Positions 1 through 64,000 of a stretch of 64,000 bases of DNA are shown here, in pieces. Source of the stretch: Candidatus Helarchaeota archaeon (lineage in GTDB: Archaea > Asgardarchaeota > Lokiarchaeia > Helarchaeales > RDOG01); NCBI GenBank assembly GCA_019058315.1, contig JAHPZH010000002.1:877910-941909 (forward strand), in the 5' to 3' direction. Below the pieces are notes generated by a model. It was not told where the DNA came from. It made no database searches and was given only the letters and a program-made list of their open reading frames with translations. The stretch's first letter is position 1. Every line of letters begins with the position of its first letter. A program made the position numbers and the translations under genes.

Positions 1-204
1 CCAAGAATGCAGAAGTTCTTTATAATAAAGGTAATACATTATTTGAATTGGGAAATATAGAAGATGCCATCGTTTATTATGATAAAGCACTTGAACTTAA
101 TCCCAAGAATGCAGAAGTTCTTTATAATAAAGGTAATACATTATTTGAATTGGGAAAAATAGAAGATGCCATCGTTTATTATGATAAAGCACTTGAACTT
201 GATC
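1..204 (+). repeat. Near-identical 102-bp tandem repeat (TPR units)
   Basis: The unit ccaagaatgcagaagttctttataataaagg... starts at 1 and again at 103. A second related 102-bp pair lies at about 298-500. Confidence 0.9.
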
Positions 205-902
205 TTAAGGATGTTATGGTTTATGTTAATAAAGGTGCTGCTTTGTTCGCATTAGGGAAAATAGAAGATGCTTTAACTTGTTTTGATGAAGCACTCGAGC
301 TTAACCCGGAGGATGCAAACGCTCTATTTAATAAAGGTAATGCATTATTTAAATTGGGACAAATAGAAGACGCCATTGCTTGTTATGATAAAAAACTTGA
401 GCTTAACCCTAAGGATGTAAAAGCTCTATCTTATAAAGGTAATGCATTATCTAAATTGGGACAAATAGAAGATGCCATTGCTTGTTATGATAAAGTACTT
501 GAACTTGAACCAAAAAATGTTAAAGCATTGTTACATAATGGTAATTTGTTAGGTAAATTAGGAAAATTTGAAGAATCAATAATATGTTATGACAAAGTCA
601 TTGAAATTGAACCGAATAATGTTACTGCTTGGATTAATAAATCTGATAAATTAATCATTTTGAAAAAATTCGACAATGCAATTATATGCTGTGATAAAGC
701 ATTAAATATTGATCCAAATGCTAGTTATGCTTATTATAATAAAGCATGTATTAAATCGTATCTAAATAAATTAACCGAAGCTATAGAATTATTGAAAAAT
801 GCAATTAAAATAAATCCTAAATGTCGAGCATTGGCAAAGAAAGATAAAGACTTTGATAATATTAGACATACTGAAGAATTTCAAGAATTATTGAATTCCT
901 AA
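3..902 (+). CDS. TPR-repeat protein, 5'-truncated by the window edge
   Basis: Repeated 34-aa TPR units (YDKALELNPKNAEVLYNKGN). The frame is open from position 3, so the ORF-track start at 48 is internal. It ends in a C-terminal capping motif (AKKDKDFDNIR). Confidence 0.9.
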   Translation, partial: KNAEVLYNKGNTLFELGNIEDAIVYYDKALELNPKNAEVLYNKGNTLFELGKIEDAIVYYDKALELDLKDVMVYVNKGAALFALGKIEDALTCFDEALELNPEDANALFNKGNALFKLGQIEDAIACYDKKLELNPKDVKALSYKGNALSKLGQIEDAIACYDKVLELEPKNVKALLHNGNLLGKLGKFEESIICYDKVIEIEPNNVTAWINKSDKLIILKKFDNAIICCDKALNIDPNASYAYYNKACIKSYLNKLTEAIELLKNAIKINPKCRALAKKDKDFDNIRHTEEFQELLNS

Positions 903-984
903 TATTTATTTTTCTATAATTAGACTCTCTAATAATAAGAATAAATGAGCAAATCCAAATTCGCTAATAAGAGGGAATTATATT

Positions 985-2376
985 TTGAGTAAGCCAAAAA
1001 AAACTGGAATCAATGAGGATTTCCTGATTTCAGCAGAAGAAGCCTATGATTGGCATGTGCTGAAGGATAAAGGGGGGCCCACTTTCTCGGGAAATGAATC
1101 ATGGCAATCGTATATAACATTTATCGAAGAAAAATTGCGGGGATATGGAGTAATTGATATAATTAAAAATAAATGGACCTATAATCGCTGGTATACTTCT
1201 GAATGGCTAGATAGTTCAAATTGGACTCTTATTTCAGATGGGGAGCCGGTGAAAGTGGCACATTACGGGGCGTATTCGGGGGCGACTGGGGCTGATGGCG
1301 TAACCGCCGAGCTGGTTTATTATGATCCCACAACTCGTCCGTCTGTGAAAGGTAAAATTGCAGTTTTTACTCTTGCACCGGAACCAAAACAAAAAACCCT
1401 AGAACCTCTTAAAACTGATCCAAATCCTAATACATTACCCCCAAACATTTCAGTAAGCGATGATGCTTTTATACAAAATATTCGAACTACGGGATTCACT
1501 AGAATTCTAAAAAAAGGTCAGGCAGCTGGAGGAATCGTGATTTTCGATATGTCTTATGATAGAGTCGCTGGGTTATATACATTTCCAGTTCCGGTTCTAT
1601 ATAATGTACCGACTCTATACCTAGACCGAAATGCCGGGGCGAAGGTTGTAAGGGATGCAAAAAAAGGGAGAATGGCAACTCTAAAACTACTGGCAAAAAT
1701 TGAGGCGACGGAAACATACCAATTGATTGGATGTCTGCCGGGGAAACATTACGGAACGGGGAGGGATGAGAAAATTCTACTTATAACACATACCGATGGA
1801 CCTTGTATTTCACAAGATAATGGAGCACTCGGGGTTCTGGGAATTATTGCATATTTTTCACAGATTCCACAAGCTGAGAGACCAAGGACATTATTGGCGT
1901 TTCTAGATAATCGCCACTATATGCCAGGGGGTGAACGAGCTTTTAAAAAAGAAAATTGGTTTGCAAGGAATAAGGAGGCGAAGGGGGGGATCGTTGCTGT
2001 TATTGGAATCGAACATTTGGGACAAATCGAATATAGAGAGGTGGGAGAGATATATGAACCTACGGGAAAGGTGGAACAATCATTTTTGTGGGCTCGAAAT
2101 AACCAATCATTGGTAGATATGGCAAATAAAGCTGTTGCTGATAATCAACTGCCGAGACCTATCGTTCAAAGAGAAGGAGATCCTGGTGTAATATGGTTTG
2201 GGATGGGGCAAATCGCGGTCCAGTGGGACCTGCCCGGATTCGCTATAATGTCAAAAATGGGTGCGTATTGGACGACTGCAGCAGGAATCGATAAATTTGA
2301 CAAAAATCTATTTCGAACTCAAGTGGCAACAATGATTCAGCTAACAGAGGAATTAATGAAAATAAAAATAAAATAG
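985..2376 (+). CDS. PA-domain / M28-like metallopeptidase
   Basis: HTDG, DNG and EHLG motifs plus a PA-like insert (AELVYY...KGKIAVF...AAGGIV). Visibly more GC-rich than its neighbours. Confidence 0.6.
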   Translation: MSKPKKTGINEDFLISAEEAYDWHVLKDKGGPTFSGNESWQSYITFIEEKLRGYGVIDIIKNKWTYNRWYTSEWLDSSNWTLISDGEPVKVAHYGAYSGATGADGVTAELVYYDPTTRPSVKGKIAVFTLAPEPKQKTLEPLKTDPNPNTLPPNISVSDDAFIQNIRTTGFTRILKKGQAAGGIVIFDMSYDRVAGLYTFPVPVLYNVPTLYLDRNAGAKVVRDAKKGRMATLKLLAKIEATETYQLIGCLPGKHYGTGRDEKILLITHTDGPCISQDNGALGVLGIIAYFSQIPQAERPRTLLAFLDNRHYMPGGERAFKKENWFARNKEAKGGIVAVIGIEHLGQIEYREVGEIYEPTGKVEQSFLWARNNQSLVDMANKAVADNQLPRPIVQREGDPGVIWFGMGQIAVQWDLPGFAIMSKMGAYWTTAAGIDKFDKNLFRTQVATMIQLTEELMKIKIK

Positions 2377-2438
2377 TGACTCTATTCTAAATAGCATCTT
2401 TATAAAAATAGTTTAATCATAATATTTGTTTAAATAAC

Positions 2439-4928
2439 TTATAATGGAGAGAGTTGATAGATTGAACCAATCTCATTTTCTCTAAAAAGCTCTAAAATTT
2501 CTCTTTTATTAGAAAAATAAATAATTTGCCACTTATTTCTAGCAAATTCCTTAAGAATATTAAATTGATTTCTTAATCTATCTGTATCTGATGTTATAAA
2601 TGCATCATCAAATATGAAAAAACCAGTATTTTCTTTTAATAATTTTTGTGCAAGTGCAAATCTTATTGAGAAATATAATTGATCCCATGTTCCTAAACTT
2701 AATAAATTTGAATATTGTTGTATTCCTTCGGTATTTTTTATTGAAATATAATTTTCTTTATTTTTATCAAAATCTTGATTGAATTGAACATCAATATATT
2801 TTCCATTAGTTATTTTTTTAAAGAGATTTGAAATTTCTCCACTTCTAAATAATTCGATTATTCGTTCTTCTTCCTCTTTTTCAATTTCTTCTAATATTTC
2901 TAATGCCATTCTTGCTAATTCTTTATCATTATCTATTAAGGATATTAATTCACTTACATTTTGTAATAAAACTTCAAGTTGATTTGCTGAATTGATTTCT
3001 AAATCTTCTTCTACGATATCAAAATCTTTTAAGTTCAAACTTATTGCTTTGTTAGATAATAATCTAAGATTATTTCTATGTTGTTCTAGTTTATTACTCC
3101 ATTCTTCAATAACTTTAGGTAAATCATCTGTAATTTTCTTTTGTATTTCTTTTTGTTCATTATGAACTCCAGTTAATAGGTCATATGTTTCCACATCTGC
3201 ATCTTTAAATTTTTCATATTTTCTTTGTATCCCCTCTTGCCATTCTTTTATTGTGTTAGTATCATCACCAAAAAATTGTTGCAAAAGACTCTTAGTTCGT
3301 TCTAAACTGTTTGCAAAATCTAAACGGTCTTTGAATTTTTTAATAAATTCATCATCATTTTTTATTCCCAGTTTAATAAAAAAGCTAGTTTTTTCACTTT
3401 GAATAGAATTTAAATCAATAGTATATTCGTTAATATTTTTTTGATTTTTTTCAATTCGACCAATAAGAAGATCAATATTACTCTCGTTTGCTACGATTTT
3501 CTCTTTGAGATCATCAATTTCATTAAAAAAATTATTCAAATTTTCTTCTATTTTCTCTAACCAATATTTAATTGTGGATATTGATGATTCATTTATTAAA
3601 TTTTCATAGTACTTATTGTTTTCAATATCTATTGAGGAATCAATTTTAATTTCATCTGAATGGCTTAAAATGGTAATTAATGATTTCTGTGAATTCAATA
3701 AACTATAATATTTAGATATATAGAAAATTGCCATTATAGCAAAAATTACTGCTGTAATCATAAATGCAAATCCAGGAATATTAGAATCTAATATTAAAGA
3801 AATAATTGATCCTGGTAAAGTCGCTAAGGTAAGAATAGCTAAAATAGTTGACCACCGGATATATTTATTTAAGTTTTGAACTTGTTTAATATCTACAGAT
3901 CTGGATTTCCAATCTTCTAAATTCTTTTTTAGAATTTCTTTTTCAGTTTTAATTTGTATTAAATTGTTAAATTTTAATTCTAATTTGGCTTTATTCTGCT
4001 CAGTTTGTGATAAATCACCTTTATTTGTTAGTTTTTCCTTCTCAACTTCCTCTATCCTATTTTTTAATGCCTCAATATTTTCATTATACGACTTTAGTTG
4101 ATTTTCTGCACCTTCGTTAAATTCTCTTAATTGTTCAAATTTTTTATAAACGTTAGTATATTCATCTAGAAAATTCTTAACTTTTATAAATTTACTTTTA
4201 CCATCTACAATTTCTAAATATTTTAATCTTTTCTTATAATCAGCGATTGATTTTTTTGCTGCCAATATTTTAATTTCATATTCTTCATATTTTTCTTCTT
4301 TGGATTTCTTAATATATTCCATAATTTCCTTAGATAAGCCCTCTGCTGATTTTCTAAGATTTTTAATCTTTTTACTTTTAACATTTATTAAGGTTGGTCT
4401 AGTTGATGTAGATTCATCCGTCAATCTGCCTTTTTCACGAATATTGTTTTTTATATTTTCCAAATCTTCATAATCCCAACCCATCATAATATTTGATATT
4501 GTTGAAAAATAACCCTTTTCTTCAATTAATCCTAAGTCGCTATTTCTAATAACAAAAGTATTTCTAAAAATTTTATCAAAGGGTTGATTTTTTAATTCTA
4601 TTTCCATGATTTTATCTAATTTTTTCTTGTTTTCTGGAAAATTATAAAGTTCCAAATCATCTTCAAATTTCTTTTTTAAGACTATCTTACTATTTGGATC
4701 TTCTTCGACCCTATCATCTTGACTAAAATCTTTAGAAAGCTTCAATAGCGACTTTAAAATGGCTTCTAATAACAAGGTTTTTCCTGATTCGTTTGGACCG
4801 TACATTAAGACAAGGTTCGGCTCTAAACCATCAAAATTAATATCAGTGAGTGGACCATAACTCCAAACATTAATATCTGATATCCAAATATTTTTTTTCA
4901 AACTTGGAGTAGATGTATTAGTTTGCAT
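2439..4928 (-). CDS. SbcC/Rad50-like (YhaN-type) SMC ATPase with a hydrophobic hairpin in the coiled coil
   Basis: Walker A GPNESGKT, signature LSLGT, Walker B FIFDDAF, long coiled coil, two hydrophobic stretches in the middle. Confidence 0.85.
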   Translation of the reverse strand: MQTNTSTPSLKKNIWISDINVWSYGPLTDINFDGLEPNLVLMYGPNESGKTLLLEAILKSLLKLSKDFSQDDRVEEDPNSKIVLKKKFEDDLELYNFPENKKKLDKIMEIELKNQPFDKIFRNTFVIRNSDLGLIEEKGYFSTISNIMMGWDYEDLENIKNNIREKGRLTDESTSTRPTLINVKSKKIKNLRKSAEGLSKEIMEYIKKSKEEKYEEYEIKILAAKKSIADYKKRLKYLEIVDGKSKFIKVKNFLDEYTNVYKKFEQLREFNEGAENQLKSYNENIEALKNRIEEVEKEKLTNKGDLSQTEQNKAKLELKFNNLIQIKTEKEILKKNLEDWKSRSVDIKQVQNLNKYIRWSTILAILTLATLPGSIISLILDSNIPGFAFMITAVIFAIMAIFYISKYYSLLNSQKSLITILSHSDEIKIDSSIDIENNKYYENLINESSISTIKYWLEKIEENLNNFFNEIDDLKEKIVANESNIDLLIGRIEKNQKNINEYTIDLNSIQSEKTSFFIKLGIKNDDEFIKKFKDRLDFANSLERTKSLLQQFFGDDTNTIKEWQEGIQRKYEKFKDADVETYDLLTGVHNEQKEIQKKITDDLPKVIEEWSNKLEQHRNNLRLLSNKAISLNLKDFDIVEEDLEINSANQLEVLLQNVSELISLIDNDKELARMALEILEEIEKEEEERIIELFRSGEISNLFKKITNGKYIDVQFNQDFDKNKENYISIKNTEGIQQYSNLLSLGTWDQLYFSIRFALAQKLLKENTGFFIFDDAFITSDTDRLRNQFNILKEFARNKWQIIYFSNKREILELFRENEIGSIYQLSPL

Positions 4929-4929
4929 T

Positions 4930-6015
4930 TTAAAAAGCCCCCATAATGAAATTAAATAATTCTTCTTTCTTTTCTGCTGTAATATCCCGTTGATCTAAGA
5001 TTTCTTTAAATCTTATAAAAATAGAGTTATTTAAAATTTCTGAAACTTGAACAACATTATTCTTATATTTAATATTACCAGTTATTTTCTCTACTTCTTC
5101 TTTAAACTCTTTTTCCGGTATTGAGATATATCCATTTAGAGAAATCTCTAATTCAGCCTTATTTAATTCTAAATTCTGTTTGTGTTTATCGATAAATTGA
5201 TATAATTCTATTAGACCTTTTCCCATATTATAAGGATGAAAATTTATGTTGCAAGTATCAAAATATAATGTATCAAGCTCAATTGGTTTAATAAATTGAG
5301 TTTCTGTATCAATTAAACAGACTCTTCTTTTACCTTTTTCATTTCTGGTGATTTTAACAGGTGAGCCGGGATAAATAAACCAATTCTTCTTAGAATCTTG
5401 ACTTTTTTGAAAAGATTTCTGTATATAACTAGAATGAAAATGTCCAGCTAATACATAATCATAATCTAAATAAATTAATTGTTCCATAGATATTGGTAAG
5501 TAATTATATTCTCTATCTTCACCACATCCTTCCCTTCTAATCTCCGGAAAACCTAATGTACAATGAACTAAAAGAATATTAACCTTCGAAGATTTTTTGG
5601 CGTCTTCTATCTCTGAAATAATAGAATCAAAATCCCCTTTGAAATATGGTATTCCTATTATATTCAAAGAGTTAGTATTATAAGAGCATACGTTTTTCCC
5701 ACATAATAATTCAACATTCGAGCCTAAATAATCGTTAATATCATAGAGAGTTTCATCATGATTGCCAGGAATTATTAGAATTTTGAATTTAGGTTTGAAA
5801 AATGAATCACGTTCCCCATACTCTTCAATTAAATTTCTTAATTCTACTCTTAAATTATATATATTTTCCTTATTATCAAATAAGTCTCCCGATATAGTTA
5901 ATAAATCCACTTTTTCTTCATTAATACTACATTTGTCAAAAATACACTCTAGAGCTTTGAAACGTTCGTCTTTAGGATTACGTAAGTGGAGATCAGCTGT
6001 GTGTAATATCCTCAT
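4930..6015 (-). CDS. SbcD/Mre11-like (YhaO-type) metallophosphoesterase nuclease
   Basis: HTADLH, GDLFD, PGNHD, GHFH and YPGSP motifs. Directly upstream of the SMC ATPase, with a GAGGAGG RBS. Confidence 0.9.
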   Translation of the reverse strand: MRILHTADLHLRNPKDERFKALECIFDKCSINEEKVDLLTISGDLFDNKENIYNLRVELRNLIEEYGERDSFFKPKFKILIIPGNHDETLYDINDYLGSNVELLCGKNVCSYNTNSLNIIGIPYFKGDFDSIISEIEDAKKSSKVNILLVHCTLGFPEIRREGCGEDREYNYLPISMEQLIYLDYDYVLAGHFHSSYIQKSFQKSQDSKKNWFIYPGSPVKITRNEKGKRRVCLIDTETQFIKPIELDTLYFDTCNINFHPYNMGKGLIELYQFIDKHKQNLELNKAELEISLNGYISIPEKEFKEEVEKITGNIKYKNNVVQVSEILNNSIFIRFKEILDQRDITAEKKEELFNFIMGAF

Positions 6016-6283
6016 AAAACCTCCTCAAATAATTCGGTTTATTTTTTATGAAAATATAGAAATTTCATAATTTTTTATATTATACTATAATAATTAGGTA
6101 TCAAAGATACAAAAATAAAAATCTTATTAATTTTAAGTAAAAATAAAACATTCAAAATAAAGGGAAAAAAAATTTTAAGATGAATCAATAAAAAACAAAA
6201 GTTAGTTGATTTAGCAAACTTTCAATGATTAATGGTTGACATTGATAACGGAATCACTAGTCTTTTTGATAATGAAAAATAAA

Positions 6284-6952
6284 TCAAATTTCCTTCTCAA
6301 TTAAATCAATTATTGAATTGCAATATGCACATTCAACTTTATTTGGACCTTTCATTGTGACTTCTTCATATCTTAATACTACCTTACATTTCGGACAATT
6401 CTCTGGAAGTGAATATGTAACTTTTACTCTCTCTCTTATGATAACTCTTTCTTTTTCGGGTTGAATATTTGTTAATCCAGGTTTTTCAGGAACTAAATCT
6501 CTTAAATGCGAAAAGATTTCATTATTGAATAGTTTAATTCCTTTTTTTTGAAAATAATAACCTATAGACGGAAATATAAAAATTAAAATTACCAATAAAA
6601 TTACCATTATTAATAAAAATGGATTTAAAGAAACCATACTCATAAAATCTGGCAGGAGCACAATATACATTATTATAAATGCATAAATAATAATCATAAT
6701 TGCCCATCCAGCTATAAATAAACTTTGATCGTAATCAATTTTCACTATTGTTTCATTATTTTCTTCAAAGGTGATAGTTCCTTTAAGATATGCGTCCTTT
6801 GCAGAAAGACCAGAACTCCAGATACTACCTTTTTTAAATTCAATTAGTGAATTTGTCTTTCGTTCAATAGAAATATCCTTATCTTGGTTAAAAAAACGCT
6901 CAATCGATGCTATACACTTATCTTTTGGAAATTTAACCCTTTTAGTTGACAA
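6284..6952 (-). CDS. 2-TM membrane protein with C-terminal zinc ribbon (paralog A)
   Basis: Two hydrophobic helices and CPKC...CAYC. Clearly homologous to 19986..20678. Confidence 0.75.
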   Translation of the reverse strand: MSTKRVKFPKDKCIASIERFFNQDKDISIERKTNSLIEFKKGSIWSSGLSAKDAYLKGTITFEENNETIVKIDYDQSLFIAGWAIMIIIYAFIIMYIVLLPDFMSMVSLNPFLLIMVILLVILIFIFPSIGYYFQKKGIKLFNNEIFSHLRDLVPEKPGLTNIQPEKERVIIRERVKVTYSLPENCPKCKVVLRYEEVTMKGPNKVECAYCNSIIDLIEKEI

Positions 6953-7116
6953 ATTAAGTATCTTCCCTTTAAAATTTTTTAAGAATGAAATAAAATATGT
7001 ATTAAATTATATAAAAATCTAAAATAAATAATCAATTAATCGATCCAAATTTATTTGGGAGTAATTAGTCAAATAAAAAGGACCATTATAGTTAAAAGGA
7101 TCTTTAGGATGTTTCT

Positions 7117-8349
7117 ATGACCTTAATCAAAGATATTAATACTATTTTAGAATATGGAAAAAAAACCACATCCTATAAATTCATTACTTTATTAAGCATT
7201 TTTGATTATATCATTGAACATCCTTCTGATGTCCCGATCAATAATTTTCACTTTATCCCTATTGTTTATCTTGCGAAACAATTTCTTACTTATTATTATC
7301 CTTTTTTCTTCCATGACGAGTACCAAGAAAACCCAAGCGGTGGAAAATTAAAAATTATTAACTATATTAATGAATTTTACGAAAAAGTCAATGAGCTAGA
7401 TGATATTCCTCAAGATATCGTTACAAAAATTAAAACCCTTCAAGAGCGGGGGATATTCTATATTAATCTAATTTATGAGCTGCCCGATAAACTACCAGAA
7501 AATCTTATCAAGTTACTTTGGAAAATTAGAAAGCAAATTTTAGATCAACCTCTACAATATATTCATAATGTAAATGGAGAAATTATTCGGTTTTTTGGAT
7601 TGATGAGTAAAAATATTCCTTTTAATTCTAATTACGAAACACATAGAAAAGAAGGAATGAAACAAAAACGACCTGAAACTATGCCTTGGATTGAGATTAT
7701 TAGAAAAGATTCGGCATGTCTTTTAATTGATAATCTAACTTATCAGCAATTATCTCTATATAGGTTTTGGGCACGTAAAGTTATTCTGAAGGCTTGGTTT
7801 GAATATATTATGGATAAGAAATCTCGAATATTGCCAACTGATTCCTTGAAAGTGGAATTGTATCAGCTCATAGATTTTGTGAATTCCATTGATTTTCAAC
7901 GAGATTCGACTCTAATTTCCCGTTATCGAAATCTTTACTCAAACATTAATAACCTTAAATGCATTTATTCCAAAAAAAAATTTGAGCTTGGAGATAATTT
8001 TCATCTTGATCACTTTCTACCATGGTCATATTACCCAATAAACCGTTTTTGGAATTTATTCGTCGCTGATCCTTCAATTAACACTCAAAAATCTAACCTT
8101 TTGCCCGAATTGGCACCCCAAGTGGAAAAAAACATCCATAATCATCTACGATTATGTTTAAAGGCAGATTCGCCTATCATAGAAAACGACCTCCAATACT
8201 TCTATAAAGTAATTCAAAAACAAGAAAAAAACCCAATGAACGATCTCGCTAAAATTGAAGAAGAAATATTCAATTATATAAAAGAAGAATTATATAAATT
8301 AATGGAAATTATTCCAGGACAATTATTTTGTTTAAATGATAAGAGTTAA
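7117..8349 (+). CDS. HNH endonuclease domain protein
   Basis: N-terminal TTSYKF motif; C-terminal CIYS...HLDHFLPWS...WNL...N.QKSN HNH motif. Confidence 0.8.
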   Translation: MTLIKDINTILEYGKKTTSYKFITLLSIFDYIIEHPSDVPINNFHFIPIVYLAKQFLTYYYPFFFHDEYQENPSGGKLKIINYINEFYEKVNELDDIPQDIVTKIKTLQERGIFYINLIYELPDKLPENLIKLLWKIRKQILDQPLQYIHNVNGEIIRFFGLMSKNIPFNSNYETHRKEGMKQKRPETMPWIEIIRKDSACLLIDNLTYQQLSLYRFWARKVILKAWFEYIMDKKSRILPTDSLKVELYQLIDFVNSIDFQRDSTLISRYRNLYSNINNLKCIYSKKKFELGDNFHLDHFLPWSYYPINRFWNLFVADPSINTQKSNLLPELAPQVEKNIHNHLRLCLKADSPIIENDLQYFYKVIQKQEKNPMNDLAKIEEEIFNYIKEELYKLMEIIPGQLFCLNDKS

Positions 8350-9502
8350 AGTGAAGTATATGCACGAAGAAGAGGTAGTTTCAGAAATTTCGGATTATTT
8401 AATAAAAGAAAATTACGAAATTTGGATTGATTCACCTCACTATCCAAATATTAAGGATAAATATCCACAACATCACATTCAAATCGGAGGATTTATTCCC
8501 GATATTATTGGGCTGAATATTATAAATGAACTTGTGGCGGTTGAGGTAAAGGGGGAAGTAAATATTGCTGGGGGAATTGGACAGGCTGCTACTTATTTAA
8601 TGGGAGTTCATAAAAGCTACATCGGAGCTCCTAAATCTAAATTAAAACCTTTAACTAAAGTAGCTCTAAATACCGGGATCGGAGTGTTTTGTGTAGAACC
8701 TCAAAAAGTTGAAGTTATTGAACCAAACCGCGTGGATCCTAGGTATCTAACAGATGTGCAAAGAGAAATTAGAATCCTTAAAATCCGAGAATCTGAATCC
8801 ACTACGAGAATTTCATCTCTAACAAGAAATCATCCCCTAAACTATATTGCCCCACTTTTTGCATTTGATTTGGGGCGTAATATTAATGAAGTAAAAATTG
8901 AAGTTAAAAAAGTGGGAGTTAATCAAGCTGATGAATTGGTAAGAGGAGCAAAAATTCTGGGTTTGATACGCGAAGAGAATGGATTGATTTATGAAACGGA
9001 GGAAGGATTGTTTTTAAAATTTTTTTTATCAAAAATGAACTGCAATGATATTTTAGAATTAAAAGAATTGAAAAATAAGACAATTAAAAAACGAAGTATA
9101 AAAAATATATCAAGTGAGCTAGCAACAGCATTAAAACTAATATATCTGAAAGAACCCGATTTTTCTGAGTTTGTAAATTTTATTACTAAAGTATCAAAAA
9201 ATTTGCCATCATTTACGATGGTAGATTTATGTGAAGAAATATTAAATGAACAACCCAACCTTTTTCTAAACTTTCTCTGCCCAAGAGACCAAAAAATTAG
9301 AGAAGAGATTCTAAATCACTTGAAAAATAATAAAATTGAGGATATTATTAAACCTAATAATCTGAAGAAATATGTTTTACAAACAATATTCTATACTATG
9401 AAAACTCAATTGAGATATCTTGGGATTATAAATGAAAACAACACTGCCTTTTATAAACCAGCTGAAGAATATAATCCTGAAGAGGATATTTGGAAAATTT
9501 AG
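8336..9502 (+). CDS. PD-(D/E)xK nuclease with probable C-terminal winged helix
   Basis: IPDIIG...VAVEVKG...GIGQAATY. Overlaps the end of the HNH gene, suggesting coupling. Confidence 0.7.
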   Translation: MIRVKVKYMHEEEVVSEISDYLIKENYEIWIDSPHYPNIKDKYPQHHIQIGGFIPDIIGLNIINELVAVEVKGEVNIAGGIGQAATYLMGVHKSYIGAPKSKLKPLTKVALNTGIGVFCVEPQKVEVIEPNRVDPRYLTDVQREIRILKIRESESTTRISSLTRNHPLNYIAPLFAFDLGRNINEVKIEVKKVGVNQADELVRGAKILGLIREENGLIYETEEGLFLKFFLSKMNCNDILELKELKNKTIKKRSIKNISSELATALKLIYLKEPDFSEFVNFITKVSKNLPSFTMVDLCEEILNEQPNLFLNFLCPRDQKIREEILNHLKNNKIEDIIKPNNLKKYVLQTIFYTMKTQLRYLGIINENNTAFYKPAEEYNPEEDIWKI

Positions 9503-9597
9503 AATTATTCTTTAATAAAATATTGAATGGGTTCATTTAGAAACTAAAAATTAAATATTATTGTTACTTCAATTTGAATAGTATTTGAGGGATAAAT

Positions 9598-10020
9598 TTG
9601 AGAAAATTCGTTGATGATGAAAAAGCCTATTTAGATTGGATTCAGAATAATCCAAATGGTTATGTTGTAAATACGAATAGAAAACCGAATAAAAAATATC
9701 TAATGCTCCATAAGGCAGTCTGCTCGTCTATAAGCACATCATTTGGTAATTATACAACACATGAATATATTAAATTCTGTTCTTTGAATCTAGAAAAACT
9801 TGAAAATTGGGCTTATAATGAAGTAAAAGGTGAATTGACACCTTGTGGTATGTGTTTTCGGAGTAAAAAAGTGAAAATAAAGGCTAAAAAAAAGAATGTG
9901 GGGTCGAAACTAAAAGCAAAATTAACTGCCTTAAAATGCCCATCTTGTAATGCTATTTTAAAAGAACGACCGCCATGTAAATGTGAGTATTGCGGAGCTA
10001 TGATTGAACTAATGAGATAA
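9598..10020 (+). CDS. Small Cys/His protein with C-terminal zinc ribbon
   Basis: YLDW...NPNGYVVN...LHKAVC...KFCS...PCGMC, followed by CPSC...CEYC. Confidence 0.65.
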   Translation: MRKFVDDEKAYLDWIQNNPNGYVVNTNRKPNKKYLMLHKAVCSSISTSFGNYTTHEYIKFCSLNLEKLENWAYNEVKGELTPCGMCFRSKKVKIKAKKKNVGSKLKAKLTALKCPSCNAILKERPPCKCEYCGAMIELMR

Positions 10021-10072
10021 TTTGTAATAAAAATTTGTATTTGGCCTTAAAAATAGATATTAAATACTTTTA

Positions 10073-10100
10073 ATTTAACATAAGACCAATTATATTTTAT
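10073..10100 (-). other. dif-like Xer recombination site S1
   Basis: Minus strand ATAAAATATAA TTGGTC TTATGTTAAAT: an 11-6-11 site whose right arm is identical to the canonical XerD arm. Lies between convergent genes. Confidence 0.75.
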
Positions 10101-10105
10101 TCATA

Positions 10106-10618
10106 CTATGGATAATTCAAACCTATCACCCAAAGAGGATAATCTGGAGTAAGATAATTATATCTTTGTTTTAATGAGCTATAAAATTGTTTTTTTGGTT
10201 CTGGTGAAGTAGATTCTGGAGCAATTAGAATACCTAATCGCATATATCCAGTTCGGAAAACTCTAGACATATAAAATGCATTCACTGCCCTTCTAATATC
10301 CGATAATTCTACCTCAACAAATATCCAACGATCATTTTTCTCTAATCCAAAATCTGCTCTATAATGTGATTCGGGATATTTGGGTTGACTTTTCCACCCC
10401 ATTTCTATAAATTTCATTTTTAATGGTCTTTGTAATGATGTGACTTTTTTATTTGAATTGATTGGAATTGAAAGTAATAGATTTTTGAAAAATATGAAAT
10501 TCAATTTAAACTCTTTTAACATTCGTTTTATAAATGTCTTTGATTTTAAAGCTCCTTCAGGATGACCATAAAAACTCCCAAAACTCCCATCAAAATCACT
10601 AAAATCCTCTAAATTCAT
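10106..10618 (-). CDS. BglII/BstYI-like restriction endonuclease fold protein
   Basis: RADF...FVEVELS catalytic motif and the C-terminal PLWVIGL typical of this fold. Confidence 0.55.
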   Translation of the reverse strand: MNLEDFSDFDGSFGSFYGHPEGALKSKTFIKRMLKEFKLNFIFFKNLLLSIPINSNKKVTSLQRPLKMKFIEMGWKSQPKYPESHYRADFGLEKNDRWIFVEVELSDIRRAVNAFYMSRVFRTGYMRLGILIAPESTSPEPKKQFYSSLKQRYNYLTPDYPLWVIGLNYP

Positions 10619-10991
10619 TTTTAATCATTATATTTATTTATAAACTATTTGAGAATCAAAGAGACAATCCTTCTTTTCATATATTTGAATTATATTTAGT
10701 ATAATTGTACAATATAAAAATGTTTAAGATTTAAAAATATGTAATAATGCAAGTCACTGGTTGGATTACAATGTCTAAAAGTATCCATCTTTTTTTCATA
10801 TATGCGAAATTGATTTATAACATTCACATCTTCATTTTGAAATTCCTTAATATAGGTCATAAATTTAAATCGATTCAATATGCAAATAATCCCTCCAATT
10901 TTTAATTAAAAATGATTCCATATTATAAACCATTAATAACCGAACAATAGATTTGATATTGAAAAAAGAATATTTTTTCAATAATAAAAGA

Positions 10992-12788
10992 TTAAAAATA
11001 TGCATCAATAGTTTTTTGATAAAAATATTTATTATTTTGTTCGTTTTGTTTATTAAATTTATTTATTAAGTTGTTAATTTCTTTTTTATTTAGGGGATTA
11101 TCATAAAAATCTGAAAAAACGATTTTTTTTGTTTTTTGTGTATTTTTTCTACTATGTCTTCTTTGGATTAACTTTTTCCATATTATACGAAATACTTTTG
11201 GAATTATTGGATGTAAGCCTAAGAATTCAACCAAGATTTTCTGGTCAATTTCATCTATAACTAATTCTAAATTTGACTTTTTTCTCATAGCTTGATCTAT
11301 CTTATTAATAAGGGTGTCTACAATTTCATTAGAAAGATCTTGCAAATTTGGAAGTAACAAGTTTTCTACTTCCCCAGGCATTAATTCTAATACTCCTCCA
11401 CCATGACTTCGACCTTCAATTTCTGTAAATGCAATGCTAATACTATTATAATAGGAAAGCAAAACCTTTTTTGGATCATTATGTTCATGAAATTTTACTC
11501 GATGCATTGTATCTGTACTTACTGCATTAATATCATTTAAAACGAATTTAGGAATGAAATTATTTCTTCGTAGAAAAAAAGCATCTGGAACCCAAACTGA
11601 GGGAACAATATACCACCTTTCTCTTATACTGCATTTATAACCTTTTTGAATATCTTTCTCTTCTCCCATTTTTATATATTTTTTATGTTTTTCGGGATAA
11701 TCTTCAAATGGAGTTTCCGGAAATTTTATTAGAAAAGCATCTACATTCGCATTCACATTTTCTTGCCAATCCTGTAGAGTAAAATACAACCCCTTCGTAT
11801 GAGAACTTCTTCCAATTAATGGAATTACGACATCATCCAGATCATATTTTCTGACGATCTCTTTATTTACAGAAAAATATTTATTTGCGCCTGTGGTTAT
11901 ACCTACTTCAACAACAGCAACTTCTTTTAAAGAAATGAAATTTGGGTTAGATTTAATAATTTTATAAAAAAATAATTCTTCTTCATTCAAGAAATATTTT
12001 GTCCACTTATCGTTGTTATGATCAATTAATTTATCGCTTAAAAATTTTGATTTTAAATTAGTTTCAATATTATCTAAATTTTTTGATTGAATAACTCTTA
12101 TTTGGCAATTATTATCTGAAATATCCTTTTCACCCAATAGAAACAATACTTCCTGTTGAACTTTTGGAAAAATCAAGGTTTGAAAAGTATACAGAGTTAT
12201 TTTTTTCAATTTATTAACTAAAAACTTTCTTAATTCTTCCGCATAACTCACTTGTAAAAGTTCTGCGGGCAATACCATACCGATCTTGCCTTTATCTGCT
12301 AAAAGTCTAACACATGCAACAATGAAAGCTACCCAAGCATTAATTAACTTATTTGGTCTCATTCCATTCTGAATTAGCAATTGCGATAATAACTCTCTTT
12401 GTTCGTTAGTTAAGTATTGATATCTAATATATGGCGGATTGCCTAAAATTAAATCGAATTTCTCTTCTTTTAGTAAAGTTTCATAGAACTCAAAAAAATC
12501 TGCTTGATGAATTTTGATATTTGGCAAATCCTTAAATTTCTCATGTGTTTTTAGGACTTCATTTCCGACCAATTCAATTCCAATGCATTTAAAGTGCATT
12601 TTTAAAGAATTAGATTTATAATAGTTAATGACACTCTCAATAAATCTTCCATTTCCACAGCTAGGTTCTAAAATAAATTTTGGATTTGTTCCATTAAGCA
12701 AGCATTTAGTGATGAAATCCGCTGCTTTTTTAGGTGTATAATAGCTTCCAATTAATTTTTTCCTAGGATTTTCATGTTTTAATTTCAT
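10992..12788 (-). CDS. N6-adenine DNA methyltransferase (gamma class), companion MTase of the type IIG system
   Basis: GSYYTP, LEPSCGNG and GNPPY motifs; C-terminal GRSHGGGVLEL. Overlaps the end of the RM gene. Confidence 0.9.
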   Translation of the reverse strand: MKLKHENPRKKLIGSYYTPKKAADFITKCLLNGTNPKFILEPSCGNGRFIESVINYYKSNSLKMHFKCIGIELVGNEVLKTHEKFKDLPNIKIHQADFFEFYETLLKEEKFDLILGNPPYIRYQYLTNEQRELLSQLLIQNGMRPNKLINAWVAFIVACVRLLADKGKIGMVLPAELLQVSYAEELRKFLVNKLKKITLYTFQTLIFPKVQQEVLFLLGEKDISDNNCQIRVIQSKNLDNIETNLKSKFLSDKLIDHNNDKWTKYFLNEEELFFYKIIKSNPNFISLKEVAVVEVGITTGANKYFSVNKEIVRKYDLDDVVIPLIGRSSHTKGLYFTLQDWQENVNANVDAFLIKFPETPFEDYPEKHKKYIKMGEEKDIQKGYKCSIRERWYIVPSVWVPDAFFLRRNNFIPKFVLNDINAVSTDTMHRVKFHEHNDPKKVLLSYYNSISIAFTEIEGRSHGGGVLELMPGEVENLLLPNLQDLSNEIVDTLINKIDQAMRKKSNLELVIDEIDQKILVEFLGLHPIIPKVFRIIWKKLIQRRHSRKNTQKTKKIVFSDFYDNPLNKKEINNLINKFNKQNEQNNKYFYQKTIDAYF

Positions 12789-15700
12789 ATTTGCCCCATA
12801 TATCTTTATAATCTGAAATATTATACATTTCAGTAATTAGGTCTTGAATATTATTCATTAAATCTTTTTTCTCATTTTCAAGATTTATTTTAGTGTGTCT
12901 ATCAAGGTGATTTTTTAACTTTTTATTAATATCATAAATTTTTTGACTTGATTCTACGATTTTTTTATAATCCTCATCAGTTTGATTAACTTTTTTAATG
13001 GGAATTCTTTCTAAAACAAAAGTACCTCTTGAAGTAAATTTACCTTCAAAAGCACTACCTAATTCTGAAATTAACCATTCGATTGCCGGATGATTTAATA
13101 TTGCTTGGATAAATTCCAATTCATAGGAATCTTCTAATTTTGATATTGCACAATATCCTGCAGTCCCACCAGATGCAATTAACATACCATTTTCATCATA
13201 TAAATACATACGATCCTCTTTAGCTAGAACTTTAACAATTAATTTAATTATAGGAGGATCATTTGCAAAAATAGAAATTGCTTGATCACGTCCATAGTGA
13301 TACCAAGTATCTTTTGTTGCATGTGGCACATCTCGTATGCCTCTTGTGTCTAATTGTTTGGGAACAAGCCTTATATAATTATCTTTCAAGTATCTCCAAG
13401 TTTCTGGATAATCATTTTTCATTATATCTATTGGATAAATATCACCATTATCATCATATGGGAAAATTATCCATTTTGAAGGTAGAATATAATCGTAAGT
13501 TCTGGAACCTTTTTCTTTTTTTGAAGTAGGTTTAAAAAAAGGTTTTAATATATTTTTCTCAATCCCATATTCCTTATTAGCTCTCTTAATATAAATATTA
13601 TCTGTAGTTTTTCTTATTATCTCTTTATTCTCAAACCAATAAATGGGAATTGGTCTTTCTGCGCTTGTTTGAATACCGTTAAATATAGTTGCGACTTCAC
13701 ATAAATAATTTGAATTTTTATGTAAAATTATAAATAATTCTGCTTCTCTAGGTTCTGTTAGTAGAATCCAAGGTGATTTTGTTAAGATTTTAGAGGTTGT
13801 TAAAGGATCAAATGTATTTCTTTTAACTTGACTAGGTTTAGCCCACCAGATTTGTATATCCTCTACTTTTTGTAGTGTAAAATCACCCTTTTTTTGATTT
13901 TTTACAATAATGATTGAATTATAGACTGTTCTTTTTTTTCCAAATAATTGAATTGAACCAAAATCAATAAATTCAGATATATAATATGAAATCAGTAATT
14001 CCCTTAATTTCTCTCCTGATTTTATGTTAGAAAATTTATTTGGTATAATCAAACATATAATGCCATTTTCTTTTATTTTATTCAATGCCCGTTCTAAAAA
14101 TAAGAAATATTTATCAAATTGTCTATAACTAGTCTCATATTTATCTTTGTAAACTTTAATTTCTTGTGCTGGTAAATATTTCTTCATATCAATAATTGAC
14201 ATATATGGAGGATTACCAATAATTAAATCAAATTTTTCTGTATTATATGAAAATTCCCAATTCAAAGGAAAAATTTTTCTTTTTACTTCGTTTGAAATTT
14301 TTAAAGCTCTGATATGATTAAAATCCACTAAAGAATTACCTGCTAATATATTCTTTTCCAGAATAGGTAAAATATTATATTGATCTCCAATTGTTGGTTC
14401 TGTTTCGTCTTCTAAAATTTTTATACATAAATTAAATTTTGCAATTTGAGCTGCATTTGTGTCAATATCTATACCATAAATACAATTTTCCAATAAAGCT
14501 TTCTTTTCTTTAAATTGCAATTTAAAGTTGCCATATTCTGCAGGTATTAATTTCTTTGGATCGTTTAAACTATACCATTCAATTAAATAATGGATTAAAT
14601 AATCAAGAATTTCTACTAAAAAAATGCCTGATCCGCATGCAATATCGGCAATCCTTAATTTTAATATTTCAGAGGGGGATCTATTTTCACATAATTCACT
14701 TATTGTCCTTATTACCATATATTTTACGATTTCTATAGGTGTTGGAACAACATCTCGATTTTCTAAATCGATTCTAAGATTTAATTTTATAGCTTTACCC
14801 TCAATTACTAATTTGTGTGTTAGAAATGATTCATAAATATAACCAAATAAATTTGCTTCAATTACATTAAATACATAGGGGCTTTTAGGATAATATAAAT
14901 GTTCAATAATCTCTAAAATGACTTTTTCATTTATATTAAAAATTACATACGTACCATCAAATAAACCCGCATTGTACTTTTTATCTGCTTCTTTAAAAAT
15001 TGTTGTTAATTCAGTCTGTAATTTTTTTGGGTCTTTTATAATCTCTTGTAATCTGTGAAATTTATGGATGTTCTTATCTTCACAATATCGCAAAAATATA
15101 ATTTGAATTATAAAATCTTGTGATAATTCATTAATCTCCTCTATTGTAAACCTGGGTTTTTTTCTATAAATCATATTTGCTAGATCAATCCGCCAATTAT
15201 TTATCTTATCTAGAAAAAATTTATCGATCTTCTGCTCTGGATGTTTGCTTATATCTTTAATCAATTTTTCCAAGATCTCGTTCCATTTCCCTGAATAAAT
15301 AGATTTCTTTGAAATATATTTAATAAGTTCATTCCATTTACTCTTGTATTGAGAATAATGATAACTTTTTAGTAAACATACTTTAGCATCATCACTTGAA
15401 CTAGGAACCTTAGTACTGTCATAAATTAATATATATTCAAAATTTGACAGCAATACAATGGGATGATTAGCGGACCATCCATATCGTCTCGCCTGGAAAG
15501 CACTCTTTCTAGCTTCTGAATTATTCGTTTCAATATTAATAGTCAATTTTTTCGCTTCTAGAAAGAATTTATTGATTCCACTTAAAGTAAAAGTATAATC
15601 TGGTTTTCCTGTCTCTGAAATATAATTCTCAGCTCTCACTTCACGTAAGCGAGGATTTAATCCTTTCTCGTTTCTAATATCCCAGCCTAATAACTCGAGT

Positions 15701-15915
15701 AATGGTTCAATAAAATCTTTACGAACTTCTGTTTCGGTATAATCCTGTCTATTTGGAAGAATTGACTCGAAATTACTTATTAAATTTTCTAACTTTTTCA
15801 TAATTTCCATTTCTCTTCCACTTTTTGAAGTTCGAATCTTTATTTTCTTAAAAATACCTCCAATCTTTGAGAAAACATTTTTAAAAAATTCTTTTAATTT
15901 CATTGTGAAGCTCAT
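12772..15915 (-). CDS. Type IIG restriction-modification fusion enzyme (Eco57I/BpmI-like)
   Basis: N-terminal nuclease (ETEVR.DFIEPLL..LGW, KPDY...EAKK, AFQARRYGWSA), MTase (DIACGSG, GNPPY) and a C-terminal TRD. Confidence 0.9.
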   Translation of the reverse strand: MSFTMKLKEFFKNVFSKIGGIFKKIKIRTSKSGREMEIMKKLENLISNFESILPNRQDYTETEVRKDFIEPLLELLGWDIRNEKGLNPRLREVRAENYISETGKPDYTFTLSGINKFFLEAKKLTINIETNNSEARKSAFQARRYGWSANHPIVLLSNFEYILIYDSTKVPSSSDDAKVCLLKSYHYSQYKSKWNELIKYISKKSIYSGKWNEILEKLIKDISKHPEQKIDKFFLDKINNWRIDLANMIYRKKPRFTIEEINELSQDFIIQIIFLRYCEDKNIHKFHRLQEIIKDPKKLQTELTTIFKEADKKYNAGLFDGTYVIFNINEKVILEIIEHLYYPKSPYVFNVIEANLFGYIYESFLTHKLVIEGKAIKLNLRIDLENRDVVPTPIEIVKYMVIRTISELCENRSPSEILKLRIADIACGSGIFLVEILDYLIHYLIEWYSLNDPKKLIPAEYGNFKLQFKEKKALLENCIYGIDIDTNAAQIAKFNLCIKILEDETEPTIGDQYNILPILEKNILAGNSLVDFNHIRALKISNEVKRKIFPLNWEFSYNTEKFDLIIGNPPYMSIIDMKKYLPAQEIKVYKDKYETSYRQFDKYFLFLERALNKIKENGIICLIIPNKFSNIKSGEKLRELLISYYISEFIDFGSIQLFGKKRTVYNSIIIVKNQKKGDFTLQKVEDIQIWWAKPSQVKRNTFDPLTTSKILTKSPWILLTEPREAELFIILHKNSNYLCEVATIFNGIQTSAERPIPIYWFENKEIIRKTTDNIYIKRANKEYGIEKNILKPFFKPTSKKEKGSRTYDYILPSKWIIFPYDDNGDIYPIDIMKNDYPETWRYLKDNYIRLVPKQLDTRGIRDVPHATKDTWYHYGRDQAISIFANDPPIIKLIVKVLAKEDRMYLYDENGMLIASGGTAGYCAISKLEDSYELEFIQAILNHPAIEWLISELGSAFEGKFTSRGTFVLERIPIKKVNQTDEDYKKIVESSQKIYDINKKLKNHLDRHTKINLENEKKDLMNNIQDLITEMYNISDYKDIWGKYEIKT

Positions 15916-16321
15916 TACTAAGCGATAAATTATGAGTGTAAATATGTTATTTGATATTTAATTATTTTTTTTAATTTTTTAGTAGATTTTAATTTAAAAC
16001 CTTAAAAAGTATTCCCATATTCGACAAAAATATATAATATCCTTAAAACTCGATTGATAATTTTTAAATTCTACTCTCAATAGTAATACAAATCAAGATT
16101 TAAAGAAATCTTTTAAAAAATATTTAAATTCATATAAAAAAGTAATAATTAAAAAATATTTTTAAAAAATTACTATTAAATGGAATAATCTGCTTAAGTT
16201 AATAAAGGATTTAAAAATTTTAAATAATTAAATTCTATTGTGTCATATCTTAATTTAATTTAAAAATAAAATTGTAAATGTTAGATTTATAGATTGAAAA
16301 ATTATTTGATTAGTGGTTTTT

Positions 16322-16480
16322 ATGATTAAATGTCCGCGATGTAGAACAGAAAGTTCTGACATTAAAAAAGAATGGAAATATGCTACTTTTAAAGTTAAAA
16401 AATATTATTGTAAAAAATGTGAGAAATCTTTTAATGCATACTTTCATGGGGAAGAATTAAGTTTTAGACTTCCAAAATAA
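16322..16480 (+). CDS. 52-aa zinc-ribbon microprotein (Cren7-like family?), absent from the ORF track
   Basis: MIKCPRCRTESSDIKKEWKYATFKVKKYYCKKCEKSFNAYFHGEELSFRLPK*, with two CxxC pairs and GTGG upstream. Confidence 0.7.
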   Translation: MIKCPRCRTESSDIKKEWKYATFKVKKYYCKKCEKSFNAYFHGEELSFRLPK

Positions 16481-16616
16481 AAAATGAATGAAAAACTAAA
16501 AAATTTTTAGGGTTTTAAGATGAAATGCTTTCTTAGTTTTCGCTTGTATCTTCTTGTTACAAGTGGGACATTCATATTCAAACATATTTAATATTCACCT
16601 GATTTAAGATGTTGAT

Positions 16617-17921
16617 TTAAGATGGAGGGATTTCTTCTACATCCCACTTACCATTACTTATAATTTTCAATTGATTCTTTTTAAGGATGAGTGATTTTAG
16701 AGAAATTAGTTTTGGAGGTTTCACGGGGTTTGCTTTCTCCTCTCCTTTATCTCCTTGTATTTTGTCAAATAATTCTATGTTATATTGCATTAATTTTCTA
16801 TAATCGTTAAATATGTCTTTATAAGTCTCTATTTTTTTCTTATCATGACTCCAATATATCACGTAATCTACGGGAATTGTGAAAAACTTGGCATTAAATT
16901 TTACGAGACTCTTTTTATCCTCTTTACAATGGAGTTCAAATTTTTCAAGTTTATATTCGAATTCTATATAAACGCTTCTATAATCATTATCCTTACAATC
17001 TATTTCTACGATATAATCGGGATAATCTGATTGTAATGTTAAATTTCTTACCGAATTAAATTCGGAACAATATTCTGGAAATGCATAATTCTTGTCATAA
17101 ATCATTGCTAGAAAAATCCCTATGGTCCCTTCTTCCGAATGAGGAAATGTATGGAAATTTAATTTTTGAAGTTCATTATCTAATGTAACCGAATCGAAAA
17201 ATGGCGAGTACAAATAAAGAAAAGCGACAATATGAGATGGTTCATTTAGTAATCCTTTCTCACATAACTTATCTTTACATAATTTTCGTAGTTTCATTAA
17301 ATTTCTAGGAAAATCTCCCTCATATTCCAAACCGAAATAGGATAAAAACCTCTCAACCTCATCTTTTTTAAATATTGGAAGCACTTCATCTGGAAATAAA
17401 CATGAAAAGAGTTTAATATAATTCCCTTGATAAAAATGAGAAATTTTATTAAAAAATTCCTTGAAAATTTCTTCTCCTTTTCCATTTTCTTTTAAAACAG
17501 CTCTCAGCTTTTTTAAAAATTTTATATCGCAACTAATTTCGTCGATCGGATCTTTAACTTTCTCATTTTTTTTTCCCTCAGTTTTTACTTTATCCTCACT
17601 TTTCTTATCATCTATTGTTTTATATTTCAAGAATTTTTTATAATATGAATGCTTGCCTATTTTAACCATGGTTACTGCTTCTTTATGTAGCTTTTCTAAG
17701 AGCACCATAAATTCTTCGGTGGCTTTATTGAAATCGTCAAATTTATTTTTGACTTTAGCTTTCTCAAATTTAACTTCGATGTTTTCAATGAAATTGCTAT
17801 TCAATAATAATTTCACGAATTCTTCTCGTAAGAGTTTATTATTAGACTCGTATAGGGTTCTAATTTTTTCATAGTTCTTTTTATATTGTTTAATATAAGA
17901 GAGAATCTGTTCTTCCTTCAA
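16617..17921 (-). CDS. Putative restriction-type nuclease with C-terminal PD-(D/E)xK domain
   Basis: YPDYIV...IEFEYK...VDYVIYWSHD. The central KLFSCLFPDEVLPIF segment resembles N-terminal domains of McrB-type or restriction proteins. Confidence 0.55.
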   Translation of the reverse strand: MKEEQILSYIKQYKKNYEKIRTLYESNNKLLREEFVKLLLNSNFIENIEVKFEKAKVKNKFDDFNKATEEFMVLLEKLHKEAVTMVKIGKHSYYKKFLKYKTIDDKKSEDKVKTEGKKNEKVKDPIDEISCDIKFLKKLRAVLKENGKGEEIFKEFFNKISHFYQGNYIKLFSCLFPDEVLPIFKKDEVERFLSYFGLEYEGDFPRNLMKLRKLCKDKLCEKGLLNEPSHIVAFLYLYSPFFDSVTLDNELQKLNFHTFPHSEEGTIGIFLAMIYDKNYAFPEYCSEFNSVRNLTLQSDYPDYIVEIDCKDNDYRSVYIEFEYKLEKFELHCKEDKKSLVKFNAKFFTIPVDYVIYWSHDKKKIETYKDIFNDYRKLMQYNIELFDKIQGDKGEEKANPVKPPKLISLKSLILKKNQLKIISNGKWDVEEIPPS

Positions 17922-17950
17922 TCTAACTCATCTCTTTTTTAATTTAAAAA

Positions 17951-18457
17951 TTAGCATTTCTTAATTTTTTCTGGATTATTTGGTTTTCCATGCACACCAT
18001 ATTTGTAACCCTTCTTTGAAAAATATTTTTTCAGCATCTTGATGGCCTCATCCGTTACTTTGGTACTCCAATAGCCTTGTCTGTCTATGATTATGTGTTT
18101 TAGCCCCTCGGGAACATTGATAGCTTCATCTCCGAAATAGTAAAACTTGCGAGAAACTAAAACATTGGAGCCTGGCTCACGGCCTATAAGATATTTGCTC
18201 TTGCCTGGATATGTTTCTAGGAACTGGTCGAGTGTCAAGTTGCTTTCAACTTCCATTGCATATATTATCTTGTCCGGTTGCTTGGTATTGTTCCCACCTA
18301 TCCCAATTACCCAACTTCCCGGTTCAGCCAATTCCTCTATATTTCTTCTCCCATCCTTTTTTTTGACCTTACAACCTGTCAGTGAACATATCCTCAAACT
18401 GATGTTTGGTGCAAATCCCGTATCGCGGGCCATTCTATATACATAATGCTTTACCAT
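17951..18457 (-). CDS. Nmad2-like (nucleotide modification associated domain 2) protein
   Basis: DTGFAPN...LTGCK...WVIG...IIYAMEV...VLVSRKFYYFG. GGAGG RBS and higher GC than its flanks. Confidence 0.7.
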   Translation of the reverse strand: MVKHYVYRMARDTGFAPNISLRICSLTGCKVKKKDGRRNIEELAEPGSWVIGIGGNNTKQPDKIIYAMEVESNLTLDQFLETYPGKSKYLIGREPGSNVLVSRKFYYFGDEAINVPEGLKHIIIDRQGYWSTKVTDEAIKMLKKYFSKKGYKYGVHGKPNNPEKIKKC

Positions 18458-18565
18458 TTTTATCCCTCCTTTAATTCAATTTTCCATTTATTAATAAATT
18501 AAATATGATTTTTTCTAAAAAATACTTTAAACCTTTTTTATGAAAAATGTTTACTACAATTGATA

Positions 18566-19048
18566 ATGAAAACTAAACGCAATAAATTCTTTTTCTAATG
18601 CAAATTATTTAATTATTTTCCTATATCAGATCCCTATTTTTGTTTTGTTATAATGTCATTTAATTAAGAAAATAAAGGTTTAATCGATATTTATGCTGCA
18701 ATTAAACGTGCCGTCGAAAAATACGGGTTTGTTTGTAAACGAGTAGATGAAATTGAAAAAAATAGAAGAATTACTATAACTATAATTTATTCAATTCAAA
18801 AAGCTAGTTTAATTATCACAGATCTTACAGATGAAATACCAAATTGTTATTATGATCTGGGTTATTCACACACATTAAATAAACAAGTTATTCAAACTTG
18901 TCAAAAAAGAACATAATTACACTTTGATGTTTCTACATTCCCAACTATAATTTATGAAACTAAGACAGAACTTGAGAACAGATTAAAACAAAAAATCGAA
19001 CAAAGGATTGAAAATGGATTAATTTGGGATCCTCGAATAAAAAAATGA
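18566..19048 (+). pseudogene. Decayed nucleoside 2-deoxyribosyltransferase-like gene
   Basis: One frame reads CFVIMSF...KRVDE...TDLTDEIPNCYYDLGYSHTLNKQVI...LHFDV, with in-frame TAA stops at 18596, 18665 and 18914. Confidence 0.75.
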
Positions 19049-19156
19049 AATTAAAATTCTAAAAAGAAAATACAACTGGATTTTCTAATTTTCAATTTCA
19101 TTAGATATTTCCGTATGTAAAATTTAATTAAAAAAATATATCTAAAAAAATATATA

Positions 19157-19184
19157 CAAGAATATAAGGGAAGTTAAACAAGTT
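19157..19184 (+). other. dif-like site S2
   Basis: CAAGAATATAA GGGAAG TTAAACAAGTT at a convergent junction. Confidence 0.55.
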
Positions 19185-19287
19185 ATTAAGATGTGAAGAA
19201 TTAAATCAATAATTCAATCTTCTTGGCAGATTAATTTGAAAAAAAAGAATTTAATCTATGTTTATTCTATGAATGGATAATGTCTGA

Positions 19288-19692
19288 TTAAAATTCTTCA
19301 ATTTTATCTTCTGAAACCAAAAAAATGTGAATATTTTGTGCAAATATCCTATGAACATATTCTTTCATAATTAATTTTTGTTTCCAATATGATGGAATTG
19401 CTATTCCAACGTGATCATCAGAACCTAATAAATATACAGCTTGACCAAATATAAAATACAAATCTTGAATTAACTGTCTACGAGTTTCGGAATCTCCTTT
19501 ACATTCAATTAAAATTGTTTTATTATTCTTTTCAGCATATACATCGACTCTTTGATAACTTTCTCCTTCGGTGAAACGAAGAATTTCGATTTCTGTATTA
19601 ATATTTTCCCAGTTATTATTTTGCAAATATTCAATCATTTTTTCTTTTACAATATTTTCTGTTATAATATTATTTTTTATTTCATTTTTCAT
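19288..19692 (-). CDS. Small PD-(D/E)xK nuclease
   Basis: RVDVYAEK...LIECKG...FGQ; GGAGG RBS. Confidence 0.7.
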   Translation of the reverse strand: MKNEIKNNIITENIVKEKMIEYLQNNNWENINTEIEILRFTEGESYQRVDVYAEKNNKTILIECKGDSETRRQLIQDLYFIFGQAVYLLGSDDHVGIAIPSYWKQKLIMKEYVHRIFAQNIHIFLVSEDKIEEF

Positions 19693-19985
19693 AAATAAAC
19701 CTCCAAATTTATTTGAAATTTATTTATAGATAAAAATTACATTAAAAAATAAATAGAAATTACTTGTATTTATAGTTCTCGCCCTCTCTAATGACTAAGT
19801 TATTGTAAATTAAAAAAATAATCGAATAATATCACTGAGTTTGAAAATTTTTATTTTATATCCATTCAACTAAGTCACTTAGTCTTTTTTTTGAATAAGA
19901 TCCCACTTCTCTAATATTTTTTTCATTATAAAAAAGTATAATAATTAATTCTTTTAATTAATATAGTAAAAGGGAAGGTGTACTT

Positions 19986-20678
19986 TTGCCGAATAAAACT
20001 ATTAAAATGCCTGTAAATCGGTGTATATCAGCAACTGAGCAATTTCTTAAAGAAAATGAAAAGATAAAGATTGAAAGAAAGACAAGTTCTTTGATAGAAT
20101 TTAAAAAAGGGGAAAATTTTCAATTTTCTATTTCCCCAAAAGATGTATCTTTAAAAGGAAGAATTTCATTTGAGGGAAATGGAGAAACTAATGTTAATCT
20201 AATTTATGATAGAAATGATTCGGTTTATTTTTATGCTATATTTACTCCACTCTCTATTGGATTAGGGATTTTTTTTATTTTTTTTCCATATTTACTAGGG
20301 ACGACCTCAGGTTTTATTCCATTATTCTTTTTAATAATGGGGATTTTAATAATTATATCTGCAATTATTGCCCCAATTGAAGCTTTTTATTTGCTAAACA
20401 AAGGAAGTGATTTATTTTCAGATGAATTATTTATTTATTTAACTAATCAAGCACTTCAACCTTCAATACAACCTACTCGAGAAGAAGCTACAATAGGAGA
20501 GCATTTAACGACTAAGGTGATAATAAAAGAAAGAGTTAAGGTAACTTATACACTACCTAGTAATTGTCCCAACTGTAAGGCGAATTTAAAATACGAAGAA
20601 ATTATTATGAAAAGTCCTGATAAAGCAGAATGTGCTTATTGTGGTTCAATAATTAATCTCATTGAAAAGGAAATATAA
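19986..20678 (+). CDS. 2-TM membrane protein with C-terminal zinc ribbon (paralog B)
   Basis: Shares IERKT.SLIEFKKG and ERVKVTY.LP.NCP.C...ECAYC...LIEKEI with 6284..6952. Confidence 0.75.
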   Translation: MPNKTIKMPVNRCISATEQFLKENEKIKIERKTSSLIEFKKGENFQFSISPKDVSLKGRISFEGNGETNVNLIYDRNDSVYFYAIFTPLSIGLGIFFIFFPYLLGTTSGFIPLFFLIMGILIIISAIIAPIEAFYLLNKGSDLFSDELFIYLTNQALQPSIQPTREEATIGEHLTTKVIIKERVKVTYTLPSNCPNCKANLKYEEIIMKSPDKAECAYCGSIINLIEKEI

Positions 20679-20705
20679 AGTCAATAATTTAAGATAAAAA
20701 ATTGA

Positions 20706-20733
20706 ATATAATATTACTTCCCATAAAAAAACT
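20706..20733 (-). other. Degenerate dif-like site S2b
   Basis: Minus strand AGTTTTTTTAT GGGAAG TAATATTATAT at a convergent junction. Confidence 0.3.
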
Positions 20734-20842
20734 CCTAAACACCAGAAAATTTCAAAATAGCATTATGAAAATCTGATTTATAAATAATTAATTGATAAAA
20801 AAAGAAAAAAATAGATTTGGAATCAAGTACTTTCTTACTATA

Positions 20843-20986
20843 TCAATCATCATTTTTGTCTTTATATTCAGGGTTATTTGGATTCAACTGATCTGCTCTA
20901 TTATCAACTGATGCTTTATATGCTGGATTATTAGGATTCATTGAATCTGACCTGTCATCATTAGGGCTTTTTCCACCTTTTCCCAT
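20843..20986 (-). CDS. 47-aa NPNN-repeat microprotein, absent from the ORF track
   Basis: MGKGGKSPNDDRSDSMNPNNPAYKASVDNRADQLNPNNPEYKDKNDD*, with a strong AGGAGGTGA RBS and an internal duplication. Confidence 0.8.
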   Translation of the reverse strand: MGKGGKSPNDDRSDSMNPNNPAYKASVDNRADQLNPNNPEYKDKNDD

Positions 20987-21016
20987 TATATCACCTCCTT
21001 TTTCATTTAATTTAAT

Positions 21017-21496
21017 TTAGATTTTTGAAAAAATTCTTGCTATTTTACGACCATTCAAGCAGTTTACTCCATTTCTTTTACAAGGTTCACGAAAGTGTCG
21101 TACATTATCTGTGATTATGACGTCAATTTGCTCCCGAACCGCTTCTTGAACGATTTGTTTATCGAAATCATGTGCTAATGAAGATAATACACCCGAAATC
21201 AGTATCTCTGCCCCAAGTAATTGTAAAAAAGAATCTTTAACTTTGACAGATATTGCTCGATCATTTTGGAAATTTAAAAATTCTTTATAAACCGTTTCGG
21301 ATACTATAATATCAAAAATATTTTGATATAATTTAAATTCAGAAGTTTTCCAACTACCCTTAAAAATGCGAATTAAAGTTGAACTATCCATTAATGCTCT
21401 GATTCGCAATTTTGAAGGTATAAACTTTCGAGTTACTTTCTTTTGGACTTCTTTTTTCAGATCGTAAAATTTTTCATGTCGGATTGATTCATTCAT
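21017..21496 (-). CDS. PIN-domain ribonuclease
   Basis: ALMDSSTL...VSETVYKE...DKQIV..A...IITDNVRHF. Confidence 0.75.
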   Translation of the reverse strand: MNESIRHEKFYDLKKEVQKKVTRKFIPSKLRIRALMDSSTLIRIFKGSWKTSEFKLYQNIFDIIVSETVYKEFLNFQNDRAISVKVKDSFLQLLGAEILISGVLSSLAHDFDKQIVQEAVREQIDVIITDNVRHFREPCKRNGVNCLNGRKIARIFSKI

Positions 21497-21518
21497 AAGA
21501 ATATAGAGTTTTTCGGAT

Positions 21519-21551
21519 TATTTAAGCTAAAAAAATCTATGCACGTGCATA
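21519..21551 (-). promoter_or_regulatory. Palindrome TATGCACGTGCATA plus TATA box upstream of the PIN gene
   Basis: Palindrome at 21538-21551; CTTAAATA at 21526-21519, 22 bp before the ATG. Confidence 0.7.
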
Positions 21552-21630
21552 TATTTCTACTCTCTCTCATTTAACCAATACTTTATTCCAGATTGCTCAA
21601 TACTCATAAATCTAATATTTTGTTAATATT

Positions 21631-24600
21631 TTATGTGTTTTTTGAGGCGAACTTGAATCCATTCCAGAATTGATTGAAAGAAATTAATTGAGATTTAATC
21701 AAGTTCAAATAATATCTTGAAAAATAAAAATTAATCAAGAAATTTATTTCAAGTTCACTTAAGTAGTTAAATATAGTCTTCTGATCAAAATTAAAATCTT
21801 TTTCCTTTGAAAAGGAATTAAAGATAAGATTTATTTGTTTTTCTTTAAGTCCGTAGTTAAAATAAACATAATTCTTCACTTGTTCAAGCCATTTTGATTT
21901 TCCCATCTCTTTTAGTAAATTTAAACTTTCATCATAATATCCATATTGAATACTATTTTCAAGAACTTTATCAAATAAGTTGTCTATATGTATTCCAGTA
22001 TCCGTTTCATAGATACCTGATTCATCTCCATAGGCTTCCGAATCGTGGCTCAGATTCCTTTGATGCAGTTCTCTTTGGCGAAGAATGATATAGAAAAGAT
22101 ATTTTTGAATTAAACGGCGATTTTTAGTAGGAATCTTATCATATTTTTCTTTTTCATCAGTATTCCAATAATAATGTTGAAATGGATATTGCTCTTGATT
22201 TAGAAAAAGTTCAATGACCTTATCTAAGGAGTAACTTTCTCCCATATCTTCAAAATATGATAAAATACTAATTATATCTAATGGCTTTTGCATTACTTTT
22301 TCTAAAATTTCCTTTTCTTTTCTTTCAATCAATTCATAATCGCGCTCATCATCTCTTAAATTATAATCATAAGGAATTGAATTATCTCTATTTAACTCAG
22401 AGCGAATTTCCTTTAGAACCAAGTCAAAATATTTAAACATCATGCCATATTCAGCTCCCAAGCCTAAATTTGAAAAATAAGCTTTTAATCGTGCGTATTT
22501 TTTTTCAATGAATGAAATCGAGATTGTCTGTATCGTCTTTACTTGGAGAAGTTTATGAAAAAAATAAAATAGTGCACGTAATTTTGCACTTTTAGTACTC
22601 AATTTGGAAAGAAATTGTTTAAAATGAGACTTATACATCTTAAAATTAAATTCTTCGATTGAAATAATTAAATCCTTCAAGATTGTTCTGTTAAAAAATT
22701 TCTTGCTTTCAGATTCAAAATGATCCCAATCAGAATTTTTTCTACTTCTTTGGTTATCTCCCTTAATTAAATGTTCCTTAATTGAATCATAACTCTCAAT
22801 TTTACTAGATATACTTTCTTCAATGTCGGAAAATAGAATAATGCCCTTTATTAAACCTTTCAATTTCCTTAATTCAGCTAATTTGGCAACTATATTATCT
22901 ATGGATGTTGAATCCCTAAAATAATGAGGATATCTTTTATTGAAAACCCAATTTTGACGCCCTTTCTTAAATTTTTTAAGATAATTAACAAATTCTTTAA
23001 ATTGACAAGACTTTATATATAATTCTCTTTTAAATTTCTTAATTGATCCCCTTAATTTCTGAATTTGTTCTATTGCTGTGTGATATCCTTTTTTATAATA
23101 TTTCAATATTCCCTCTGATTTTTTTTGAAGAATCGCTAATTCAATCTGCTCTAATTGATGTTTTATGAAATTTATATCCTCAAGTTTTAATTCCTTTAAG
23201 CCAAAAAAATTGATATTAGTCATCAATTTTGAAATATATGTGTAATTATTTGTAGAATTAACAAATGTTAATACTTTTAAAAGCCTTGATTTCAAATAAT
23301 CAAGATTTTCAGGGTTTGTCATGATTTTACTTTCGATAATAAGTTCCGAATAATTTTCCCAAAGCTTGGCTGCTAACTCTATGCAATACGGATGTTTTAT
23401 CTGAATAATTTGATTAAAAATACGAACGCGCTCGTTTTTGTTTTGAAATAGAAAAGATTCCAATATAATTTCTTCTATCAATTGCGGATAATTATTGAAA
23501 AATAATTTAAAAATATCTATTTGCTTTGTTCGCAAATTTTTTGGATGTTTTATTCCGATAGGATAATGTTCTTGTAATTGGATTAACTCAATTTCTCCTG
23601 ATTTTACCTTTTCAAGTAAAAGTTCTGCAAGTTCAAAATCAAAATCCACAAGATAGAAAAGAAATTCGTAGTGTATTAACGGCCAGTCTGCTTTTAAAAA
23701 TAATAAAAGCGCTTTACGAACTTCTTTTTCTGGAATGGATCTGAGTTTTTCAAGTATGTAATTACTTTTAGCAAAATTTGAATGTTTTTCGTTTAAATCA
23801 CTCGGTTTAAATTTGTCATAAATTGACATACTAACTAAATAAAAAATTCTTGATATAGGATCCATTAAATATTCAAAAACCGTTTCAATATAATTATGAG
23901 GGATGCCGCACCATATGTAAAGTGATTTATCTTCAGAATCAGAAGCGATTAAATCAACATAATTTTCCTCCCACAAAGTTGCAATGTGTCTAAAAGCAGT
24001 AGGAGTCCCTATTAATGATAAAATATATACAAAATTAAATAAATCTTCATTTTTTGATAAATCAAAAGTATTATTGAGAATTTGATAAATCTCTATTTCT
24101 GGAAGAGCAAAAATTAAGAAATTTTCCTCACCTAAAATCAAGTTCGAAGAAGGAAACTCTTGAAGGTTAGGGTGTTTTTTTCTTCTGTCAAAATGTGTTT
24201 TAGGAACTGCATTCGTGATATTAGCATTTACAACATTTCGTACTAATTGAAGTATTTCATCTGAATTTGGATATTTTTTCCGAGATTGGAATAAAAATCG
24301 AGTAAATTTAAATTCTTTTTGGAATTTTAAATAAAAATTCATAATTTTTAATTTATCAGAACTCGAGAGAACCCACTTTGCGAAAACATTAAAGAACCTT
24401 TCAGAGTATAAACCAGAAAGATAGCTTTCTTTTCTTTCTTCTACTTCAAATTTCACGAGTTTTACAAGAAAATCTGTTCCTTGTTGGTAAATAAAATCCT
24501 TATCGTCATCAGGAAGAGCCGAAAAATTATCAAAATATTTTTGAATTTGAAAAAAATCTAAATCTAATTCATCTTTATACGTATAATCAGTAATGCTAGT

Positions 24601-27600
24601 AAATTTTTCCAGTTTTTTTTCAAAAAAAACAGCAATATCTGTACGTTGATAAGGTGTATTTTGTTTCCACCAAGCATTTAGGCATTTATCCATAATTTTT
24701 ACAAAGTCTTCACTTGGTTTGATTAATTTATTATGGTGCCAAAAAAGAAAATCTTGTGATAAGGTGTGATGAATAAATAAGATACACGAAAGGGGGAGAT
24801 TAAAAATCCAATCTTCTAATTCTTTATTCGAAAACTTATTGGATTTATATAAATTAAGTAGAAAATTAAATATTTTTTCATTTTGAATCCCATCTCTTTT
24901 CATCCAATAAAAACGAATATTAGGTTTTCGACCTTGCAGGATAAGGACGTTTAATATATCAAATCGAATGATTTCTTCTAATAAATAATTATTTTGTAAT
25001 TTTTCTAAACTATTTAACTGACGAGGTGATAGTTGATGAGACATCCAATGAAAAATTAGAATCTGTCGAAACCGCCTATTTTTCAGCCGATGAAATAATT
25101 TCAATGATAAATCAAATAATTTGTCTGTAATTTTTAAAGTTAATGGAGATATTATGTTTGAAACACAGAATTTTAATAGATATTTATGGTCTTGAGTTAG
25201 TGCATATTCCACTAACTCGCAAATTCGATCTGGTTCATCTTTTATAAGCTCTCTATATACCCAGAGCTTCACCCATGGTATATCTATAAATCGAGACTTT
25301 TCCAGTCTTTTTAATTGCTCAGGAGTTAGCATAAATGTTTCATGTATATCGAAAGCATAACATAAAATTGGTATCAAGTAAGGTGTTTCAATGCTGATTG
25401 AATCAAATAAATCAGATAGTGAATGGGATTCATTAACAAATTTGTTTTGAAAAAATAACACGTTAGTTAGGAGTCTTCTAACTTCTTGGCGTTCATTAAC
25501 CAAGGAAACATCTATTTGCTTAAACTTAGGAAGAATTTTTTCAGATGGAATCCCTATTTTTTCTAAACTAAGTTTATTCCAATAAAATAAGTAAAGATGT
25601 TCTTTATATAAGTCAATGAAGTTCTTCATTTTTGCCTTAAATAATAATGGACCCGATTTAGTCAATGGATATCCAATTTGTGAATCGTTAAATTCCCGTA
25701 AGTTTTCAAATTTATTACGTAGAATGATTGCATCATCACTAATATCGTGTTGGATATCAAAATCTCTTCTTTCTGAATGAGTAACTAAAAGCTCTTTGAA
25801 AAAATGCTTAATTTCTACATTTTTAAGGTCATTAAATTGTTTTCCTTGTATGTATTGATTGAAACAATGGAGTGCTGCTAAAAAATAATCGTAGTGGGGA
25901 TTTATTAATCGAAAATTTCGCCGAAGCGTCTTTGAATATTCTGGATAGATAAATCTATTGAATAATGAGTTATTTTCAGTGATTTGGTCAAAATTAAAAT
26001 AATAATTTGGATCCTTTAACCTATTAAAAACAATTTTTGGAAGTAATTTTAATATTGCATAATTTTCTTTATCTGATTTTGGAGTCATACTTATAATTGG
26101 ACCTTCAAGTAATTGAATCAAAGTAAATAATTTATTATCTCCTCGTCTTAAGTTTGGTTTTGAGCTACTCAAAATTTTATTTAAATCTTGGTTTGATTGA
26201 ATATGGATGATATTTGAATGTAATCTTTCTTGAAATTCGATTATAACTTCATATTTAATCCACCTTTCATATAGTTCAGCCCGATTGATTGGTAATCCGT
26301 TAATCTCGGGAAACAAACCTAAGAGCCATAAATCTAAAGGTGTAGGATCTTGTCCTAATCGCTTCTTAAGTTCCTCCTGGTAATTTCTATTATTAACAAT
26401 TCGCGATTTTATTTTTCTAAAATATGTATCAATTTGCTCCTTACTTGGAAATTCAAGTTCAATTACATTTTCTTCTGGATGCTGCCATTTGGGGATTGAT
26501 TTGTCAGTTTCTAAATTTATACGAAATACTTGTAGATCTGGATCGATATATCTTGTCGAAATAATGGTTTGAACATTATTTGATTTACTCATAAATTTTA
26601 ATAGTTCCGTAAAAAATGGCTTTAAGTATTCGTCCAACTCATCCCATCCATCAAGGAATACAAGAATTTTTGGATTATTCAATAATTTTAGGTAAGTTTG
26701 GATCCAAAAAGAAGAATCTGTCTTTTTTACAAAAGAACTCAATATGAGATGAAAAATATTAAGATAATTTAACTTCTCAAGTTTATTAATTTCATCAATT
26801 TTAATAAGAATAATACCTTTATAAGCGAGATAAGAAAGATTTTTAATTTTCTTAATCGAAAAATGTCTTAATGAAATGAGAATAGGAATTATTTTAATTT
26901 TTTCGTCAATTACTCTATTTTTTATTGTAAAATTTAATAATTCAAAACTTTTTTGAATCATCCAAACAGATTTTCCAGTTCCTGGCCCTGATTTTAGTAT
27001 AAGTATAGGAACTGAAGATTTTTCTTTATTATTGAACATCCAGTCTTTAAAATATCGATCATGACTTGAGTTTTTAAGCCCTAATTCATAAATCCAATCA
27101 ATTTGGGAAAAATTTTCAAATTCATTAACAGAAATTGAGTTGTTTGTCAATTTTTGATAGCCTTTTTCTTGTAATTGCTTTAAAAGTTCTTGTTTTATTG
27201 TATTAAAAAAATGAATTTGATATTCTTTTATTGATGCTGGATCAATATTTGGATGTTCCAAGAGGAAATCGACAAGTTCATTTGTAAATTTAGTTGGCTT
27301 ATAAGTTTCATCACTCTCAGAAGAATATGGTTCTATTAAATACATGTTGAATGCTTTTTTAAGCGTCAATCCTTTTAATATATTTTCGAGTGATTCGAAG
27401 GTGATTCTTTTATGAGATTTTAATTTAATTAAATGTTCTAATTTTATATTATTTTCACTTAGGAATTTAAAATAAAATAATTTTGCGAGTGCAATACCTA
27501 GAGGTGTTAATTCCTTATTATTACCAACCTTTTGCATATATAATCCTTGTTTAGTTAATTGACTTGGTATATTTCTTGCATTTTCTCTACCCATATTGAA

Positions 27601-27906
27601 CACTGATTTATTTTTTAATTGTTCATCTTTTTTCCCTGAGAAATAAACCCAACGGTCAATGTGAAATTTATAAATTAATCCTTGAATCTTAGCAGAACCA
27701 TAAGCCCGATCAACAATATCAGAAATCCTTATTTCATTTGCTTCCTTATTTAATAGATAATATTCTAAAATCATTAATCTAAATGCCCACTTATCCTTGT
27801 AAAAATCCAAAAAATCCTGAATTTCATTTTTAACTTCCATTCCATATTCAGAAAATAGCTTTTCTAAATATTCTTCAATATTTGATTCTTCTTTTTCTAC
27901 AACCAT
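21631..27906 (-). CDS. Giant NACHT/STAND NTPase (NLR/Avs-like), 2091 aa
   Basis: Walker A SGPGTGKS, PILISLR, Walker B VFLDGWDE, IISTR, TPL motif; long helical C-terminus. Confidence 0.8.
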   Translation of the reverse strand: MVVEKEESNIEEYLEKLFSEYGMEVKNEIQDFLDFYKDKWAFRLMILEYYLLNKEANEIRISDIVDRAYGSAKIQGLIYKFHIDRWVYFSGKKDEQLKNKSVFNMGRENARNIPSQLTKQGLYMQKVGNNKELTPLGIALAKLFYFKFLSENNIKLEHLIKLKSHKRITFESLENILKGLTLKKAFNMYLIEPYSSESDETYKPTKFTNELVDFLLEHPNIDPASIKEYQIHFFNTIKQELLKQLQEKGYQKLTNNSISVNEFENFSQIDWIYELGLKNSSHDRYFKDWMFNNKEKSSVPILILKSGPGTGKSVWMIQKSFELLNFTIKNRVIDEKIKIIPILISLRHFSIKKIKNLSYLAYKGIILIKIDEINKLEKLNYLNIFHLILSSFVKKTDSSFWIQTYLKLLNNPKILVFLDGWDELDEYLKPFFTELLKFMSKSNNVQTIISTRYIDPDLQVFRINLETDKSIPKWQHPEENVIELEFPSKEQIDTYFRKIKSRIVNNRNYQEELKKRLGQDPTPLDLWLLGLFPEINGLPINRAELYERWIKYEVIIEFQERLHSNIIHIQSNQDLNKILSSSKPNLRRGDNKLFTLIQLLEGPIISMTPKSDKENYAILKLLPKIVFNRLKDPNYYFNFDQITENNSLFNRFIYPEYSKTLRRNFRLINPHYDYFLAALHCFNQYIQGKQFNDLKNVEIKHFFKELLVTHSERRDFDIQHDISDDAIILRNKFENLREFNDSQIGYPLTKSGPLLFKAKMKNFIDLYKEHLYLFYWNKLSLEKIGIPSEKILPKFKQIDVSLVNERQEVRRLLTNVLFFQNKFVNESHSLSDLFDSISIETPYLIPILCYAFDIHETFMLTPEQLKRLEKSRFIDIPWVKLWVYRELIKDEPDRICELVEYALTQDHKYLLKFCVSNIISPLTLKITDKLFDLSLKLFHRLKNRRFRQILIFHWMSHQLSPRQLNSLEKLQNNYLLEEIIRFDILNVLILQGRKPNIRFYWMKRDGIQNEKIFNFLLNLYKSNKFSNKELEDWIFNLPLSCILFIHHTLSQDFLFWHHNKLIKPSEDFVKIMDKCLNAWWKQNTPYQRTDIAVFFEKKLEKFTSITDYTYKDELDLDFFQIQKYFDNFSALPDDDKDFIYQQGTDFLVKLVKFEVEERKESYLSGLYSERFFNVFAKWVLSSSDKLKIMNFYLKFQKEFKFTRFLFQSRKKYPNSDEILQLVRNVVNANITNAVPKTHFDRRKKHPNLQEFPSSNLILGEENFLIFALPEIEIYQILNNTFDLSKNEDLFNFVYILSLIGTPTAFRHIATLWEENYVDLIASDSEDKSLYIWCGIPHNYIETVFEYLMDPISRIFYLVSMSIYDKFKPSDLNEKHSNFAKSNYILEKLRSIPEKEVRKALLLFLKADWPLIHYEFLFYLVDFDFELAELLLEKVKSGEIELIQLQEHYPIGIKHPKNLRTKQIDIFKLFFNNYPQLIEEIILESFLFQNKNERVRIFNQIIQIKHPYCIELAAKLWENYSELIIESKIMTNPENLDYLKSRLLKVLTFVNSTNNYTYISKLMTNINFFGLKELKLEDINFIKHQLEQIELAILQKKSEGILKYYKKGYHTAIEQIQKLRGSIKKFKRELYIKSCQFKEFVNYLKKFKKGRQNWVFNKRYPHYFRDSTSIDNIVAKLAELRKLKGLIKGIILFSDIEESISSKIESYDSIKEHLIKGDNQRSRKNSDWDHFESESKKFFNRTILKDLIISIEEFNFKMYKSHFKQFLSKLSTKSAKLRALFYFFHKLLQVKTIQTISISFIEKKYARLKAYFSNLGLGAEYGMMFKYFDLVLKEIRSELNRDNSIPYDYNLRDDERDYELIERKEKEILEKVMQKPLDIISILSYFEDMGESYSLDKVIELFLNQEQYPFQHYYWNTDEKEKYDKIPTKNRRLIQKYLFYIILRQRELHQRNLSHDSEAYGDESGIYETDTGIHIDNLFDKVLENSIQYGYYDESLNLLKEMGKSKWLEQVKNYVYFNYGLKEKQINLIFNSFSKEKDFNFDQKTIFNYLSELEINFLINFYFSRYYLNLIKSQLISFNQFWNGFKFASKNT

Positions 27907-27936
27907 CTAATCACTAAGAATTATTATTCTTTGAAA

Positions 27937-27968
27937 TATTTAAGTGTACAAAGATATGCACGTGCATA
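27937..27968 (-). promoter_or_regulatory. Palindrome TATGCACGTGCATA plus TATA box upstream of the NACHT gene
   Basis: Palindrome at 27955-27968; CTTAAATA at 27944-27937. Same architecture as 21519-21551. Confidence 0.7.
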
Positions 27969-28252
27969 TAGCTTTTTAACATCGTTTTAGTCATAATTGA
28001 TTTAAAAAATATTAAAGATTGGTATAGAGGAAAATATTATGAATTATCAGTCAATTCTAGTTTTTTTAATGATTTTAAATTAATAAAAGTAACTTTAATT
28101 TTAAAGTTAGTGAAATTAGATTTATTTAATTATTCTTTTTACAAGTGAATCTTTGAAACTAATGATAATAGAATGAGTTATATGTTGTGAGCTATATATA
28201 ACTGCGATTATTTTTAACAATGGAATATGATTTAGGAATATAGAAACTAATT

Positions 28253-28303
28253 ATCTGCCATAACTTCCCGTACGCTTTTGTTTGGTATATAATTTAGGTA
28301 TAT
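28253..28303 (-). repeat. dif-like site S3 with extended arm (left inverted repeat)
   Basis: Minus strand ATATACCTAAATTATATACCAAACAAAAGCGTAC GGGAAG TTATGGCAGAT. 28260-28303 is 38/44 identical to 38496-38539 in inverted orientation. Confidence 0.75.
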
Positions 28304-28306
28304 TAT

Positions 28307-29374
28307 TTAATGTTTAATTACTATACAATGTGTAATATTTTCATTTTTGTGGATGAAATCTTTTGTAAATTCTTCCGTATCACTAATATTTCCGCCTTTA
28401 TCATAAACCAAAAATAAAATTTTATTCCATCTCTTTGAATAAGGCTTAATATCTGCGCTCATTTCATCTATAATAACTTTAACTTTCTTTTTTTCATCAA
28501 TATATTTTAATTCTAATGCAATTTCTTTTTCATCATCTGTGAAATCAGGTATAAAAGATCCAGTAGAAAATGATGAACTTTCTTTTTCTCTTTTAAAATT
28601 ATGTCCTTTTACTTTTAAATAACCTTCAAAATAATCCTGAACATCTTTTTCATTATTTGGTCCCTTTATTATGATCTTTCTAAAATCATTTTTAACTTCT
28701 GTAATAAGTTTATAGAAATAAATTGTAGAATCTTCAAGTTTTGAGCTAATTTCACCTTTTTCCTTCTTAGTTCCTTCTAAAACTTTAAGATAAAAATTGA
28801 TTTTATAGAGGAGTGATTTTAATTCGCTTTTTTCCACCAGCGTAATGTCTGAAATCTCTTCTTTTATTTTTGGCGTAATGGGGATTTGAATATCTCTGAA
28901 ATTATTGGGATATAATGATTTTAATTCTTGACAAATAATATTATATTTATCAAAAAGAGGTTCTACAAGCTCAAAAGTATATATAGTTGCTTCCGTATCT
29001 TTAAACTGATTTTTAATTTGATTTTTTAAAATTTTAAGCTCAATTTCTATATCCAATTGATCTTGCATTTTTTCTTGATTTATTTTAATAAATCCTTCTT
29101 CAATATTTTCTTTAATAGACTTTAAAAAAGCATTTCTTAATCTCGCACTATCAGAAGGTCCCATTGAACCATAATTAGGGTGCATTCCCTCGAGTCTTGT
29201 TTTATATTTTTCAGTACCAAATATCTCTGTCATTAAAAGGTGAATATCTGAAAACCATTTTAATGATATACCATGAAAGGGTTCTATCTGTGCATCCAAT
29301 CTATCCCCTTCAGATATCAAATTTCCAGTATTAATTAATTCTTCTAGTCTCTTGATTATTTCATATTTATTCAA
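28307..29374 (-). CDS. Protein with C-terminal PD-(D/E)xK (REase DpnII/MboI-like) nuclease domain
   Basis: NEKDVQD...FIPDF...IALELK...FLVYD. Confidence 0.7.
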   Translation of the reverse strand: MNKYEIIKRLEELINTGNLISEGDRLDAQIEPFHGISLKWFSDIHLLMTEIFGTEKYKTRLEGMHPNYGSMGPSDSARLRNAFLKSIKENIEEGFIKINQEKMQDQLDIEIELKILKNQIKNQFKDTEATIYTFELVEPLFDKYNIICQELKSLYPNNFRDIQIPITPKIKEEISDITLVEKSELKSLLYKINFYLKVLEGTKKEKGEISSKLEDSTIYFYKLITEVKNDFRKIIIKGPNNEKDVQDYFEGYLKVKGHNFKREKESSSFSTGSFIPDFTDDEKEIALELKYIDEKKKVKVIIDEMSADIKPYSKRWNKILFLVYDKGGNISDTEEFTKDFIHKNENITHCIVIKH

Positions 29375-29487
29375 TTCTTATCCCATATAAATTTAAATCT
29401 TTATTAATTAATTATATCTTAAGTTACATATATTGTTAAATTTTACTGATTATAATTCAAATTAGAATAGCTTCCTGGGGATTATTA

Positions 29488-32460
29488 ATGAAATACAAAA
29501 AACAGATTGAATTTATGAGGATAGCAATTGAAGAATCAGAAAAATCTACTACAGAAAGAGGGAAAAAAATTTCTCCTAAAGTTGGAGCTGTATTAGTAAA
29601 GAATGGAAAAGTTTTAGAAAAGGCATTTAGAGGAGAATCTGCTGAAGGAGAACATGCAGAATATACACTACTTGAATTAAAATGTAGCGGAAAAAACTTA
29701 AAAGATACAATATTATTTGTAACCCTTGAACCATGTACAAGACGAAATCCACCGAAAAGACCATGTGTGGAATGGATTAGAAAAAAAGGAATAAAAGAAG
29801 TCATTATTGGAACGATTGATCCAAATCCTTTAATATCCGGAAGAGGTTATTTGAAACTCAGAGAATTAGGGATAAACGTTGAATTTTCTCCTTCTCAAAT
29901 TCGTAATGAAATTGAATCTTTAAATAAAGATTTTAGAGACAGTTTTATAAGACCAAGTTTTGCAACGGCCAATCAATTAAATGAGAAGGGGGGAATATGG
30001 ACTTTAATTGATAGTTTAATAACAAAAAGAGATGACAAAAAGATTTATTGGTATTGCGGGCAATCAGGTATTGGTAAAACTGCTTTACTCCGGTGGGTTA
30101 GGGAAGTTTTAAAAGATGGTGGAGAAATTGAATATGATTATATAACTTTAGGAAACAATGAGGTCATATTTCCGCTTATGGATCTTGTAAACGGCAATAT
30201 ATCAGACTTAGATGTAATAAAAGCGAATAATGGGAATATTATTGAATATGTCTGCAATAAAATTGTTAATTATTTAAGAAAGAAATCAAAACCAAAAATC
30301 ATCATTTTAGATACAGATTATCAATTTAATGATTATGATGGGTTAAGCAAAACATTAAGTGTACTAAAATTGAAAATCGAAACTTTTCCTCAATATGGAA
30401 TAATTGTAGCAACTAAAAAATGTCCAAAAAATCATTCTTATTCAAAAATGGAACCATTAAGTGAAGAGGAAATTGAAGAAATGTATAAAATTAAGGGTTG
30501 GGAATATGATTCAAATACAATTAAGAATTCTTATAAAATTACAAAAGGAAATCCGTTATTTGTTGTTTTATATAATGCATTGGTAAAAATTGAAAATAAT
30601 ATTAGATCAAATAATCCTAATAATCTTCAAGACATAATCTATAAAATCTTTGAATGTCTACCAAATGAAGCACAAGCAATTATTAAAAACATAGTTTTAA
30701 GTCTGAAGGCCCCCTATGAATTAGAAAAATTGACAAAAAAAGAATTAATACTTCCCGAAACGGAAGAAGCTGAAAAATGGTTCGATTTTTTAGTAAAATA
30801 TGGCATAATTCAATCAAATAGTCCTAAAATCTCAATACATGATGATATAATTGAATCTTTTGAAGATTTAATTTCTGATGATGAAAAAAATAAAATTCAT
30901 AACTTATTAGGAAATCGTTTAATCAAATCAGATCCAATTAGTTCATTATGGCATTTCGTGAGAGCAGACAATTATCAAAAAGCGTTTGACATTATTGTAA
31001 CAAACCCAATTTTAACAATTAAAAATTTAGAAGTTCTCAAATTTATTAAAATTTACTCAGAAACTGCAAAATACTTTGAAAATTTAACTAAAGACGAAAA
31101 AAATAAAGAAATTAAACCAGATTTACTTTATTATATGGGGTTAATCTTTTTTCAACTTGCAGAATTCGTAGACAAAAGTAAGAATCTTACAAAAACTAGA
31201 GAATTAAATGAATTATTAATCATAAATTACAATTTTGAGAATCAGCCTGAAATTTATGGACACATTTATAATAATTTGGGAGCGATTTATGGTAATATGG
31301 CGGAAAATGCGATCGATAAAAAAGTAATTGCTGAAAAAGCATTAAATTATCTTGAAAATGCATTGAATTATAGAGAATCGGATAAAAGCTCAATACATTA
31401 TGGAGAGACACAAAATAATCTAGGGGCTGTTTACCGAATTTTAGCTGAAACTAAAATGAATGTAAATTATGGAAATAAAGCTATTGAATCTTATAAAAAA
31501 GCACTTAAAATTTATACTTTAGAAAAATTTCCTCAATTTTATGGAAGAACTCAAAGTAATTTGGCACATGCCTATGTGACGCTTGCTGATATTGAAAATA
31601 AAAAACAAAATAGTTTAAATGCAATTGAAGCCGGTTTTGCTGCATTAAAGGTTTTTTCATTAGAAAGATATTCGATCTTATTTGCAGGAGCTAAAAATAA
31701 TTTAGGAATTGCTTATCGCACACTTGCGGAAGTTGAAAATATTACGGAAAATTGTAAAAAAGCAATTGAAGCATATAAAGATGCACTTCAAGTTTATAGC
31801 TTTGAAAATTTTCCATTAGATTATGCAATGGTTCAATCAAATCTTGCTGGAGCTTATAGTACACTTGCTTTAGAAGAAAATATAAAAGAAAACTACTCAA
31901 AGTCAACTAAAGCCTATGAAAACGCACTAAAGGTTTATACAGTTGAAAAATATCCCATATTATTTGCAAAGACCGAATATAACATTGGATATTTTTTTTA
32001 TGAACTAGGAATGAAATTAAATAATGCAAATTTTTTAAAGAAATCCATTGATTTTTATAAAAAATCTGCAAAATACAGGAACTTCGAAAATTTCCCTGCT
32101 GAATATGCATCAACTCAAAATAATCTTGGATTAGTTTATTTAATCCTTGCTAATAGTCGAGATAAAGAAGAAAATTGTAAAAAAGCAATAAATTCTTATG
32201 AAGAGGCTCTGAAATTTTATAAATTAAATAGATTTCCAGATAAATTTGGCTCAATTAATAATAATATTGGAATAAGCTGTCTTATATTAATAGAATTAAG
32301 TAAATCTGAAAAATATTGTAAAAAAGGAATGAAAGCTTTTAATTTTGCACTTGAATTTTATAAAAAAGAGTTATATCCTGAGCAATATGAGGGTATAATA
32401 AAAAACCTAAAAAAAATTGAAAGATTGTGTGGTAAAAATAAACTTGTTAATGAAACATAA
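29488..32460 (+). CDS. Deaminase - P-loop (STAND-like) NTPase - TPR protein
   Basis: RibD/CDA-type deaminase (PKVGAV, HAE, TLEPC-x8-PC), Walker A GQSGIGKT, KGNPLF (GxP) and multiple TQNNLG TPR repeats. Confidence 0.85.
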   Translation: MKYKKQIEFMRIAIEESEKSTTERGKKISPKVGAVLVKNGKVLEKAFRGESAEGEHAEYTLLELKCSGKNLKDTILFVTLEPCTRRNPPKRPCVEWIRKKGIKEVIIGTIDPNPLISGRGYLKLRELGINVEFSPSQIRNEIESLNKDFRDSFIRPSFATANQLNEKGGIWTLIDSLITKRDDKKIYWYCGQSGIGKTALLRWVREVLKDGGEIEYDYITLGNNEVIFPLMDLVNGNISDLDVIKANNGNIIEYVCNKIVNYLRKKSKPKIIILDTDYQFNDYDGLSKTLSVLKLKIETFPQYGIIVATKKCPKNHSYSKMEPLSEEEIEEMYKIKGWEYDSNTIKNSYKITKGNPLFVVLYNALVKIENNIRSNNPNNLQDIIYKIFECLPNEAQAIIKNIVLSLKAPYELEKLTKKELILPETEEAEKWFDFLVKYGIIQSNSPKISIHDDIIESFEDLISDDEKNKIHNLLGNRLIKSDPISSLWHFVRADNYQKAFDIIVTNPILTIKNLEVLKFIKIYSETAKYFENLTKDEKNKEIKPDLLYYMGLIFFQLAEFVDKSKNLTKTRELNELLIINYNFENQPEIYGHIYNNLGAIYGNMAENAIDKKVIAEKALNYLENALNYRESDKSSIHYGETQNNLGAVYRILAETKMNVNYGNKAIESYKKALKIYTLEKFPQFYGRTQSNLAHAYVTLADIENKKQNSLNAIEAGFAALKVFSLERYSILFAGAKNNLGIAYRTLAEVENITENCKKAIEAYKDALQVYSFENFPLDYAMVQSNLAGAYSTLALEENIKENYSKSTKAYENALKVYTVEKYPILFAKTEYNIGYFFYELGMKLNNANFLKKSIDFYKKSAKYRNFENFPAEYASTQNNLGLVYLILANSRDKEENCKKAINSYEEALKFYKLNRFPDKFGSINNNIGISCLILIELSKSEKYCKKGMKAFNFALEFYKKELYPEQYEGIIKNLKKIERLCGKNKLVNET

Positions 32461-32477
32461 GGGAAGTTAAGTCCAAA
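32447..32477 (+). repeat. dif-like site S4 (left direct repeat)
   Basis: TTA ATGAAACATAA GGGAAG TTAAGTCCAAA. Its TAA is the stop codon of the deaminase gene. 32447-32469 is 22/23 identical to 36178-36200. Confidence 0.75.
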
Positions 32478-32522
32478 AATAGGAATATAATGAAATAAAT
32501 GAAAAAATCAATTAGAAAAAGT

Positions 32523-33419
32523 CTAACTAACTTCTAAAAAGTCAGTTATTTTACTTTTCTTCAGACCCTTAGTTTTTGTGCCCCATATCGAATCTAAATC
32601 AGGTGTAAATCGATAATATTCTTTATATTTTGATATATCATCGCCTTTTCGTATATTTTTTATTCGTTTTTTAATAATTTCTATGTTCTTTTGACTCTTT
32701 TCGATGCCAATACTTCTTCTATTTAATTGCATTGCAACAATATTAGTCGTTCCTGTTCCTGTAAAGGGATCAAAGACTAAATCTCCAACCTTGGTCGAAG
32801 ATAAAATAATTCTCAATAGTAAAGCGACCGGTGCTTGTTGTTTATGAAGTCGTTCGTTTGTATTGGGGTGTCTTAAAGCTTCATCACCTGCAAAATAACC
32901 TGATGTTAATTCTCTTATATCAATCCATACATCAGTTACATAAAGACCATTTTCTCTTGGCTTTTTTTCATTTGCCATTAATGGAAGATCAATTCTTAAT
33001 CTATTAAAGGTCGCAGGTTTATCTCCTTTTGTGGCAAATCCAATTACTTGAAATTGTTTTCCATATCTATAAGATTGCGGAACAGCAGATGTCTTTTTTC
33101 TCCAAATTATTAAATTTTGAAACGTCCATCCAGAATCTCTTAAGGCTCTTAAAACAAATTCAGCATTTTTTTCTCTTTGCATGAAATATATTGATCCACC
33201 TTCCGAAGTGCAATCATAAATTAATTTACAAATTTCAGTCATCCATTCCCAATATTCCTCCGGGTTCATATCATCCATATGATTTTCATATGCTTTTTGT
33301 TGATTAAAAGGAGGATCTAAAAAACTTAAAGTAATTGGAGATAATTTTTCATCTTTAGAAATTTTAGATTTAAGAATTTCTTTACAATCGTCTTCAAAGA
33401 TAATCGGATCGAATTCCAT
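32523..33419 (-). CDS. Site-specific DNA methyltransferase (N4-C/N6-A, beta class)
   Basis: DPPF precedes DPFTGTG. Confidence 0.9.
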   Translation of the reverse strand: MEFDPIIFEDDCKEILKSKISKDEKLSPITLSFLDPPFNQQKAYENHMDDMNPEEYWEWMTEICKLIYDCTSEGGSIYFMQREKNAEFVLRALRDSGWTFQNLIIWRKKTSAVPQSYRYGKQFQVIGFATKGDKPATFNRLRIDLPLMANEKKPRENGLYVTDVWIDIRELTSGYFAGDEALRHPNTNERLHKQQAPVALLLRIILSSTKVGDLVFDPFTGTGTTNIVAMQLNRRSIGIEKSQKNIEIIKKRIKNIRKGDDISKYKEYYRFTPDLDSIWGTKTKGLKKSKITDFLEVS

Positions 33420-33530
33420 ATTTTATCTACTCAAAAAATAATCTATCCAAAGAACCTTTATGTAATAATATTAATAAAATTGATTATAAAGTTCTATAAT
33501 TTTTGTCAAATGTGATTCTGTGGGAGAAGC

Positions 33531-35030
33531 ATGAGAGATTTTGAATTAAGTGAAAATATCATTGATTTAATATTAGATGAATTAAAAAGGGCGGAAAAAT
33601 TTATTAAAATTGCAGTTTTTCAACTCCATAATGAAGAAATTTTTAATATAATTAATGATAAATTGAAAAAAGGGTTAGAAATAGAGATTTTCACACTTCC
33701 TTATGATTCTATTCATCAAAATATAGAGAAAATTCAGAAATTATTTGAAGGGATAATAAAAAATGGAGCAAAAGTATATTTTTGTAAGTGGAATGTAGGG
33801 GATCCAGAAAGAACTACAACCGCTGTAGGAGTTTGGTATTCTTTTCATGGAAAGTTTTTGGTGACAGATAAGATTGCTATTGCCTTTTCAGCAAACTTGA
33901 CCGAAAATAGCGAACTAGACGTTTTAATCTCGTTTAAAAATGAAAAAGATAAAATTGATGAATTTTCCAGAAAATTTGATTATTTGAGAGAATTATTTAT
34001 TGATCCCACTGGTTCATATTCAGGAAAAATTCGGCAAATTGTTACTTCTAAAGAAGTTGAAAATGTTGATGAATTATTTGAGTTGCCTCCCTCTATTAAA
34101 AATGAAGGTTTGACGGATTTTTGGATTCAACATTATCCCTCAGAAATATGTCCAGAAGAAATAGATATTGAAGAAAAGCTATATATTGCACCGTTTGATT
34201 GTAAAGCACGAAATTTTATTACAAAATTATTGAATGAAGCGAAATCTTTTGCTTATATCTGTATTGAAACATTTACTGATTCTGATATCCCTGATGAATT
34301 GAAAAAAATTAGTCTAAAAGGAATTGATATTAGAATAATCTCTGGAAGCGAAAGTATGGATTTCCAAGATAGAATTAATGAAAATTTTAAGGAACTTATT
34401 GCTTCCGATGTCAAAATGAAAACCATTATAGGATACGTTCATGGGAAAATGATTATAACTGATAAACATCTAATGGTTAGTTCTATTAATTTTAATAAAA
34501 TGAATCTTGGATTTGATAAAACAAAAAAATTTTGGAGGGCAAATACAGAAACTCTTCTTGTTTGTTCAGATGAAAAATTAATTGAAAAAGCAAAACAGGA
34601 TTACATAGCTTGTTATGATAAAGGAATTAAAATCGAAAGGAAATTAGCAGAAAAAATTGAAAAGAAAGTAGGAAATATATTTACAACTATTTTTCAACTT
34701 AAAACTAGAAAAGAAGTAAAGGAACTTTTCTCAAGGTTAATTATTGCAAAAGATATCGAAGAAAAGAAATTTATTTTAACAATTGGGAAAATTACAGCAA
34801 AGATTATGAAACATTTTGGAAAAAATATGGTTCAAAAAGAAGATTTTCTATTATCTCTGATATTATTCTATCTTTCAGAAAGAAAACACGACATAGATCA
34901 ACTTAAAGAAAAATTAGAAATTCTAGAAACAGATTTTAATCTGAATAAACTATTAAATATTCTTATAAAAAATGATTTCATAGAGAAAGAGGGAGATCAT
35001 TTTAAATTAAATGTTGGAAAACTATTCTAA
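33531..35030 (+). CDS. PLD-family nuclease with two HKD motifs; probable restriction partner of the MTase
   Basis: HGKFLVTD...SANL and HGKMIITD...SINF, with a possible C-terminal winged helix. Divergent from the MTase. Confidence 0.75.
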   Translation: MRDFELSENIIDLILDELKRAEKFIKIAVFQLHNEEIFNIINDKLKKGLEIEIFTLPYDSIHQNIEKIQKLFEGIIKNGAKVYFCKWNVGDPERTTTAVGVWYSFHGKFLVTDKIAIAFSANLTENSELDVLISFKNEKDKIDEFSRKFDYLRELFIDPTGSYSGKIRQIVTSKEVENVDELFELPPSIKNEGLTDFWIQHYPSEICPEEIDIEEKLYIAPFDCKARNFITKLLNEAKSFAYICIETFTDSDIPDELKKISLKGIDIRIISGSESMDFQDRINENFKELIASDVKMKTIIGYVHGKMIITDKHLMVSSINFNKMNLGFDKTKKFWRANTETLLVCSDEKLIEKAKQDYIACYDKGIKIERKLAEKIEKKVGNIFTTIFQLKTRKEVKELFSRLIIAKDIEEKKFILTIGKITAKIMKHFGKNMVQKEDFLLSLILFYLSERKHDIDQLKEKLEILETDFNLNKLLNILIKNDFIEKEGDHFKLNVGKLF

Positions 35031-35088
35031 TTTGAATCTTTTTATTTTAAAAATATCACCAAATAAAAAAAACTTGGAAAATTATTCA

Positions 35089-35871
35089 TTAGGGAAGAAT
35101 TTTATATATTATCAATTTTTTTGATTTTTTTTGAAGATTAAACTCATTCTGTAATTGTTCAACATTCTCTTTTATAATAAAATCAAGGATTTTTATTTTA
35201 AAACCGGGTTCAATCTCGTAGAATTCCATGCAATCCTCTTTTAATATATTTCCAGTATTATTTAATATTTTAATTTGTAAAGACATTCCAAAAAATGTAC
35301 ATTCCCCATAGCAGCAGTTAGGAATAGGGTCTTTATTTTTAAATTTACATTTTTCAATGCAATATAAGTGCAATTCTGAGTTATAATCTTCATTAGGTAA
35401 ATTACACTTTTCTCCACCACTTTCCGGATGACAACTGAGACAATCAGGGTATTCCTCACACGTTCTAAAATCCCAAAAAAGGCTTCCGAAGAATTCTTTT
35501 AATTCTGAAGTTGAATAATCCTTTGGATCGAAAAAATCAAACTCAAACCATAACTCTTCTTTTCTAATTTGTGCAAGATTTTTTAATTCCTCTCTATCAT
35601 AAGTTACTAAAAAATCAATATCTCCGCATTTACTTTCTTTTTCAGCATAACTTCCAAAAATATAAAGTTCCTTTAAGATAGAACCATATTCAGAAGCCAA
35701 TAATCCTTTAAAATTTTTGATAACCTTTTTTTCTAACGGAATAAAAAAATCACGATCAAATTTAATATTTTCACATTCAGGACATTTATGGACTTCTTGT
35801 AATCCTGAATATTTATCTCCTCTTCCGCACCTTTTACATAGTCCAATCTTAGGTATTTTCATCACAACCAT
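35089..35871 (-). CDS. Minimal nucleotidyltransferase (Pol-beta fold) with Cys-rich regions
   Basis: LYIFGSYA...GDIDFLV, an N-terminal CKRC/CPEC and a Cys-rich C-terminal region. Confidence 0.75.
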   Translation of the reverse strand: MVVMKIPKIGLCKRCGRGDKYSGLQEVHKCPECENIKFDRDFFIPLEKKVIKNFKGLLASEYGSILKELYIFGSYAEKESKCGDIDFLVTYDREELKNLAQIRKEELWFEFDFFDPKDYSTSELKEFFGSLFWDFRTCEEYPDCLSCHPESGGEKCNLPNEDYNSELHLYCIEKCKFKNKDPIPNCCYGECTFFGMSLQIKILNNTGNILKEDCMEFYEIEPGFKIKILDFIIKENVEQLQNEFNLQKKSKKLIIYKILP

Positions 35872-36177
35872 AACTAATTATTCAATAATTGAATTAGAAT
35901 TTAGTGAAATTTGACCCCAAATAATTTGAAAATAAAAGTCATAAGACTAAATAAATTAATAAATAAGTTTCTAATAATACTTAACCCTTTTTCCATATTA
36001 ATTTTATATTTATAAATTATGAAGTGAATTTTCTTAAGTTCATTGTTTATATGGACTTATCTCCGCAAATTTAGAAATCGATATTCTATTAATTCTTATA
36101 ATATTCATTATTCTTCAATTTCAAAAAATAGTTAAATGTTTAAAAAAACTATTTTTTTGAAAAAGTTATATTATGAA

Positions 36178-36208
36178 TTAATGAAATATAAGGGAAGTTA
36201 TGTTCTAT
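36178..36208 (+). repeat. dif-like site S5 (right direct repeat)
   Basis: TTA ATGAAATATAA GGGAAG TTATGTTCTAT; the right arm matches TTATGTTAAAT at 9/11. Confidence 0.75.
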
Positions 36209-36247
36209 TCATTAAAGTCAATATAAATAAATTGATATTTTTTTAAA

Positions 36248-36940
36248 TTATTCTTGATGATAAATTCTATGACACTTTTTACACGTAGGAACACAATTCA
36301 ATGGGTCCAAACATCGTTCAGGATAAACTTTTGGGCTTGCTATATGGTGTACTGTGCTAGCTGGTTTTTCACAATAATGACAAAATCTATTTTCACGTAA
36401 AAATTCAATTCTAAAATCCATCCATAATTTTGACCTATAAAAGTCCTCTGGGAATTCTTTAAGTCCAATTTTTTCACCGTTTTTATAAACTAATTTCTGA
36501 TTTTCATATATCTTACTTTCATTAATACCAATTATTAATTGCAGATCATCCAATATTTCTAAAATATCATCATCATTACGTAAATCTTCATCAGCAGCAA
36601 TCTTTTTTTCTAAATCATTAAGCTCAGATTCTTTCATTTCAGGTATCCCAAGAAGAGAAGTTAAGGCTAATATTTTATAATCAATTAATGGATAATTTTC
36701 AAACGCAAAAATGTAATATTTCTTAGCGACTTCAAATTCCCCAAATTCATTTCCATATAAATCTCCTAAGTCCATTGCAATATGAGGATCTGAAAATTCC
36801 TTAAACCCTTTTTCTAAAAGGTCTTTTGCTTCAGTAAATCTCTCAGAGTTTATTAATTCTCTTGCAGGATAAACATACTTCTCATTAATTTCTCTCCATG
36901 AGGCTTTTCTCCCACTCATAATAATAGAACCACCTTCCAT
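36248..36940 (-). CDS. TPR-like plus HNH endonuclease
   Basis: CHYC...TVHH...CKKCHRIYH at the C-terminus; helical repeat at the N-terminus. Confidence 0.75.
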   Translation of the reverse strand: MEGGSIIMSGRKASWREINEKYVYPARELINSERFTEAKDLLEKGFKEFSDPHIAMDLGDLYGNEFGEFEVAKKYYIFAFENYPLIDYKILALTSLLGIPEMKESELNDLEKKIAADEDLRNDDDILEILDDLQLIIGINESKIYENQKLVYKNGEKIGLKEFPEDFYRSKLWMDFRIEFLRENRFCHYCEKPASTVHHIASPKVYPERCLDPLNCVPTCKKCHRIYHQE

Positions 36941-36944
36941 AATT

Positions 36945-37460
36945 TTAACTTGGAATGATATTATAAATCCAAGTTATGATATTGAGAACTTTTTTAAATA
37001 TTATAATAGAATCTTCGGAAGAGAACCGTTTTTGGCCGTGCATTGCATCATTTCTAAGTTCTCGCAACTCATCTAATTGGTCTAAGAAATTTGAAGGATA
37101 ATTTACATTTTCTAGTTCATCGATACATTCTCCAATATTTCTTAAATCTTTATTGATTTTTAAATCTGCGTTAATATGAGTTTTTAATTCATTTTCAAAA
37201 ATTCTTGCACTCATTAAAACCGAAGCTGTCCATAAATTGCATGCAAGACATCGCAAATTTTCATTTATATCTTTTTTTAAAAAATTCGTCATATTTTCAA
37301 TTAATATTTCTGGAAAAAAATTCTGTATTTTTGATTTTTTTGATTTAATATCTGAATGATTTAAGTTATTAATATTTGAAATAATCATTTGAAGACAATT
37401 ATCACAATAATATACTCTTAAATAAATAGGATTTGAACAATTCTGGCAATAATTTAGCAT
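36945..37460 (-). CDS. HEPN/DUF4145-like protein with N-terminal zinc ribbon
   Basis: ASVLMSARIFE...LRELRNDAMH (RxxxxH motif) and CQNC...CDNC. Confidence 0.7.
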   Translation of the reverse strand: MLNYCQNCSNPIYLRVYYCDNCLQMIISNINNLNHSDIKSKKSKIQNFFPEILIENMTNFLKKDINENLRCLACNLWTASVLMSARIFENELKTHINADLKINKDLRNIGECIDELENVNYPSNFLDQLDELRELRNDAMHGQKRFSSEDSIIIFKKVLNIITWIYNIIPS

Positions 37461-37565
37461 TTTATCCCCCCGAAACCTTTATTTTTACCAGTTTTGTCTA
37501 TATATAACTGGATTTTTGAAGTGGCTTTTTTAGTCATCTTTTTACCCAAAATTTTTACCTCCAAA

Positions 37566-38489
37566 TCATTCCTTTACTCGTTTTTTAAAAATACACTCAT
37601 AACCTTCTGGTTTTAATTTATCGGGTTGTATTGAAGTTATTCCAAAATAAGATTGGTTATATTTTGAATACCAATTGAATCTGGGGTAAGATCTCTCACT
37701 AGGAAAATCTTTTTCTCTTATTGTTACTAATTCCCATCCGTTTTCTCCAAAATAATTTAAAATATCAACAAGCTCCAAAGAAGCAATTTCATCCTCGTTA
37801 TTTCCCTCATATAAATAATTCCAACCATCACCTTCTAAATCATCAAATTCATAATAAATTAAAAAATCATATAATGAATTGGGATCTAAACTTTTTTGTA
37901 CATAATCAACGATGAAATAATTAGGTTCCCCCTTCGAATTTTTTTCATAATCAATTCTTTTAATAATATTTACTTTTTTATATTTCCAAACTTCCGGAAT
38001 CTCACTTTTAGTTTTCTTTTTTGCTTTTCCCTTCTTTGAAGGAAGTTTAATTTTTCCCTTATTACAGTTATTACAAATTGAAATATAATTTAAATAATTT
38101 AATGGATTTCTAGAATTGGGATTAATTTGCCTTATATTCAGTTTATCTTGTGGAAATGTTTTTTTACAAAACTGACATTGATTATTATCCTTGAAAAATA
38201 TAATTTCTTTAATTTTAGGTTTTAATACCATTGTTTTTGGGCGTTTTTTAATAATTTGGAAATAATCATTCTCATATCTAATAATCCGTTGAGTTATTGC
38301 GTTTTGATCAATTTTTAGTTCATCTGCAATATCAGATATTGTTAGTGATTGAAAATTTTTTCTTATAAATACATAGATAATTTCTTTTATTGATTTTGGA
38401 ATCTTTTTTACATTAGACATTTTTATTCTATTATTTGTAAGATAGAACACTCTTATATATCTTTTGTTATTTTGTACATGACATTTCAC
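37566..38489 (-). CDS. HTH + HNH-like zinc finger + DUF4177-like protein
   Basis: LTISDIADELKI (HTH), CQFC...ICNNCN, and LNYFGENGWELV...FKK. The true start is probably MSNVKK. Confidence 0.55.
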   Translation of the reverse strand: MKCHVQNNKRYIRVFYLTNNRIKMSNVKKIPKSIKEIIYVFIRKNFQSLTISDIADELKIDQNAITQRIIRYENDYFQIIKKRPKTMVLKPKIKEIIFFKDNNQCQFCKKTFPQDKLNIRQINPNSRNPLNYLNYISICNNCNKGKIKLPSKKGKAKKKTKSEIPEVWKYKKVNIIKRIDYEKNSKGEPNYFIVDYVQKSLDPNSLYDFLIYYEFDDLEGDGWNYLYEGNNEDEIASLELVDILNYFGENGWELVTIREKDFPSERSYPRFNWYSKYNQSYFGITSIQPDKLKPEGYECIFKKRVKE

Positions 38490-38495
38490 ATTGAG

Positions 38496-38546
38496 ATATA
38501 CCTAATCTATATTCCAAACAAAAACGTATGAGAAGTTATATTACAT
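38496..38546 (+). repeat. dif-like site S6 with extended arm (right inverted repeat)
   Basis: ATATACCTAATCTATATTCCAAACAAAAACGTAT GAGAAG TTATATTACAT. Confidence 0.75.
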
Positions 38547-39051
38547 TCTAAATCATCATTATATTTATGCTAGAATTCATATATCAAAACGATTTTGAAA
38601 AATAACACAATAATAAATTGTTATTGATTTCATCTGGATCTAAAAACTCTTCAATTCAGTTTTTACTTAATTATTATTGAAATCTTATCTTATGGATCAA
38701 TGATACATTATATGGCGCCAAATGAAGTTCATTATTAATTGTTTAATATCTTAACAAAGTTTAAGTAGAACTCATTGAAATAAATTATTTTATTAATTAT
38801 TCTTTATACATCTTCTCTAATTTCTTATTTCACAAAAAAAATTAATAAAATAATTAATAACGTCCCAATCAAAAAGATTTTAATATTTATTTTTATTATT
38901 ATATTTTAAAGGTCTGGTTTTGTAATAAAAAAGAAGAGGAAAAATAAAAAGTCTATATTAAGAAACTTTTTGAAAAGAATATAAAATAGGGAATATACAA
39001 TAATAAACCATTATTTCTATTCCATTTTTTTTATTTATTTTTCTAATCTTA

Positions 39052-42000
39052 TTGAATATTTGTGTGATAATTATGGAAAAAACAACAAGATATTGGAAAA
39101 ACAGATATAAAGTTATCAAAGAAATAAAAATTTCGGGATCTATTCCTTTTAATGAAAAAATTGAAATTCGGCAATTTATATGTGAAGATCTACTATTAAA
39201 ACAAGAAGTTATACTTAAAAAAATTAAAATAAATGAAAACGAAGAACTTAAGGAATTAGCAAGATTCTTATGGCATTATGAAATGTCATTGAATCAAAAG
39301 GCCATAAATAATTCAGATGGCAAAACATTATTGAAATTAATAGATTCGCAATATGATCCTATAGAAAATTATTTCATTATCGTAACTGATTTTGGGGGGA
39401 TTTCTTTGAAGGAATGTTTAACTCAAACCGAACAAACTGATGATAGCATATCTTTTCAAAATTTTTTATCAGGAAAGAAAAGAAAATGGGATTCGATCCT
39501 TAAGTTAGTAGAAGGCTTATCATCATTACATAATTCTGGATTAATTCACCGAAATATATCTTTAGAAACAATTTACTTTAATAGTAATTCTTATAGAGAA
39601 GGGGAAAAGGAAGTATTAAAAATTGGGGATTTTAATTGGAGTATTTATTTGTATTCAATTGCAAATATATTCTCTAATAAGTTTTCAATTGAAATAATCC
39701 AATGTAAAAATGATTTCTTTCGAGCACCTGAATGTAATACTGATATTGTATTAAAAAATCCAGTACCTCGTGGTGAAAATAATCAATCAGATCTTTTTTC
39801 GCTGGGACTTGTTTTAGCTTTTTTATTAACTGATTTGGACATAAACAAATACAAAATATCTGAAAATTCAGACAAAATTCAAATTCTTTTAGAGATTCGA
39901 GATTATATTAAGAATTATAAAAGATTTTTAGAACAAGAGAGAGAAATAATATTAAAATTGATCGAAATAGAACCGGAGAAAAGGTTCTTAAATGCTGAGA
40001 AATTAAAAGAGAATATTAAAAACTTTTTAAGAGAATTAAAATACAAATTTAGCTACTATAAAGAATTACCTATATACTTTCCCTTAAGTAGACAGAGTAG
40101 ATTATTAGAAATAATTTCAAATAGAATGAATATAGGTATTGATGCTATTATTCGGGATCCAGATGAATTTTTAAGAATTGAATTTTCTAATACAACATTT
40201 TACTTATCAAAAGATCAACAATTTCCATTATGGGTCAAAGGAAAAACTGGAACTGTATATAAAATTAGGAGTATTTATAGAAGACCCAAATTAGCAGAAC
40301 TTTTCATAGTAAGATGGAAAGAATATGATTTTGAAAAAACAGACATTCAAATATGCAATACAAAAAATCTTTTTTGGAGAGATAAAGATAGTAATGATCC
40401 AATCTATTTAGGTTGGGAAAAAATATTCGCAACATCCTTGGATCTAATTAACGAGAAAGTTGCGGAATTATCTGAGGGGGATAAAGATAAAGAAAGATGG
40501 CTCGAAACTATAGAAATTGTCACTGATGCTGAAATAGATTTAGAAGAGAAAAAAATATTTGATTATCAATTAATCAGTTCAGAGCAGGAAAAAAAGTTAG
40601 AAGAAGAATACAAAATAAAAATTGCTATTTCAAATTTAGCTGATGAGGAATTATTTTCTGATCCGAGTGGAGATTTCAGAGGAACTAGCTTGGAATTAGT
40701 TTTAGAAAGAAATATTTTTGAACCATTTAAAGAAAAGAGAAAATGGAAAATAAGTAGTAGTGAATATGATGAAAATATAGATACAACAGTTTTTACATTG
40801 GTTAGAACAAAAAAGGGGGAAGATCCTCCATTAAATGGATTTATAAGAATGTGGGAATTAAAAAATACAGCTCCACTTCTTAGAAGAAAATATGGAATTA
40901 TTCAAAATTTAGAAAAACACGAATTACTTTTAAATTCGATTTTAAAACCAGCCTCAACTCATAAATACTTCGAAAGGGATATTATTAAAAAAGAAATCGT
41001 AACGGATATATTCAATACATTTCCGATTTTTTTATTACAAGGTCCTCCTGGCACAGGAAAAACTTGGACTGCAAAAGAATTAATAAAAGTAACTTTAGAA
41101 AATGATCCTTATGCTAAAATTCTTGTTACAAGTAAAGAGCATTTCCCACTGGATGATTTATTGACAAAAACATTAAAAATGATTCAAGATCTAGAAATAA
41201 AACCCAAACCAATGCTAATCAGGCTTATTTCAACTGAACGAGAGCAATTTTATGATCCAAAATCATTAATTTTTTTACATTTTAATAAAATAATTGCTAA
41301 AAATCTTCTAGAAAAACTTATAAAATGGGTTCCCAAAAATCCCAAGTTAAATGAGTTAGGAAAAGAATTAAATAAAATTGCTAGGGAAGATTTTGAATCG
41401 CCCAGTAGAGAATGGATAGAATTAGTAAAACAGAGTTCTAATATCCTCTTTTGTACTACCACTGCTCGAGAACTTCAAGAACTCGAATATTTTCATCCTT
41501 CATTTGATTTGGTAATTATTGAGGAATCTGGAAAGGCATATCCATCAGAATTATTATTTCCATTACAATTGGGAAATAAATGGGTTTTGATTGGAGATCA
41601 AAATCAATTACCTCCTTTTAGAGTTGATGATATAAACGAAATTCTTGAAGAGCGATTGGAAAAAAAGGAAAATGAGGTAAAAGGTTTACCTAATTATAGT
41701 TCTCAAGATTTTCTCGAATTTAAACAAGATGTTAAAAAAGAAATGAAGATTTTTCAATCTATGTTTGACCGATTTCAGAAGGTTAATCATTCCTTTAATA
41801 AAGCTGATCAAATAAAGTCTTGTGATACACTAATAAATCAATATCGCTTACCTTCAAAAATAAGTAGAATGATTTCTACAATTTTTTATAATAAAGAATT
41901 TATTCAGAAAATCAAAGATCCAGAACTAGGAAGTTTCATTATTGAACCCGAAATTTTAAAAGATGAACAATTGATATGGATTAATACATCTTATAAAAAA

Positions 42001-42495
42001 GAATATAAAGAGCAAAGAAGCGGTTATGATATATATAATATTGGAGAGGCACTTTTAATTAAAGATTTATTAACAAAAATACAAATATCGGAAAATAATG
42101 GGAATTTTTCAATTGCGATATTGACTCCCTATAAAGAACAACTTCAAACCCTCATCAAAACACTTCCAAATCAATTAAATAATCTGAAAAATATTAAAAT
42201 TCGTGAAAGTTGTTATACTATCGATAGCTTTCAAGGTCGAGAAGCAGATTTAGTAATTATATCTTTAGTTAGGAATAATCGAAAAGAAAGTTCTAGACGC
42301 GCTTGGGGTTTTATACCTGGACCAGAGAGATTAAATGTGATGCTTTCAAGGGCAAGAAGAACTGAAATTATTGTTGGAAATTTCGATATGTGCCGAACTT
42401 TCCACCGAGATGACTATATGACGAAATTTAATAAAGTAGCAAAATTTGTAAAAAATTATGGTAAATTGTTAACTCCAAAGGAGGTGCTAGAATAA
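39052..42495 (+). CDS. Kinase-like domain + SF1 (Upf1/DNA2-like) helicase; Mokosh type I MkoA-like
   Basis: Kinase motifs HRNIS, IGDF, RAPE, SDLFSLG; helicase motifs QGPPGTGKT, IIEESG, IGDQNQLPP, QYR, TIDSFQGRE, RLNVMLSRAR. Confidence 0.8.
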   Translation: MNICVIIMEKTTRYWKNRYKVIKEIKISGSIPFNEKIEIRQFICEDLLLKQEVILKKIKINENEELKELARFLWHYEMSLNQKAINNSDGKTLLKLIDSQYDPIENYFIIVTDFGGISLKECLTQTEQTDDSISFQNFLSGKKRKWDSILKLVEGLSSLHNSGLIHRNISLETIYFNSNSYREGEKEVLKIGDFNWSIYLYSIANIFSNKFSIEIIQCKNDFFRAPECNTDIVLKNPVPRGENNQSDLFSLGLVLAFLLTDLDINKYKISENSDKIQILLEIRDYIKNYKRFLEQEREIILKLIEIEPEKRFLNAEKLKENIKNFLRELKYKFSYYKELPIYFPLSRQSRLLEIISNRMNIGIDAIIRDPDEFLRIEFSNTTFYLSKDQQFPLWVKGKTGTVYKIRSIYRRPKLAELFIVRWKEYDFEKTDIQICNTKNLFWRDKDSNDPIYLGWEKIFATSLDLINEKVAELSEGDKDKERWLETIEIVTDAEIDLEEKKIFDYQLISSEQEKKLEEEYKIKIAISNLADEELFSDPSGDFRGTSLELVLERNIFEPFKEKRKWKISSSEYDENIDTTVFTLVRTKKGEDPPLNGFIRMWELKNTAPLLRRKYGIIQNLEKHELLLNSILKPASTHKYFERDIIKKEIVTDIFNTFPIFLLQGPPGTGKTWTAKELIKVTLENDPYAKILVTSKEHFPLDDLLTKTLKMIQDLEIKPKPMLIRLISTEREQFYDPKSLIFLHFNKIIAKNLLEKLIKWVPKNPKLNELGKELNKIAREDFESPSREWIELVKQSSNILFCTTTARELQELEYFHPSFDLVIIEESGKAYPSELLFPLQLGNKWVLIGDQNQLPPFRVDDINEILEERLEKKENEVKGLPNYSSQDFLEFKQDVKKEMKIFQSMFDRFQKVNHSFNKADQIKSCDTLINQYRLPSKISRMISTIFYNKEFIQKIKDPELGSFIIEPEILKDEQLIWINTSYKKEYKEQRSGYDIYNIGEALLIKDLLTKIQISENNGNFSIAILTPYKEQLQTLIKTLPNQLNNLKNIKIRESCYTIDSFQGREADLVIISLVRNNRKESSRRAWGFIPGPERLNVMLSRARRTEIIVGNFDMCRTFHRDDYMTKFNKVAKFVKNYGKLLTPKEVLE

Positions 42496-42496
42496 A

Positions 42497-44596
42497 ATGT
42501 TTCAAATTAATGAGGAAGGATATAAAAAAGATTTTCTCACTATACCAATCGAAATGATTAAATGTGAGATACATATTAAAAAACTGGCAAAACTAACTAC
42601 ATTTGAGAAACTAACTTTAAAATTTATTTATGAAGAAAATTCTCTTCAAGAATTACTAAATGCATTTAATGCTGGAACTCACATTATGAATTTCATTATT
42701 GCAAAACTTTTTTATCAAGGATTAATTAGGCTCAAATTAAATGAAGGTATCGTTGAATTAAGTGATAAAATTATTGATTATGTAAAAAACAATAAGTTAG
42801 ATGAATACTCAGAGGAAGAGAAATCTTATAAAAAAAGAAATTTTACGTTTATCCAGGAAAAAATAAGTGGCGAGCTATTTTTAGAAAATCGTGTAAAAGA
42901 ATATTTAATAAAACCACATTCCCCAAAGGATACCAATTATTATGATGTTAAAGCCAACATATATGGTAGTTTTCCAAATCTAAGAGATTTCTCAATAACA
43001 AAATTTGCAAAACGGGCAATTGTGGAATTAAAATCAGACATAGAAGATATAGAAAAAATTGAATTTATTAAAAATTTAAACCTTAATAAATTTTATATTC
43101 CCCTTGTCGATAAGACCAATAAAAAATTATTAAAATTGGATTATGATTTTTTTCCAAGCCATATTCAAAAAGCTTGGCAAAATGCCTTTGAATCTCAGCA
43201 TTTTAAAAGTGGAGAAGAACAAATAAATTTAGAGCTATTAAAAGATGAAACTAAGTTCTTCTCCATTAAGACCATTAAAGAGGAACTCTTTAAAGCTTTA
43301 GATTCTTTAAAAGAGCTATTTATAAGAATTAATGTTAAACAAGATAAAACTGAATTATTATTTCAGTCTGATATTATTTTAGATAAGATTTCAAATTTAA
43401 TAGAGAAAACTATTGAATTGACTAAAAGTATAAACCAAATTCAATTTAATTATGAAAAATCTAATATCTTCATTGAAAATTTTAAATCTTTTATAATTAA
43501 AGCCAAAAAACTTGTTATCATATCTTCTACTGAAATTAATGTGAGCAGTATTCCTATCTTAAGTTCTGTTATAAATGATCTTATTAAGAATAAAGTGCAT
43601 GTAATTCTTCAATGGGGATTGTTAGAAAATCAAAGATATCCTGATTTAGCACGTAAATTAGAGATATTTGAAAAAGAAATAAGAAAGATGATAGATAATG
43701 ACTTTCAAAAATATCTTCATATCTATCATACTACTACCAGAACTAATTCAAATTATATTTTAATTGATTATGATAAATTAATCTACTCTAATTTTTCATT
43801 TCTTAATTGGAATAAAGCACTTGACACAATTATTACATTTGTAGAAATTGAAGGTGGTGAAATGCCTTTAAATTTTTTAGAATTTAGTATTGATTACTCA
43901 CCCCCTGAATTTACACAAAGGTCTTTTTTAAATAAACTTCTTTTAGAGGGAAATGCATCTCTTTTAAAGAAATTATCTAGCCAAAGACAGAAGTTCATTC
44001 TAAATCTAAAAGAAAAATTCGAAAAATTAAAGAACCTTATTGAAAGCGGCAGTTTTAATAATGAAGAAAATGAAATTAATAATTTAAAATCAATTATTGG
44101 ATCAGGAATTAACTTTGATAGTGTTTCAAAAATAATAGATTTAGAACACGAAGAAATTCTTATTGATATTATGGAATCAACAAAAAATTCTATCTTTCTA
44201 TATACGGATGAATTAAATATCCTTCCATTTGGTCCTCATTTTGAAGAAAACATAGAAAAGTTCACAAATAGTGAATTTAGTATTATTTTAAATAAATACT
44301 TTTTAAAATCTGAAAATGAAACAAAATGGGCAAAAGGAATTAAAAGAATTGAATATATCTCAAATAAATTTCCTCAATTAAAACTTATAGAATTAGAGCA
44401 AAATTTCAAACTAAATATAGTTTTAGTTGATAATGGTTTAATTTTTTATTCAAATTCTCGCATTTTAGCACCTAGAAGAAGGATTGATTATGATTTCAAT
44501 ACTAAGAATTTTGGTTTGATAATTGATTCTGCTAGTGTCAATAAAGAAATTCTAAAATGCTTAAATACATTTCATGTTTTAAATTCTAAAAAATAA
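42497..44596 (+). CDS. Probable degenerate PLD-fold partner; MkoB-like
   Basis: Starts 1 bp after the helicase stop. PLD-like strands (AKKLVIISS, HVILQWG, NYILIDY, NIVLVDN) are present but there is no intact HxK. Confidence 0.5.
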   Translation: MFQINEEGYKKDFLTIPIEMIKCEIHIKKLAKLTTFEKLTLKFIYEENSLQELLNAFNAGTHIMNFIIAKLFYQGLIRLKLNEGIVELSDKIIDYVKNNKLDEYSEEEKSYKKRNFTFIQEKISGELFLENRVKEYLIKPHSPKDTNYYDVKANIYGSFPNLRDFSITKFAKRAIVELKSDIEDIEKIEFIKNLNLNKFYIPLVDKTNKKLLKLDYDFFPSHIQKAWQNAFESQHFKSGEEQINLELLKDETKFFSIKTIKEELFKALDSLKELFIRINVKQDKTELLFQSDIILDKISNLIEKTIELTKSINQIQFNYEKSNIFIENFKSFIIKAKKLVIISSTEINVSSIPILSSVINDLIKNKVHVILQWGLLENQRYPDLARKLEIFEKEIRKMIDNDFQKYLHIYHTTTRTNSNYILIDYDKLIYSNFSFLNWNKALDTIITFVEIEGGEMPLNFLEFSIDYSPPEFTQRSFLNKLLLEGNASLLKKLSSQRQKFILNLKEKFEKLKNLIESGSFNNEENEINNLKSIIGSGINFDSVSKIIDLEHEEILIDIMESTKNSIFLYTDELNILPFGPHFEENIEKFTNSEFSIILNKYFLKSENETKWAKGIKRIEYISNKFPQLKLIELEQNFKLNIVLVDNGLIFYSNSRILAPRRRIDYDFNTKNFGLIIDSASVNKEILKCLNTFHVLNSKK

Positions 44597-44619
44597 TCTT
44601 GATATAATTTTCAGTACGA

Positions 44620-47040
44620 TTGAAAATACAGAAGGATTATATTCTATTTTCAAATTTTATCAAAATAACGAATATTACTAATAAGCAAAATAATTTGGAT
44701 GGAGGAATAAAAATAAACTTAAAAAAAATTGAAATTAAGAATTTTATGGGCGTTCATGACGTAACCTTAGATAATTTAGGTATTTTTAATGTAATAATTG
44801 GAAAAAACAAAACAGGAAAATCATCTATCTTAAAATTATTAGCTAATTATAAAGTAAATGATAATTTTTGGGTGGCAAACAAAAAGTTTGCCTCTGAAAA
44901 AGGAGAAAATAAACCAATTGAATTATTAAAATTAATATGGGAATTAGATTCAGAAGATATAATACAACTTAAGAAAGTTTCTTCTAGTTTAAAAAATGCT
45001 AAACTTTCATCAACTAATCTAATTATGGTAACAGAACATAAACCCCTAAATAATCATTCTGCAAAATTTTATTCAGATCAAAATTTATCAAAACTTTCGT
45101 ATGAACTACCAAGTGTAGCTCAGACTATGTTCCAAAATACAATATTGGGGGGTAAAATTATAAATATGATTCCATGTGTAAGATATTTATCTACGGATTT
45201 TGAAAAACGAATTACAGAAATCGAATTGGTTAGTAATAAGCAAGATCCTGAATTTATTTTCTATACAAATCAAGATGTAATGGTTTTCGATCAAATATTT
45301 AATTGGATTGATATAAAAAACCGAAAAAGAGAAGAAATTCAAGAATTCATTAATATTATAAGGAAATTAATTAATGTTGATTTAGAAATTAATGAATTTG
45401 AAGCAGGAAACGATTTTCAACTCTCATTAGATTATGAAGAATTAGGTCTTAAATTTGAGAGAGCTTTCCGAACCGCTGGACATGCAACACAACAATTAGT
45501 TTTAATTTTATATTATTGTTTCTTTCAAAAAAATCATTTAATTCTTATTGATGAAATTGAAATAGGACTTCATCCAAGTCTTTTGAGGTATTTATATAAT
45601 GTACTTTATGAATTATCAGAAAGAAATAATAATCAATTAATTGTATCAACCCATTCGTCTGTCTTTCTTGATTTATGTCCAAATGTTTACTTATTAGAAA
45701 ATGCTGAAAATGGTTCAATCTCCTATAATCACTCGGACTTTATTACAATCAGAGCAATTGATGAATTAATAGACCCTGATCCTATTGATTCTGCATTTAT
45801 TTTATCAAGAGATGAATATTCACTATTAATACAATCAGGATTTGATGAATTAAATTTAAATATGATAAATAAAATCCATGATTATTTTAAGCCATTTGAA
45901 TTATTTTTAGAACACGAAGAAGGTCTTGATGAATATAAAAAGATATTAAAACTTGGAACTACTATAAAACATTATAATTCTCAACTTCTTCAAAATGTAC
46001 ATTTTTTAAGCTCTACCGTTGAAGAAATATCGCTAAATTATGATGATAAATTAAAAAATAAACTAAAGAAAATTGTAATTTGTCAAATAAACAAAATTAA
46101 GGTTGATAAAACATATAAGAATCGAGAGGAACAATTTAAGAATTTATGTAAAGAATGTTGGAACCCAAAATTCCAGAATATTTTAACATATTCTCCGATG
46201 AAAGCAGAGGAAAAAAGGATTGAGATAATTGAACATTTGAAAAAATTGAAGAAATATAATAAAATTAACAATATTAATCAAAATTCTATCATTATAGTCT
46301 TTCCCGAAAATAGCTTTCCTTATATTGCTTTAGAAAATCTCATTAAATTTGCCACAAATGAAAAAGTTATAATTGTTGGAGGAATGGAACATAAGAAAAT
46401 CGGTCAAATCAAGAAAATTTTTTCGAAATTACCTCATGAATATCAAAAAAGATTAATTATTCCAAATTATAATCAATATTTTAAAAAATTATTAAAAAAA
46501 ATAGGTAATAAAGATACTAATCCATTTGATCCTCTACAAGAACGAGATTTGGAAGTAATTACTAATTCTAAATTTTTAAATCAAGCTATAATTATAAATT
46601 CTGATAAAAGAATTTCATTTCAAATTAAGAATATTCCAGTATATTTCTTTAATAAAGAAAAAAATAGATATGATAAAGAAGGTATTCCTTCAATATTAAT
46701 ACCTCATTTTAAAAAATTTAAAACAGTAATTGGTAATTTAGCTATTCTAATATGTAAAGATTTTTTAGTTAATTATGAAATAATCCCTCAATGGATGGAA
46801 AAAAATGATATCAACATTATTATTATCCCTTCTTTTACTCAATTAGTAAAACCATTTCAAGATAAAATTGGAGAAATTATGAGAAATAAAAAAAATGAAG
46901 GAAAAATATTTGTATTCGCAAGTTTAGCCGAATATGGTGGATCTGGAGTCTATTGCTACAAAAAAAGGAAAGATTATGAACCTGGAAAAAAAGGAAATCT
47001 CGAACCTGGGGAAGAAAAATGCAAAGAATATATAATATAA
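44620..47040 (+). CDS. ABC/OLD-type ATPase fused to a nitrilase (CN-hydrolase)-like domain
   Basis: IGKNKTGKS, LIDEIEIGLHP and STHS; C-terminal VFPENS, QIKNIP, LICKDF (E-K-C triad) and YGGSGV. Confidence 0.75.
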   Translation: MKIQKDYILFSNFIKITNITNKQNNLDGGIKINLKKIEIKNFMGVHDVTLDNLGIFNVIIGKNKTGKSSILKLLANYKVNDNFWVANKKFASEKGENKPIELLKLIWELDSEDIIQLKKVSSSLKNAKLSSTNLIMVTEHKPLNNHSAKFYSDQNLSKLSYELPSVAQTMFQNTILGGKIINMIPCVRYLSTDFEKRITEIELVSNKQDPEFIFYTNQDVMVFDQIFNWIDIKNRKREEIQEFINIIRKLINVDLEINEFEAGNDFQLSLDYEELGLKFERAFRTAGHATQQLVLILYYCFFQKNHLILIDEIEIGLHPSLLRYLYNVLYELSERNNNQLIVSTHSSVFLDLCPNVYLLENAENGSISYNHSDFITIRAIDELIDPDPIDSAFILSRDEYSLLIQSGFDELNLNMINKIHDYFKPFELFLEHEEGLDEYKKILKLGTTIKHYNSQLLQNVHFLSSTVEEISLNYDDKLKNKLKKIVICQINKIKVDKTYKNREEQFKNLCKECWNPKFQNILTYSPMKAEEKRIEIIEHLKKLKKYNKINNINQNSIIIVFPENSFPYIALENLIKFATNEKVIIVGGMEHKKIGQIKKIFSKLPHEYQKRLIIPNYNQYFKKLLKKIGNKDTNPFDPLQERDLEVITNSKFLNQAIIINSDKRISFQIKNIPVYFFNKEKNRYDKEGIPSILIPHFKKFKTVIGNLAILICKDFLVNYEIIPQWMEKNDINIIIIPSFTQLVKPFQDKIGEIMRNKKNEGKIFVFASLAEYGGSGVYCYKKRKDYEPGKKGNLEPGEEKCKEYII

Positions 47041-47463
47041 TAATGATAGAATAAATTAAAATTAATTTTGAAATTAATCTTAAGGTTATTACATATCAAT
47101 ACACTAAAAAAATAGAAAGTAAAATAATTGAGAAATTAGAAGAAGATAAAAGAGAATTAAAAGAAATTATAAGATAATTAACTTTTAAAATTGAATTAAT
47201 GCAAGAACAATTTTTAAAAACTATGCGGTTAATTGATCAAACCATAACTGTAAAAAATATTGGAGAAATTGATTCATGAGAAATCATTAAGAATATTTTT
47301 AATAGTGCGTAATTTGAAAATATCTCTGCCAGATTTTGTTAAGAATCTCTCCCTTGAAGAAAAGAAAAAATTAATTATTCTTTATACACTTGGATCATTT
47401 ATTGTAAGCAAAACTTCCTACTAATCTTTAATTCGAAAAATTTAATAATAATCATTAAACTAA

Positions 47464-48480
47464 GTGATTAAGTGGATGGGAATGGAACCTAAAATATTAC
47501 AGAAAATCGAGAAATATGGAAGATATTCGGAAACTTTTCCCCTTAAAAAAGGTCCGGTAGGACCAGTTGAAGTGAAAGGTGTAAGGGGACAACAAATAAA
47601 AATTTATCTGACTTCTGATGGAATAGAAATTTATGATAAGAATAATGTATTAGAAAAGAGTATTTTTTATGACGAAATTGACGCATGTATAAACCTTAAT
47701 GTTGCCGAGCATTTAAAGATTCCAAAGAGTACCTTGACTTTTTCTGCCTATAAAGTGGAAACAATTTTATTACATTATTCAAATAACAAAAAATTATATC
47801 TACTATTTTGGAGTACTATTGCTGGTTGGCAACCTAAGCGACATGCAAAAGTCTTTAATAAAATACAAGAACACATAAATCGTCCGAATATAAAGGACTT
47901 TTTGATTGCTCTAGCTCCAAAATATGACGATTTTAAAATCCCAATTTCTCGAATTCAAGAAGAGTATCCTCTTGATGTTAATGAGATCCGCCATATAGTT
48001 GAGGAAATTACGGATTCGAATTTTAAATTCAAACAATCCAAAGATTATATTCTAGTGAAACCCAAACCTAAAATCGAAGTTGAAAGAGTAAGTATAAATG
48101 GAGAAGAAAAATTTAATGTAGTAGATAAAATAGAAATACCTCTTGAATTTCATATAACAAACCGAGGCACTTATCCGGCAAGAATTTCTCTACATCTTGA
48201 TGCTGCAAATTTACCAACGGGAAAACCTCATCCTCCATTTGATATTAAGCCAGGAGAAACCGCAATAAAGACCTTTCATGTTTCCACATTTGTAAAAGAC
48301 AATGAATATACAATGAATTTATTGCTGTGTGATAACAACGATGATAATGTTGAAATTGAAGATTCGGGAGTTACTTTTACAATAAATAGAAAAACATCAA
48401 AGAAAATGAAATTAAAAAATATTCTAAAAGCAGCTCTTTATCAATCCGCAAATGTGTTAGGAATCGCAAGGAAAATATAA
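47464..48480 (+). CDS. Hypothetical protein with Ig-like C-terminal region
   Basis: 338-aa ORF with a beta-sandwich-like pattern (FHITNRG...IKPGET). Confidence 0.55.
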   Translation: MIKWMGMEPKILQKIEKYGRYSETFPLKKGPVGPVEVKGVRGQQIKIYLTSDGIEIYDKNNVLEKSIFYDEIDACINLNVAEHLKIPKSTLTFSAYKVETILLHYSNNKKLYLLFWSTIAGWQPKRHAKVFNKIQEHINRPNIKDFLIALAPKYDDFKIPISRIQEEYPLDVNEIRHIVEEITDSNFKFKQSKDYILVKPKPKIEVERVSINGEEKFNVVDKIEIPLEFHITNRGTYPARISLHLDAANLPTGKPHPPFDIKPGETAIKTFHVSTFVKDNEYTMNLLLCDNNDDNVEIEDSGVTFTINRKTSKKMKLKNILKAALYQSANVLGIARKI

Positions 48481-48811
48481 AAAATAAAATGAAAGTTAAA
48501 TCAATGAGAAAAGAAGTAGATAAAGCAGATTTAATAATTGTTATATTAGTGCTAGTATTTTTAGCATCTTTAGTCTTGATTGATCACTTATCTGAACCTA
48601 TAATTGTCGTAACAATTTTAATTATCACAATTACAGTAATTATCATAAGAATAATCGTTTATTATTATAGATATAGAACAAATAAAGAAGAATAAAAGTT
48701 TCCTCTATGATAAATAGAAAAACATCAAAGAAAATGAAATTAAAAAATATTCTAAAAGCGGCCCTATTAAGATCCGCAGATGTGTTAGGAGGATTTGCGA
48801 GGAAGATATGA
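48382..48811 (+). repeat. Direct repeat of a gene 3' end (48382-48480 and 48710-48811)
   Basis: The first 50 bp are identical (ataaatagaaaaacatc...ttctaaaagc); the rest is diverged but homologous up to the stop codon. Confidence 0.9.
48489..48695 (+). CDS. Small 2-TM membrane protein
   Basis: 68 aa with two hydrophobic helices. Confidence 0.55.
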   Translation: MKVKSMRKEVDKADLIIVILVLVFLASLVLIDHLSEPIIVVTILIITITVIIIRIIVYYYRYRTNKEE

Positions 48812-48846
48812 CAAATAATAAAAAATCTAATTTTTTATAAAACTCA

Positions 48847-48894
48847 TTAAAAAATGCCTTCCCATACTGCTCGGTTTGGTATTAATTAGATATA
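48847..48894 (-). repeat. Degenerate third copy of the extended dif-like repeat (S7) at the right edge of the island
   Basis: Plus strand CTTCCC ATACTGCTCGG TTTGGTATTAATTAGATATA aligns with S3 CTTCCC GTACGCTTTTG TTTGGTATATAATTTAGGTATA. Confidence 0.55.
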
Positions 48895-49066
48895 AGCATT
48901 ACTTTAAAATTTTAAAAAGCAGTTATTTTCAAACTAGGTATTTACAGACTATTAAAAACAAAATTATCGTCATCATCCACAAATACCTTTATCCAATTCA
49001 AAACCAATTCTAACTGAAAAAGAATATTATAAATGACCACTGAAAGAATATAAGAATTATACTAAA

Positions 49067-49705
49067 ATGAAAGAAAAACCATCTCTATTAATCATAGGAA
49101 ATTCAAATGTAGGGAAGAGTGCCACAACTAAACTACTTCTCCCGAATCCGAAGAAATTTAAGGGGAAAACGGGCAAATCTCCCGGGAGCACATTATTTAT
49201 TGAACCGATTACACAAGTTAACCTCCCCTATAAGATTATAGATTTGCCAGGCTTCGGATATATGCGCCATAAGGGTAGGAGAAGGGAAGACCATATTAAA
49301 AATTTAATCATTGTCCACATCGAAAAACACCACAAAGAGTATTTTTTTGGCATTGTGGTATTAAATATTCTCCGGATCGAACAGCAAATCACTAAATATT
49401 TCATTCAGGATAAAAATTCCATACCCTTAAATTTTGAACTACTCCAATTTCTAAAAGAATTTGATATTCCTTTTATTGTGTTACTGAATAAAATCGATAA
49501 AGTTTCAGAATTAGAAATGAGAAGGATTATTGCATTCTTTGTTGATGCAGCTCGAGAATACGGATTAAATCTAATTCATTTAGACAACTTTGATAAAACT
49601 AATGAAACCAAGATACCATATTTAGAATTTTCAGCACGAAAAAAAACAAATCTTGGAAAGTTAAAATCGATAATTCAGCATTATTTTAATTTATTTCCTA
49701 AATAA
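49067..49705 (+). CDS. engB: EngB/YihA GTP-binding protein
   Basis: GNSNVGKS, PGST, DLPGFG, NKID and FSA motifs. Confidence 0.8.
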   Translation: MKEKPSLLIIGNSNVGKSATTKLLLPNPKKFKGKTGKSPGSTLFIEPITQVNLPYKIIDLPGFGYMRHKGRRREDHIKNLIIVHIEKHHKEYFFGIVVLNILRIEQQITKYFIQDKNSIPLNFELLQFLKEFDIPFIVLLNKIDKVSELEMRRIIAFFVDAAREYGLNLIHLDNFDKTNETKIPYLEFSARKKTNLGKLKSIIQHYFNLFPK

Positions 49706-49898
49706 TATGAATGAAATTTATTCGATTAGAGCTATAAGAAATAATAAATCTAATTTTTCCATAAAAATTCATTCAAAACAAGCCTATATCTATGGATTTG
49801 GTATCTTCAAACATAGGGTGAATTTGGAAACATAAAAAAGAAGTTATTTTCAAATAATTTATTTACAAACATTATATACAAAAAAACGAGATAAAAAA

Positions 49899-51179
49899 AT
49901 GCAAAGAACCAAATTTATTTTATTAATATTTTCTCAAATACTCTTAGTATCTTCGGTGTTTTTTAGTGTTTTAGACGCCCCAAATCCTAGTTGCTTAATC
50001 TCAGCACCCAATTTAGCCGAAATCCCCAGAAATCTTGTAATCGCAACTCCCAGTTATGTAAATAGATGGTCGACTACATATTCCCCGGACAATATCGATA
50101 TTTCAGCAGATGGACGATATTTTGTAACAGGCGACTCAGCCCCCGCCCCTACTAATCTTACCTTTTACGATAGAAACGGTCCTAGGTGGGCCCACATTCC
50201 AGGGGATGCTATCCTTGATGTAGCAATTTCTGCAAATGGGCAATATATAGTAACTGGAACCCAGATAAAAAATGTAACTCTTTATAACCGAGCAGGATTT
50301 CGGGATGATTATATTCCTAGTGATGGTATTATATCAGTTGCAATATCAGCTGACGGGCTTTACTTCGTTGCTGGAGATATACCTGGTCGCGTTCTTATGT
50401 TTAATAGATCTAATCCTCAAGCTAATGGAATTAATAACATGTGGAATTATACTACTGGTGACGGTAGTATTGGCGCACTTGCTATTTCATCAGACGGTCA
50501 ATGCATTGCTGCTGGTGGCTGGAATCAAAATATAACTCTACTTAATCGAGATTCTACAGTAATTCAGGAAATCGAAACTGGAGCGGTTCGATCATTGGCG
50601 ATGTCCGCTGATGGGACTTATATTGTCTCCGGAAATTCAAGCGGTTATGTATCCTTATTTAACAACACGGGTAGTTTGTTAGTGGGCTATGATATGGGGG
50701 AAGAAGTTCGAGAAGCGGCAATTTCGGCAGATGGTCAATATTTCGCTGTAGGAGGAATTAATGACCATGTCATGATGTTTAGACGAAATGGATCAATAGT
50801 CTGGGATTACGATACTGGATTTAACGTTTATTCGGTCGCAATGTCAGCAAATGGGCAATATGTAGTTTCGGGTGATGGAAATTCCAACGTAACACTATTT
50901 AATCAAACTGGATTTATGTGGAACTATACAACTGGGGGTTCAGTTAATAGTGTAGCAATTTCGGCAGATGGGCAATATTTTGTAGCTGGATCAGGTGACA
51001 ATTACGCCTATCTGTTTAAAAATCCATTACCAAGTGACGAAGACCAGAATCAACTAATTCTACTACTATTGGCTCAAGCGGGAACTGGAGATCAGTCAAT
51101 ATTCATGTTTGCGATAATCGGAATCGGTGCAGTGTCAGCAGTGATAATAATAATTCTACTGGTTAAAAAACAAGAGTAA
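49899..51179 (+). CDS. WD40/beta-propeller cell-surface protein
   Basis: Signal-like N-terminus, repeated VAISADGQY units and a C-terminal TM anchor. Confidence 0.85.
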   Translation: MQRTKFILLIFSQILLVSSVFFSVLDAPNPSCLISAPNLAEIPRNLVIATPSYVNRWSTTYSPDNIDISADGRYFVTGDSAPAPTNLTFYDRNGPRWAHIPGDAILDVAISANGQYIVTGTQIKNVTLYNRAGFRDDYIPSDGIISVAISADGLYFVAGDIPGRVLMFNRSNPQANGINNMWNYTTGDGSIGALAISSDGQCIAAGGWNQNITLLNRDSTVIQEIETGAVRSLAMSADGTYIVSGNSSGYVSLFNNTGSLLVGYDMGEEVREAAISADGQYFAVGGINDHVMMFRRNGSIVWDYDTGFNVYSVAMSANGQYVVSGDGNSNVTLFNQTGFMWNYTTGGSVNSVAISADGQYFVAGSGDNYAYLFKNPLPSDEDQNQLILLLLAQAGTGDQSIFMFAIIGIGAVSAVIIIILLVKKQE

Positions 51180-51374
51180 TCTTCAAAATTTTCCACTTTT
51201 TTAATTTACCCTTTTTTAAATTTAGAATTTTTATGAAACTTCATGTCCTGTAATGATTCGTTTGCTATTCGCTAGGTAAAAAAATGCGCATAATTCTAAT
51301 ATTTGAAGCTGAATAGAAAAATATTTTAGTTTTTAAGTGAGATTATATTCCAAATATTTTTTTAGTGAATCAGC

Positions 51375-52079
51375 ATGAATGATAAAATACTATGTCCAAA
51401 CTGTTCTTCCCCATTAAAGCAAGTTACAAGGGCAGTTGTAAGATGTGAGGTTTGTGATATAGAATTTCCAAGGATCGGATTATTGATAAAGCACGAAAAA
51501 AACGTCTATGAAATTTTCACCTGCAACTATTGTGGCTGCAAGGAGGGAGAATTTCACGAGTATGGCTGTGAAATGGAGCGATGTCCGTTTTGTGGTCTGC
51601 AGCTTATTTCATGTGAATGTATTTACGAGCATCTAGGATACAAAATCGATGAGAATGCCCCTTACTCCGGTCTCCCCAAGAAAGTCTATGAGAAGGGAGT
51701 CTCTGATAAGGAAAGAGAAAAATGGAAGGAAATTTTAAATGATAAAGGAAAAATTTCCTGCCTCTTCTTTCCAAACATATGTCCTACTTGTGGAAAGTTG
51801 TGGCCTGCCAGATTTATGGCTGATGCTTGGGAGAAAGTCCCAAATCCCCGAGATTTAAAGTATCAATCCTTGTGCGTATCCTGTTTTTTAAAATTAAGAT
51901 CGGGAGAAGACATATCAACAAAAGATTTATGTGAATATTGTGGCTCCCTTAATCCAACCCATGTTATCGATTCGGAAAGAATTGAAATGAGTAAAGAGGG
52001 GAAGTTTCTTTGTGCAAAATGTCATGATTATATTAAAAATATACTAAAATTAAAAAAAGACATGCCAAGGAAGAAATGA
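51375..52079 (+). CDS. Multi-CxxC zinc-binding protein
   Basis: About 8 CxxC pairs, including CGC..G..H..GCEMERCPFCG.QLISCEC. Confidence 0.7.
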   Translation: MNDKILCPNCSSPLKQVTRAVVRCEVCDIEFPRIGLLIKHEKNVYEIFTCNYCGCKEGEFHEYGCEMERCPFCGLQLISCECIYEHLGYKIDENAPYSGLPKKVYEKGVSDKEREKWKEILNDKGKISCLFFPNICPTCGKLWPARFMADAWEKVPNPRDLKYQSLCVSCFLKLRSGEDISTKDLCEYCGSLNPTHVIDSERIEMSKEGKFLCAKCHDYIKNILKLKKDMPRKK

Positions 52080-52093
52080 AAAAATAGTAAATA

Positions 52094-52762
52094 TCAACTA
52101 TTTATTTTATCCTCATTATCAATTAGTTTAAAATAGAAATCTCTAGAAAAATAGTAATCTAGAACAGTGATCACGATATAAAATATTAGGATGAAAAGGG
52201 TTCCTATTCCTATGGCATTATAGGAAAATATTATTAGAAATATTAAGAATGTGGCAGATACAACATTTAGCAATCCCCAAACTCGGAAGTTATGTCTCTC
52301 ACCGGGTTTTGCCGTAATTATTGAGTATAATGCCCAGCTAATATCTATTAATGAAAGTACTAACAATGCATATATGAAATTGAAGTTATTTAACCAATTT
52401 AGAAACATAATATAAATAAAATTCAAGCTATTTATTAAAAAAACTGCCATTTCACTAGTAATTGTAAATGTATTATCAACTAATTGCCCTGCCATACATA
52501 AAATGATAAGTTCGGAAATAATAAAGAAAGTATTTACAAAAAATTCACGTGGACGTTGTCCCTTGCTTGTTATTGAGTGAACATTATTTCCATGAAAAAA
52601 CCTAATAGCAGTTATTAGGAAGGTAATAAAATTAAAAGTTATATTAATATCAAAATTCGATTTTAGCATCCTATCAATACCATATTCAATTGGAAAACTA
52701 ATGAGAATTGAATATAGAATTGGGATTAAATTAGAATTAGCTACTTCTATGGCTTTTCTCAT
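52094..52762 (-). CDS. Multi-pass membrane protein
   Basis: Several hydrophobic helices and an IRFFHGN motif. Confidence 0.65.
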   Translation of the reverse strand: MRKAIEVANSNLIPILYSILISFPIEYGIDRMLKSNFDINITFNFITFLITAIRFFHGNNVHSITSKGQRPREFFVNTFFIISELIILCMAGQLVDNTFTITSEMAVFLINSLNFIYIMFLNWLNNFNFIYALLVLSLIDISWALYSIITAKPGERHNFRVWGLLNVVSATFLIFLIIFSYNAIGIGTLFILIFYIVITVLDYYFSRDFYFKLIDNEDKINS

Positions 52763-52873
52763 GACAGATATCCCTATGTTAATATTTTGATAACAACTAA
52801 ATTTAACACTTTATAAAAATTTCGTAAAGTTGGAAATTAGATTCAGAATTCAAAAAGCGTTTTTTCTTTACTT

Positions 52874-53869
<996 letters not shown>

Positions 53870-54009
53870 TCAATTTTTTTTTACTTCATTTTCAAAATTT
53901 ATTTTCACCATCTCAATTATTTCCAAAACCTCTTTTCTTCGATTTTGCACAATGCAACTATATTACCAAATTCTGTAATTATCTTTATGTAATTATTTAT
54001 GTAATTAAT

Positions 54010-54873
54010 TTATTCTTTTCCAATTAAAAATTTAAAATACGTTCCCAATTGACGAGGACGAACAAGTAAAGCTGGAACTTGTTTGCGATAGTCCCTAAAA
54101 GATTCACCAAATCGTTCAATTAATTCTTTTTCTTCAACTTTCCAGATATGAATTATAAAACCAATGAGAAGCAAAATAAAGAAGATGATGGAATAAAGAG
54201 AAAATTGCACCAAAATTCCCGAAAAACTGACGTAAATCACTCCAGCATAAGCAGGATGGCGTAGTACTGAATAAATTTTGTGATTCTGAATGGAGCTTTC
54301 CTCGGGAAAATATAAATAGACTACTGTCATATAATCAAATCCAAAAGTAAAAAGTGAACGTATCATGGTTAAAGCTCCTAAAATAAACACTACGATTCCA
54401 AGGATAATTCGAATGAAATCAAAAATCCACGTATTTAACCAAGATATGGAAAGGGGTTGAATAAATTTTGTGGCTGGTCGGAATGGATCTAAATAGGATT
54501 TATTTAATATCAATGGAATTGTATTAAAAATCCCCAAGCATATCATACATATAACCCCAGCAAAGCCAAAAAAGAAAACGCGTTGATAAGAAGTCTGTTG
54601 ATATTTCGCTTTTAAGCGATCTCGCCAAAACCACATCTGATAAACTAAGAGTAATCCTCCAGACTCGATGATAATTACACCAAGAATCGGAAAAAACCAA
54701 CTCCAATCAGTTCCCAAAATTTGTATATTTACCTTGGTAAGTTTTAGAAACATGAATAAAGAAAAATAAATTAATATTATACAAGCAATCGTATATAATG
54801 GTAATAATATAATGCGTTTCCCACGTAGCGCAGGTAATTTTTCCCGAAATTTATCGAATCCTTTGATTTTCAT
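54010..54873 (-). CDS. ICMT/PEMT-family membrane methyltransferase
   Basis: IYSVLRHPAY...EEKELIERFG..Y...VP, with several TM helices. Confidence 0.8.
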   Translation of the reverse strand: MKIKGFDKFREKLPALRGKRIILLPLYTIACIILIYFSLFMFLKLTKVNIQILGTDWSWFFPILGVIIIESGGLLLVYQMWFWRDRLKAKYQQTSYQRVFFFGFAGVICMICLGIFNTIPLILNKSYLDPFRPATKFIQPLSISWLNTWIFDFIRIILGIVVFILGALTMIRSLFTFGFDYMTVVYLYFPEESSIQNHKIYSVLRHPAYAGVIYVSFSGILVQFSLYSIIFFILLLIGFIIHIWKVEEKELIERFGESFRDYRKQVPALLVRPRQLGTYFKFLIGKE

Positions 54874-55036
54874 AGATTGTTAACACATTCTTTCTAATTA
54901 ACTTAAACAGTTTTTTTAAAATTTTATCAAACTATAATGAAAATTAAATTTAAAATTCCTTATTGAGGATTTAATCTAATGATCTTTTAATTTTTAATTT
55001 GAAATAATAGTTACAATAGAGGGAATTGAAACTAAA

Positions 55037-56071
55037 ATGAAAGAAAAAGATACTAAAAGCAAATCTCGACCGCACCCATTCGCGCAACTCATGATATATA
55101 TAGCTGGAAAAACGTACACGCATTTAGTTTCATTAGCTGCCAATTTGGGTATTGCTGATTTGCTAGCTGATGGACCAAAATCCGTAGAGGACCTCGCTGC
55201 CGCTACTGAAACTCATACACCAAGCCTATATCGCGTTTTACGTGTTTTAGACCGTATGGGTGTATTTTCTGAAAAAGAACCAAGAATCTTTTCTTTAAAT
55301 CGCATGTCTAAATATTTACTTACAAATTCACCCCTTTCTGTGAGAGATTGGGCCATTATGAATGGAAGTGAATGGCATAGTCGAACTTGGTCAAATATTT
55401 TATTTAATATAAAAACAGGCAAACCATCTTTTGATGAAGTATTTGGAATGAAATTTTTTGATTATTTTGAAAAGAAACCTGATGAATTTGTCGTCTATAA
55501 CAATGTAATGACATTTTTCTCGAAAGGTCAAGCAGCAATTTTAGCTAATTCTTATGATTTCTCCAATTTTCAATCCATCGTTGATGTGGGGGGCGGGCAT
55601 GGTTTCCTTCTAGCAACAATTCTGAGATCTAATCCATCGCTACAAGGTATTTTATTCGACTTGCCAAGAGTAGTAAAGGGTGCAAAAAAAACAATGGAAA
55701 AACATAACCTATTGGAACGATGTAAGATTATTGGAGGCGATTTTTTTCATAGTGTTCCTAAAGGAGCAGATGCTTATATAATGAAATATGTAATTCATGA
55801 TTGGTATGATGAGAAAGCCAGAATAATATTGAAAAACTGTCGAGATGCTATAGCCCCAAATGGAAAATTATTAGTAATAGATAAGGTAATTTCTTTAAAA
55901 AGTGGATTAGAAGATGAGATTATGGGAGACATAGAAATGATGATACTTGGAGGTGGGCTTGAACGTACAGAAAGTGAATTCAAGCTTCTTTTTAATAGTG
56001 CTGGATTTAAATTGACTAATATTATCCCTACCCAATTACCATTATTTATTTTAGAATGTGAGCCAATTTAA
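55037..56071 (+). CDS. Class I SAM-dependent O-methyltransferase (COMT-like)
   Basis: N-terminal dimerisation wHTH; VDVGGGHG, GDFF and IHDW motifs. Confidence 0.92.
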   Translation: MKEKDTKSKSRPHPFAQLMIYIAGKTYTHLVSLAANLGIADLLADGPKSVEDLAAATETHTPSLYRVLRVLDRMGVFSEKEPRIFSLNRMSKYLLTNSPLSVRDWAIMNGSEWHSRTWSNILFNIKTGKPSFDEVFGMKFFDYFEKKPDEFVVYNNVMTFFSKGQAAILANSYDFSNFQSIVDVGGGHGFLLATILRSNPSLQGILFDLPRVVKGAKKTMEKHNLLERCKIIGGDFFHSVPKGADAYIMKYVIHDWYDEKARIILKNCRDAIAPNGKLLVIDKVISLKSGLEDEIMGDIEMMILGGGLERTESEFKLLFNSAGFKLTNIIPTQLPLFILECEPI

Positions 56072-56240
56072 AATCGATTCTAAATAAAATTTGATTTGAG
56101 AATTAAATATAAGCGAATTTGCAATCAATTGGAAACTGTATGAGCATAAACAATATACATTTATAAAAAATTTAAAAAATCATATTTCAAGAGACTTCTC
56201 GAAAAGTTTACTTTATATTAATATTGAGAGGTAATAAATT

Positions 56241-56624
56241 TTGGTTCAAATTGACATGTTTGCGTTGCTTGGCATAGGTGTTATGACAGTTTTATTCATT
56301 TTATTAATATTGGTATTTAGATATTATTATAAATTATATAGACTTGTTGAATATTCTGAAATTTGGAAGTATTGGAAGTATCAGCTTATAGGTTTTGTCA
56401 TTGCGGGTGGTGGACTTTTGGTTTCATTTTATTTTTATGTTTTGTACATTTTTTCCATGCCAACTGAAGCCTTAAGAGTTTCTGCGGATGTATTTCATCT
56501 TATTTTAATTTATTGTGGGGCACTAATAGGAGTAATTAGTAGTCTTGTTACTTTGGTGGGAATGCAGGAATTCTATAATAAAGCTGAACAAATGTCAAAA
56601 AAGGATGATCAAGGAGATGTTTAA
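56241..56624 (+). CDS. Small membrane protein (paralog 1)
   Basis: About 3 TM helices; YYYKLYRLVEYSEIW motif. Confidence 0.65.
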   Translation: MVQIDMFALLGIGVMTVLFILLILVFRYYYKLYRLVEYSEIWKYWKYQLIGFVIAGGGLLVSFYFYVLYIFSMPTEALRVSADVFHLILIYCGALIGVISSLVTLVGMQEFYNKAEQMSKKDDQGDV

Positions 56625-56627
56625 AAA

Positions 56628-57008
56628 ATGAGCTATTTTTTTATTTATTTCTCGCTTATAGCAATTTTTATTATCCTAAGTTCTTTAAATATAGGGTATT
56701 ATTATTATTTTAAGCTCTATAAACTAACTCAATATAGTAATATCTGGAGATCTTTCAAAAAAATTACAATCGGAATGGCAGGGGTAATTATTGGAATGAT
56801 AGTAATGATTTTGATGCTATTTCATTATTTGTTAACAACCTTTCCAGATCTCTTCCTAGATGCATACTTCAATATCACCAATTTTTATGCATTGGGCGTA
56901 ATTCTAGGAGCTCCAGTTTGTACAGTAGGACTTATAATTAATATTTATGGGACAAGAAAATTTTATCAAAAAATGGAAAAAATGGTAATTGAATCCGCAG
57001 AAAATTAA
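56628..57008 (+). CDS. Small membrane protein (paralog 2)
   Basis: About 3 TM helices; YYFKLYKLTQYSNIW and G..KFYQKME motifs. Confidence 0.65.
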   Translation: MSYFFIYFSLIAIFIILSSLNIGYYYYFKLYKLTQYSNIWRSFKKITIGMAGVIIGMIVMILMLFHYLLTTFPDLFLDAYFNITNFYALGVILGAPVCTVGLIINIYGTRKFYQKMEKMVIESAEN

Positions 57009-57409
57009 TTTTTAAGCTATTTCTTAAAAGGTTGTCTATATAATTATCTTAAATGCAATGAATTATTAATAGACTGAATTATTACTAATTAAAAAGGACA
57101 ATTTCAGAGAAATTATTAATAGAAAAACGGTAATTAAAGAAGATTATGTAATCGATTCCAAGATCAAAAAAACTCTTTCTCAAAACAACATATTGAGCCA
57201 GTCTCAAAAATTAATTGGACTTCTCAGAATAAATTTTTAATTATTTTCAATCAGAATTAAAGAACCGTAACTGAATAGCAAAATCTTAACTAAGTTAATT
57301 TGAATTTACTTTATTTCTTATAAATCATCTGTCATTTTAATATTACACCCTATCCAAGATATAGAACTGAAATTTTTGCAGAAAATTAAATGAAAGGAAA
57401 GAGAGAATC

Positions 57410-57982
57410 ATGCAGTCAGAAATAAATAAGATTAATGGGAAAAAAAAAGGTTCTATTGATTCTAATGACCAAATTTCAATATTAATTTTTGAAGTTGGAT
57501 GGGAACAATTTACTATGGAGCTTTTTGAGGCTAGTGAAATTATTAAAAGAGGGCAAATTAGAAGGTTACCAAAAAGCCTTCCATATATAGAAGGAATATA
57601 TAATCATAGGGGAGAAATAATTCACATTCTTAACTTAAAAAAGAGATTAAGATTAAATGAATACCTAATATATAAAACAAAACTCGAGTCTATTAATAAA
57701 AGCGATAATGATTCAAAATCCTTGAATAATTTCATTATTATTGTTGAAATTAATAATAAAAAAATTGGATTTTTAGTTGATCGTATCGTTGATGTTGTAA
57801 ATGTAAATTCTGAAGACATTATCGATTTAAGTCCTATTTTTCAAACTAGTATAGATATAGAATATATTAAATCAATTATAAAGTTTGACGATAGACCTAG
57901 AGTTATGCTAAATATAATCAAACTTCTTACAGAGGTTGGAAAAAATATTAGAGAAGAAGAAACAACATTAAAAAATAAATAA
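57410..57982 (+). CDS. cheW: Chemotaxis protein CheW
   Basis: LPKSLPYIEGIYNHRGEII...IGFLVDRIVDV. Confidence 0.9.
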   Translation: MQSEINKINGKKKGSIDSNDQISILIFEVGWEQFTMELFEASEIIKRGQIRRLPKSLPYIEGIYNHRGEIIHILNLKKRLRLNEYLIYKTKLESINKSDNDSKSLNNFIIIVEINNKKIGFLVDRIVDVVNVNSEDIIDLSPIFQTSIDIEYIKSIIKFDDRPRVMLNIIKLLTEVGKNIREEETTLKNK

Positions 57983-57985
57983 AAG

Positions 57986-58384
57986 ATGAATTTAATGACA
58001 GAAAATAAAAAACGAATATTGATAGTAGATGATGCACTTTTCACTAGAAATTACCTAAAAAATATCATTAATAAAATCGATCATTGCGAAGTTGTAGGAG
58101 AGGCGTCAAATGGGAATGAGGCAATTTTACTTTATAAGGAAATAAAGCCCGATTTGGTCACTATGGATTTAATTATGCCCGAAAAAGATGGTATTGAAAC
58201 CACTGAAGAGATTTTAAAAATTGACCCAAAAGCACAGATAGTTGTAATATCAGCTTTAGGACAAGAAGCTATGGTTGTTGAGGCAACAAAAAAGGGAGCT
58301 AAAGATTTTATTAAAAAACCTTACGAACCTGAACAGATTTTGGCAATATTAGAACGTCTTCTGAATCTAAAAAACGTAAATTAA
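57986..58384 (+). CDS. cheY: Chemotaxis response regulator CheY
   Basis: ILIVDD, DLVTMD, SALGQ and FIKKP motifs. Confidence 0.92.
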   Translation: MNLMTENKKRILIVDDALFTRNYLKNIINKIDHCEVVGEASNGNEAILLYKEIKPDLVTMDLIMPEKDGIETTEEILKIDPKAQIVVISALGQEAMVVEATKKGAKDFIKKPYEPEQILAILERLLNLKNVN

Positions 58385-58420
58385 AAAGGTTTTAGAAATA
58401 AATTATATCAAGGTGAGGCT

Positions 58421-60463
58421 TTGGAATCAGAGGAAGATGTAAAACTTTTCATAAGTGAAGAAGAAGAGCTACTTCAAAAATTAGAGGACAATCTCTTCAA
58501 TTTAGAAGAAAATCCAGAGGATAAAAATCCGGTTCAAGATCTTTTCTACATTTTTCACACATTAAAAGGTATTAATGCAATGGCAGGCTTCGTAAATGTT
58601 TCAGAATTCTGCCATCATTTTGAATCTATTTTAGATAGTGCAAAAAATAAGGAAATTTCAGCAGAAAATTTGACTACTTTTCAAAACTTATTTTTTCAAT
58701 GCTTAGATAACCTTAGAAAACATCTTAGGCAAATTAAGGAGGGTGACATGACAGATCTTAACTCTGAGATTGTCAAAGAGATAAAAGAAAAAAAAATTAC
58801 CTTTAAAAAACAAGATAAAAAACAAGAAAGCAGTGAAACATTTCTAAAACCTATTACTATTGAAAAAATTCACCAATTAGTAAAGGATATAAAAAACAAA
58901 TTCTTTGAAATTCAAATTCGTCTTCAAGAAAGTTGTCCTTTTAGAAAAGCCAGATTGATGATTATTATAAGAGAATTAAATGAAGTCGGTCTTTTTTGCT
59001 GGAGTAATCCTTCCCCTGAAATACTAGATTCGGGTGAGATTCCACTAGAATTTATACTTTTTTACATATCTACAAAAAAAATTAATAATTTTAAACAAGT
59101 CCTGAATAAAGTTTCAGAAATTGAAAAAAAGTATATTTCAGAACTGGAATCGAATGATTTCCTGAATACCGTTAAAATGCTTATTGAAAATCGAAAAAAA
59201 GAAGAATTAATTAAAGATATTGATAGCTCGGAACATGATAACATAAATATTGACAGTATTAAAGTAGATGTTGATGTTTTAGAGAAGTTAATGAATAATT
59301 TCGGGGAGATAGTTATAATTAGAAATCAAATTAACCAATTATTAATGGAAGGATTAGATAGTTCAGTTAATGACCTTATAAAAAATATGGATAAACCTTT
59401 ACTTGATATTCAAGACTTAATCTTAAAATTGAACCTGATTAAGGTAGAAACGACTTTTAAAAAATATCGAGGTTTGATTCGGGATCTATCAAAAGAAACA
59501 GGTAAAAAAATTAAATTTTCATTAGAGGGCACAGATGTAAAATTAGATAGAAAAGTTTTAGAGGAATTAAACGTTCCAATTATTCATTTATTAAGAAATG
59601 CAATATACCATGGTATAGAACCGCAAGAGGAAAGAAAAAGGAAGCATAAAGAAGAGTTAGGTAAAATAAAACTTAAGGCATATAGAGGAGCTGACTCAGT
59701 ATTTATTGAAGTATCAGATGATGGAAAGGGGATTGACTTTGATTCTATACGACAAAAAATAATTGATAAAGGATACTATTCGAAGAAAGATGCAAAGGAA
59801 TTAAGTGAAGATATTTTAAAAAAGTTTATTTTAATGCCTGATTTTTCTACACTTTCAGAAGTAGATATCATCTCAGGTAGAGGAATGGGATTAAAAATTG
59901 TGAACGATATAATCAAAGGTTTAGGTGGTTCTTTGAGAATACATTCAGAAAAGGATGTTGGAACTACCTTTACATTAATAGTACCATTTACAAAGGCTAT
60001 ATTTAGGGCACAATTAATAACTGTGGCTGATGATCTATTTGCTATTCCTCTTGAACGTATTGAACAAATCTATTCTTTTAATATTAACTCAATAGAATCT
60101 GATAATCAAGTTAAATATTATAAAATAGATGCCCAAAAAAAAGTACCTCTTATCTTTTTAGATCACTATTTAAAACTTAGAAATCATGAAAATAAATCAA
60201 ATTTTAATAAAAATATTAAGATCGGAATTTTATGTCATATGGATGAAAAACATTCCGCAATCCTTGCTTTAGATGAGGTTCTTGAACAAACTGACGTTAT
60301 AGTTAAACCTTTTAAATCGGATTATTCAGATTCTGACGATTTTCTAGGTTCTGCAATCACCGGAGATGGTTCAATTTGTTTAATACTAAATGTTTCAAAT
60401 ATTATTTCATCTACTTTGAAAGAAACTCAATCTGAAACAGAAATTATAGAATTAAATAAATAA
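58421..60463 (+). CDS. cheA: Chemotaxis histidine kinase CheA
   Basis: HPt domain FHTLKG, HLLRNA, DDGKG, FST...SGRGMGL and a C-terminal CheW domain. Confidence 0.93.
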   Translation: MESEEDVKLFISEEEELLQKLEDNLFNLEENPEDKNPVQDLFYIFHTLKGINAMAGFVNVSEFCHHFESILDSAKNKEISAENLTTFQNLFFQCLDNLRKHLRQIKEGDMTDLNSEIVKEIKEKKITFKKQDKKQESSETFLKPITIEKIHQLVKDIKNKFFEIQIRLQESCPFRKARLMIIIRELNEVGLFCWSNPSPEILDSGEIPLEFILFYISTKKINNFKQVLNKVSEIEKKYISELESNDFLNTVKMLIENRKKEELIKDIDSSEHDNINIDSIKVDVDVLEKLMNNFGEIVIIRNQINQLLMEGLDSSVNDLIKNMDKPLLDIQDLILKLNLIKVETTFKKYRGLIRDLSKETGKKIKFSLEGTDVKLDRKVLEELNVPIIHLLRNAIYHGIEPQEERKRKHKEELGKIKLKAYRGADSVFIEVSDDGKGIDFDSIRQKIIDKGYYSKKDAKELSEDILKKFILMPDFSTLSEVDIISGRGMGLKIVNDIIKGLGGSLRIHSEKDVGTTFTLIVPFTKAIFRAQLITVADDLFAIPLERIEQIYSFNINSIESDNQVKYYKIDAQKKVPLIFLDHYLKLRNHENKSNFNKNIKIGILCHMDEKHSAILALDEVLEQTDVIVKPFKSDYSDSDDFLGSAITGDGSICLILNVSNIISSTLKETQSETEIIELNK

Positions 60464-60476
60464 TTGGTGTAAGTAG

Positions 60477-62519
60477 ATGGGATTTAAAAAAATTGATAAA
60501 AAAGAATTAGAAACGGGCACTGGTCCATGTTTTATTGGAATGCCCTTAGTAAAATTAGATAAATCAGAGTTAGAGAAATTAAAAGATGCTAAAATAGTAC
60601 AAGATTCCTTTTTAATGGAAAAATTTTCTGAAATATTGATTGAGTGTGATGAATTTTTAGAATTTCAATACTTAAATAATGGAAAAAGAAAGTCACAACA
60701 AGCAAATGGAAATATTTCGATAATTAATAAATCTAAAAGGGATCGAATATGGGACACACAACTAGAAATAGAAGGTTCTCATATTGATATTTTAGAAGCG
60801 AATGAAGGGAATAGCATTGATTTTGGGATTTTAGAACCGAATTCAACCAAAAATAAAAATTATAACATCGAAACAAAAGATAATATATTTGAAATGCTTC
60901 ATGTAAAAGAAAATATTGATGTAATTAGTATTCAAACTGAAATTTTGGAAAATATAACAGATAAATCTGATCAAAATTTATCAGAGGAGAAGAAAGAGCG
61001 GAAGAATTTACTCATTTCAGGAAAAGAAAATAAAATTAAGTATAATCTCACTTTGAGAAATGTCTCCACTAAATCAATTAACAATCTAAATGTTAAAAAA
61101 AGCTTTTCAAAGGATTTCAAAAATTTCACCATAGAAGGCGAATCTAGTGAAAATGCAAGAATAATTGGGAATTATTTAGAGTGGACACTAGATGAACTAG
61201 CCCCTAATGAAGAAAGAATGATATCAATTATTACAACAATAGTACCAAGACGTGATGAAATTATTCGTTCTGGAAATATTGAAATTACTGGGAAAATCGG
61301 AGATTTTTTAGTTTCAGGAGTAAATATTGAAAATTTTACAGCATATTCACATGCTATGCATGCGATACAGAAGTTTGAAGATGAACATATACCCAACAAA
61401 TGGAATTGTTCACTTATTTTTGAAAATCATAGTGATTTTAAAATAAATTTAGTTTCTATTTTGGTATTTGATAAATCTAAATCTAAGAAATTTATTGAAT
61501 TTGATTATAACTCATCAAATGAAAAAAATATCCTTCGACCTGGAGAAAAATTTGTTTCTGAATATTGGTACTTGGAGGATGAACATGAGCCAAAATTTTC
61601 AAGAAAAATAGAATATTCGGTAGATTATAAGGTAATAAAGACATCAAATATAAAAATTAAAATTGAAGATGTTGCCTTTGATATAGTCGATCTTCAAATT
61701 GAAAAGAAATTTTCAGAAGACGAGATTGGTTCATTTAAAAAGTCAGAAATTACCAATAATATTACTATTGAAAATAAGAGTACAATTCCTGTAAGGGGAT
61801 TAATAATTAGGGAAATAATTCCAGAAGATTTTCTTCCCAACACTGATATTTCTAATTACACCTTTAATTTATCATCTGGAAAAATAAGTCAGAATGATAT
61901 TGTCCTTAATATTACACCTAATGATGATGATTCAACTAAGATTCATGTTCTAGAATTGAAAATAAATTTGAAACGGATACAAGAAAAAAAGCTTGTAGCA
62001 ATAAAAGAATCTTTGGAAATACACCATCCAATCTTAGCAGTAACACCAAATCATGATAAAAACTATCAATTTCCGCTTGAAATCATTTCGTATTTTTTTA
62101 AATATGACAATAAAAACGAAATTAAAATGAATGAATATTATAAAATTGAGAATAATTTAACAGAAGATAAATCGCTTTCCGTAAAATTAACTTATAAACC
62201 ACGAAAATTGATTACAAAAAAGGAAATTTTTCCAGGAGTTCATGACAATGAATTTGCAATTGAGATTACTGTTATAAATCAATCAAATGTAGAGATAAAA
62301 AATACTATTATTTCTGATATGTTCCCAGAATCCTTTGAGTTGTTATCCTCAAATTTAAAATATGAACTCACTAAACCTGATAAAGAGGGAAATCAGATAA
62401 TAAAATTTACGATTGAGAACGTTTTGCCTTATCAAGAAAAAGAAATTGTGTATTATCTCAAGAATAAAAGTGGAAAGCAAGTTAAATTCTCAAAATTAGA
62501 ATCATATTTTTTTGGATAA
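60477..62519 (+). CDS. Beta-sandwich (DUF11-like) repeat protein; N-terminus possibly mu-homology-like
   Basis: Repeated motifs such as ITIENKS...IREIIPEDF and ITVINQS...ISDMFPESF. Located in the che operon. Confidence 0.5.
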   Translation: MGFKKIDKKELETGTGPCFIGMPLVKLDKSELEKLKDAKIVQDSFLMEKFSEILIECDEFLEFQYLNNGKRKSQQANGNISIINKSKRDRIWDTQLEIEGSHIDILEANEGNSIDFGILEPNSTKNKNYNIETKDNIFEMLHVKENIDVISIQTEILENITDKSDQNLSEEKKERKNLLISGKENKIKYNLTLRNVSTKSINNLNVKKSFSKDFKNFTIEGESSENARIIGNYLEWTLDELAPNEERMISIITTIVPRRDEIIRSGNIEITGKIGDFLVSGVNIENFTAYSHAMHAIQKFEDEHIPNKWNCSLIFENHSDFKINLVSILVFDKSKSKKFIEFDYNSSNEKNILRPGEKFVSEYWYLEDEHEPKFSRKIEYSVDYKVIKTSNIKIKIEDVAFDIVDLQIEKKFSEDEIGSFKKSEITNNITIENKSTIPVRGLIIREIIPEDFLPNTDISNYTFNLSSGKISQNDIVLNITPNDDDSTKIHVLELKINLKRIQEKKLVAIKESLEIHHPILAVTPNHDKNYQFPLEIISYFFKYDNKNEIKMNEYYKIENNLTEDKSLSVKLTYKPRKLITKKEIFPGVHDNEFAIEITVINQSNVEIKNTIISDMFPESFELLSSNLKYELTKPDKEGNQIIKFTIENVLPYQEKEIVYYLKNKSGKQVKFSKLESYFFG

Positions 62520-62540
62520 ATATAGAATGGATGAGATCAT

Positions 62541-63401
62541 ATGAATTTTCGATATTATGAAACTCTACCAGATAAATCAAAGGATTATATATTACCTTTA
62601 ATTGAACAAATCGTTCCAAAATTATCAAATAATGAAATTAATATTTTTTTTGAAGACTCCAAAAAAAATTCGTCAACTAAAACAACTAAAACAAAGTCAA
62701 AGACAACAAATGGATTCGTATCTCTTGAAATGAATTCAAATGACGATGCAGACTTGACTAAATTAAGTAGTAATCAATTGAAAAAAATTTATCAAATTTT
62801 TATCAGTAGAGAAGATAATAATAAATTGGCTATTAAATGGCGATTTTATAATTTCCTTAAATATAATCGAGACTTTGATATAAAAAATATTCAACTATAT
62901 AGAGAAAATACTTTAGAACAAGTAATTGATTTTATAATAGAAACAGATGAGGATGAAAAAATAATAGTTTGTTGTTTTGATATATTAGATCTTAAAACAT
63001 ATACTATGGCAAGTTCAAGTTTGGTAGATTTTCTTCAAAAGCTAAAATTTATTCCCAATAGAGTTATTTTCGCTGCAAATAAATCTTATCGAAATATTCC
63101 TATCAATAATCCTATCGATATTGATAAAAATAACATTATACCAGAATTATGGATAGAATTTATTGAAGTTGATTGCCCTTTTAGGGGAGAAGATTTAATA
63201 ATCGTAGAAAATTCTGATTTAAAAATTGCAGGTTTTAATTTTACCAGTATTAAGGATTTACTCGATTATGTATTCAAATTTTCAAAGAAAGGACAGATTT
63301 CAATCTTTAAAGAAATAGATTACCTTTTGAAAGATAATAATGACACAAATTATCAACCAGAAATCGAATTGATTTGGAAAGGAATCATGGTAAAAAAATA
63401 G
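62541..63401 (+). CDS. Hypothetical protein in the che operon
   Basis: 286-aa ORF, co-oriented and tightly spaced with the che genes. Confidence 0.55.
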   Translation: MNFRYYETLPDKSKDYILPLIEQIVPKLSNNEINIFFEDSKKNSSTKTTKTKSKTTNGFVSLEMNSNDDADLTKLSSNQLKKIYQIFISREDNNKLAIKWRFYNFLKYNRDFDIKNIQLYRENTLEQVIDFIIETDEDEKIIVCCFDILDLKTYTMASSSLVDFLQKLKFIPNRVIFAANKSYRNIPINNPIDIDKNNIIPELWIEFIEVDCPFRGEDLIIVENSDLKIAGFNFTSIKDLLDYVFKFSKKGQISIFKEIDYLLKDNNDTNYQPEIELIWKGIMVKK

Positions 63402-63413
63402 AAAGGGAAAAAT

Positions 63414-63968
63414 ATGATAGAAGCAAAAAAAATTGAAAATTTTAGTGCAATAGAATTAATTATTGAAGGTGAAAGAGTTCTAATCGAAACTAAATATATT
63501 AAAGAAATCTTAATTCCCGAAGAGGAAATAATTCCAGTTCCCTTTTCGAGAAAATCAATTATTGGAATAATTGATGTCAGAGGAGAGCTATATACTATTA
63601 TTTCATTAAGTAAAATTTTATTTAAGGCCACAAAGCAGGACTTAATTGAAAATAAACCTATACTTTTAGTCGACCTTGATGGTTTAAAATTAGGTTTATT
63701 AGTAGATTCTGTATTTGATGTTCATAATTATTCTAAATCGATTTTTGAAAAAAAGGACCTGATTCACAAAACAGAAATAGATCCAAAATTTATAAAAGAA
63801 ATGGGTTTTTCAAATGGTGATTCTTTAATCTTATTAGAGTTAAACTCGATAGTTCAAACCTTCTTTTTAGCATTAGAAGAAAAATCTACGGCTTCGATTC
63901 AATCCGATATAATATTAAAGCCATCAAATGATAAACCTCCAAAAAAAGATACTACCCAAAAAAAATAA
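63414..63968 (+). CDS. cheW: Second CheW
   Basis: PVPFSRKSIIGIIDVRGE...LGLLVDSVFDV. Confidence 0.88.
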   Translation: MIEAKKIENFSAIELIIEGERVLIETKYIKEILIPEEEIIPVPFSRKSIIGIIDVRGELYTIISLSKILFKATKQDLIENKPILLVDLDGLKLGLLVDSVFDVHNYSKSIFEKKDLIHKTEIDPKFIKEMGFSNGDSLILLELNSIVQTFFLALEEKSTASIQSDIILKPSNDKPPKKDTTQKK

Positions 63969-64000
63969 AATGGAGTAATACTTTGCTTTCGATTGAAAAA

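Follow-up and report, generated by a model that had tools for sequence, protein, structure and literature searches.

Does the gene that directly follows a type I Mokosh pair in this Asgard archaeal genome belong to that system, or does it encode an immune protein of its own, built from an ABC ATPase and a nitrilase-like domain? The window, that is, the whole stretch of 64,000 nucleotides analyzed here, is a defence island with Mokosh, a deaminase-NTPase-TPR protein, a methylase, PLD, NTase, HEPN and HNH. An Rfam scan of the window gave no matches.

The ATPase half of the protein

The ORF at 44620-47040 (+ strand) is uninterrupted over 806 codons in DNA of ~25% G+C. Translation may begin with the TTG at 44620 or with a second, in-frame TTG at 44695, and an identical protein is on record (P0005). 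The product is an AAA_15/OLD-type ABC ATPase and a C-terminal nitrilase-superfamily domain in one chain. The features of the gene and of its first half are as follows:

44620..47040, + strand: whole ATPase-nitrilase gene, 806 codons plus TAA stop
44719..45663, + strand: AAA_15/OLD-type ABC ATPase domain, residues 34-348 (Pfam, PADLOC and PDB matches)
44800..44823, + strand: Walker A/P-loop G61-S68 (GKNKTGKS), codons checked
45538..45555, + strand: Walker B L307-E312 (LILIDE), with D311 and E312 invariant in 19 ATPase-bearing relatives
45652..45654, + strand: H-loop His345 (H345), an ATPase motif

Residues 34-348 match Pfam AAA_15 (PF13175) with an E-value of 8e-19 and 68.9 bits, above the cut-off of 32.1, and AAA_21 also matches this half (E 8e-17). 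The top PADLOC models were AbiLi (1e-22), AriA (5e-22) and Old, together with PtuA (7.5e-13); the best PDB sequence match was the OLD-family nuclease 6p74 (E 5e-10), followed by AriA of PARIS (E 2e-9). Walker A, a signature-like motif (G287..Q291), Walker B and the H-loop are all present, and residues G61, N63, G66 and K67 of Walker A are invariant in the 19 ATPase-bearing relatives. A helical insertion of ~155 residues (78-233) separates Walker A from the signature motif. Neither Pfam nor PADLOC revealed a TOPRIM or other nuclease domain after the ATPase part.

The layout is shared with the OLD-family nucleases and GajA of Gabija, in which an AAA_15 ABC ATPase, likewise with a helical insertion, forms the N-terminus and a catalytic effector the C-terminus of a single chain. 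Here, however, a nitrilase-fold amidohydrolase takes the place of the TOPRIM nuclease as putative effector, and a GajB-like helicase partner is lacking. The best PADLOC scores of the ATPase half were with AriA of PARIS, AbiLi of AbiL and PtuA of Septu, systems in which the ATPase serves as a sensor and as a scaffold that keeps the effector in check. Their effectors (AriB, AbiLii and PtuB) are separate nuclease proteins, whereas that of the ATPase-nitrilase is a fused amidohydrolase; no adjacent nuclease partner gene of the AriB, AbiLii or PtuB type was found here or in the homologue loci.

The nitrilase half of the protein

The second half of the gene comprises a conserved lead-in and the putative effector domain, with these features:

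45937..46053, + strand: conserved lead-in to the effector module, LGT and QN..FL motifs, residues 440-478
46054..47037, + strand: nitrilase-superfamily (CN-hydrolase) domain, residues ~479-806 (AF2, Foldseek, VIA, PADLOC)
46306..46308, + strand: catalytic Glu E563 (FPEN motif), invariant, aligned with canonical nitrilase and vanin-1
46627..46629, + strand: catalytic Lys K670 (FQIK motif, at the end of the beta-hairpin after N654), invariant, aligned with the YRK Lys
46678..46680, + strand: E687, probable second Glu of the catalytic tetrad, invariant
46753..46755, + strand: nucleophile Cys C712 (ICKD motif), invariant, aligned with the canonical Cys and the vanin-1 nucleophile

The AF2 model of residues 440-806 (pLDDT 89.7, pTM 0.90) has the alpha-beta-beta-alpha sandwich fold of the nitrilase superfamily (PF00795). 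Its top Foldseek matches were exclusively enzymes of this superfamily, and VIA-align superimposed model residues 40-367 on AmiF, aliphatic amidase, nitrilases and beta-ureidopropionase with Z scores of 18-19 and an rmsd of 2.7-3.0 Å over ~215 residues. Two helical insertions in the domain (~502-550 and 594-649) are specific to the family. In the full-length AF2 model (mean pLDDT 69), the ATPase part is of low confidence, with values below 50 for the N-terminus and insertion 78-233, and inter-domain geometry was not taken from it. Homodimer prediction of the nitrilase module gave no verdict (a score of 0.20 against a mark of 0.42) and counts neither for nor against a dimer.

With Pfam CN_hydrolase the 806-residue protein scores below threshold (E 0.014, 15.2 bits versus 23.2). 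The model is matched by 21 of 56 family members at E<=0.01 (best E 3e-6), and the cut-off is passed by a paralogue from the same genome (24.2 bits) and by a TPR-nitrilase relative (35.7 bits). Because this is a divergent member with a Pfam score under threshold, its assignment to the superfamily rests on the fold and the catalytic triad. When aligned by hhalign with a canonical nitrilase of the same genome, E563, K670 and C712 pair with the PE-Glu, YRK-Lys and Cys, and in a profile alignment with vanin-1, E563 and C712 fall on the catalytic Glu and Cys. These three residues, along with E590, H591, N654 and E687, are identical in all of 47 relatives. E687 probably serves as the second Glu of the tetrad; it lies between Lys and Cys as in nitrilases, but 17 residues past the Lys versus ~8.

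The lead-in is common to LRR-only relatives and belongs to the module that phmmer detected in LRR fusions. Its G446 does not vary among the 19 ATPase-bearing relatives and hardly varies across the whole module family, T447 is nearly invariant among these 19, and for Q458 invariance is limited to the six closest sequences.

Thus, both halves agree with the initial annotation, which had described an OLD/AAA_15 ATPase with no TOPRIM after it (intact motifs, OLD and AriA matches in PDB) and a CN-hydrolase-like C-terminus with an E-K-C triad.

Relationship to defence nitrilases

The initial annotation had also pointed to the nitrilase-like domains fused to defence reverse transcriptases (DRT1), and a kinship with defence nitrilases is supported. 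The PADLOC RTasNitrilase model (reverse transcriptase [RT]-associated, DRT) matches the 806-residue protein and its paralogue (E 3e-7) as well as the TPR-nitrilase relative (E 5e-14), while the canonical housekeeping nitrilase of the same genome gave no match to this model. The C-terminal module fits it better than the general Pfam CN_hydrolase model. In structural comparisons, the nearest non-Asgard neighbours of the module include bacterial RT-nitrilase proteins: clusters of bacterial RNA-directed DNA polymerases were among the nearest Atlas structures (TM 0.58-0.60 over 255-262 residues). An ESM Atlas feature search pointed to unnamed bacterial clusters of ~300 residues, which are a lead only. 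When the module alignment was searched as a profile against PDB sequences, pantetheinase/vanin was the sole match (E 4e-4), and no DRT1 chain was matched.

In DRT1, the nitrilase is the effector and its catalytic residues are required for defence; it must oligomerise for activity, and its substrate is unknown (PMC13275509; PMC9226505). Published nitrilase effectors in immunity come only from reverse-transcriptase systems, namely DRT1 and its relatives (PMC13275509). Like the ATPase-nitrilase, DRT1 and the class 3 UG/Abi RT-nitrilases (UG1, UG5 and UG29) are single large proteins with a C-terminal nitrilase as effector (a putative one in the ATPase-nitrilase). In both DRT1 and the ATPase-nitrilase the catalytic Glu, Lys and Cys are intact, and their nitrilases are probably of one defence-associated type. 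The differences lie in the regulator, which is an ABC ATPase here, with no reverse transcriptase, alpha-repeat domain or protein-primed DNA, in the two extra helical insertions of the nitrilase, and in the host range, the family being archaeal (Asgard) and not bacterial. No RT domain was found by Pfam or PADLOC in the protein or its neighbours. A literature search on nitrilases with Mokosh, AAA_15, Asgard, STAND and ABC ATPases found no description of the ATPase-nitrilase architecture.

The upstream Mokosh pair

The two genes immediately upstream were identified by PADLOC as MkoA (E 1.9e-169) and MkoB (E 5.7e-21):

39052..44596, + strand: type I Mokosh pair (context only), MkoA 39052-42495 and MkoB 42497-44596, by PADLOC

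Since MkoB ends 23 nt upstream of the ATPase-nitrilase gene on the same strand, the pair and this gene are probably co-transcribed here. Moreover, the Mokosh proteins show degenerate catalytic motifs, MkoB having lost both HxK(x)4D motifs of its PLD. The gene could therefore be regarded as a third, accessory component of the local Mokosh system that supplies an effector in place of the dead PLD. We consider this very unlikely. In the two nearest Asgard homologues of MkoB the motifs are dead as well, yet an ATPase-nitrilase gene does not follow, and replacement of the MkoB PLD was rejected on this ground. Three further MkoA/MkoB loci also lack the gene, so that it is absent from the Mokosh loci of all five other Asgard genomes examined; conversely, neither MkoA nor MkoB occurs in any of the 16 homologue loci. 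The adjacency is thus best read as island stacking and not as a three-gene system. Mokosh was rejected as a partner, the two being unlinked in every other locus examined; the ATPase-nitrilase gene directly adjoins the type I Mokosh pair on the same strand but is no part of that system. No support was found for the cooperation with the upstream pair that had been suggested for this locus.

On the other side, ORF 47464-48480, which lies downstream, matched nothing in Pfam or PADLOC. It was dropped as a candidate partner, as it also has no homologue near any relative of the ATPase-nitrilase gene.

Distribution and neighbourhoods of the family

The C-terminal module is rare: 1.8 billion proteins yielded 72 clusters with it, and it hardly occurs outside Promethearchaeota (Asgard). 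Its fusion partners are LRR repeats (36 of 56 relatives), AAA_15 (18 of 56) or, in some proteins, both. The LRR-(AAA_15)-nitrilases, TPR-nitrilases and HEAT-nitrilases of Promethearchaeota share the C-terminal module, the lead-in and the invariant residues with the 806-residue protein, which differs from them in having no repeats before its ATPase. No paper was found that describes these repeat-nitrilases.

Most ATPase-bearing relatives carry an N-terminal repeat or unknown region that the 806-residue copy lacks. This lack, along with the degenerate motifs of the adjoining Mokosh proteins, might suggest a decaying or catalytically inert relic within the defence island. Such an explanation is hardly tenable: the 806 codons are open in AT-rich DNA, all catalytic residues of the ATPase and the nitrilase are retained, and the same short architecture recurs in P0006 from an unrelated metagenome. 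These two proteins are the shortest forms, with nothing in front of the ATPase, and both ends of the 806-residue protein align with full-length relatives.

Across the 16 homologue loci, no conserved partner gene was found, which fits the earlier one-gene reading of the locus. The neighbours of the homologues are of the defence type that the initial annotation had anticipated. They include a TIR_2 gene, a SIR2_2 gene, two SLFN_AlbA_2 (Schlafen-like) genes, Pycsar-type genes (PycTM and a PycC cyclase), a second AAA_15 gene, PDDEXK+DUF87 and Zc3h12a RNase genes, and type I restriction-modification genes. At E 1e-8, PADLOC matched 120 models in the 131 flanking ORFs of the 16 homologue loci versus 40 models in 134 ORFs from 10 arbitrary Asgard genome regions used as controls, a contrast that is only suggestive because matched models and not genes were counted and the controls were hand-picked.

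The distribution also bears on a non-immune explanation, in which the protein would be a regulated amidase, either similar to protein N-terminal amidases or active in metabolite salvage, with the ATPase as a chaperone-like regulator. Protein N-terminal amidases, biotinidase/vanin and Lnt all belong to the nitrilase superfamily, and vanin is the only sequence-level PDB match of the module. Repeat-nitrilase genes occur in 147 of 400 Asgard genomes, often several per genome, and one type, the HEAT-nitrilase of Promethearchaeum, lies at a conserved site flanked by a ThiF-family gene and uvrC, a setting that looks like that of a housekeeping gene. As these more distant Asgard repeat-nitrilases are multi-copy and at least one looks like a housekeeping gene, the module need not always be immune. 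For the ATPase-nitrilase itself, however, a physiological amidase is unlikely: almost all known ATPases of the AAA_15/OLD/AriA type come from conflict systems, the close family has a patchy distribution (present in ~12 of 400 genomes but not in the one genome of the same family), its neighbourhoods are variable and rich in defence genes, and the DRT-associated nitrilase model matches the domain but not the housekeeping nitrilase.

Proposed mode of action and significance

We conclude that the gene probably encodes a stand-alone immune or conflict protein, in which an OLD/AriA-like ABC ATPase, acting as a sensor-switch, is joined to a Cys-Glu-Lys amidohydrolase effector of the defence-associated nitrilase type. 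It is a credible candidate for a single-gene immune protein with a rare killing part. In the mechanism that we infer, the defence role, trigger, activation by oligomerisation, abortive outcome and substrate are all putative. The ATPase head with its long helical insertion would detect an infection cue, upon which its nucleotide-dependent dimer or oligomer state would change. The nitrilase domains would thereby come to form an oligomer with open lids, as is required for nitrilase catalysis, and could then hydrolyse a C-N bond of some essential metabolite or protein, so that growth of the infected cell would stop. Because the 806-residue copy has neither the N-terminal region nor recognisable sensor repeats, sensing would rest on the ATPase itself. 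If this proposal is true, a second, independent regulator, the ABC ATPase, would control the same kind of warhead as in DRT1, making the nitrilase a portable immune effector, and the ATPase-nitrilase would offer a simpler protein for finding the nitrilase substrate.

A broader interpretation, to which we give somewhat less than an even chance, is that Asgard archaea possess their own NLR-like family of single-chain receptors. These would combine an ABC (AAA_15) instead of a STAND ATPase with LRR, TPR or HEAT sensors and a DRT1-related, nitrilase-type warhead acting on an essential amide- or amine-bearing metabolite or protein, and the 806-residue gene would be their minimal, sensor-less form. 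In that case, the immune chemistry would be one so far not defined in any system. Among prokaryotes, Asgard archaea are the nearest kin of eukaryotes; the family includes LRR-ATPase-effector proteins laid out like NLRs, and therefore bears on how the receptor architectures of innate immunity were assembled. The repeat-free short copy would be a convenient minimal construct for biochemistry, and an LRR-nitrilase paralogue is present in the same genome.

Domain architecture of the ATPase-nitrilase protein

The ORF at 44620-47040 (+) runs uninterrupted through 806 codons in an AT-rich window (G+C about 24-28% around the site) and begins 23 nt past the stop of the preceding gene. Its candidate starts are TTG 44620 and the in-frame TTG 44695, and a start at the earliest ATG (44746) would truncate the first ATPase strand. 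A protein identical to its product is on record (P0005).

The N-terminal half belongs to the AAA_15 ATPases. Residues 34-348 pass the Pfam cut-off for AAA_15 (E = 8e-19) and also match AAA_21. The top PADLOC models for this half are AbiLi (1e-22), AriA (5e-22), PDC-M38A, Old, NsnB, HEC-01A, PtuA, and GajA, and the closest solved chains by sequence are the OLD-family nuclease 6p74 (E = 5e-10) and PARIS AriA (E = 2e-9). The ATPase motifs are intact: Walker A (G61-S68), a signature-like motif (G287..Q291), Walker B (L307-E312), and the H-loop His345; all except the last are kept across 19 ATPase-bearing relatives. No TOPRIM or any nuclease domain was found C-terminal to the ATPase.

With respect to the C-terminal half, the Pfam CN_hydrolase match of the protein alone is weak and under the cut-off (E = 0.014); 21 of 56 full-length relatives match this family (best E = 3e-6), and a paralogue with leucine-rich repeats (LRR) in the same genome exceeds the cut-off. 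An AF2 model of the module (residues 440-806) was obtained with a pLDDT of 89.7 and a pTM of 0.90, and its top Foldseek matches are nitrilase-superfamily enzymes without exception (probability 1.0). VIA-align superposed about 215 residues on formamidase AmiF, aliphatic amidase, nitrilases, beta-ureidopropionase, Nit2, and Lnt (Z 18-19, rmsd 2.7-3.0 A), covering model residues 40-367. The fold is preceded by a conserved lead-in of 40 residues and is interrupted at two places (about 502-550 and 594-649) by helical insertions specific to the family. When aligned by hhalign with a 273-residue canonical nitrilase of the same genome, E563 corresponds to the Glu of the PE motif, K670 to the Lys of YRK, and C712 to the Cys, and a vanin-1 profile alignment pairs the catalytic Glu and Cys of that enzyme with E563 and C712. 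E563, E590, H591, N654, Q668, K670, E687, C712, and D714 are invariant across 47 aligned module sequences. The protein is thus a divergent member of the nitrilase superfamily, and the architecture proposed in the initial annotation, an OLD/AAA_15-type ATPase followed not by TOPRIM but by a nitrilase-like domain with an E-K-C triad, is borne out in each of its parts.

The module is probably akin to defence nitrilases. RTasNitrilase, the PADLOC model of the nitrilase associated with reverse transcriptases (RTs), matches the module (E = 3e-7), the LRR paralogue (3e-7), and a TPR-nitrilase relative (5e-14), and does not match a housekeeping nitrilase of the same genome. In the ESM Atlas, Asgard TPR/CN-hydrolase clusters are nearest, and among the structures that come next are two clusters of bacterial "RNA-directed DNA polymerase" with 941 and 1020 residues and a TM by query of 0.58-0.60. 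Class 3 RT-linked hydrolases were placed by Mestre et al. in a clade separate from metabolic nitrilases (PMC9226505).

Genomic neighbourhoods of homologues

No neighbour gene recurs beside the ATPase-nitrilase homologues, so the gene holds as a candidate one-gene system. The following genes were found at individual loci with informative flanks:

Genes near ATPase-nitrilase homologues
Flank of homologue: TIR_2 protein
Directly downstream of homologue: SIR2_2 protein
Flank of homologue: two SLFN_AlbA_2 proteins
Flank of homologue: PDDEXK+DUF87 NTPase and Zc3h12a-type RNase
L052:7877-14141, adjoining the homologue P0009: second AAA_15/AAA_21 gene and PycTM effector

The PycTM gene by P0009 forms a Pycsar-like pair with a PycC cyclase (E = 3e-57 among scanned ORFs). 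The gene of another homologue, P0006, is isolated, with both neighbours on the opposite strand. As a control, 131 ORFs lying no more than 7 kb from 16 homologues (window excluded) were compared with 134 ORFs from 10 arbitrary Asgard regions. At E 1e-8, 120 PADLOC models were matched near homologues versus 40 in the arbitrary regions, a crude contrast that is indicative only because models rather than genes were counted, and that points away from a lack of enrichment in defence contexts. The models near homologues include type I restriction enzymes, PycC, and PD-Lambda-3_A.

Relationship to the upstream Mokosh pair

The gene pair just upstream, MkoA (39052-42495, +) and MkoB (42497-44596, +), is type I Mokosh: the MkoA model is matched by the 1147-residue kinase-helicase (E = 1.9e-169) and MkoB by the 699-residue protein (E = 5.7e-21). 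Genes farther upstream encode a DNA methylase, a nucleotidyltransferase, and proteins of the deaminase-NTPase-TPR, PLD, HEPN, and HNH types, and the surroundings of the ATPase-nitrilase gene in the window are a defence island. Because the gap is only 23 nt, co-transcription with the Mokosh pair is likely in this genome. MkoB was used as a query against 400 Asgard genomes, and five more MkoA/MkoB loci were retrieved; no ATPase-nitrilase homologue was present in their retrieved flanks, and neither MkoA nor MkoB was found at the homologue loci. These results speak against the cooperation with the upstream pair suggested in the initial annotation, while the architecture, one-gene candidacy, and defence context stand. 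The adjacency looks like two systems stacked.

Both HxK(x)4D motifs of the PLD fold are gone from the window MkoB and its two closest Asgard relatives and are retained in three more distant Asgard MkoBs. The MkoBs without them (window 42497-44596, L065:2324-4366:-, and L061:8713-10770:-) represent a type I Mokosh clade with a probably inactive PLD. The nitrilase gene is not a regular replacement effector, because the two relatives with a dead PLD also lack it.

Several other features of the window were observed. In translation, HRN replaces HRD in the catalytic loop of the MkoA kinase domain, where DFG is likewise replaced by DFN, and the domain may therefore be a pseudokinase; the helicase part of MkoA scores strongly with AAA_11/AAA_12. 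The product of 29488-32460 (990 residues) has a cytidine/dCMP-type deaminase domain at its N-terminus and TPR repeats at its C-terminus, and in this it resembles an Avs-like receptor whose effector is a deaminase. Neither Pfam nor PADLOC matches the ORF at 47464-48480 (338 residues, 424 nt downstream), and no homologue of it lies near ATPase-nitrilase relatives. The segment 49067-51179 holds a gene for a small Ras/MMR_HSR1-like GTPase and, after it, one for a WD40 beta-propeller; such eukaryote-like signature proteins fit an Asgard genome.

Proposed mechanism and comparison with known systems

In DRT1, a defence protein, toxicity comes from the nitrilase domain as effector; this domain is active solely as an oligomer, is restrained by a closed lid, and has no known substrate (PMC13275509). 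OLD/AriA-type ABC ATPases form head-to-head dimers on ATP and act as both sensor and scaffold in Gabija, PARIS, and Septu (PMC11464382). The most economical model would join these two behaviours: the ATPase would detect a cue that alters its nucleotide-dependent assembly, the altered assembly would build or unlock an active nitrilase oligomer, and the oligomer would hydrolyse a C-N bond of an essential molecule. Beyond an intact ATPase and an intact nitrilase in one chain, we infer every step of this model, and the full-length structure prediction is too uncertain within the ATPase to reveal how the domains are coupled. It seems reasonably likely that the protein is an ATP-gated amidohydrolase immune effector.

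The gene groups as a candidate with single-chain ATPase-effector defence proteins. It shares the fused layout of OLD/GajA with the effector swapped, and is like DRT1 but with the regulator swapped. It is not OLD/Gabija because it lacks TOPRIM, not PARIS, AbiL, or Septu because the partner nuclease is missing, not DRT1 because it has no RT, and not Mokosh because it is not co-inherited with MkoA/MkoB. A full-text literature search found no description of an ABC ATPase-nitrilase or LRR-nitrilase protein, and nitrilases are uncommon in antiphage systems according to the DRT1 study (PMC13275509).

Family and distribution

A phmmer search with residues 440-806 retrieved only 72 clusters among 1.84 billion representative proteins. 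Among the 56 relatives, the module is fused to LRR in 36 and to AAA_15 in 18, with both in some; one additionally contains DUF4365. The ATPase lies at the very N-terminus only in the window protein and P0006 (909 residues). The LRR paralogue (655 residues, the same nitrilase module joined to LRR repeats) is encoded on another contig of the window's own genome (G000:C3:839972-840955; L003:985-2952:-).

Scanning species-representative genomes gave 11 loci, 10 of them from Promethearchaeota and one from a Desulfatiglandaceae bacterium. Kinship labels suggest that the window's genome is from an Asgard archaeon in the class of Promethearchaeum syntrophicum. Close matches (E < 1e-60) occur in about 12 of 400 genomes of the phylum, the window's genome counted, and none in the sole same-family genome among the 400. 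At a weaker level (about 1e-18), 147 of the 400 have matches, frequently several per genome; these proteins of 830-1290 residues combine TPR or HEAT repeats with a CN_hydrolase domain at the C-terminus.

TPR proteins of about 1280 residues with a C-terminal CN_hydrolase domain over the Pfam cut-off (35.7 bits; L046:6462-10292 and many others) number up to six per genome in several Asgard genera, a large expansion for which we found no description. In another protein, of 950 residues, HEAT repeats are combined with a nitrilase module at the C-terminus (L047:7755-10613 in Promethearchaeum syntrophicum, and L012-L014). Its gene is flanked by a ThiF-family gene and uvrC in an identical order in three Promethearchaeum genomes, a position that looks housekeeping rather than island-borne.
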